From the NCBI RefSeq assembly GCF_003428155.1, contig NZ_QLIR01000002.1, positions 215,182-247,181 of the forward strand: a DNA stretch of 32,000 nt. The letters are read 5' to 3'. Each line of letters begins with the position of its first letter. Position 1 is the stretch's first letter. The notes beneath the pieces are model-generated. The model was not told the DNA's origin, searched no databases, and was given only the letters and a program-made list of their open reading frames with translations. Below, piece after piece: positions 1 through 32,000 of the stretch. A program made the translations under genes and the position numbers. This DNA comes from Fastidiosibacter lacustris. GTDB taxonomy: Bacteria > Pseudomonadota > Gammaproteobacteria > Francisellales > Francisellaceae.

Positions 1-372
1 CCTCAGATTGCAGCTATGAATAAAGAAGAATTCGAGTGCGCTAAGGTGCTTGATATGCACGATAGTATCGAATATTGGTTAAGGAATATTGAAAATCAAC
101 CAGATAAATCGTTTTGGCTTCCAACAGATAGCAGTAGATTTTATCCTGATTTTATAGCCAAGCTTAAAGATGATCGTTTGCTGATTGTTGAATACAAGGG
201 GCAACATTTGCTTACGAATGAGGATAGTAAACAAAAAGAGTTAATCGGTCATCGTTGGGCTGAACTTTCTCATAATTTATTTTTGATGGCTACTAATAAA
301 GATGATAAAGGGAGAGGTGTTTTTGAGCAGATTGATTGCTTATTGAAGAATGAAAGTTTTATAGTACCTTAA
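1..372 (+). CDS. 3' end of a larger gene truncated by the window edge: PD-(D/E)xK nuclease-type C-terminal domain, as found at the C-terminus of type III restriction Res-like / DEAD-box helicase-nuclease proteins
   Basis: Frame 1 is open from base 1 (PQIAA precedes the listed Met), so the ORF probably starts upstream of the window. The motif YPDF...LLIVEYKG fits the PD...(D/E)xK nuclease signature. Stop codon is at 370-372. Confidence 0.5.
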   Translation, partial: PQIAAMNKEEFECAKVLDMHDSIEYWLRNIENQPDKSFWLPTDSSRFYPDFIAKLKDDRLLIVEYKGQHLLTNEDSKQKELIGHRWAELSHNLFLMATNKDDKGRGVFEQIDCLLKNESFIVP

Positions 373-403
373 CAATTTTGAAGTCTTAAATTAGAGTGTT
401 AAA

Positions 404-1291
404 ATGGCTGAGTATTCTGAAATTATTGACCAATTTCTTGATGATGTATGGCTTGCTGAAGGCTTAAGTCAAAATACATTGTTATCTTATAAAACAGATT
501 TGATCCATTTGACTAAAGCTTATGATAAAAGAGACTTATTAACATTGGGCTTAATAGAATTACAAAATTTTTTAGCTAAGCGCCTAAATATTGGTTATAG
601 CGCGCGCTCAAATGCACGAATGATCTCAACTTTGCATAAATTTTATCAATGGTGTCATGCGCAAAACAAAATTATTGCTGATCCAACACAAAAACTCATT
701 TTACCAAAATTACCAAAAAGTTTGCCAAAAGATTTATCCGAACAAGAAGTGGAAAAACTATTAGATGCTCCAGACTTAACGACAGAGATCGGAATACGTG
801 ATAAGGCGTTATTAGAGCTTATTTATGCCACAGGGTTACGTGTCAGCGAATTGGTTAATTTAACAGTTGATGATGTGAACTTGCGTCAAGGTGTGGTGCG
901 GGTGATGGGAAAAGGTTCAAAAGAGCGTCTAGTACCAACAGGAGAATATGCACTTGAGTATTTGAATAAATATATTGATGAGGTTCGAGAAGACTGGCTG
1001 CAAGGATTAAAGCTCAATAAGCTTTTTATTTCACATCATAGAAAAGGGATTACACGTCAAACATTTTGGCATCGCATTAAATATTATGCAAATTTAGTCG
1101 ATATTAAAAAAGAAATATCACCTCATACCTTGCGCCATGCGTTTGCAACACACTTACTCAATCACGGTGCTGATTTGCGCTCAGTGCAAATGCTTTTAGG
1201 TCACAGTAGCGTCTCTACCACAACAATTTATACCCACATATCCCAAGTGAGACTAATGAATCTATATAAGGAACATCATCCACGCGCTTGA
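404..1291 (+). CDS. xerD: site-specific tyrosine recombinase XerD
   Basis: Full-length match by eye to E. coli XerD: IDQFLD..WL, LPKLPKSLPKDLSEQEVEKLL, ATGLRVSEL, RQGVVRVMGKGSKERLVP, TRQTFWHRIK, HTLRHAFATHLLNHGADLRSVQMLLGHSSVSTTTIYTH and the C-terminal HHPRA. Confidence 0.95.
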   Translation: MAEYSEIIDQFLDDVWLAEGLSQNTLLSYKTDLIHLTKAYDKRDLLTLGLIELQNFLAKRLNIGYSARSNARMISTLHKFYQWCHAQNKIIADPTQKLILPKLPKSLPKDLSEQEVEKLLDAPDLTTEIGIRDKALLELIYATGLRVSELVNLTVDDVNLRQGVVRVMGKGSKERLVPTGEYALEYLNKYIDEVREDWLQGLKLNKLFISHHRKGITRQTFWHRIKYYANLVDIKKEISPHTLRHAFATHLLNHGADLRSVQMLLGHSSVSTTTIYTHISQVRLMNLYKEHHPRA

Positions 1292-1369
1292 GCAAAAGTC
1301 TATCATAATAATGAGCTTTTAATATTTAAACTTTATTCTATATTCAACTAAAGGAGTGGATAGGATTTA

Positions 1370-3541
1370 TTGGAGTATATTGTGCAGTCATATCAACAGG
1401 ATAGTGGTATTTTAGCATTTGTTCAGGTGGCTAGTTTATATCAAATTGCACTTGATCCTAAAACGATTCATCACCAATTTGCAACGACTAATCAAGCGTT
1501 AGATTGTCAGACGTTGTTGCGCGCAATCAAACGAAATGGCTTTAAAGCAAAGCTTGTCAAAACAGAACCAAGTACTATTCATTCATCTGCTTTACCTGCA
1601 ATTGCATGTGGGAAAACGCATTATTTTGTAGTGGTTGGTATTAATGATAAGCATGAATACTTGATTATCTCACCACACAATACAGAGCTTGTTCGTTTGT
1701 CTTATGAAGAATTTAGTGAACTGTTTGCCAATAAAATAATTTATTTAAATCCACAGGGGCAAGGATCAAACAAGAAAAGTTTTAATATCAAATGGTTTAT
1801 TCCAGTGTTTTGGAAGTATAAACATGTATTTAAGGATGTGTTGATTGCTTCATTCTTTTTGCAATTATTTGCTTTAGTCACACCATTATTTTTTCAGGTG
1901 GTGATGGATAAAGTTGTTGTGCATCAAGCACTCACTTCACTTGAGATTTTAGCCATTGGATTTGTTGCAGTGAGTATATTTGAAATGCTGTTGGGCTCAA
2001 TTAGAACGTATTTATTTGCGCATACAACAAGTCGGGTGGATGTAGAACTTGGGACAAAGTTGTATCAGCATTTACTAAGTTTACCCTTGGCTTATTTCGA
2101 AGCACGACAGGTAGGACAAAATGTAGCACGCGTGAAAGAGTTAGATAATATTCGTCAATTTTTAACCAGTAGCGCATTAACGCTTATTATTGACTTAGGG
2201 TTTACTTTTATCTTTTTTGCAGTGATGTGGTTTTATTCTGCTAAATTGACCTTGATTGTTTTAGCGACAATTCCTTGTTATGTTTTATTATCTTTGTTTA
2301 TTACACCGATTTTAAAATATCGTCTAGACAAGGCATTTAAGGAGGGGGCGAAGAATCAAGCTTTTCTAACTGAATCTTTAACAGGTATTCAAACCATTAA
2401 AGCCGCTGCAATTGAACCACAAATGCAGCATAGATGGGAAGATAATCTATCCAATTATGTACGCACGAACTTTCGTGCGTAAAACTTAAGCAATATTACT
2501 TCTCAAATTGCTCAATTTATCAATAAACTCACCATTTTGCTAATCATCTTTTTTGGCGTGAATTTAGTAATTATGGGAAGCTTAACCATTGGTCAGCTCA
2601 TCGCTTTTAATATGTTAGCAGGGCGTGTTACAGGACCGATTTTGAAAGTAGTACAATTATGGCAGGATTTTCAGCAGGTCAGTATTTCCTTAAAGCGTTT
2701 AGGGGATATCTTGAACAGTAGACCTGAGGAAGAGCCAACGAATATGCAGCATAAGCTTACCAAAGTTGAAGGTGAGATTGAATTTAAAAATGTGCATTTT
2801 CAATATCAGATTGATACTCCAGCGGTATTAAATAATATTTCATTTATCGTAAAACCTGGTCAATCGATTGGTATTGTTGGTCGTTCAGGGTCAGGGAAAA
2901 GCACGCTAACTAAGCTTATTCAAAGGCTTTATGTTTCGCAATCTGGTAGGATTTTACTTGATGGTGCTGATATATCATCCTTAAGTGCCGTGTGGTTAAG
3001 GCAGCAAATTGGTGTGGTATTGCAAGAGAACTTTTTGTTTAACCATAGTATTCGTGACAATATTGCATTAACTTGTCCTGGTATTGCACTTGATTTAGTT
3101 GTGCATGCCTCAAAGCTTGCAGGTGCGCATGAGTTTATTGTGAAACTTAAAAATGGTTATGACACTATTGTTGAGGAGCAAGGTGCAAATTTTTCAGGAG
3201 GACAAAAGCAGCGTATTGCAATTGCTAGAGCCTTGATTAATGAGCCAAAAATTTTAATTTTTGATGAGGCAACTTCAGCCCTTGATTATGAATCAGAGTA
3301 TATTATTCAACAAAATATGGCTGCAATTGCTAAAGACAGAACACTTTTTATAATTGCACATCGATTATCGACTGTTAAGCATTGTGATCAAGTTCTTTAT
3401 TTAGATCAAGGTCAGATTGTTGAACATGGAACACACGATGAACTTATTGCCCAAAATGGGCACTATGCGAAGTTGTATCAAGCACAATTTGTAAAAGTGG
3501 GTGTGAATCAGGAGGATAGTCAATGCAAAAAGTATGGATAA
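1370..3541 (+). pseudogene. HlyB/LssB-type type I secretion ABC transporter (N-terminal C39-like domain, TMD, NBD) interrupted by one in-frame TAA at 2480-2482
   Basis: ORFs 1370-2482 and 2537-3541 are in the same frame, with no other stop between them. Read-through gives ...NYVRTNFRA*NLSNITSQIAQFINKLTILLIIFFG..., a continuous protein of about 720 aa. The N-terminus has QQDSG in place of the C39 QxxxxDCG motif, plus HYFVVV. The NBD has Walker A GRSGSGKST, signature FSGGQKQR and Walker B ILIFDEATSALD. Confidence 0.8.
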
Positions 3542-4932
3542 AATTTAAAAGATTTTGGCAAAATAGAGCAAATTTGAATGAGAAGCGACACCAGCAAAGA
3601 GATGCTTTAAATTTTCTGCCAAGTGCGTTAGAAATACAAGAGCATCCTCCACATCCTGTTGCGCGTGTGATGATGTGGATTTTGGTAAGCATCATCGTAT
3701 TTACCTTGCTTTGGGCATGTATTGGCAAAATGGATGTGATTGTGATAGCGCAGGGAAAAATTGTCCCACAAGCACAAGTGAAAATTATTCAACCATTGGA
3801 AAAAGGTATCGTTAAAGCGATTTACGTTAAAGATGGTCAGTTGGTCATGAAAGAGGAATTATTGCTAGAGTTAGACCAAAGTGTTACCCAAACTGATATT
3901 GAGAATTTGGCACATCAATTAAAGGTTGCTCAACTTATGTTGGCACAACACCAAACGGTCTATAATTTACTCACCTCACATGAGTTTATTGAAATGCGTT
4001 TTGATGAGGTTTTGATTCAAAGTCATGGCTTTTCTGAAATGGAACAAGAATCGCTTAAACAATTGGTATGGCGTAAATGGCAGGTATATGTTGCCGAGAT
4101 TAATCGTTTAGAAGCAAATGTAAACGTTGCAAAAGCTGAGTTAAATGCAGCACAAGAACAAATAAAAATGCTAACTCAAACTGTACCTATCATCCGTGAA
4201 CAAAATAAGATGTATCACGCGTTACATCAAAGTGATTTTGCGTCAAAAGCAGAGTATCTACAAAGTCAAAAAGATTTGATTGAGAAAGAGCAATTGTTAG
4301 CGCAATCAAATGCAACTTATGCTCAATTACAAGCAAATTTGGCGAGTCATATCAGTGAGCTTAAGCGAGTTAAAGCTGACTATTTTGCCCAAAGTTTAGA
4401 ATCTATTGAAATGGCAAAAAAGGACGTTAACATACTCTCAAAGGAACTCACTAAATATGAGCTTATGCAAAGAGAGCAAAGTTTAAAAGCTCCTATTACT
4501 GGCTATATCCATAATCTAGCTGTTCATACATTAGGAGCAGTTGTAACGTCCGCGCAAATGCTGATGCAGATTATCCCTAAAGCCAGTCCATTAGAAGTAA
4601 ATGCTACAATCCCAAATAAAGACATTGGCTATTTGCATGAAGGGCAAAAGGTAAGAATAAAAGTCGATACCTATCCTTTTACCGAGTATGGATTTTTAAC
4701 GGGTAAAATACTTGAAATAACTGATGATGCAATTGAAGATGAGCGTTTGGGATTAGTGTTTAAGATCATGGTAAGCCTTGACCAAAACACACTTCAAAAA
4801 GGCAATAGCAGTTTTGCTATTCGTCCAGGTATGTCGGTGATAGTTGAAGTTAAAACACATGAAAGGCGTATTATAGAATATTTTTTAAGCCCATTAGTTA
4901 AAGCGTTTAAAGAGAGTTTGCATGAACGATAA
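3523..4932 (+). CDS. HlyD-family type I secretion periplasmic adaptor (membrane fusion protein)
   Basis: The N-terminus FLPSALEIQEHPPHP, a single TM helix and GKIVP resemble HlyD. It has a long coiled-coil middle and a C-terminal beta-barrel region (APITGYIHNL, GMSVIVEVKT). It overlaps the end of the ABC gene by 19 nt. Confidence 0.88.
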   Translation: MQKVWIKFKRFWQNRANLNEKRHQQRDALNFLPSALEIQEHPPHPVARVMMWILVSIIVFTLLWACIGKMDVIVIAQGKIVPQAQVKIIQPLEKGIVKAIYVKDGQLVMKEELLLELDQSVTQTDIENLAHQLKVAQLMLAQHQTVYNLLTSHEFIEMRFDEVLIQSHGFSEMEQESLKQLVWRKWQVYVAEINRLEANVNVAKAELNAAQEQIKMLTQTVPIIREQNKMYHALHQSDFASKAEYLQSQKDLIEKEQLLAQSNATYAQLQANLASHISELKRVKADYFAQSLESIEMAKKDVNILSKELTKYELMQREQSLKAPITGYIHNLAVHTLGAVVTSAQMLMQIIPKASPLEVNATIPNKDIGYLHEGQKVRIKVDTYPFTEYGFLTGKILEITDDAIEDERLGLVFKIMVSLDQNTLQKGNSSFAIRPGMSVIVEVKTHERRIIEYFLSPLVKAFKESLHER

Positions 4933-4947
4933 TGGCTTGACTATTTA

Positions 4948-5925
4948 TCAAGAGCGTAATGTTTTGAGGGCTTTTTCAAAAACATTGACATTTGCATCAT
5001 ATCGTGTTGCATTTTCGCTTAAAAATCGACGATATAGGCGGGCGTTAGGGTAGCCATTAAATAAATTAAGCGTATGTCTTGTAATATGATTTAGCTTAGT
5101 TCCTGGGGTTTTGAGTTCATTTTCAATATACTGAATTAAGTTTTCAGCAACATCAAATGGTGTTATGTGTCTAAGCTTCTCGTTGTAAAAAAAATGATCA
5201 ACATCTTTAAACAACATCGGATTATGATAAGCTTCACGACCGATCATAACACTATCAACTTTTTCTAAATGTGTTTTCGCCTCATTGAAGTTGGTAATGC
5301 CACCGTTAATACCGATTTGGTTATTAGGAAAAAGCTGTTTAATTCGGTACACCGTATCGTATTTCAAAGGTGGAATCGTTCGGTTTTCTTTAGGACTTAG
5401 CCCTTTTAACCAACCTTTTCGTGCGTGAATACAGATAAAGTCTACTTTAGCATCGACAATGCTTTGGATAAAATAAATAAGTTCATCAAAACTATCCTTA
5501 TCATCTACTCCAATTCGGCATTTGACAGAAACAGGAATATTAACGGCTGTTTTTAAAGCAACAACGCATTCTTTGACTAATTGAGGTTTATACATCAGTG
5601 ATAATCCAAACTCACCTTGTGATACACGGTCACTTGGGCAACCGACGTTTAGATTGATCTCACTAAATCCAAGCTCTTTAGCCAGTTTGGCACAAAAAGC
5701 TAGATCTTTTGGATTATTACCACCTAGTTGTAAGGTCAACGGATTTTCTTGTGGTGAATATTGTAATAAATGTTCGCGTGAACCATGAATGATTGCATTT
5801 GTGGTAATCATTTCAGTATAAAGAATAGTACGTTTTGTAATTAGTCTCATCATGTAACGATAGTGACGATCTGTCCAATCGATCATAGGTGCAATGCAAA
5901 TTTTACGTGCTAAGGCGTGTGACAT
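4948..5925 (-). CDS. dusA: tRNA-dihydrouridine(20/20a) synthase DusA
   Basis: N-terminal IAPMIDWTDRHYRYMMRL, LQLGGNNP, NLNVGCPSDRV, SVKCRIG and HARKGWLKGLSPKENR are typical DusA motifs. Confidence 0.9.
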   Translation of the reverse strand: MSHALARKICIAPMIDWTDRHYRYMMRLITKRTILYTEMITTNAIIHGSREHLLQYSPQENPLTLQLGGNNPKDLAFCAKLAKELGFSEINLNVGCPSDRVSQGEFGLSLMYKPQLVKECVVALKTAVNIPVSVKCRIGVDDKDSFDELIYFIQSIVDAKVDFICIHARKGWLKGLSPKENRTIPPLKYDTVYRIKQLFPNNQIGINGGITNFNEAKTHLEKVDSVMIGREAYHNPMLFKDVDHFFYNEKLRHITPFDVAENLIQYIENELKTPGTKLNHITRHTLNLFNGYPNARLYRRFLSENATRYDANVNVFEKALKTLRS

Positions 5926-6102
5926 GAATGTCTATAAAGTCATATTTATTTTAAATGTACAGTATAACAAATGTTCTTGATTGCAGCTATTGCTAGTTTC
6001 ATAACTGAAAAATGATAAAACTTCAAAATTTTAAGGTTGTAATTTGTCACAATCAGATTATTATGGCGATACTTAGTGAGCTTTTAATAAGTAAAAGTCT
6101 TT

Positions 6103-6750
6103 ATGCTACGAAAAATTATTAAATCATTAATCCCAAGTCGCGGAGAAATTTTCTTTGATCTATTTGTCCAAGCTGCCGAAAATGTACATACTTCAGCGAG
6201 TTTTTTAGTTGACATTGTTAAAGAAGAAAATGCTAAAATAGCCAATGAGCTTATGACCAATCTCAGGCAACAGCGTCAAAATGCAGTCGATATTAATAAG
6301 AAAATCATCGTTGAACTAAATGAGCAGTTTATTACGCCAATTGATCGTGGTGATATCTTCTATTTATCTGGACTGATGCTGAAGTTGACCAAACGTATCA
6401 TTAAAATCAATAAAAAAATGCAAATTTACGCAATTGATAGCAAGGTAGACGATTGTTTGATTCGTAGCGTTGTGACTTTGCAAGACATTACAAAATCGCT
6501 GTGTGATTTATTCATTGCATTTAAAAATAAAGATGGTCAAAAAATTAAACTGGCCTCGCAACATGCAACAGAGCTTGATGAAAATGTCGTCGAAGATTTA
6601 GGTGATGCTATTGATCAGATCAAAAAAGCAGATTATGACACCTTGACTACAATTAAATTAAAAGAGGTTTTTAAAGCGGTTGAATCAGCAGTCGACACTA
6701 GTGCTACCCTATGTGATTCAGTGATGCGCATTTATGTTAAGGAAATTTAG
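6103..6750 (+). CDS. DUF47 / PhoU-like putative phosphate transport regulator, the usual partner of PiT
   Basis: About 215 aa and helical, with ITPIDRGDI and a C-terminal Dxxxxxxxk pattern. It ends 2 nt before a PiT gene, which is the classic DUF47-PiT pair. Confidence 0.75.
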   Translation: MLRKIIKSLIPSRGEIFFDLFVQAAENVHTSASFLVDIVKEENAKIANELMTNLRQQRQNAVDINKKIIVELNEQFITPIDRGDIFYLSGLMLKLTKRIIKINKKMQIYAIDSKVDDCLIRSVVTLQDITKSLCDLFIAFKNKDGQKIKLASQHATELDENVVEDLGDAIDQIKKADYDTLTTIKLKEVFKAVESAVDTSATLCDSVMRIYVKEI

Positions 6751-6752
6751 TT

Positions 6753-7769
6753 ATGATGATAGTCCTTATTTGTATTATCATTATTGCTTTGTTTTTTGAA
6801 TTTATTAATGGATTTCACGATGTTGCAAATGTTGTGGCAACTCCGATTGCGTCAAAGTCACTTTCACCATATCAAGCAATTATTATTGCTGCAATTTTTA
6901 ATTTTATTGGTGCCTTTATGGGTACTGCCGTTGCAACCACAATTAGTAAAGGTTTAGTAGATGCTAATGTTATCACCCATTTAGTGCTTGTTGCGGCACT
7001 TATTGCTGCAATAAGTTGGAATTTATTTACTTGGTATTTTGGTATCCCTTCTAGTTCATCACATGCTCTAATTGGTTCTTTAGTAGGAGCTGCTATTGCG
7101 GTAAGTAATATCCATACCATTCACTATAGTGTCTTAATTGGTAAGGTTATTGTGCCGATGGTGTTATCACCGATTGTGGCATTTTTCTTAGCACTCATTT
7201 TAGTTGTTATTTTATTTCGTATCCTAAGCAAAAGAAAAACGCCGCGTAAATCTAATGCACGTATTCGAGAGTTGCAAGTGATCTCAAGCAGTTTATTGGC
7301 ATTAAGTCATGGTTCAAATGATGCTCAAAAAACCATGTCAATTATTACTTTGGCTTTGTTTGGTTTTGGGCTTGTTTCTACCGTTTCCCATGTTCCAATA
7401 TGGGTGATTTGTGTTTGTGCATTAACAATGGCTTTAGGGACTTTAGCAGGTGGTATGCGCATTATTAAAACGCTTACCACTCGAGTAGCTAAAATTGGAC
7501 CTGCAAATGGATTTGCTGCTGAGATGAGCTCAGGATTATTGATTTTAGGTGCTTCTCATTTGGGCTTGCCGGTAAGTACAACGCAAGCTGCTTCTGGTTC
7601 GATTATGGGAGCAGGGTATCCTGAAAGTGGTGGCGTAAATTGGAAAGTGGTGCGTACAATGGCAACTGCATGGCTTTTAACTTTACCATGTTGCATGCTA
7701 CTGAGTTTTATTGCCTACAAATTATTATTTGTATTATTTGGAGAGCTTGGAACTTCTGTCAATATTTAG
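6753..7769 (+). CDS. inorganic phosphate transporter, PiT (PHO4) family
   Basis: Has both PiT signature repeats: FINGFHDVANVVAT near the N-terminus and SHGSNDAQKTMSII in the second half. Polytopic membrane protein. Confidence 0.9.
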   Translation: MMIVLICIIIIALFFEFINGFHDVANVVATPIASKSLSPYQAIIIAAIFNFIGAFMGTAVATTISKGLVDANVITHLVLVAALIAAISWNLFTWYFGIPSSSSHALIGSLVGAAIAVSNIHTIHYSVLIGKVIVPMVLSPIVAFFLALILVVILFRILSKRKTPRKSNARIRELQVISSSLLALSHGSNDAQKTMSIITLALFGFGLVSTVSHVPIWVICVCALTMALGTLAGGMRIIKTLTTRVAKIGPANGFAAEMSSGLLILGASHLGLPVSTTQAASGSIMGAGYPESGGVNWKVVRTMATAWLLTLPCCMLLSFIAYKLLFVLFGELGTSVNI

Positions 7770-7778
7770 GTTGCGGTC

Positions 7779-9134
7779 ATGTTATTAAAATTAGAAAGAA
7801 AATCAACGCTCAGTATTGCTACTATTTATGTTTTTAGAATGCTGGGACTTTTTATTATCTTGCCTATTTTTAGTTTATATGCTGATAAAATTATTGATGC
7901 AACACCAACACTTATGGGGGCTGCGCTGGGTATTTATGGTTTAACGCAAGCATTATTACAAATTGTACTTGGTGTGCTATCAGATAAATATGGTCGCAAG
8001 CCAATCATTTTATTTGGGCTAATTATTTTTATCTTAGGTAGTGTTGTCGCTGCGATGTCACATACTATTTATGGTATTATCATAGGGCGCGCTTTACAAG
8101 GTGCCGGGGCAATAGGTAGCACTTTAACTGCATTAATTGCGGATACAACAACTGAAGAAAACAGAATGAAAGCGATGTCTGTGATTGGCATGGCGATTGG
8201 TTTGTCATTTATTGGTGCAATGGTGATCAGTCCAATTTTAAATTCAATCATTGGACTAAGTGGTATTTTTTGGCTTACCGCAATGCTTGGTGTGATTGGT
8301 ATTGTGATTCTAATATATGGTGTACCAACACCGACTAAGATCATTTTTCATCGTGGTACAGAGACCACACCAAGTCAAATTAAGAATGTGCTGTGGAAAT
8401 CTGAATTGCTGCGTTTAAATTATGGTATTTTTAGTCTGCATACAATGCTAACAGCATTATTTTTAGTTATCCCAATTATCTTGATTGATTATATTGGTAT
8501 TAGCATATCGAAGCAGTGGATAGTATATTTACCTGTGTTGTTTATTTCCTTTTTACTTATGATTCCATTTATTTTCATTGCGGAAACTAAAAATTTAATT
8601 AAACCAATTTTTATTGGAGCAATAATTGTTTTAACTGCAATACAATTTTTATTAGTTGAATTCTACCAACATATTATCATTATGAGTGTATTGCTTGTTT
8701 TGTATTTTGCAAGCTTTACATTTCTAGAGGCAGCACTGCCTTCCCTTATTTCCAAAATGGCATCAATTACAAGCAAAGGCACAGCAATGGGGGTCTACTC
8801 AAGTACACAATTTTTGGGTATTTTTTTTGGTGGTGTAATGGGTGGTGTGGTACTTCATCAGACAAATATTAAAGGTATTTTTATCTTCAATGGAATGCTT
8901 GGATTGATATGGATTATAATTGCCGTAACGATGCAAAAACCAAAACAAGTGAGTTCAAAGTTGTATAGCTTAAAAAACCTAAAGCAAAAAATAGACGCTA
9001 AAGCACTGCAACAACAGATCATCAAACTGCCTGGTGTTGAAGAAGCAATGGTGTGTATGGATGAATGTGTGGCTTATCTTAAAGTTGATAAAAAATATTT
9101 CGATGAAAAGAAGTTAAAAATGCTTTTTAATTGA
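7779..9134 (+). CDS. yajR: MFS transporter, YajR-like, with a C-terminal soluble ferredoxin-like (YAM-type) domain
   Basis: The N-terminal half aligns by eye with E. coli YajR (FRMLG.F..LP, GIYGLTQA..QI..G.LSD..GRKP, GRALQG.GAI). After 12 TM segments there is a roughly 60 aa hydrophilic tail (IKLPGVEEAMVCMDECVAYLKVDKKYFDEKKL). Confidence 0.75.
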   Translation: MLLKLERKSTLSIATIYVFRMLGLFIILPIFSLYADKIIDATPTLMGAALGIYGLTQALLQIVLGVLSDKYGRKPIILFGLIIFILGSVVAAMSHTIYGIIIGRALQGAGAIGSTLTALIADTTTEENRMKAMSVIGMAIGLSFIGAMVISPILNSIIGLSGIFWLTAMLGVIGIVILIYGVPTPTKIIFHRGTETTPSQIKNVLWKSELLRLNYGIFSLHTMLTALFLVIPIILIDYIGISISKQWIVYLPVLFISFLLMIPFIFIAETKNLIKPIFIGAIIVLTAIQFLLVEFYQHIIIMSVLLVLYFASFTFLEAALPSLISKMASITSKGTAMGVYSSTQFLGIFFGGVMGGVVLHQTNIKGIFIFNGMLGLIWIIIAVTMQKPKQVSSKLYSLKNLKQKIDAKALQQQIIKLPGVEEAMVCMDECVAYLKVDKKYFDEKKLKMLFN

Positions 9135-9232
9135 GTCTGTAACGTCTGAATTTTGTTATCTGTTTGATTCATAGAGATGGGTTCAATTTTTTCTGCGAAT
9201 ATTCTTCTGTGATTAAGTGTTTCTTTTCTAAG

Positions 9233-9256
9233 CTGCAATGCTTTTGCAGAGTTTTT
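9233..9256 (+). terminator. weak candidate intrinsic terminator downstream of yajR
   Basis: CTGCAA-TGCTT-TTGCAG hairpin (6 bp stem) followed by AG and TTTTT. The stem is short, so support is weak. Confidence 0.3.
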
Positions 9257-9365
9257 CTAGATTTGACAAAATAACGATGAGTTTCAGTGGGTTTTTGCAC
9301 ATTGCGGGAAGTTTGAGATAGTTACGGTAAAAAATGGTTCACAGAATCTAGATTACAGTGAGAGC

Positions 9366-10041
9366 TTTAAATTCTTTTTTCTAAAAACTTTCCTTTGAAA
9401 AAAGACAGTAGATCTTCAACAAAATAATCAATCTCCGAATGTGTCATAAATCTTGCATGAGCAGTATCGTCTGCGTTAACAAGTACCGTAGTCATTCCTA
9501 GTTGTTTGGCGGGAATTAAATTATGTGATGAGTCTTCAAAAAAACTGCTTTGTTTGGTGTAATTTTTAGCACATCAAAGCAATACTGATATGCTTTTATA
9601 TTTGGTTTTGGAATCAATCCAGTACATTCCAAAGTCACAACATCTTGAATCACTTGATGTAATCCAAGCTTATTGATAACGCGTCCTGCATGATAACGTG
9701 AACCATTGGTAAATATCGATAAATGTTTACCATTTTCTTTTAATACATTCAAAAATGTCAAAAGTTCATTATCTAGTTGTAAGCTTTCCAATGGTACGTT
9801 ATCAACTACCTTTAGAAATTCATATGGATTAATGTTGTGATGGTACATAAGACCGTGCATCGTCGTGCCAAAGCTGCGATAATATTTCTCTCTTAAAAAA
9901 TCCGCCTCTTTACGAGGAACCTTTAACTTAATTTACAATAAAATTAGACATATTGCGCAGTTGCAAATCAAAAAAGGCAGAACTTGCCGAATAAAGGGTA
10001 TTATCTAAATCAAATACATAATGCTCAAAATTCAAGTGCAT
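9366..10041 (-). pseudogene. HAD-IA family pyrimidine 5'-nucleotidase-like hydrolase, disrupted by two frameshifts
   Basis: The reverse strand reads MHLNFEHYVFDLDNTLYSASSAFFDLQLRNMSNFIVN* (HAD motif I, DxDxT). In another frame it reads KLKVPRKEADFLREKYYRSFGTTMHGLMYHH...SIFTNGSRYHA...KPNIKAYQ (the listed ORF 9516-9860). After an A7/T7 run at 9538-9544 it continues in a third frame as FFEDSSHNLIPAKQLGMTTVLVNADD...EKRI*. Confidence 0.78.
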
Positions 10042-10126
10042 CTTAGTTTTTCTTAATCCTTAATCACATATAGCGCAAGCTTAGTGAGTTTAGCCAATAT
10101 TTGAAAGTAGTTTTTCAGTCTCTATT

Positions 10127-11542
10127 TTAATGCAAGTTTAATTTATAAAGGATGTGATCATAACGGTTACCGCTCACTTGCTGGTGATTTGGCAAAAGCA
10201 TGTCAAACTGAAAACCCAAGCGCTTAGCTACTTTTTGACTTCTTTTGTTTTCAACTGCGCAACTTATCGATACGTCTAATAAATCAAACGCATGAAATCC
10301 GTAATCAATCAATGCTTTAACAGATTTTGTCATAATTCCTAATCCAAGATAATCTTGAGCTAACCAATAACCAATTTCAGCACTTTTAGTTTGTTGGTGG
10401 ATAGAATTAAAACTCACTATCCCGATAAGCTTATTTTCAATAAAAATACCTAAAATTAAGCTTTTCTGCTCCAAGAATCCCTGATGGGTAAAATAGATAA
10501 AATCGACCGCATCTTGCAGTTGCATCAGTACATTTGCCCATTCAAACCACATCTGTAGATGGTTTTGATTGTATAACTTTAATTGATGTAAGCTTTCTGC
10601 ATCACATGGTCGCAATAACCTAAGCTTAATAACACCATCCACAGGAATAATAAGCTTTTCTAATCTTTCCAATTGTTGGTAAATTACTTGCGTAACAGGT
10701 ACCTTGATATTTTTCTTTTTGGCCATTTCAATGAAGTTATGGTAAATACTGCCAAGTTCCATTGGTTTGCCTTCATTATAGTCATACCACATACTAAAGT
10801 AAGCTCCTCTATATTCAGATCTGGTCAATGCATGGATAAGGTTATTTATCTTGTCCGTTGATAAGAAAACGTTATAGGCTTTCGCAACCTCAATGACTTC
10901 ATTGCCAACATCGGTTATTATCTTAACTGTTTTTATGTCTTTTGCCATGCTGGGCATGTCTTGCTGAGATATGACTGATACACCGTTACAAGAAGCACTA
11001 ATCAATAATTTTTGAAAGCGTAAATCCAGCACACTTTTTTCTTTAATAACTTCATCAAATATATACTTTAACACATATTCAATGTGCGTATTTTCACAAT
11101 TAGTGCAAAACGCATAATTTAAGTTAGACAAATGATTATGCCATGTGATCACATTAGCATGTTTACTGACTTTAATGTGACTAATTGCCCCAATTATAAC
11201 ATTACTCTTATGAATTAAACTTAATAATTTTTCCTCTTCACCAATTCCATTTTGGATCATTACAATAGTTTTATTTTTGAGCTGCGCTAACTGGCTAAAA
11301 ACAACATCATTTGCCGTTGATTTTGTACAAATAAAAATGACCTCTCCATTTATTTCTGCAACGTTTGTTACAATGTCATCGAAATTTGCATAAGCCTCTA
11401 TATTACCAACAATTTTCAAATTTATAGAAATATGATTTTGACTCATTTCTTTAAATACTAGTTGCACAGGAATACCTGCGCATTTTAATTTCACTGCAAT
11501 AAACCCACCCACTGCGCCTACGCCAATAATGCTGACTTTCAT
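10127..11542 (-). CDS. fusion protein: ketopantoate reductase (PanE/ApbA)-like N-terminal two-domain module plus a C-terminal RimJ/RimL-type GNAT N-acetyltransferase
   Basis: The N-terminus MKVSIIGVGAVGGFIAVKL is a Rossmann GxGxxG motif. FQKLLISASCNGVSV resembles the PanE xxKLxxNxxxN helix. The last roughly 170 aa carry GNAT motifs (IGIVSF...AEIGYWLAQDYLGLGIMTKSVKALIDYGF, ENKRSQKVAKRLGFQF). The ATG at 11542 is preceded by AGGAAG; the listed GTG at 11548 is less likely. Confidence 0.7.
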   Translation of the reverse strand: MKVSIIGVGAVGGFIAVKLKCAGIPVQLVFKEMSQNHISINLKIVGNIEAYANFDDIVTNVAEINGEVIFICTKSTANDVVFSQLAQLKNKTIVMIQNGIGEEEKLLSLIHKSNVIIGAISHIKVSKHANVITWHNHLSNLNYAFCTNCENTHIEYVLKYIFDEVIKEKSVLDLRFQKLLISASCNGVSVISQQDMPSMAKDIKTVKIITDVGNEVIEVAKAYNVFLSTDKINNLIHALTRSEYRGAYFSMWYDYNEGKPMELGSIYHNFIEMAKKKNIKVPVTQVIYQQLERLEKLIIPVDGVIKLRLLRPCDAESLHQLKLYNQNHLQMWFEWANVLMQLQDAVDFIYFTHQGFLEQKSLILGIFIENKLIGIVSFNSIHQQTKSAEIGYWLAQDYLGLGIMTKSVKALIDYGFHAFDLLDVSISCAVENKRSQKVAKRLGFQFDMLLPNHQQVSGNRYDHILYKLNLH

Positions 11543-11613
11543 GTGCACTTCTTCCTGGTTATGCTCAATTTATGTTATATTGCCATGATATTAATAAAAT
11601 AAGAATTACGTTT

Positions 11614-12153
11614 ATGCCAATTCGAAGCTTTAATGAGATTACGCCCAAAATTGATAATAGTGCCTTTATTGACCCTATGGCAACTGTAACCGGTGATGTA
11701 ATTATTGGTAAACACAGTTCCATATGGACAAATGTTAGTATTCGAGGAGATTTACTGAACATTACCATAGGCAATAAAAGCAATGTTCAAGATAATAGCA
11801 GCATTCATACCACACAGTTCTTTGATCGCCCTGGGTGTGGCTTTGATGTGAAAATTGGTGATGAAGTCACCATTGGGCATGGTGCGATTATTCATGGCTG
11901 CCATATTGGCAATCAAGTCTTAATTGGCATGGGAGCAATTATATTAGATGGCGCTATTATCGAAGATGAGGTTATTATTGGTGCAGGTGCTGTCGTTTCT
12001 CCTGGCAAAAAACTAGAATCAGGTTTTTTATATATAGGTGCTCCAGCTAGACAGGTGCGCCCATTAAAAGAAAGTGAGAAACAATATATTCGTGCAAATG
12101 CTCAAAATTATTGCGAAATTATGCAACAGCATAAAAAAGGATTAAACCAGTAA
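11614..12153 (+). CDS. yrdA: gamma-class carbonic anhydrase-like hexapeptide-repeat protein (YrdA family)
   Basis: Aligns by eye along its whole length with E. coli YrdA (IRGD...I.IG..SN.QD.S..H, IGD.VT.GH....HGC.IGN.VL.GMG.I.LDGA..ED.V.IGAG..V...K.LESG.LY.G.P....RPL). Start placed at the internal Met (MPIRSF). Confidence 0.85.
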   Translation: MPIRSFNEITPKIDNSAFIDPMATVTGDVIIGKHSSIWTNVSIRGDLLNITIGNKSNVQDNSSIHTTQFFDRPGCGFDVKIGDEVTIGHGAIIHGCHIGNQVLIGMGAIILDGAIIEDEVIIGAGAVVSPGKKLESGFLYIGAPARQVRPLKESEKQYIRANAQNYCEIMQQHKKGLNQ

Positions 12154-12154
12154 T

Positions 12155-12958
12155 ATGTCTATTTTCACTCACACCTTACAGCTTATTGAATCAAAATATA
12201 TATCTCTTTTGGGCTTTCCCTACGAAAAGCGAATGAATAAAAATATGTGGCAAAATTCAACTTGTCAAAAACACACAAAATGCAAGGCGAGCAAGTCTGT
12301 GAAATGGTCTATCGGTGTATATGCCTTGCGAAACTTAAGTTATTTTATTAGCGTTAGTTTTATGGCTATTTTTATTAGTTCTTGTACGACTATCAGCATA
12401 CCTAAATCACCATTATTGACAAGTCAAAACCCAGAAAGCCAATGGCAAAACTATCAAAGAATCTTAACCACTCTAACCACTTGGCAAGTTTCTGGTGTGG
12501 TTGGTGTTGTAATGAATCAAAAAGGTGAATCTGCCAATTTTATTTGGAAACAAAACAAAAATTCTTTCTGGATCCAAATTTATGGTCCGCTTGGCTTAGG
12601 TGCAACAACGTTTGAAGGAGATACTAATACTCAAGAAGTAACTTTAAAGCGTAGTAATGGTGAAACTGTTAAAGCTAAAAGCTTACAAATATTAATGCAA
12701 TCTCAATTAGGTTGGAGCATCCCTATTGCTGGGCTTTACTACTGGGTACGTGGTTTATACATCCCTAATGCTGCACATATACTTACACTTAATGAATATG
12801 GATTAATCCAAAATTTACACCAACAAGGCTGGATGATTGATTACAGTCGTTATATGTTATTTGCCCATAAATATCCACTTGCTGAAAAAATGATATTTCG
12901 TTATGGTGAGGACTTAAAAATTACCTTGATTATTAAAATATGGCAACTCAATCCTTAA
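12155..12958 (+). CDS. lolB: outer-membrane lipoprotein LolB
   Basis: Lipobox FISSC (Cys77 of the listed ORF) after a hydrophobic stretch. The LolB-like core is WQVSG..GV......ESANF.W.Q......I.I.GPLG. Position is conserved directly upstream of ispE. The true start is probably internal: an in-frame GTG at 12299 gives MKWSIGVYALRNLSYFISVSFMAIFISSC, and ATGs at 12233 and 12245 are alternatives. Confidence 0.8.
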   Translation: MSIFTHTLQLIESKYISLLGFPYEKRMNKNMWQNSTCQKHTKCKASKSVKWSIGVYALRNLSYFISVSFMAIFISSCTTISIPKSPLLTSQNPESQWQNYQRILTTLTTWQVSGVVGVVMNQKGESANFIWKQNKNSFWIQIYGPLGLGATTFEGDTNTQEVTLKRSNGETVKAKSLQILMQSQLGWSIPIAGLYYWVRGLYIPNAAHILTLNEYGLIQNLHQQGWMIDYSRYMLFAHKYPLAEKMIFRYGEDLKITLIIKIWQLNP

Positions 12959-13776
12959 TTTATCCTTCATTTGCTAAAATAAATCTATTTTTACACATTA
13001 CAGGTAAGCGTCACGATGGTTACCATGATCTGCAAACGTGGTTTCAATTTATCGATTTAAAAGACTATTTGCATTTTACACCACGCCAAGACAATGAGAT
13101 CTCGATTTTAAGCAACATTAAAATCACAGAGCTCTATAACAATTTAGTTTATAAGGCTTCAAATGCACTCAAAGCCTTTGCTCAGAATCCAATTGGTTTT
13201 GACATTTTTATTGAAAAGAATATTCCACTAGGGGCTGGTCTTGGCGGTGGCAGCAGTAATGCTGCTACCACCCTTATTGCACTTAACACACTGTGGCAAT
13301 GCAATTTATCAAATGAAATGCTCCATGCAATTGGTGTCAAGCTTGGTGCCGATGTTCCTATATTTTTATTCCAAAAAGCAGCTTGGGCAGAAGGCATAGG
13401 TGAATTACTTACTGAGAAACCCTATATTGAACAATATGCTTTGATTATAAAACCCAATTTTCATGCCTCAACTGCTAAACTTTTTAATCACCCAAGTCTC
13501 AATAAACATAAGCCACTATTAGATAAAAATGCTGAAATAGACTTGTCGCAACAAGAAAATGTATTTTTAATCGCTATATCGAACCTCTATCCAGATGTTT
13601 GCCAAGAGTTAAATAAATTGCCTGATGCTAATCAACTAAAGCTGACAGGAACAGGTGCTTGTTTTTACCTATTGAATCCAGATCTTGATCGCCTTTTACA
13701 AAATAAGAAAAACTTAAAAAAAGATATTGACAGTTGGATAGTTAAGACATTAAACTTTGCTCCTGTCGAAAGATGA
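12940..13776 (+). CDS. ispE: 4-(cytidine 5'-diphospho)-2-C-methyl-D-erythritol kinase
   Basis: PSFAKINLFLHITGKRHDGYH.L and the GHMP kinase motif IPLGAGLGGGSSNAATTL. Overlaps lolB by 19 nt. Confidence 0.93.
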   Translation: MATQSLIYPSFAKINLFLHITGKRHDGYHDLQTWFQFIDLKDYLHFTPRQDNEISILSNIKITELYNNLVYKASNALKAFAQNPIGFDIFIEKNIPLGAGLGGGSSNAATTLIALNTLWQCNLSNEMLHAIGVKLGADVPIFLFQKAAWAEGIGELLTEKPYIEQYALIIKPNFHASTAKLFNHPSLNKHKPLLDKNAEIDLSQQENVFLIAISNLYPDVCQELNKLPDANQLKLTGTGACFYLLNPDLDRLLQNKKNLKKDIDSWIVKTLNFAPVER

Positions 13777-13811
13777 CAACCCTTGAAGTTAAAGGGTTTT
13801 ATCGTCAAGAT

Positions 13812-13886
13812 TGGGCTGTCGCCAAGCGGTAAGGCAACGGGTTTTGATCCCGTCATACCTAGGTTCGAATCCTAGCAGCCCAGCCA
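13812..13886 (+). tRNA. tRNA-Gln (anticodon UUG)
   Basis: TGGGCTG...CAGCCCA acceptor stem, GCCAAGCGGTAAGGC D-arm, anticodon loop TTTTGAT (UUG), GGTTCGAATCC T-arm and an encoded GCCA 3' end. Near-identical in architecture to E. coli tRNA-Gln. Confidence 0.92.
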
Positions 13887-14196
13887 TAAACTCCTATAAT
13901 ACTCCTTATATTTCGGGTTACAGTTAGAGATGTAAAATAAGTCTAAAAAATGTCTCTTTTTACTGTTTAGTGATCTTGATATTTGAGAGTTCTTGCAAGT
14001 AGACAAGATTGATCAAAGGTTTTAATATAAACTGATAGACTTAAGTTATTTTTGAGACATTACTAAGCTTTAAATTAAATTATGTAATGTTGAAATTTTA
14101 AGTTTTTATTAAGCTTTAGCTTTTAATTTTGTGTTGTCTTTGTTCACTTATCTTGAGTGAATTTATTTAACTTCAACTTAAAAATGAGGAAAAGCA

Positions 14197-14802
14197 ATGA
14201 AAAAATTAGTATTAGTATTAGGTTTAGCTGCTGCTTCAACAACTATTTTTGCAACTGGTTATCAGGTCTATAGTGAACCAAATAAAAATTCACAAGTTAT
14301 TTCTCAATTAACAGACCAAAACCAAAATCAATATATCCAATTTTACCAGCAAGATGACTGGGTGAAGGTAGCAAATACTCAAACAGGAGCAGTTGGCTGG
14401 GTAGATACGGCAAAAATGCAACAATCACAAGCTAAATATCAAAATGCTATTAATGCATTAACTGCTGAGCAAAAGCAACTTGAAGCGCAACGACAATTAT
14501 TTGAGCAAAACTATCAACAAGCCGTTTCTCATTTGCAACAAAAAGTGCAACGATTACAGCAACAAATGAATGCAAAAACTGAGCAACCAATTCCAAATGT
14601 GCAAGTAAACGATCAACCTGTAGTACAGAATCAAACCCAAACAAATATTCAACGTTCATTTAATGCGATAAGTATAAAAACGAATTCAGACGGAAAAACA
14701 GCGACAGTGACAAAAGAATGGTTAGGGAATGATGGTAAAATTCATAAGGAAACTAAACAAGTTACTTTAAGTGACTTACAAAATACATCTTTGAATTTCT
14801 GA
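14197..14802 (+). CDS. secreted hypothetical protein: signal peptide, bacterial SH3-like domain, Gln-rich coiled coil
   Basis: MKKLVLVLGLAAASTTIFA is a Sec signal. YQVYSEPNKNSQVISQL...DDWVKV....GAVGWVD resembles SH3b. The central QQSQAKYQ...QQKVQRLQQQ segment is heptad-like and Q-rich. GAGGAAAAGCA lies upstream of the ATG. Confidence 0.6.
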   Translation: MKKLVLVLGLAAASTTIFATGYQVYSEPNKNSQVISQLTDQNQNQYIQFYQQDDWVKVANTQTGAVGWVDTAKMQQSQAKYQNAINALTAEQKQLEAQRQLFEQNYQQAVSHLQQKVQRLQQQMNAKTEQPIPNVQVNDQPVVQNQTQTNIQRSFNAISIKTNSDGKTATVTKEWLGNDGKIHKETKQVTLSDLQNTSLNF

Positions 14803-14837
14803 GTTTTGACAATATCTGACAAAGTCAATTTTAAGGA

Positions 14838-16034
14838 TCAATTTTTAATGTTTCTATTGAGTTGAATGCGATGAGTTAGAATAATGCTGACAAGCGCGCA
14901 TATTGCCAATGTGGATAAAATAATAGACAGTGGTAATTGACTTTTTAGTGGTATAAAAGCAGCAAGAGCAGTTAAGATTCCAGCACCTAAATTTTGTGTA
15001 CCTCCTAAAACTGCTCCTGCCGTTCCTGCAATATTGGGAAACGCTTCTAATGCCTTAGTTGTTGCAGTTGGAAAAATAATGCCACAGCCTAGAAAATAAA
15101 TGCAACCAGGTAAAATAATACCTAAGCTTGTGATCCCAACTAAGTAATAAGATAAAATCATAGTAATTCCACTTATGAATAAAGTAACACAGCCAATCAG
15201 TAACAAATGATCTAAGCTATATACGCGAGCAAGTCTAGCTGAAAGAAAGCTACCAAACATATAAAATGGTAAAGGAATAATAAACAACAAACTTGTGATT
15301 GCTGGAGAAAATTGCAAAATAGAAGTAAAAAGTGCACCAGAGCTCACTTCAAATATGGCGATACCACTATTAGCAACAATCAAAAGAATCAGATTTATGA
15401 TAAAGTTGGAATTGCAAAACACAAGTTTATATTTAGAAAATACATTTCCACGGGCAGATCTTTGTAAGTTTGTTTCAGGGAAGAAAGCCCACTGGATAAT
15501 AAAGAGCAAGATCCCATAAATACTTAAGAATACGAAAATTGCACGCCAACTATGTAGATCGGAAAATAAACCACCTAGTAAAGGTGCGATAAGTGGTGAA
15601 AAAATAAGTGCAATTGCCATAATGCTATTTGCACTATGTAGCTTTAATCCAGAGTACAAATCACGCATCACTGTCCTTACCATGACACCAGCAACTGCTG
15701 TACCACTACCCTGTAGAAAGCTTGCACATAAGAGTGTTACAAAATGTGTTGAGAATATTGCTAAGGTGGAACCCAACGTAAAAAAGATGATCCCAACTAA
15801 AATCATAGGTCTACGACCAAAGCGATCAGAGTAAGGACCGTAAACAAACTGTAATAAGCCATAAGGGAAAAGGTAACAAGCAATAACTGCCTGCATTCTA
15901 CCTACACTTACTGAAAAATCATGTGCCATTTGGGTCATTGCAGGAACGTATATAGTGTTTGTCATTTGTCCCGCAGCTGTCAAAATAATAATCAAACTTA
16001 AAATTCGGTAGAAATTACGATCAAAGGTTGCCAT
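14838..16034 (-). CDS. MFS drug/metabolite efflux transporter, Bcr/CflA subfamily
   Basis: 12-TM protein with YGPYSDRFGRRPMILVG (MFS motif A) and FLQGSGTAVAGVMVRTVMRDLY, both characteristic of Bcr/CflA. Confidence 0.8.
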   Translation of the reverse strand: MATFDRNFYRILSLIIILTAAGQMTNTIYVPAMTQMAHDFSVSVGRMQAVIACYLFPYGLLQFVYGPYSDRFGRRPMILVGIIFFTLGSTLAIFSTHFVTLLCASFLQGSGTAVAGVMVRTVMRDLYSGLKLHSANSIMAIALIFSPLIAPLLGGLFSDLHSWRAIFVFLSIYGILLFIIQWAFFPETNLQRSARGNVFSKYKLVFCNSNFIINLILLIVANSGIAIFEVSSGALFTSILQFSPAITSLLFIIPLPFYMFGSFLSARLARVYSLDHLLLIGCVTLFISGITMILSYYLVGITSLGIILPGCIYFLGCGIIFPTATTKALEAFPNIAGTAGAVLGGTQNLGAGILTALAAFIPLKSQLPLSIILSTLAICALVSIILTHRIQLNRNIKN

Positions 16035-16540
16035 AGTAGCATCTGAATTAAGTGGCTCATAAATTTGTTGTCATAATATCCTAAAATAAGAAAAATAAAA
16101 GTATTGTAATTGTTATTTTGGGGTAACCTTAACTGAATAGACTCCTTATCTGTATATGTATTGCCTGAAGCAATATCTAGGCTTAAAAGCCTTATAAACT
16201 CAATTCCTGATCATCAGCTGTTATTAGACGGCAAACTAATAGCCCTATGAGATTAGTGAAATGCAAAAAGTAGAAGATTTGTACCCAACTCTTTCGAGAT
16301 AGAACTATAAAAATGAATTATTATCTTTGATAATTTGGAGAAATTGCATATGGGAGTGGGAATTATAATTTGTGTAGCATTAGCTATATTGCATCACAAT
16401 TCGTTTAATGCTGAAAAGGCTGATATATCAAAAATAAATAATTTTGTGACAGACTGTAGGGTTCAAAGCTAAAAAGGCTGTAAATAAGTATATGATATGT
16501 ATATACTGCCAAGCCAAAGAGACAAGCAAGCTTTTACATT

Positions 16541-17329
16541 ATGTTACTTACTTTAGACGTTGGCAATTCACATATCCATGCAGGAGTTTTTAACCAAGAT
16601 GAGTTGGTTTTGCAGTTTCGTTATACTACTGCATCTGCGCATGGTAGTTCAGATCAAATTGGTATTTTCTTGCGCCAAGCGTTGCATGAAAATAAAATTA
16701 ACTCTAAGACGATTACAGGAGTAGCTGTGGCTTCAGTTGTGCCTGCAATTAATTATTCTTTGCGTTCTGCAGTTTTAAAATATTTTGACCTTGAACCTTT
16801 TTTTCTACAACCAGGTGTGAAAACAGGTTTAAAAATGCAAGTAGCAACGCCAAAGGAAGTTGGTGCAGACAGAATTGCCGGCTGTATAGCGGCAGTGCAA
16901 TTATTTCCAAATACAGATATTTTGGTTATAGATTTGGGAACAGCTACCGTATTTGACGTTGTGCGTAAAGATAAGACATATTTGAGTGGGGCTATTTTGC
17001 CAGGCGTGCGAGTTTCTTTAGATGCACTAAGTGCAAGTGCAGCACAACTTTCATCAGTGAGTATTGTAAAACCACAGATAGTAATTGGTAAAGATACTGA
17101 TACTAATTTGCAATCAGGCATATATTATGGACATCTAGGTGCGTTAAAAGAGCTTAAATCAGCGATGATTAATGAGATTAATGTAGAGGCAAATGAAGTT
17201 GTTACAATTGCAACGGGTGGTTTTTCACAGTTGTTTAACGTTAAAGGATTGTTTGATATGATCGTGCCAGATCTGGTTTTACAAGGTATTAAAATAGCCT
17301 TTGATAAAAATAAAATACAAGAGAAATAA
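16541..17329 (+). CDS. coaX: type III pantothenate kinase
   Basis: MLLTLDVGNSHIH (DxGNT/S phosphate-1 motif), GADRIA, VIDLGTATVFD, ATGGFS. Length about 260 aa. Confidence 0.9.
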   Translation: MLLTLDVGNSHIHAGVFNQDELVLQFRYTTASAHGSSDQIGIFLRQALHENKINSKTITGVAVASVVPAINYSLRSAVLKYFDLEPFFLQPGVKTGLKMQVATPKEVGADRIAGCIAAVQLFPNTDILVIDLGTATVFDVVRKDKTYLSGAILPGVRVSLDALSASAAQLSSVSIVKPQIVIGKDTDTNLQSGIYYGHLGALKELKSAMINEINVEANEVVTIATGGFSQLFNVKGLFDMIVPDLVLQGIKIAFDKNKIQEK

Positions 17330-17333
17330 ATAA

Positions 17334-17906
17334 ATGCGACCAACTAGGGAACAAGCAGAACAAGCAATAAAAACGTTATTAGAATATATAGGTGAAAATC
17401 CAAATCGCGAAGGGCTAATTGATACACCTAAGCGCGTCATAAAATCGTATGATGAGTTTTTTAAAGGGTATTCAGAAGAGCCAGAAGAAATTTTAGCAAA
17501 AACCTTTGAGGATGTTGAAGGTTATGATGAGATTGTATTGTTAAAAAACATGCGTTTAGAATCGTATTGCGAACATCATATGGTCCCGATTGTCGGCAAG
17601 GCTCATGTTGCTTATTTACCTAATGGTAAAGTCGTGGGAATTAGCAAAATTGCACGTGTAGTAGACGTGTATTCAAAACGGTTACAAACCCAAGAGCGCT
17701 TAACGATGCAAATTGCTTTAGCGATTGAGAAAGCCTTAATTCCCAAAGGGGTTGCTGTCATCATTGACTCTATGCACCAATGTATGACAACACGAGGCGT
17801 ACGTAAGTCTGAAACCTCAACGGTTACAAGTTGCATGCGTGGCATTTTTAGGCGTGATGAAAAAAGTAGAAGTGAATTGATGTTACTTATTTCAGGGTTA
17901 AATTAA
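17334..17906 (+). CDS. folE: GTP cyclohydrolase I (FolE type 1)
   Basis: NPNREGL.DTPKRV, the zinc-site motif SYCEHHMVPIVGKAHVAYLP, VVGISKIARVV..YSKRLQTQERLT and HQCMTTRGV. Confidence 0.93.
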   Translation: MRPTREQAEQAIKTLLEYIGENPNREGLIDTPKRVIKSYDEFFKGYSEEPEEILAKTFEDVEGYDEIVLLKNMRLESYCEHHMVPIVGKAHVAYLPNGKVVGISKIARVVDVYSKRLQTQERLTMQIALAIEKALIPKGVAVIIDSMHQCMTTRGVRKSETSTVTSCMRGIFRRDEKSRSELMLLISGLN

Positions 17907-17997
17907 GATTCCAAATTAACCATAAAGCTATAAAAAAGCTTGGTTTAATGTGTATTATTTATATAATAATTGAATCATAAATTCACCTAATCATGTA

Positions 17998-18570
17998 ATG
18001 AAAAAGTTGCTGATACTCTTAGTGTGCTATTGCCTTGTAGGATGCGCTAGTACACATGAAATTATCACAAGCTCAATGCAAAAAACAGTTGCGGCTCCAA
18101 TAAATGATGTTCATTATGTAGATAAATTAGTAAAATTACCTAAAAATGCGACAGCTTACCTTGCTTACCCTAATAATGGATATGATGATTTGCATAGCTA
18201 TCCACAAAGTGGTAAAAAAGCAATTAATGTGATTAATCAAAGTTTTAAATCTTATTTTAGAGAGCTACATTGCGCTAAAGATTTCAGATCCGCACAGTTT
18301 GAATATTTGGCAGCTAGAGAAAAAAATTACGACTATTTTATTTTGCCGCGTATTACTAAGTGGACAGATAGCTATACACTATTTACAGGAATAGCAGATG
18401 AAGTAGTAATGAATTTAAAGATTTATGATTTAAAAACAAACACACTCATCAATGAGATAAGAATCAACAGTCAAAGCTCAAAAGTACCAGGTTTTGAAAA
18501 ATCACCATCAGAGTTGTTACAAGAACCACTATCGGCAATTGCGAGTCATTTATTTATAGATGAGATGTAG
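17998..18570 (+). CDS. hypothetical lipoprotein
   Basis: MKKLLILLVCYCLVGCAST has a lipobox (LVGC). I recognise no other family motif. Confidence 0.6.
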   Translation: MKKLLILLVCYCLVGCASTHEIITSSMQKTVAAPINDVHYVDKLVKLPKNATAYLAYPNNGYDDLHSYPQSGKKAINVINQSFKSYFRELHCAKDFRSAQFEYLAAREKNYDYFILPRITKWTDSYTLFTGIADEVVMNLKIYDLKTNTLINEIRINSQSSKVPGFEKSPSELLQEPLSAIASHLFIDEM

Positions 18571-18579
18571 GTTATAAGC

Positions 18580-19101
18580 ATGGATAAAGAAAGACTCACC
18601 GAAGCTTATGCAATTTTACCAATGGAATTTACTGAGAATCACGAACTTCCCTTTTTTGATGAATGTGATTTACACGATTTAATTGATGCTGGTGAAGACG
18701 TTTTTAAACGTAAGGTTATGATGACTAAAGAAACATATCACGCTTGGCAGATGATGCAAAAAATTGCGCAACGTGAAGGCGTGTCATTACTGATTGTGTC
18801 AGCATTTCGAAGCTATACCTATCAGGCTAAGATTATTGCCAATAAGTTAGCAAAAGGACTGTCATTAAATGAGATCTTAAAAGTTTCTGCTTTACCTGGA
18901 TTTAGTGAGCATCACACAGGAAGAGCTCTTGATTTAACCACTGATGATGAAAAGCAAGTTTTAACACAAGCCTTTGAGAATACAAAAGCGTTTCAGTGGC
19001 TTACACAAAATGCACATAAATTTAACTTTTATCTTAGTTATTCACGGAATAATAGTTATGGCTTTATTTATGAACCCTGGCATTGGTGTTATAAATCCTA
19101 G
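18580..19101 (+). CDS. M15B (VanY-type) zinc D,D- or L,D-carboxypeptidase family protein without an evident signal peptide
   Basis: Has the three VanY/M15 motifs: SAFRSYTYQ, GFSEHHTGRALD (HxxxxxxD) and EPWHW. The N-terminus MDKERLTEAYAILPMEF is not hydrophobic. Confidence 0.8.
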   Translation: MDKERLTEAYAILPMEFTENHELPFFDECDLHDLIDAGEDVFKRKVMMTKETYHAWQMMQKIAQREGVSLLIVSAFRSYTYQAKIIANKLAKGLSLNEILKVSALPGFSEHHTGRALDLTTDDEKQVLTQAFENTKAFQWLTQNAHKFNFYLSYSRNNSYGFIYEPWHWCYKS

Positions 19102-19149
19102 TACGGTTATGTTATGCTTTTTATTCCTATAACAAAATTCTAAATCAAC

Positions 19150-19938
19150 ATGTTACAGCATTATGCTTTGGTGCTTGAGTATTGTGGCACTAAATACAGT
19201 GGTTGGCAAAGGCAAATACATAGTAAGAGTGTACAAGAAGTATTAGAAAATGCTTTATCACAAATTGCTAATCAAAAAATACAAGTGGTATGTGCAGGGC
19301 GTACAGATGCAGGTGTTCATGCTACTGCTCAAGTGGTGCATTTCTCGACAACAGCAGTTAGAAAGTTGCAAGCATGGGTATTAGGTACTAATGCGCATTT
19401 GCCAAACGATATTAAGATTAGTTGTGCCTATCAAGTAGATGTAAATTTTAGCGCACGCTTTAGCGCATTATATCGCCGCTATCAATATGTTATTTATCAA
19501 CATAAAACCAGCAGTGCTTTATGGTATGAGCGTAGTACATGGTTTAACCAAAACCTAGACATATTGGGCATGAATGAAGCTTGCCAGTATCTTCTTGGTG
19601 AGCAAGATTTTAGTGTATTTCGTTCATCACAATGCCAATCACTTAGCACTAATCGGAATATTCACCATGCTTATTTTACGCAAAAAAACGCATTCATCAT
19701 ATTTGATATTCAAGGTAATGCTTTTTTGCATCACATGGTAAGAAATATTGTTGGATCGATGTTAGAGGTGGGTTTGTCTAAACGCACGCCACAGTGGATA
19801 CAAACGCTTATTGCAAAAAAAGATCGCACATTAGCAGGTCAAACTGCGCCAGCTCAGGGTTTATATTTAATTGAGGTGGGCTATCCGGAGCATCTAGGCA
19901 TTAAAGCATATCAATATGTTCCATTTATTCATCATTAA
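19150..19938 (+). CDS. truA: tRNA pseudouridine(38-40) synthase
   Basis: LEYCGTKYSGWQRQ, catalytic-Asp motif AGRTDAGVHA, RRYQY, FLHHMVRNIVG. Confidence 0.93.
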   Translation: MLQHYALVLEYCGTKYSGWQRQIHSKSVQEVLENALSQIANQKIQVVCAGRTDAGVHATAQVVHFSTTAVRKLQAWVLGTNAHLPNDIKISCAYQVDVNFSARFSALYRRYQYVIYQHKTSSALWYERSTWFNQNLDILGMNEACQYLLGEQDFSVFRSSQCQSLSTNRNIHHAYFTQKNAFIIFDIQGNAFLHHMVRNIVGSMLEVGLSKRTPQWIQTLIAKKDRTLAGQTAPAQGLYLIEVGYPEHLGIKAYQYVPFIHH

Positions 19939-20177
19939 AATGAGGTTTTGATTATGTCGTGTAGGTTTTATTTAGAACTGCTAATTTATATTTGGTTTTC
20001 CTCTATAAGCTTGCTATATTGCCGATGGCAGAAATATGCTTGCAGAATTCACTTTTAATTTTATCAGTCAAATTATAAGCTTGATTTAACTTGGGTTTAG
20101 ATTGGTGAACGAGCGTTAAGATAATTTTGCAAGTATTTCGTTATGAATTGTAAATTGAGTTAAGTTGGAGGAACAAG

Positions 20178-21317
20178 ATGATTATTGGTATTCCTAAAGA
20201 AATTAAAAATCATGAATATCGTGTTGGGTTAACACCTGGGAATGTTGCAGAGTTTGTTCATCATGGTCATAGCGTATTGGTTGAACATGATGCAGGTGAT
20301 GCAATAGGGTTTTCAAATGAAAGTTATATAGAGGCGGGTGCAAGCATTGTTGATGATCCAGCCCAAATATATGCTAAAGCTGATATGATTATTAAAGTAA
20401 AGGAGCCTCAACCTAATGAATGTAAAATGCTGCGAAAAGGACAGCTCCTGTTTACTTATTTGCATTTAGCACCTGATCCATTACAAACGAAACTCTTATT
20501 GGAATCAGGCTGTACTGCGATTGCTTATGAAATGGTTACTGATAAAAATGGTCGATTACCTTTATTAACTCCAATGAGTGAGGTGGCGGGGCGCTTGTCT
20601 GTGCAAGCTGGTGCCCATTGCCTAGAAAAAGCTCAAGGCGGTAGTGGTGTGCTTTTAGGTGGTGTGCCAGGTGTGAAATCAGCAAAAGTTGTAGTTATTG
20701 GTGGGGGTGTTGTGGGTTTAAATGCAATTCGCATGGCGATTGGTATGGAAGCACATGTAACGGTGTTAGACAAATCTCTAGATCGCCTACGGGAATTAGA
20801 TGATTATTTTGGTCCTAAACTTAATTGTATCTATGCAACGAAGGATAACCTTGAAAAATATGTGCAAGAAGCAGATTTGGTGATCGGTGCAGTATTAGTG
20901 CCAGGGGCGGCTGCACCTAAACTTGTAACAAGAGAAATGATCAAAAATATGAAAAAAGGTTCAGTCGTTGTTGATGTTGCCATTGATCAAGGAGGCTGTT
21001 TTGAAACTTCAAGACCAACAACGCATCAAAACCCGACCTATGTAGTTGATGGTGTGGTGCATTATTGTGTTGCTAATATGCCAGGTGCGGTTGCAAGAAC
21101 CTCAACGGTTGCTTTAAATAACGCGACGCTTCCGTTTGCATTGCAACTTGCTAACAAAGGTTATAAGAAGGCAATTGTTGAGAATGTGCATCTAGAGCAT
21201 GGCTTAAGCGTTCATAATGGAATGCTAACTTCACTGCCAGTGGCGGAAGCCTTAAACATTCCTTATGTAAATCCTCTGGAAGCCTTAAATAGCAAAGGAC
21301 AAGCATTTGTGGCATAA
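20178..21317 (+). CDS. ald: alanine dehydrogenase
   Basis: [30 protein letters not shown] fold [35 protein letters not shown]. Confidence 0.93.
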
Positions 21318-21728
21318 ACCAAATAATTCAATGGTGTGTTGACTAATAGCAAACGCACTTTTTTGTGCGAGTTTTTGTAATGTTTGATCTAGTTGTTCAT
21401 CGTGTTGTTCGATCTTTGTGCCACAGTTTTTGCAGATAAATAGCTGGCAAATGTGTTTTTCTGGATGACAACAAATCGTATAGCAATTGGTTGTATGGAT
21501 GCGATGAATCAATTCATTTTGACACAAAAAATCTAAGACGCGATAGATAGACATGATGTTGTAATTTTTATCCTTGCTTTGCTCGTTTAATTTAGCAAGC
21601 AACTCATAAGCTGTAATCGGTTGGTTTTGTTCAGATAAAAGAAGAATGATGAGCTTACGTAAACTTGTAAGCTTGATGCTGTGCTTTAAGCAATGGCTTT
21701 CTATGTGTGCAACAACGTTATTCATCAT
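21285..21728 (-). CDS. zur: Fur-family zinc uptake regulator
   Basis: Winged-helix region LT..R..IL.LL......TAYEL, then two CxxC pairs (CKNCGT ... CHKC). Last gene of the znu operon, and a Zur box sits at the operon promoter. Start placed at the ATG at 21728, 2 nt after the znuB stop; the listed upstream extension overlaps znuB. Confidence 0.8.
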   Translation of the reverse strand: MMNNVVAHIESHCLKHSIKLTSLRKLIILLLSEQNQPITAYELLAKLNEQSKDKNYNIMSIYRVLDFLCQNELIHRIHTTNCYTICCHPEKHICQLFICKNCGTKIEQHDEQLDQTLQKLAQKSAFAISQHTIELFGLCHKCLSFAI

Positions 21729-21730
21729 TT

Positions 21731-22525
21731 TTACTGCCACATTAGGTTTTTGATAAGACCGATTATATAAATCAAACAAATAATCATAGTAATACAAAAG
21801 CTGGCAGGAAGGTTAACATAAAATGCTAAACATAACGCCCCCCAAACGCTAATAAGCGAGATCATAATACTTAGAAGCATGCTTTTATAAAATCCATCGC
21901 TCCATTGAAAGGCGCTAGCAGCTGGTCCAATAAGAAGAGTAAATACTAAAAGTGCGCCAACAATTTGGCATGCCATTGTGACTGTGAGTGCCAAAATAAT
22001 GAAAAAAATCATCGACAGTAATCTGCTTGGAATGTTTTTAGATTGGGCAATAATAGGATCAATTGAGCAAAAAAAGAGTGATCTGGCAACAATAGATAAT
22101 GCACATATAATTATGATGGCCATAATTAGTAGTATGATAATCTGTCTATAAGAAACCGTTAGAATATTTCCAAACAAAATTGACATAATCGAGCCAGAGT
22201 AACCAGTTTGATATAGATAGAGAAAATAAGCACCTAAACCTAAGAAAAAGGTGAGAACGATTCCAATGGCAAGGTCATTTTTTTTAATTTTGTCTCCCAT
22301 AAAGCCCATGAAAATTGCCGCAATCATGTTTGCAATGAGCTGACCATTCATGGCAGAGACTCCAATTAACACAGCACCAGAGGCACCGGTAAGGCTGATG
22401 TGACCTAAGCCGTGTGCAGCAAAAGCAGCTTTACGTAACACGACAAAAAAACTTACGATTCCACAGATAATAGCAATGAGGGTACCTGCAATAAAGGCAT
22501 TTTGCATGAAACTATAAAATAACAC
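21731..22525 (-). CDS. znuB: zinc ABC transporter permease
   Basis: Polytopic ABC-3 family permease of about 260 aa, overlapping znuC by 14 nt. The operon context includes a cluster A-I binding protein, an ATPase and zur. Confidence 0.85.
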   Translation of the reverse strand: MLFYSFMQNAFIAGTLIAIICGIVSFFVVLRKAAFAAHGLGHISLTGASGAVLIGVSAMNGQLIANMIAAIFMGFMGDKIKKNDLAIGIVLTFFLGLGAYFLYLYQTGYSGSIMSILFGNILTVSYRQIIILLIMAIIIICALSIVARSLFFCSIDPIIAQSKNIPSRLLSMIFFIILALTVTMACQIVGALLVFTLLIGPAASAFQWSDGFYKSMLLSIMISLISVWGALCLAFYVNLPASFCITMIICLIYIIGLIKNLMWQ

Positions 22526-23255
22526 TTTTATCCTCCGTCAAACAGGGTAATTGTGGGCATAAATGGACGTGACCATTTTTAAAATGAATAAAATTATCCA
22601 ACTCGTGCGCAATTTCGTGCATATCATGTGAAATTATCAATAAAGTAATATTTTGTGATCGATGAATTTTCTTGAGCGCATCGATAAAATCATGTTTGGC
22701 TTGCGGATCAAGGTCAGCTAAAGGCTCATCTAATAAAAGTAATTTGGGACTGTTAACTAATGCTTGTATGAGGTAGATGCGTTTTTTTTGACCGCCAGAT
22801 AGAGTTTCAAAAGCTTGATTTGCATAGCTTGATGCGCCAACGATCTCAAACAACTGATCAAGCATTTTATTGAATTTTTGACCAAAAAAAGGCATGCCGA
22901 ATTTATTGGATTTAAAACTTGCTTTTACAAGCGTTTTACCAGAAATATGCTGGCTTAGATTAAGCTCACGTTCCTGTGGGATATAGCTGATTAAATCGTT
23001 ACAAATCCCCACGGGTTTATCAAATACTGTTAATTGTCCAGAGATAGGTGGTTGGATTCCTAAAATGCTTTTTAAAAAAGTGGATTTTCCGATACCATTT
23101 TCACCAACAACTCCTAACCATTGATTTTGGTAAAGACTAAGGTTGATTGGTTTGGATAATTGGTGTTTACCATGCCCAAGCACAAGGTTATGGCATCGTA
23201 TGATAGTTTGTTGCATATTCATTATTTTGCGTTCTGAGTGAAGTATTAGTGTCAT
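22512..23255 (-). CDS. znuC: zinc ABC transporter ATP-binding protein
   Basis: Walker A GENGIGKST, signature LSGGQKKR, Walker B LLLLDEP, H-loop ISHD. The start is uncertain; an internal Met 11 codons downstream (MNMQQTII) is possible. Confidence 0.85.
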   Translation of the reverse strand: MTLILHSERKIMNMQQTIIRCHNLVLGHGKHQLSKPINLSLYQNQWLGVVGENGIGKSTFLKSILGIQPPISGQLTVFDKPVGICNDLISYIPQERELNLSQHISGKTLVKASFKSNKFGMPFFGQKFNKMLDQLFEIVGASSYANQAFETLSGGQKKRIYLIQALVNSPKLLLLDEPLADLDPQAKHDFIDALKKIHRSQNITLLIISHDMHEIAHELDNFIHFKNGHVHLCPQLPCLTEDKSVIL

Positions 23256-23317
23256 TTAATTATTGTATTACTTTTACTTTTGTTGGAATAGCGTCGCTAT
23301 TTTATAGAGTGTCCTGT

Positions 23318-24202
23318 TTAATTTTGCTTATTAAAGGCTTTTTCTAGTGCCTTTTGTGTCTCCTCTAAATTTGCGTTAAGCCAAGTAATCACATTGTCAT
23401 TTTGTGGCATGGTTTCTGATATTCCAACTGTTGGGATTTGATTCTCTGTAGCAAGGTTTAGAATGTTGTCGATCACATTATCCTGAACTTGTTGATTGTA
23501 GAATAAAACCTTTACTTTTTTTTGATTGAATAGATTTTGATAGTCAATAAGCATTTTAGGTGTCGGTTCAGCATCATTCATTATTGCCCACTGAAATTTT
23601 TCGCCTAACATTTTTAAACCAAGTGCTTCTGCCATATAGCCAAAAACAGGCTCAGTTGCGGTAACGGCTGTTCCTGCAAAGTGTCCCTTTATTTCATTTA
23701 TTTTGGCATAAACCATTTGATAACGTTCATCAAATGTTTTCATGTTGAGTTTAAAGGTCTTTTCATACTCTGGTTCTAATTGGCTAAAAACAGTTGTTAA
23801 TTTTTTAGCTAATGTTGGAAAGGTATTGGGGTTATACCATAGGTGAGGGTTATCACCACTTTTGGCGTTCATAAGAGCAGCAACATCAATAATTGTAATG
23901 TTATTATTACTTTGTGCATTTAATAATTGTTTTATCCAGGGATCATAATCGGCACCATTGTAAATTACAACTTGTGCGTTATTTATAGCAATCGCAGTTT
24001 GAGTTGAAGTAGTGAAAAGATGTGGGTCAGCATCAGGGTTGTTAATGATGCTAGTTGTTGTAACATAGTCTCCACCAATTAAGCTTGCAACGTTTTCGTA
24101 GAAGTTTTCTGCTGCTACGACTTTAATTTCCGCAGTGGCTTGGTTGTAAAGTAGTATAGTTGTAATGAATATGAAGGTTAAACAAGTCAGTTTTTTGAGC
24201 AT
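23318..24202 (-). CDS. znuA: zinc ABC transporter periplasmic binding protein (cluster A-I, ZnuA/TroA-like)
   Basis: Signal peptide MLKKLTCLTFIFITTILLYNQATA and metal-ligand motifs DADPHLF and NPHLWYNP. Start placed at the ATG at 24202, which is preceded by AGGAGA at good spacing. The listed longer ORF would run through the Zur box. Confidence 0.85.
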   Translation of the reverse strand: MLKKLTCLTFIFITTILLYNQATAEIKVVAAENFYENVASLIGGDYVTTTSIINNPDADPHLFTTSTQTAIAINNAQVVIYNGADYDPWIKQLLNAQSNNNITIIDVAALMNAKSGDNPHLWYNPNTFPTLAKKLTTVFSQLEPEYEKTFKLNMKTFDERYQMVYAKINEIKGHFAGTAVTATEPVFGYMAEALGLKMLGEKFQWAIMNDAEPTPKMLIDYQNLFNQKKVKVLFYNQQVQDNVIDNILNLATENQIPTVGISETMPQNDNVITWLNANLEETQKALEKAFNKQN

Positions 24203-24225
24203 GATAATTCTCCTGGATAAAAAGT

Positions 24226-24246
24226 AAATGTTATAATATATCATTT
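24226..24246. promoter_or_regulatory. Zur box (operator) at the znuACB-zur promoter
   Basis: AAATGTTATAATATATCATTT is a 21-bp near-perfect palindrome, one mismatch from the gammaproteobacterial Zur consensus AAATGTTATAWTATAACATTT. It lies 24 nt upstream of the znuA start. Confidence 0.8.
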
Positions 24247-24469
24247 ATCTTTTTTAGCAAAAAGATTTCATGTTTTTTTTATTATTGTGCTGTGTAATTG
24301 CCACACCAGCTAAAACTTCCTGGATTTAGTTGGTTTTAAATAGAAAGACTGTAATGCAGATAATGTCTAAATGAAATCAGAATTTACACGTTATGTTTTA
24401 AGATTAATACTAAGTTGTGTTACACTTGAACTAATTTAAGTGAAGCTAAAAATAACAGTACCAGTACAG

Positions 24470-24985
24470 ATGGCAAAACTAGAAATATTAAAATACCCAC
24501 ATCCCTTTTTAAAAAAAAGGGCAAATCCTGTTTCTATAGATAAGATTGATAATTATTTACGTATCACCATTGCCAATATGTTTGAGACAATGTATGAAAA
24601 TCATGGAGGGGGGTTGGCTGCAACTCAAGTTGGGCTTAATATGCGTTTATTTATAATGGATGGCTCAGAAAATAAAGATCAGAAATTTGTTGCAATTAAT
24701 CCTGAGATCATTGAGCGTAAAGGTGAGATTTATGAAGAAGAGGGATGTTTATCTTTTCCTGGGGTATCAGCAAAAGTCAAGCGTGCAGCATGGATAAAAA
24801 TGCGTGCATTAAATGAATTTGGTGAGATGTATGAACTAGAATGTGATGGTTATCATGGACGTTGTATCCAGCATGAAATTGATCATTTAGATGGAATTAC
24901 CTATTTTGATCATTTATCGCCATTAAAACGTCAGATGATTGAGAAAAAATATAAGAAACTTATGCAGGAAAATTCAGAAAAATAA
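24470..24985 (+). CDS. def: peptide deformylase
   Basis: All three motifs are present: GGGLAATQVG, EGCLSFPG and QHEIDHLDG. Start set at MAKLEILKYPHP, the typical Def N-terminus; the listed GTG at 24440 is less likely. Confidence 0.93.
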   Translation: MAKLEILKYPHPFLKKRANPVSIDKIDNYLRITIANMFETMYENHGGGLAATQVGLNMRLFIMDGSENKDQKFVAINPEIIERKGEIYEEEGCLSFPGVSAKVKRAAWIKMRALNEFGEMYELECDGYHGRCIQHEIDHLDGITYFDHLSPLKRQMIEKKYKKLMQENSEK

Positions 24986-25000
24986 AAGGCTTTCAAATAC

Positions 25001-26074
25001 TTATTCGATTACCCCGCCACCTAAGCAAACTTCACCATTATAAAATACGACTGATTGACCAGGGGTGATGGCGCGTTGTGGTTTTTCAAATTTAACATGT
25101 GTTTTATCCTTTTGAATGTAAACCGTGCAAGCTTGATCAGCCTGGCGATAGCGTGTTTTAGCTGTGCATGTAAATTCTCGATCAGGTGCTTCTCCTTTTA
25201 TCCAATCTAGCTTAATTGCTGTTAAGTTATCTTTGAACAAAAGTGGATGATTATGCCCTTGAACAGCTATAAGCACGTTGTTTTTTAAATCTTTTTTCGC
25301 AGCAAACCACGGAATTTCAGGACGATTTTTAACACCACCTACACCTAAGCCTTGCCGTTGACCAATTGTATAGTACATAAGACCATCATGTTTGCCAATA
25401 ACAATGCCGTTTTCATCATGAATTTCACCTGGTTGTGCTGGCAAATATTGATTCAAGAAAGCTTTGAATTTACGCTCACCAATAAAGCAAATCCCTGTAC
25501 TATCTTTTTTATTATATGTGATAAGCCCATGCTTTTTAGCAATAGCACGTACTTTAGGTTTCTCAAGCTCACCAATAGGGAATAGTGTATATTGAAGTTG
25601 GTCTTGTCCTAATGTGTATAGAAAATAAGATTGATCTTTGTTATGATCTAGTCCTTTTAATAGTTGATGCTCGCCGTTTTCAAGGGTACGTTTACGTGCG
25701 TAATGTCCTGTGGCAATATATTCCCCCCCCAATTGTTTGGCATAGTCCAAAAAAGCTTTAAACTTAATCTCTTTGTTGCACAAAATGTCAGGGTTAGGTG
25801 TGCGTCCTGCTTTATACTCTTCTAAGAAATATTCAAAAACATGATCCCAATATTCCGCTGCAAAGTTGATTCTTTGGAATGGTATACCAATGCTTTGGCA
25901 AATGCTTTGAGCATCTTTAATATCCTCTTTGGCAGAGCAGAATTCATCTGTGTCGTCTTCTTCCCAATTTTTCATAAAAACCCCCGTGACATCAAAGCCT
26001 TGTTGTTTTAATAACAAGGCAGCAACAGAGGAATCTACACCACCAGAAGCACCAACAATTATTTTTTGTGACAT
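25001..26074 (-). CDS. mnmA: tRNA-specific 2-thiouridylase (tRNA 2-thiouridine(34) synthase)
   Basis: PP-loop [42 protein letters not shown], catalytic [11 protein letters not shown]. Start set at MSQKIIVG; the listed 32-codon extension is unlikely. Confidence 0.93.
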
Positions 26075-26301
26075 AGAAATTAAAAAGTAATAATAAAAAA
26101 GAGTATGGCTATTGTGCCGCCATTTATTTGAATTTGCAAATACATAGACAGAAGTGTCATAACTCATCATTAAAAATCACTAGGAACTACTAAGTTTTTA
26201 ATAAGTAAACCATGGAAAAATCATTTTTTTTATGATGAATTATGCTCAATAATCTTTATATAATGGTGTTTCATGGCAGTTTTCCTAAGGTGGTTTATAA
26301 A

Positions 26302-28746
26302 ATGGAATATGTGGTGCACAAGTTTGGCGGGAGTAGCCTTGCAGATGTTATTAAAATTAAACACGTGATGAGAATTATTGGCACCACAGCACAATCAGTC
26401 GTTGTTTCTGCAAGTGGGAAAACGACCAGCTTATTAAAAAAGGCAATTGAACTTGCTTTAGAGAATAAAAGTAATCATAAGGTGCTTGAGCAGATTAGTG
26501 AACATCATATGACACTAATCAATGGCTTATGTCCAGATAATAAAAGTGTAATCAAAATTTTTAAAAAGGATATTGAGTATTTAAAACAAATATTGTTGAC
26601 TATTTGTTTAAGTGGCATTTGTGGGGATGCTCTGGAATACTTCATTCTTGGGTTTGGTGAGCTGTGGTCAGCACAGATTTTAACAGTAGTATTACAGCAA
26701 AATGATATTCAAGCTCAGTTTGTTGATGCGTCTACCGTTTTATTTATCGATGACCATCAAAAGCCTGTGGTAATTGATTGGCAAAGAAGCCAACAAGCCG
26801 TTGATAAACATATTATCGATAGAGCGAATAAGATTTACATTATTACTGGATTTATTGCACAAAACCAAGAGGGTAATCGTAGTATTTTAGGTATGAATTG
26901 CAGTGATTACTCATCGGCAATTTTTGCTAAATTGTTACAGGCGAATAAGCTTGTTATTTGGACGGATGTAGCTGGTATATATAGTGCTAATCCTCAAGTT
27001 GTAAAAAATGCAAGGCAGCTTAAACAATTATCATATAAAGAAGCTTTGGAGCTTGCTTATTTTGGTGCGTCAGTCGTGCATCCATTAACGATTAATCCAA
27101 TGATGGAAATGGGTACTCCAATTGAGATTAAAAGTAGTTTTGACCCACAAGATCCTGGAACGGTGATTGTAAAAAAACTTGATCAAGAAAACCTTGCTCA
27201 GTATCTTATCAAAGGATTAACAAGTATTTCCAATGTGGCACTCATGCGTGTGCAAGGTGCTGGTATTATCGGTGTGTCAGGTATGGCAGCAAAGGTATTT
27301 TCAGTACTTGAGCAGGCGCAAGTTTCAGTGATGATGATTTCACAGTCAAGTTCCGAATACTCGATTTGCTTTGCCATTGAATCTAAGTTTGCTAAGAAGG
27401 CAACTAAAGCGCTTGAACGGCATTTTAAAGCAGAGATTGAGCGTGGAGATATAGAGCATATTTACTGCGAAATAGGTTATGCACTTGTCACGGCGGTGGG
27501 AGATGGTTTAAGAGCACAGCCTGGTGCGTTGGCACGCGTGATTAAACCATTAGCTGATGCTAAAATCAATATTCATGCGATTACACAAGGTTCATCTGAA
27601 CGTAGCATCACAGTGACGGTTAAACAATTAGATGAGGATTTGGCGCTTAATTTGATTCATCAGCAAGCAAAGAACCCACCTCTACAAAACTTGGCAGTTG
27701 CAATTATTGGTACTGGTGGAGTTGGTAGCGAACTGATTAAACAGTTGCAAGCACAAAAAGCAAATCTTGAGGCAAAAAGCATCAATTTACAGTTGGTTGC
27801 TCTATTGAATTCTACAAATGCGCTTTATGCAGATGATCTATTAGTAAAAGAAAATCTATTAGGTTTGCTTAAAACAAACGTTGGTGGTCACTCTGACCTT
27901 GATCAGTTAATAAATCATATGCAAGCTTTATCTTGTGCACATAAAGTGATCGTGGATGCAACGGCAAATAGTATAATTGCTGAAAGTTATATTAAGTTTT
28001 TGCAAAATGGGATGAGTATTGTGACACCAAACAAATATGCCAATACCCAATCGATGGCTTATTATCAAACATTAAGAGCAACTGCTCAGCTGCATAACGT
28101 TGAATTTAAATATGAAACAAATGTTTGTGCGGGCTTGCCTTTGATTAGTACTATTCAAAGTATGCAACTAACGGGAGATAAAATTACTAAGATTAAAGGA
28201 GTTTTTTCAGGAACATTAAGCTTTATTTTCAATCAGATAAATCAAGGCAAAACTTTTGTTGAAAGTTTAATGTTAGCTTATAACGATGGCTACACTGAAC
28301 CTGACCCACGTGAAGATTTATCTGGCATGGATGTGGCACGTAAAGTGGTATGTTTAGCACGTGAAATTGGCTTAAGTATCGAGTTAAGTGATATTAACGT
28401 GCAGAACTTAACACCCACTGAATTAAGAAATTGTACAAAAGAAGTGTTCTTGGCAAAGGTTGCAGATTATGATCAGGCATTAACGGATAAATTTAAGAAG
28501 CTCAAAGGCAAATTAGCTGCACTACATTTTATTGGTGAAATTAATGTCAGCGGTAAGGTTGTTGTTTCTGTTTTGCCGTTAGAAGAAACAAGCCCATTTG
28601 TGAATTTAACAGGTGTGGATAATATGGTTTTGATTTATTCTAAACGCTATTGTAATACACCTATGGTGATTAGAGGTGCTGGTGCGGGGACAGAAGTAAC
28701 AGCAGCAGGTGTGTTTTCTGATATTCTATCGCTTGTTCGTGTATAG
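26302..28746 (+). CDS. thrA: bifunctional aspartokinase / homoserine dehydrogenase I
   Basis: N-terminal kinase VHKFGGSSLAD, WTDVAGIYSANP, ACT region and C-terminal homoserine dehydrogenase (IIGTGGVGS, TPNK, GAGAGTEVTAAGVFSDIL). Start at MEYVVHKFGG is preceded by AAGGTGG. Confidence 0.9.
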   Translation: MEYVVHKFGGSSLADVIKIKHVMRIIGTTAQSVVVSASGKTTSLLKKAIELALENKSNHKVLEQISEHHMTLINGLCPDNKSVIKIFKKDIEYLKQILLTICLSGICGDALEYFILGFGELWSAQILTVVLQQNDIQAQFVDASTVLFIDDHQKPVVIDWQRSQQAVDKHIIDRANKIYIITGFIAQNQEGNRSILGMNCSDYSSAIFAKLLQANKLVIWTDVAGIYSANPQVVKNARQLKQLSYKEALELAYFGASVVHPLTINPMMEMGTPIEIKSSFDPQDPGTVIVKKLDQENLAQYLIKGLTSISNVALMRVQGAGIIGVSGMAAKVFSVLEQAQVSVMMISQSSSEYSICFAIESKFAKKATKALERHFKAEIERGDIEHIYCEIGYALVTAVGDGLRAQPGALARVIKPLADAKINIHAITQGSSERSITVTVKQLDEDLALNLIHQQAKNPPLQNLAVAIIGTGGVGSELIKQLQAQKANLEAKSINLQLVALLNSTNALYADDLLVKENLLGLLKTNVGGHSDLDQLINHMQALSCAHKVIVDATANSIIAESYIKFLQNGMSIVTPNKYANTQSMAYYQTLRATAQLHNVEFKYETNVCAGLPLISTIQSMQLTGDKITKIKGVFSGTLSFIFNQINQGKTFVESLMLAYNDGYTEPDPREDLSGMDVARKVVCLAREIGLSIELSDINVQNLTPTELRNCTKEVFLAKVADYDQALTDKFKKLKGKLAALHFIGEINVSGKVVVSVLPLEETSPFVNLTGVDNMVLIYSKRYCNTPMVIRGAGAGTEVTAAGVFSDILSLVRV

Positions 28747-28881
28747 CTTAATCATTTTGGTTTAAAGAGCAGCATTTTGACGAGAAAAAAGTTAGAAATT
28801 GTAATTGCTTAGTCTGAAAGGATTTGTGTCACACTTATTTATGATAGACTACAACCAGAAATAAACTAGTCAGACAAAGCA

Positions 28882-30054
28882 ATGAAGCAAATCTACCTTG
28901 ATTACGCATCTACAACACCCGTTGCACAAGAAGTTATTGACGAAATGCTCAAATATTTAAGTTTTGAAAATATATTTGGGAATCCTGCATCCAACACTCA
29001 TGAATATGGTTGGTATGCAAAAGAGGCTGTGGATAAAGCAAGGCAGCAGGTTGCATTATTAATTTGTGCCGACAGTCGAGAAATTGTGTTTACATCAGGT
29101 GCTACTGAATCCGATAACCTTGCAATAAAAGGGGTTGCAGATGCTTATGCCAATAAAGGCAAGCATATTATTACATCTTCGATTGAGCATAAGGCTGTGA
29201 TTGATACTTGTGCTTACCTTGAGACAAAAGGCTATACAGTAAGCTATTTAGTACCCGATCAAAAGGGTCAGATTACAGCTGAACAAGTCATGCAAACAAT
29301 ACAACCAGATACGATTTTAGTGTCGCTTATGGCAGTCAACAATGAGCTTGGAACATGCTATCCTTTAGCAGAAATTGGCGCTTTATGTAAAGAAAACAAG
29401 ATTTTATTTCATGTGGATGCTGCGCAAGGCTTTGGTAAAATTGATGTTGATGTTAGAGCGATGAACATTGATTTGCTATCGATTTCAGCACATAAAATTT
29501 ATGGACCTAAAGGTGTAGGTGCACTTTATGTACGTAGAAAGCCTAAAGTGAAATTAACACCCTTAATTCATGGTGGGGGGCATGAAAATGGTTATCGCTC
29601 GGGGACCTTGGCTACTCATCAAATTGTGGGCTTAGGACAGGCTTGTGTACTTATGCAAAAAAAAGGTAACTCTTTTTATAGACACGTTGAAAACTTAAGA
29701 GCGATTTTTTTAAAAAAGATAGAAGCTTTACCAAATATTACGATTAATACACCACTGGCAAACAGTTATCCTGGCATTGTTAATATCACTTTCGAAGGAG
29801 TTGACGGTGAAGCATTGGTTGCAATGTTACATAACCTTGCTGTATCGATGGGCTCAGCTTGTAACTCAGCAAGCATTGAACCTTCATTTGTATTATTAAA
29901 TATCGGTTTGAGTCAGCAGCAAGCACATGCAAGTTTACGTTTTTCATTTGGACAATATACAACTGTAAGAGAAGTACATATAGCAGCAGATTCCGTTGTT
30001 GCTGCGGTAACAAAATTAAGAGCATTATCAGAGCAATGTGGTATGGGGGTGTAG
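28882..30054 (+). CDS. IscS-like class I cysteine desulfurase (PLP-dependent), about a dozen residues shorter at the C-terminus than E. coli IscS
   Basis: Colinear with E. coli IscS as recalled from memory: IYLDY.STTPV, FGNPAS, VFTSGATESDNLAIKG, KHIITS..EHKAV, PLP-Lys motif SAHKIYGPKGVGALYVRRKP, GGGHE.G.RSGT, active-site loop GSACNSASIEPS. It ends LRALSEQCGMGV. Confidence 0.88.
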   Translation: MKQIYLDYASTTPVAQEVIDEMLKYLSFENIFGNPASNTHEYGWYAKEAVDKARQQVALLICADSREIVFTSGATESDNLAIKGVADAYANKGKHIITSSIEHKAVIDTCAYLETKGYTVSYLVPDQKGQITAEQVMQTIQPDTILVSLMAVNNELGTCYPLAEIGALCKENKILFHVDAAQGFGKIDVDVRAMNIDLLSISAHKIYGPKGVGALYVRRKPKVKLTPLIHGGGHENGYRSGTLATHQIVGLGQACVLMQKKGNSFYRHVENLRAIFLKKIEALPNITINTPLANSYPGIVNITFEGVDGEALVAMLHNLAVSMGSACNSASIEPSFVLLNIGLSQQQAHASLRFSFGQYTTVREVHIAADSVVAAVTKLRALSEQCGMGV

Positions 30055-30390
30055 ATGTACAGTAAAAAAGTACTCTCGCTTTTAGATAATATTAATTCTA
30101 CAGATTTTCTGCCAAGTAAAACCGTTTTAAAGCAAGTTAAAATAGGGGAAGGCATGCAGCAGATTATTATTGCATGTGACGATAATCGCTATTATTTTGC
30201 TGCTATTGGTAGTCCTTATTTACTAGCAATGGGTAAATGGTTGAAGGACAATTTACAGCAAGGTACATGGATGAAGATTAAGGACTATCAAATCACCGAT
30301 TTAGTGGAATATTTTTCATTACCTGAGCATAAGCGCCAAGATGCGTTGTTAATTTTGAATTTAATTGAGCAGCTAAATCTAAATGCGTGA
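30055..30390 (+). CDS. small hypothetical protein with an IscU/NifU-N-like sequence pattern but lacking all three Fe-S ligand cysteines
   Basis: The ATG immediately follows the desulfurase stop. By-eye alignment to E. coli IscU: MYSKKVLSLLDNINSTDF vs MAYSEKVIDHYENPRNVGSF, FAAIGSPYLLAMGKWL vs FKTYGCGSAIASSSLV, and LPEHKRQDALLILNLIEQL vs LPPVKIHCSILAEDAIKAA. The CDS call is fairly solid; the family assignment is tentative. Confidence 0.6.
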   Translation: MYSKKVLSLLDNINSTDFLPSKTVLKQVKIGEGMQQIIIACDDNRYYFAAIGSPYLLAMGKWLKDNLQQGTWMKIKDYQITDLVEYFSLPEHKRQDALLILNLIEQLNLNA

Positions 30391-31093
30391 TAACCTTGAA
30401 AATGCAGTGATTTTGCACAGCCGAAAATACAAAGAGTCTTCACTGTTATTAACCTTATGGTTGCAATCTCATGGTAAGGTGAGTGCAGTTGCTCGAGTGA
30501 GTAAAACAAAAAGGACAGCATTTTTATATGAACCATTTTGTTTACTAAATGTTGAAATAAAACTTGCACATTCAGCTGAAGCCTTATCAACCATCAAATA
30601 TGTAGAGCTTGAAAAAAGCTATACCTTAGGCAGTTATTTATCACAGTTATCACGTTTATATTTAAACGAACTGTTATATTGGTTACTCCCTTTTGATCAT
30701 CATGATAAAAAATTATTTGACTGCTATCTTGCAGTGATCAGTGGACTTATGACTGATGAGGTAGCACCTTTATTACGCTACTTTGAATTACAATTATTAG
30801 AGAGCATTGGTTATGGCTTTTCGTATCAGTTCGATGAGAAAGATAATCCAATTGATCCAAACGGATATTATGAGATGTCAGCCTTATCAGCATTTTATCA
30901 AACTACACCAGGGAATGGAGTATTAGGTAAGACAATTTTAAAACTGGGTGAACCTGTATCTTGTTGGAATAACAAAGAGCTCGCTGTATTACAAAAACTA
31001 ATTCGCTTGAATTTAGATGCGTGTTTACATGGGAGAGCATTAAAAACACGAGAGTTGTTGATTAGTTATTTGCATGGATGTAAAAGCCGTTAA
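30383..31093 (+). CDS. recO: DNA repair / recombination mediator protein RecO
   Basis: The N-terminal OB-fold region AVILHSRKYKESSLLLTLW...GKVSAVAR resembles E. coli AFVLHSRPWSETSLMLDVF..GRVRLVAKG. It also has YLNELL, LRYFELQLLESIGYG and C-terminal LKTRELL. Overlaps the upstream ORF by 8 nt. Confidence 0.88.
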   Translation: MRDNLENAVILHSRKYKESSLLLTLWLQSHGKVSAVARVSKTKRTAFLYEPFCLLNVEIKLAHSAEALSTIKYVELEKSYTLGSYLSQLSRLYLNELLYWLLPFDHHDKKLFDCYLAVISGLMTDEVAPLLRYFELQLLESIGYGFSYQFDEKDNPIDPNGYYEMSALSAFYQTTPGNGVLGKTILKLGEPVSCWNNKELAVLQKLIRLNLDACLHGRALKTRELLISYLHGCKSR

Positions 31094-31107
31094 TTTTTGT
31101 TAATGGA

Positions 31108-31131
31108 AGTACCTAAGTACCTAAGTACCGT
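31108..31131. repeat. tandem octamer AGTACCTA, about 2.75 copies, lying in the loop of an 8-bp inverted repeat (31098-31105 / 31137-31144)
   Basis: Read directly: TGTTAATG-GA-AGTACCTA-AGTACCTA-AGTACCGT-AGTGT-CATTAACA, starting 5 nt after the recO stop. Confidence 0.7.
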
Positions 31132-31648
31132 AGTGTCATTAACAAGAGAAATTGTTGGACTAATCGGTGCGACGATGCTCTCCACTAAAAGCATATAGGT
31201 CCACAGGATATGGGACTGTTAAAATCACCTAAGCAGCTTTATAAAAAAATCCAAGCAACTGTAATTCATCTAGGTGATCAGGCAACACATGCAACTGACA
31301 ATACGAGACTTTGGTTCATCTTAACAAGCATAATGGTGACAATAATGTAAACAAGATAAGTGCTTAGTGCACAAGAAATCGGGTGACAACTAGTTTGATA
31401 CCTACTGTTTTGAGAATGCTAAAATACAGTATTTTTATTTGAATTAATACGGTTAATGTTTATCTTGGTATAGGATATAATCGGCGTGATACTGCTTACG
31501 GAAGAGTATGTTTGCAGTTAGGAGGTTAGGTAATAATTAGTTGGATGCTTAACTGAAAGAGGTCGTTATATTCTCTGATATATAGTTACAATCTCTCATG
31601 AATTCGAAGCAAAATTGGGCTGTGTCTAGTGAAGGAAAGGAGTAAAGA

Positions 31649-31825
31649 ATGCTTGAAACAGAAAAAGAGCTATTAATAAAAGCGGTTAGTAATCCAGTGT
31701 ATGCTAATATTGATACGTGGGAAATTATCAATAATCCATGGCTGCGACCGCTACGACCGTCATCTTTCAAATATTTGAATTCAATCTCTACGCTTGGTGA
31801 GAAGATTTATGCAGAAAAATTATAA
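31649..31825 (+). CDS. hypothetical small protein (58 aa)
   Basis: ATG preceded by AAGGAG with a 6-nt spacer. Translation: MLETEKELLIKAVSNPVYANIDTWEIINNPWLRPLRPSSFKYLNSISTLGEKIYAEKL. No recognisable family. Preferred over the antisense ORF 31549-31770, which needs a TTG start and has no Shine-Dalgarno (SD) sequence. Confidence 0.4.
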   Translation: MLETEKELLIKAVSNPVYANIDTWEIINNPWLRPLRPSSFKYLNSISTLGEKIYAEKL

Positions 31826-31848
31826 AAGAGACTTTTATTTTTTGTGGG

Positions 31849-31896
31849 CAGGTCAATCACTAAACGTATTAGGTGTATAAGTTTAGACTTGACCTG
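31849..31896. other. long composite stem-loop (8 bp + 6 bp stems)
   Basis: CAGGTCAA-TCA-CTAAAC-(15 nt)-GTTTAG-AC-TTGACCTG. A T5 run begins 10 nt downstream on the + strand and a T-rich tract lies upstream. Possibly a terminator for the small ORF or an operator. Confidence 0.35.
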
Positions 31897-32000
31897 ACAG
31901 TTGCCTATTTTTCAAACGCGATTTTTGTCAGATATGGTTGAGCAATTCAACCTTCTCTTGCCAGTGCGTTTTCCCATCAGTAAAAGTTGCTATTGGTGTT

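What the first reader, a model, noticed from the sequence alone, without database searches (positions are those of the whole stretch)
28882..31093. Tightly coupled operon: C-terminally shortened IscS-like desulfurase, cysteine-less IscU-like protein, and recO
Three genes are packed with no intergenic space: the desulfurase stop TAG is followed directly by the next ATG, and that ORF overlaps recO by 8 nt. The desulfurase keeps the PLP lysine (SAHK) and the active-site Cys loop (GSACNSAS). It ends about a dozen residues before where E. coli IscS ends, in a tail region reported to contact IscU, and it carries an extra Cys near its new C-terminus (EQCGMGV). The 111-aa partner follows the IscU/NifU-N pattern at its N-terminus, in the G-x-x-x-x-A-x-x-x-L helix and at the LP..K....L helix. 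The three positions that hold the Fe-S ligand cysteines in IscU read GEGMQQ, IGSPY and QDALL, so it cannot scaffold a cluster in the canonical way. A scaffold-fold protein without ligands next to a desulfurase could be a regulator, a decoy or a sulfur-relay adaptor; mnmA lies 3 kb away. Linkage to recO, which normally sits in rnc-era-recO, is also non-canonical. I do not know of this gene trio being described.
Basis: partly seen in the sequence, partly recalled or inferred. Interest (0 to 1): 0.7.

Follow-up and report, generated by a model that had tools for sequence, protein, structure and literature searches.

The report
Ligand-less IscU relic beside IscS
Next to a cysteine desulfurase, this bacterium and its relatives keep a small unannotated protein that has the fold of the iron-sulfur scaffold IscU but none of its cluster-binding residues, so the scaffold fold seems to have been kept for another job, most likely as a non-catalytic partner of the enzyme.

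Summary
Three + strand genes are packed at 28882-31093 in Fastidiosibacter lacustris. They are an IscS-type desulfurase (390 aa), a 111-aa ORF that starts directly after its stop codon, and recO, which overlaps the ORF by 8 nt.

The 111-aa protein has no Pfam or NCBIfam hit and is annotated 'hypothetical'. Its AlphaFold model (pLDDT 90.6) matches only IscU/ISCU structures: the top 35 PDB hits, TM 0.65-0.70. Profile searches link it to proteins that pass Pfam NifU_N (hhalign 99.4%).

All cluster ligands are replaced (the Cys37/Asp39 loop reads GEGMQQ, C63S, H105Q, C106D). The residues shown experimentally to be needed for IscS docking are conserved (N-terminal Tyr, Lys103 within LPxxK).

The trio recurs in every relative with enough sequence: Fastidiosibacteraceae, Francisella halioticida, Francisellaceae MAGs and two metagenome lineages (one with Dot/Icm genes). 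The small gene is under purifying selection (dN/dS 0.08-0.35). More IscU-like relatives sit in iscS-iscU*-iscA loci, so this looks like a decayed isc operon.

- The protein has one non-conserved Cys.
- The desulfurase's extra C-terminal Cys is not conserved.
- mnmA proximity is unique to this genome.
- recO is the looser member of the trio.

Function is inferred and untested. I rate it a new variant of a known kind.

The parts
28882..30054 (+). IscS-type (type I) cysteine desulfurase, 390 aa. It has the PLP Lys205 and the active-site Cys327 loop. It lacks the C-terminal tail (E. coli 392-404) found in canonical IscS.
   Evidence: Pfam Aminotran_5 5e-89. NCBIfam IscS PRK14012 536.3 bits against a cut-off of 548. 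Aligns with E. coli IscS 4-385 at 4e-126. NCBI names it 'IscS subfamily cysteine desulfurase'. Tail comparison.
30055..30390 (+). 111-aa IscU-fold protein with every Fe-S ligand position substituted. It is the positional orthologue of iscU.
   Evidence: No Pfam or NCBIfam hit. AF2 pLDDT 90.6, pTM 0.85. The top 35 Foldseek PDB hits are all IscU/ISCU. Ligand table. hhalign to NifU_N-positive relatives gives 99.4%. dN/dS 0.08-0.35.
30383..31093 (+). recO, 236 aa. Its start overlaps the end of the small gene by 8 nt.
   Evidence: RecO_N 1e-13 and RecO_C 6.4e-8. TIGR00613 67.9 bits, above the 48.7 cut-off. Found downstream of the small gene in all loci long enough to show it.
30049..30057 (+). Junction between the desulfurase stop and the small-gene start (GTG TAG ATG), preceded by a GGGGG Shine-Dalgarno-like run.
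   Evidence: Sequence. The junction spacing stays between -11 and +7 nt in all 11 related loci measured.
30383..30390 (+). 8-nt overlap (ATGCGTGA) between the small gene and recO.
   Evidence: Sequence. The overlap is 4-20 nt in most relatives, but inserts of 155-202 nt break it in three Cysteiniphilum-type loci.

Best explanation
The 111-aa protein is a degenerate orthologue of the Fe-S scaffold IscU, and the locus is what is left of an isc operon. iscR, iscA, hscBA and fdx are absent from this locus, and the scaffold has lost every cluster ligand.

The protein can no longer hold a cluster or accept a persulfide. It keeps the IscU fold and the residues IscU uses to dock on IscS. It is made in step with the desulfurase from a stop-start junction. 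I therefore think it still binds the ancestral IscU site at the C-terminal tip of the desulfurase, as a non-catalytic subunit.

Its most likely role is to stabilise the enzyme or to gate it, controlling access to the mobile Cys loop and so cysteine consumption or choice of acceptor. On this view the enzyme serves sulfur trafficking (thio-nucleosides, cofactors) rather than ISC-type cluster assembly.

- Shown: homology and fold, loss of ligands, conserved pairing, purifying selection.
- Inferred: binding to the desulfurase, the stabilising or gating role, and cluster assembly by another system in these genomes.

recO is a long-standing operon passenger rather than part of the mechanism.
For: - Fold: the AF2 model has pLDDT 90.6 and topology alpha-beta3-alpha4. 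Foldseek PDB ranks 1-35 are all IscU/ISCU, the best being the IscU chain of the E. coli IscS-IscU complex (3lvl_A, TM 0.67, prob 1.0).
- Sequence link: a profile of the family finds 43 cluster representatives among 1.84 billion proteins. Seventeen of them match Pfam NifU_N at E<0.01, and nine of the ten rescanned individually score above its 22-bit gathering cut-off. hhalign between the two groups gives 99.4%, E 8.9e-22, over the full length.
- Ligand loss: the C37/D39 loop is replaced (GEGMQQ), C63 becomes S53, H105 becomes Q95 and C106 becomes D96. None of the 43 relatives keeps C37.
- Docking residues: IscU Lys103 (K103E abolishes binding) and the N-terminal 12 residues including Tyr3 are needed for IscS binding (PMC2854127). 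In the 24 ligand-less members Tyr3 is Y in 20, Gly62 is invariant and Lys103 is K or R in 23. The IscU-contact helix alpha8 of IscS is conserved (EGESLIMA against DGEALVAM), and alpha12 is kept in length.
- Decay series: iscS-iscU*-iscA(-ndk-rlmN) in L019, with IscA-like N-terminal fragments downstream in L018 and L020. A trmJ-like SpoU methylase gene lies upstream in L018. iscS-iscU*(C63, H105, C106 kept)-recO occurs in L008 and L022. iscS-ligand-less IscU-recO occurs in Fastidiosibacteraceae and Francisellaceae.
- Selection: dN/dS is 0.08-0.35 for the small gene, 0.06-0.11 for the desulfurase and 0.06-0.17 for recO.
- Coupling: the desulfurase-small gene junction stays at -11 to +7 nt in all loci. 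The small gene-recO junction is broken by insertions in three loci.
Against: - No direct evidence of binding. A fused desulfurase+small-protein AF2 run left the small part at pLDDT 30-55, so it says nothing.
- The single-protein model rests on a 3-sequence alignment. Only 2 of the 5 models were confident.
- In E. coli, IscU speeds up IscS by accepting sulfur (own knowledge). A protein without Cys cannot do that, so 'activator' is not a straightforward role.
- In E. coli, bound IscU excludes TusA. A permanently bound copy could therefore hinder tRNA thiolation unless the interface has changed.
- Several other contact positions (Y11, G38, V40, K42) are not conserved.
Confidence: 0.55

Rival explanations
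1. Specificity adaptor. The IscU-derived protein docks on the desulfurase and recruits or orients a particular sulfur acceptor (for example MnmA, ThiI or a TusA-like carrier), replacing part of the Tus relay.
For: The family has its own strongly conserved surface helix, G[SD][PA]YLxAMxKWLQ, which canonical IscU lacks. The TusA-contact residues of IscS (W45, E49, D52, R55, R220) are kept in the window enzyme but lost in F. halioticida, which hints at altered acceptor use. mnmA is 2.7 kb away in this genome.
Against: The mnmA neighbourhood is not conserved in any related locus. No acceptor gene travels with the pair. There is no conserved Cys to relay a persulfide.
Confidence: 0.2
2. Metal-binding or iron-donor role. 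The former cluster pocket, now lined with Ser/Asp or Asp/Asn plus Lys, Arg and Gln, binds Fe2+ or Zn2+ or senses metal status and passes this on to the desulfurase.
For: The replaced ligand positions are not random. They covary as S53/D96 in Fastidiosibacteraceae-type members and as D/N in Francisella-type members. The motif LPxHKRQD is highly conserved.
Against: The covariation follows two clades, so it could equally be a hydrogen-bond pair that stabilises the fold without metal. No His/Cys-rich site exists. No known IscU-fold protein binds metal without Cys (own knowledge).
Confidence: 0.1
3. A functional link to RecO. The desulfurase and small protein act together with RecO, for example in a sulfur-dependent DNA transaction.
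For: recO follows the small gene in all loci long enough to show it, including two distant lineages whose IscS is only about 55% identical, usually with overlapping stop and start. The desulfurase also scores on the DndA model (439.5 bits).
Against: The DndA score is below its cut-off of 480 and below the IscS scores. No dndBCDE genes lie nearby. Insertions of 155-202 nt separate recO from the small gene in three loci, while the desulfurase-small junction is never broken. RecO here is an ordinary RecO_N plus RecO_C protein. In the more IscU-like relatives the downstream gene is iscA, not recO.
Confidence: 0.07
4. A decaying, functionless remnant of iscU that has not yet been deleted.
For: It evolves faster than both neighbours: 46-49% identity against 71-77% for the desulfurase among Fastidiosibacteraceae. 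Its dN/dS is roughly twice that of its neighbours. It falls below all family models.
Against: The ORF is intact at 99-124 aa in 24 sequence clusters. dN/dS is well below 1. Motifs are invariant or nearly so. The predicted fold is confident.
Confidence: 0.05

Closest known systems
E. coli IscS-IscU complex (PDB 3LVL; Shi et al. 2010, PMC2854127)
   Same: The desulfurase is about 60% identical to IscS over residues 4-385. The small protein has the IscU fold, and its best structural match is the IscU chain of this complex. The gene order desulfurase then scaffold is the same. The N-terminal Tyr, Gly62 and the Lys of LPxxK are kept.
   Different: All ligands (C37, D39, C63, H105, C106) are replaced. 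The protein is 17 residues shorter. The desulfurase lacks the last 13 residues. iscR, iscA, hscBA and fdx are not in the locus. The small protein is not recognised by Pfam NifU_N.
Truncated ISC locus of Mycobacterium tuberculosis (iscS alone alongside a complete SUF system; PMC10848736 abstract)
   Same: An IscS-type desulfurase survives after the rest of the isc operon has been lost.
   Different: Here a scaffold-derived gene is retained, translationally coupled to the desulfurase and under purifying selection. Whether SUF is present in this genome was not tested.
Degenerate A-type carrier domain of NfuA (PMC8593673)
   Same: A Fe-S biogenesis fold that has lost its cluster-ligating cysteine and is still retained.
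   Different: That case is a domain fused to a working Nfu domain and belongs to a different fold family. This is a free-standing protein with no cluster-binding part at all.
SufU (Bacillus-type sulfurtransferase with an IscU-like fold)
   Same: An IscU-fold protein that works as a desulfurase partner rather than as a classical scaffold (own knowledge).
   Different: SufU needs its Zn-binding Cys and Asp residues and an acceptor Cys, and it pairs with the type II enzyme SufS. The window protein has none of these residues and pairs with a type I enzyme.
ISD11/LYRM4, the non-catalytic stabiliser of eukaryotic NFS1 (PMC4948766 abstract)
   Same: A functional analogy for the proposed role: a small accessory protein without chemistry of its own that keeps a type I desulfurase stable or active.
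   Different: The fold and the binding site are unrelated. This is an analogy only.

Membership tests
IscU / NifU_N scaffold (PF01592) | IscU three-dimensional fold (alpha-beta3-alpha bundle) | tested here: met
   AF2 pLDDT 90.6. Foldseek PDB hits 1-35 are all IscU/ISCU, TM 0.65-0.70.
IscU / NifU_N scaffold (PF01592) | Scores above the Pfam NifU_N gathering threshold | tested here: not met
   No NifU_N hit even at E<=1, and no NCBIfam hit. Homology is reached only through intermediates.
IscU / NifU_N scaffold (PF01592) | Three cluster-ligating cysteines (C37, C63, C106) plus D39 and H105 | tested here: not met
   By alignment with E. coli IscU the positions read G, G, S, Q and D. The only Cys (C41) is not conserved.
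IscU / NifU_N scaffold (PF01592) | IscS-docking residues (N-terminal Tyr3, Lys103 in LPPVK) | tested here: met
   Y2 and LPEHK (K93) are present. In the 24 ligand-less members Y occurs in 20 and K or R in 23. The requirement comes from PMC2854127.
IscU / NifU_N scaffold (PF01592) | Encoded immediately downstream of iscS | tested here: met
   It is conserved in all related loci.
IscU / NifU_N scaffold (PF01592) | Assembles or binds a [2Fe-2S] cluster | not testable with these tools
   This needs biochemistry. The absence of ligands argues against it.
IscS subfamily cysteine desulfurase | PLP-binding Lys and catalytic Cys on the long mobile loop (type I) | tested here: met
   K205 and C327 in SMGSACNSASIEPS align with E. 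coli K206 and C328.
IscS subfamily cysteine desulfurase | Scores above the NCBIfam equivalog cut-offs | tested here: not met
   PRK14012 536.3 against 548, and TIGR02006 534.8 against 643.2. The protein does pass the looser subfamily model NF002806 (313.1 against 304).
IscS subfamily cysteine desulfurase | C-terminal tail ...SPLWxMYKxGVDLxxVEWxxH of canonical 404-aa IscS | tested here: not met
   The protein ends at LSEQCGMGV, equivalent to E. coli residue 391. All desulfurases that sit beside a degenerate IscU are similarly short.
IscS subfamily cysteine desulfurase | Lies in an iscRSUA-hscBA-fdx operon | tested here: not met
   Only the degenerate iscU follows it. No IscR or IscA match was found in the window or in the trio loci.
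RecO | RecO_N and RecO_C domains, and the TIGR00613 cut-off | tested here: met
   1e-13 and 6.4e-8. 67.9 bits, above 48.7.
DndA (DNA phosphorothioation desulfurase) | TIGR03235 cut-off and neighbouring dndBCDE genes | tested here: not met
   439.5 bits against 480. No dnd-like neighbours appear in the window or in related loci.
SufU | Zn-ligating Cys and Asp set, and pairing with the type II desulfurase SufS | tested here: not met
   There are no such residues. The partner scores as IscS rather than SufS (188 bits against a cut-off of 475).

The most novel reading that the evidence does not exclude
The IscU fold has been repurposed into an obligate, chemistry-free regulatory subunit of a type I cysteine desulfurase. 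It occupies the old scaffold site and throttles or redirects sulfur release. This would be a bacterial counterpart of the accessory-protein control seen for eukaryotic NFS1. It would have arisen as the ISC pathway decayed in Fastidiosibacteraceae, Francisellaceae and related metagenome lineages, groups I know from general knowledge, and not from any test here, to include cysteine-requiring organisms. The graded series of relatives (C37 lost first, then C63, H105 and C106) would then record a scaffold becoming first a possible sulfur relay and then a pure regulator.
Probability: 0.3. Interest if true: 0.7.

Novelty: new variant of a known kind. Interest (0 to 1): 0.6.

Why it matters
IscU is among the most conserved proteins known, and its cysteines are usually treated as its defining feature. 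A ligand-free version that stays beside IscS under purifying selection across several families suggests that the IscS-IscU contact has a value of its own, apart from cluster assembly.

That gives a natural experiment for separating the structural or regulatory effects of IscU binding on the desulfurase from its sulfur-acceptor role. In model systems this is hard to do, because Cys mutants of IscU still sit within a full ISC pathway.

It also supplies an unannotated family (currently 'hypothetical', with no Pfam domain) for annotation. The series of intermediates documents how an isc operon decays. Because relatives include Francisella and lineages carrying Dot/Icm genes, the pair could matter for sulfur and cysteine economy in intracellular bacteria.

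Tried and rejected
- Direct family searches of the 111-aa protein found nothing: Pfam and NCBIfam, PDB by sequence, and hhalign against the single E. coli IscU sequence (probability 2.5%). The link needed structure and intermediate profiles.
- I tried a pseudo-multimer by fusing the desulfurase and the small protein into one chain for AlphaFold. MAFFT misplaced the small-protein homologues. The run that was accepted left the small part at pLDDT 30-55, so it says nothing about an interface.
The 10-sequence version worked but used the only genome scan, so I could not look for suf or a canonical isc operon elsewhere in these genomes.
- Looking up the window's RecO to see further downstream found no record.
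- Rejected: the mnmA link, which is not conserved.
- Rejected: significance of the extra C-terminal Cys, which is not conserved.
- Rejected: DndA identity, which scores below cut-off and has no dnd neighbours.
- Rejected: horizontal transfer of the trio. Composition is uniform at GC 0.33-0.39.
- No + strand promoter-like site was found anywhere in 28600-32000, and the only terminator-like site inside the trio is a weak 5-pair stem at 30332-30347. No Rfam element lies in or after the operon.
- Literature searches for a ligand-less IscU, an iscS-recO operon or Francisella IscS/IscU returned nothing relevant.
Full report
**What is there**

The window comes from Fastidiosibacter lacustris (Gammaproteobacteria, Thiotrichales, Fastidiosibacteraceae). 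The small protein and the desulfurase are 100% identical to NCBI entries from that species.

- 28882-30054, 390 aa.
- 30055-30390, 111 aa. Its ATG follows the upstream TAG directly and is preceded by a GGGGG run.
- 30383-31093, 236 aa, overlapping the previous ORF by 8 nt.

The promoter scan found no + strand promoter-like site anywhere in the region scanned. The only terminator-like site inside the trio is a weak 5-pair stem at 30332-30347. Composition is uniform and no Rfam element is present.

**The flanking genes are ordinary**

The first gene is an IscS-type desulfurase.
- Aminotran_5 scores 5e-89.
- It aligns with E. coli IscS residues 4-385 at 4e-126, with the PLP lysine and the mobile Cys loop intact.
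- It falls just below the NCBIfam IscS equivalog cut-offs (536.3 against 548). It scores lower on DndA (439.5 against 480) and on NifS.
- It ends at the position of E. coli residue 391. The IscU-contact helix alpha12 (379-391; PMC2854127) is therefore kept in length, and only the tail beyond it is missing.

The third gene is a standard RecO.

**The small protein is an IscU homologue without ligands**

Sequence libraries do not recognise it, and databases call it hypothetical.

An AlphaFold model built from a three-sequence alignment is confident (pLDDT 90.6, pTM 0.85), although only two of the five models were. Its helix, three strands, then helices topology matches IscU. Foldseek against the PDB returns IscU or ISCU chains at ranks 1-35. 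The best is the IscU chain of the E. coli IscS-IscU complex, at TM 0.65-0.70.

Independent sequence evidence agrees.
- A profile of the family finds 43 cluster representatives among 1.84 billion proteins.
- Seventeen of those relatives match Pfam NifU_N at E<0.01. Nine of the ten scanned individually score 33-89 bits, above its 22-bit gathering cut-off.
- hhalign joins the 24 ligand-less members to the 19 more IscU-like ones at 99.4%, E 8.9e-22, over the full length.

Aligned to E. coli IscU, the C37/D39 loop reads GEGMQQ. C63 is S53, H105 is Q95 and C106 is D96. The protein does have one Cys (C41), but its closest relatives have Ile or Arg there.

**It is conserved, coupled and under selection**

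Every related locus with enough sequence carries desulfurase, small gene and recO in that order:
- Caedibacter taeniospiralis.
- Five Cysteiniphilum genomes.
- Several MAGs, including one from Francisellaceae.
- Francisella halioticida.
- Two metagenome lineages whose IscU-like protein still has C63, H105 and C106. One of these (L008) also carries Dot/Icm genes.

Flanking genes differ between lineages. mnmA, thrA and def are near the trio only in this window.

The desulfurase-small gene junction stays between -11 and +7 nt everywhere. The small gene-recO junction is usually a 4-20 nt overlap, but inserts of 155-202 nt open it in three loci. Two of those inserts share a hairpin-like element. 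The pair therefore looks like the functional unit, with recO as the looser passenger.

Pairwise dN/dS among Cysteiniphilum-type loci is 0.08-0.35 for the small gene. It is 0.06-0.11 for the desulfurase and 0.06-0.17 for recO. The small gene is thus constrained, if less tightly than its neighbours.

**Where it came from**

More IscU-like relatives sit in loci that read as shrinking isc operons.
- L019 has desulfurase, IscU-like (no C37), IscA, ndk and rlmN.
- L018 and L020 have an IscA-like N-terminal fragment downstream, and L018 has a trmJ-like SpoU methylase gene upstream.

None of the 43 relatives keeps C37. Some keep C63 with H105 and C106, and the window's subfamily keeps nothing.

All desulfurases found beside such degenerate IscU genes lack the tail ...MYKxGVDLxxVEWxxH carried by canonical 404-aa IscS. 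The window's LSEQC is a local oddity, since relatives have LSPLW. The small gene is therefore the positional orthologue of iscU in a decayed isc locus.

**How it most likely works (inferred)**

In E. coli, IscS binding needs the IscU N-terminus (deleting residues 1-12 abolishes it) and Lys103 (K103E abolishes it). In the ligand-less subfamily these are among the best conserved positions: Tyr in 20 of 24 members (one has a gap there), Gly62 invariant, and Lys or Arg in 23 of 24 within a retained LPxxK.

On the enzyme side, contact helix alpha8 is conserved.

I therefore think the protein still docks at the ancestral IscU site as a non-catalytic subunit that stabilises or gates the desulfurase. 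A persulfide relay is unlikely without a conserved Cys.

The former ligand sites covary: Ser/Asp in one clade and Asp/Asn in the other. This could be a hydrogen-bond pair that replaces the metal site, or a weak metal site. The clade structure prevents a firm reading.

In E. coli, bound IscU excludes TusA. A permanently bound copy might therefore restrict acceptors unless the geometry has changed. The TusA-contact residues of IscS are kept here but not in F. halioticida.

**What remains open**
- Binding was not shown. The fused-chain AlphaFold attempt was uninformative.
- I could not test whether these genomes rely on SUF or hold a second isc operon.
- No paper in the held library describes a ligand-less IscU or an iscS-recO operon. 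That library is incomplete, so this is absence of evidence only.

**Verdict**

It is a new, unannotated and divergent branch of a well-known family in a conserved arrangement. It is interesting to Fe-S and sulfur-trafficking specialists and directly testable, but it is not a new kind of system.

Noticed in passing
window 1370-4932: A bacteriocin/RTX-type exporter appears split into two ORFs: C39 peptidase plus ABC membrane domain (1370-2482) and the ABC ATPase (2537-3541). A HlyD-family gene follows (3523-4932). A similarly split C39/ABC_membrane gene lies near the trio in F. halioticida (L006 8997-9974). It may be a frameshifted pseudogene or a true two-part transporter.
   Followed up: no
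window 10127-11548 (- strand): A single 473-aa ORF fuses ketopantoate reductase (ApbA plus ApbA_C) to a C-terminal GNAT acetyltransferase domain.
   Followed up: no
window 31094-32000: About 900 nt downstream of recO hold only short ORFs (33-73 aa), no Rfam match and no tRNA. One 58-aa + strand ORF (31649-31825) is followed by a terminator-like hairpin at 31936-31952.
   Followed up: partly
L011 4316-4470, L013 5340-5494, L010 5337-5538: Three Cysteiniphilum-type loci carry 155-202 nt inserts between the small gene and recO. The L011 and L013 inserts are homologous and contain an inverted repeat (…GCAGGTAGTAG…CTACTGCC…), like a small repeat element. The L010 insert is different.
   Followed up: partly
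small-protein family, positions 53 and 96 of the window protein: The two former Cys-ligand positions covary across the family. Ser pairs with Asp or Glu in 14 of 14 members, and Asp pairs with Asn in 7 of 8. This follows two clades.
   Followed up: partly
desulfurase homologues P0108, P0095, P0141, P0082, P0088: A separate set of IscS-like proteins of 381-385 aa (Marinobacter, Hahellaceae and unnamed metagenome sequences) ends right after the ...RLR motif, shorter still than the window enzyme. Their partners and contexts were not examined.
   Followed up: no
window 21285-24244 (- strand): A Fur-family regulator overlaps the end of a ZnuA, ABC ATPase and ABC-3 permease cluster. This is a Zur/znuABC-like metal uptake locus about 5 kb upstream of the desulfurase.
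   Followed up: no
family-wide: Among the 43 relatives, the only NCBI-named entries come from F. lacustris, C. taeniospiralis, F. halioticida and MAGs (Francisellaceae, Woeseiaceae). No cluster is labelled F. tularensis, F. novicida or F. philomiragia, although these are heavily sequenced. The protein may therefore be missing or unrecognisable in Francisella sensu stricto.
   Followed up: no
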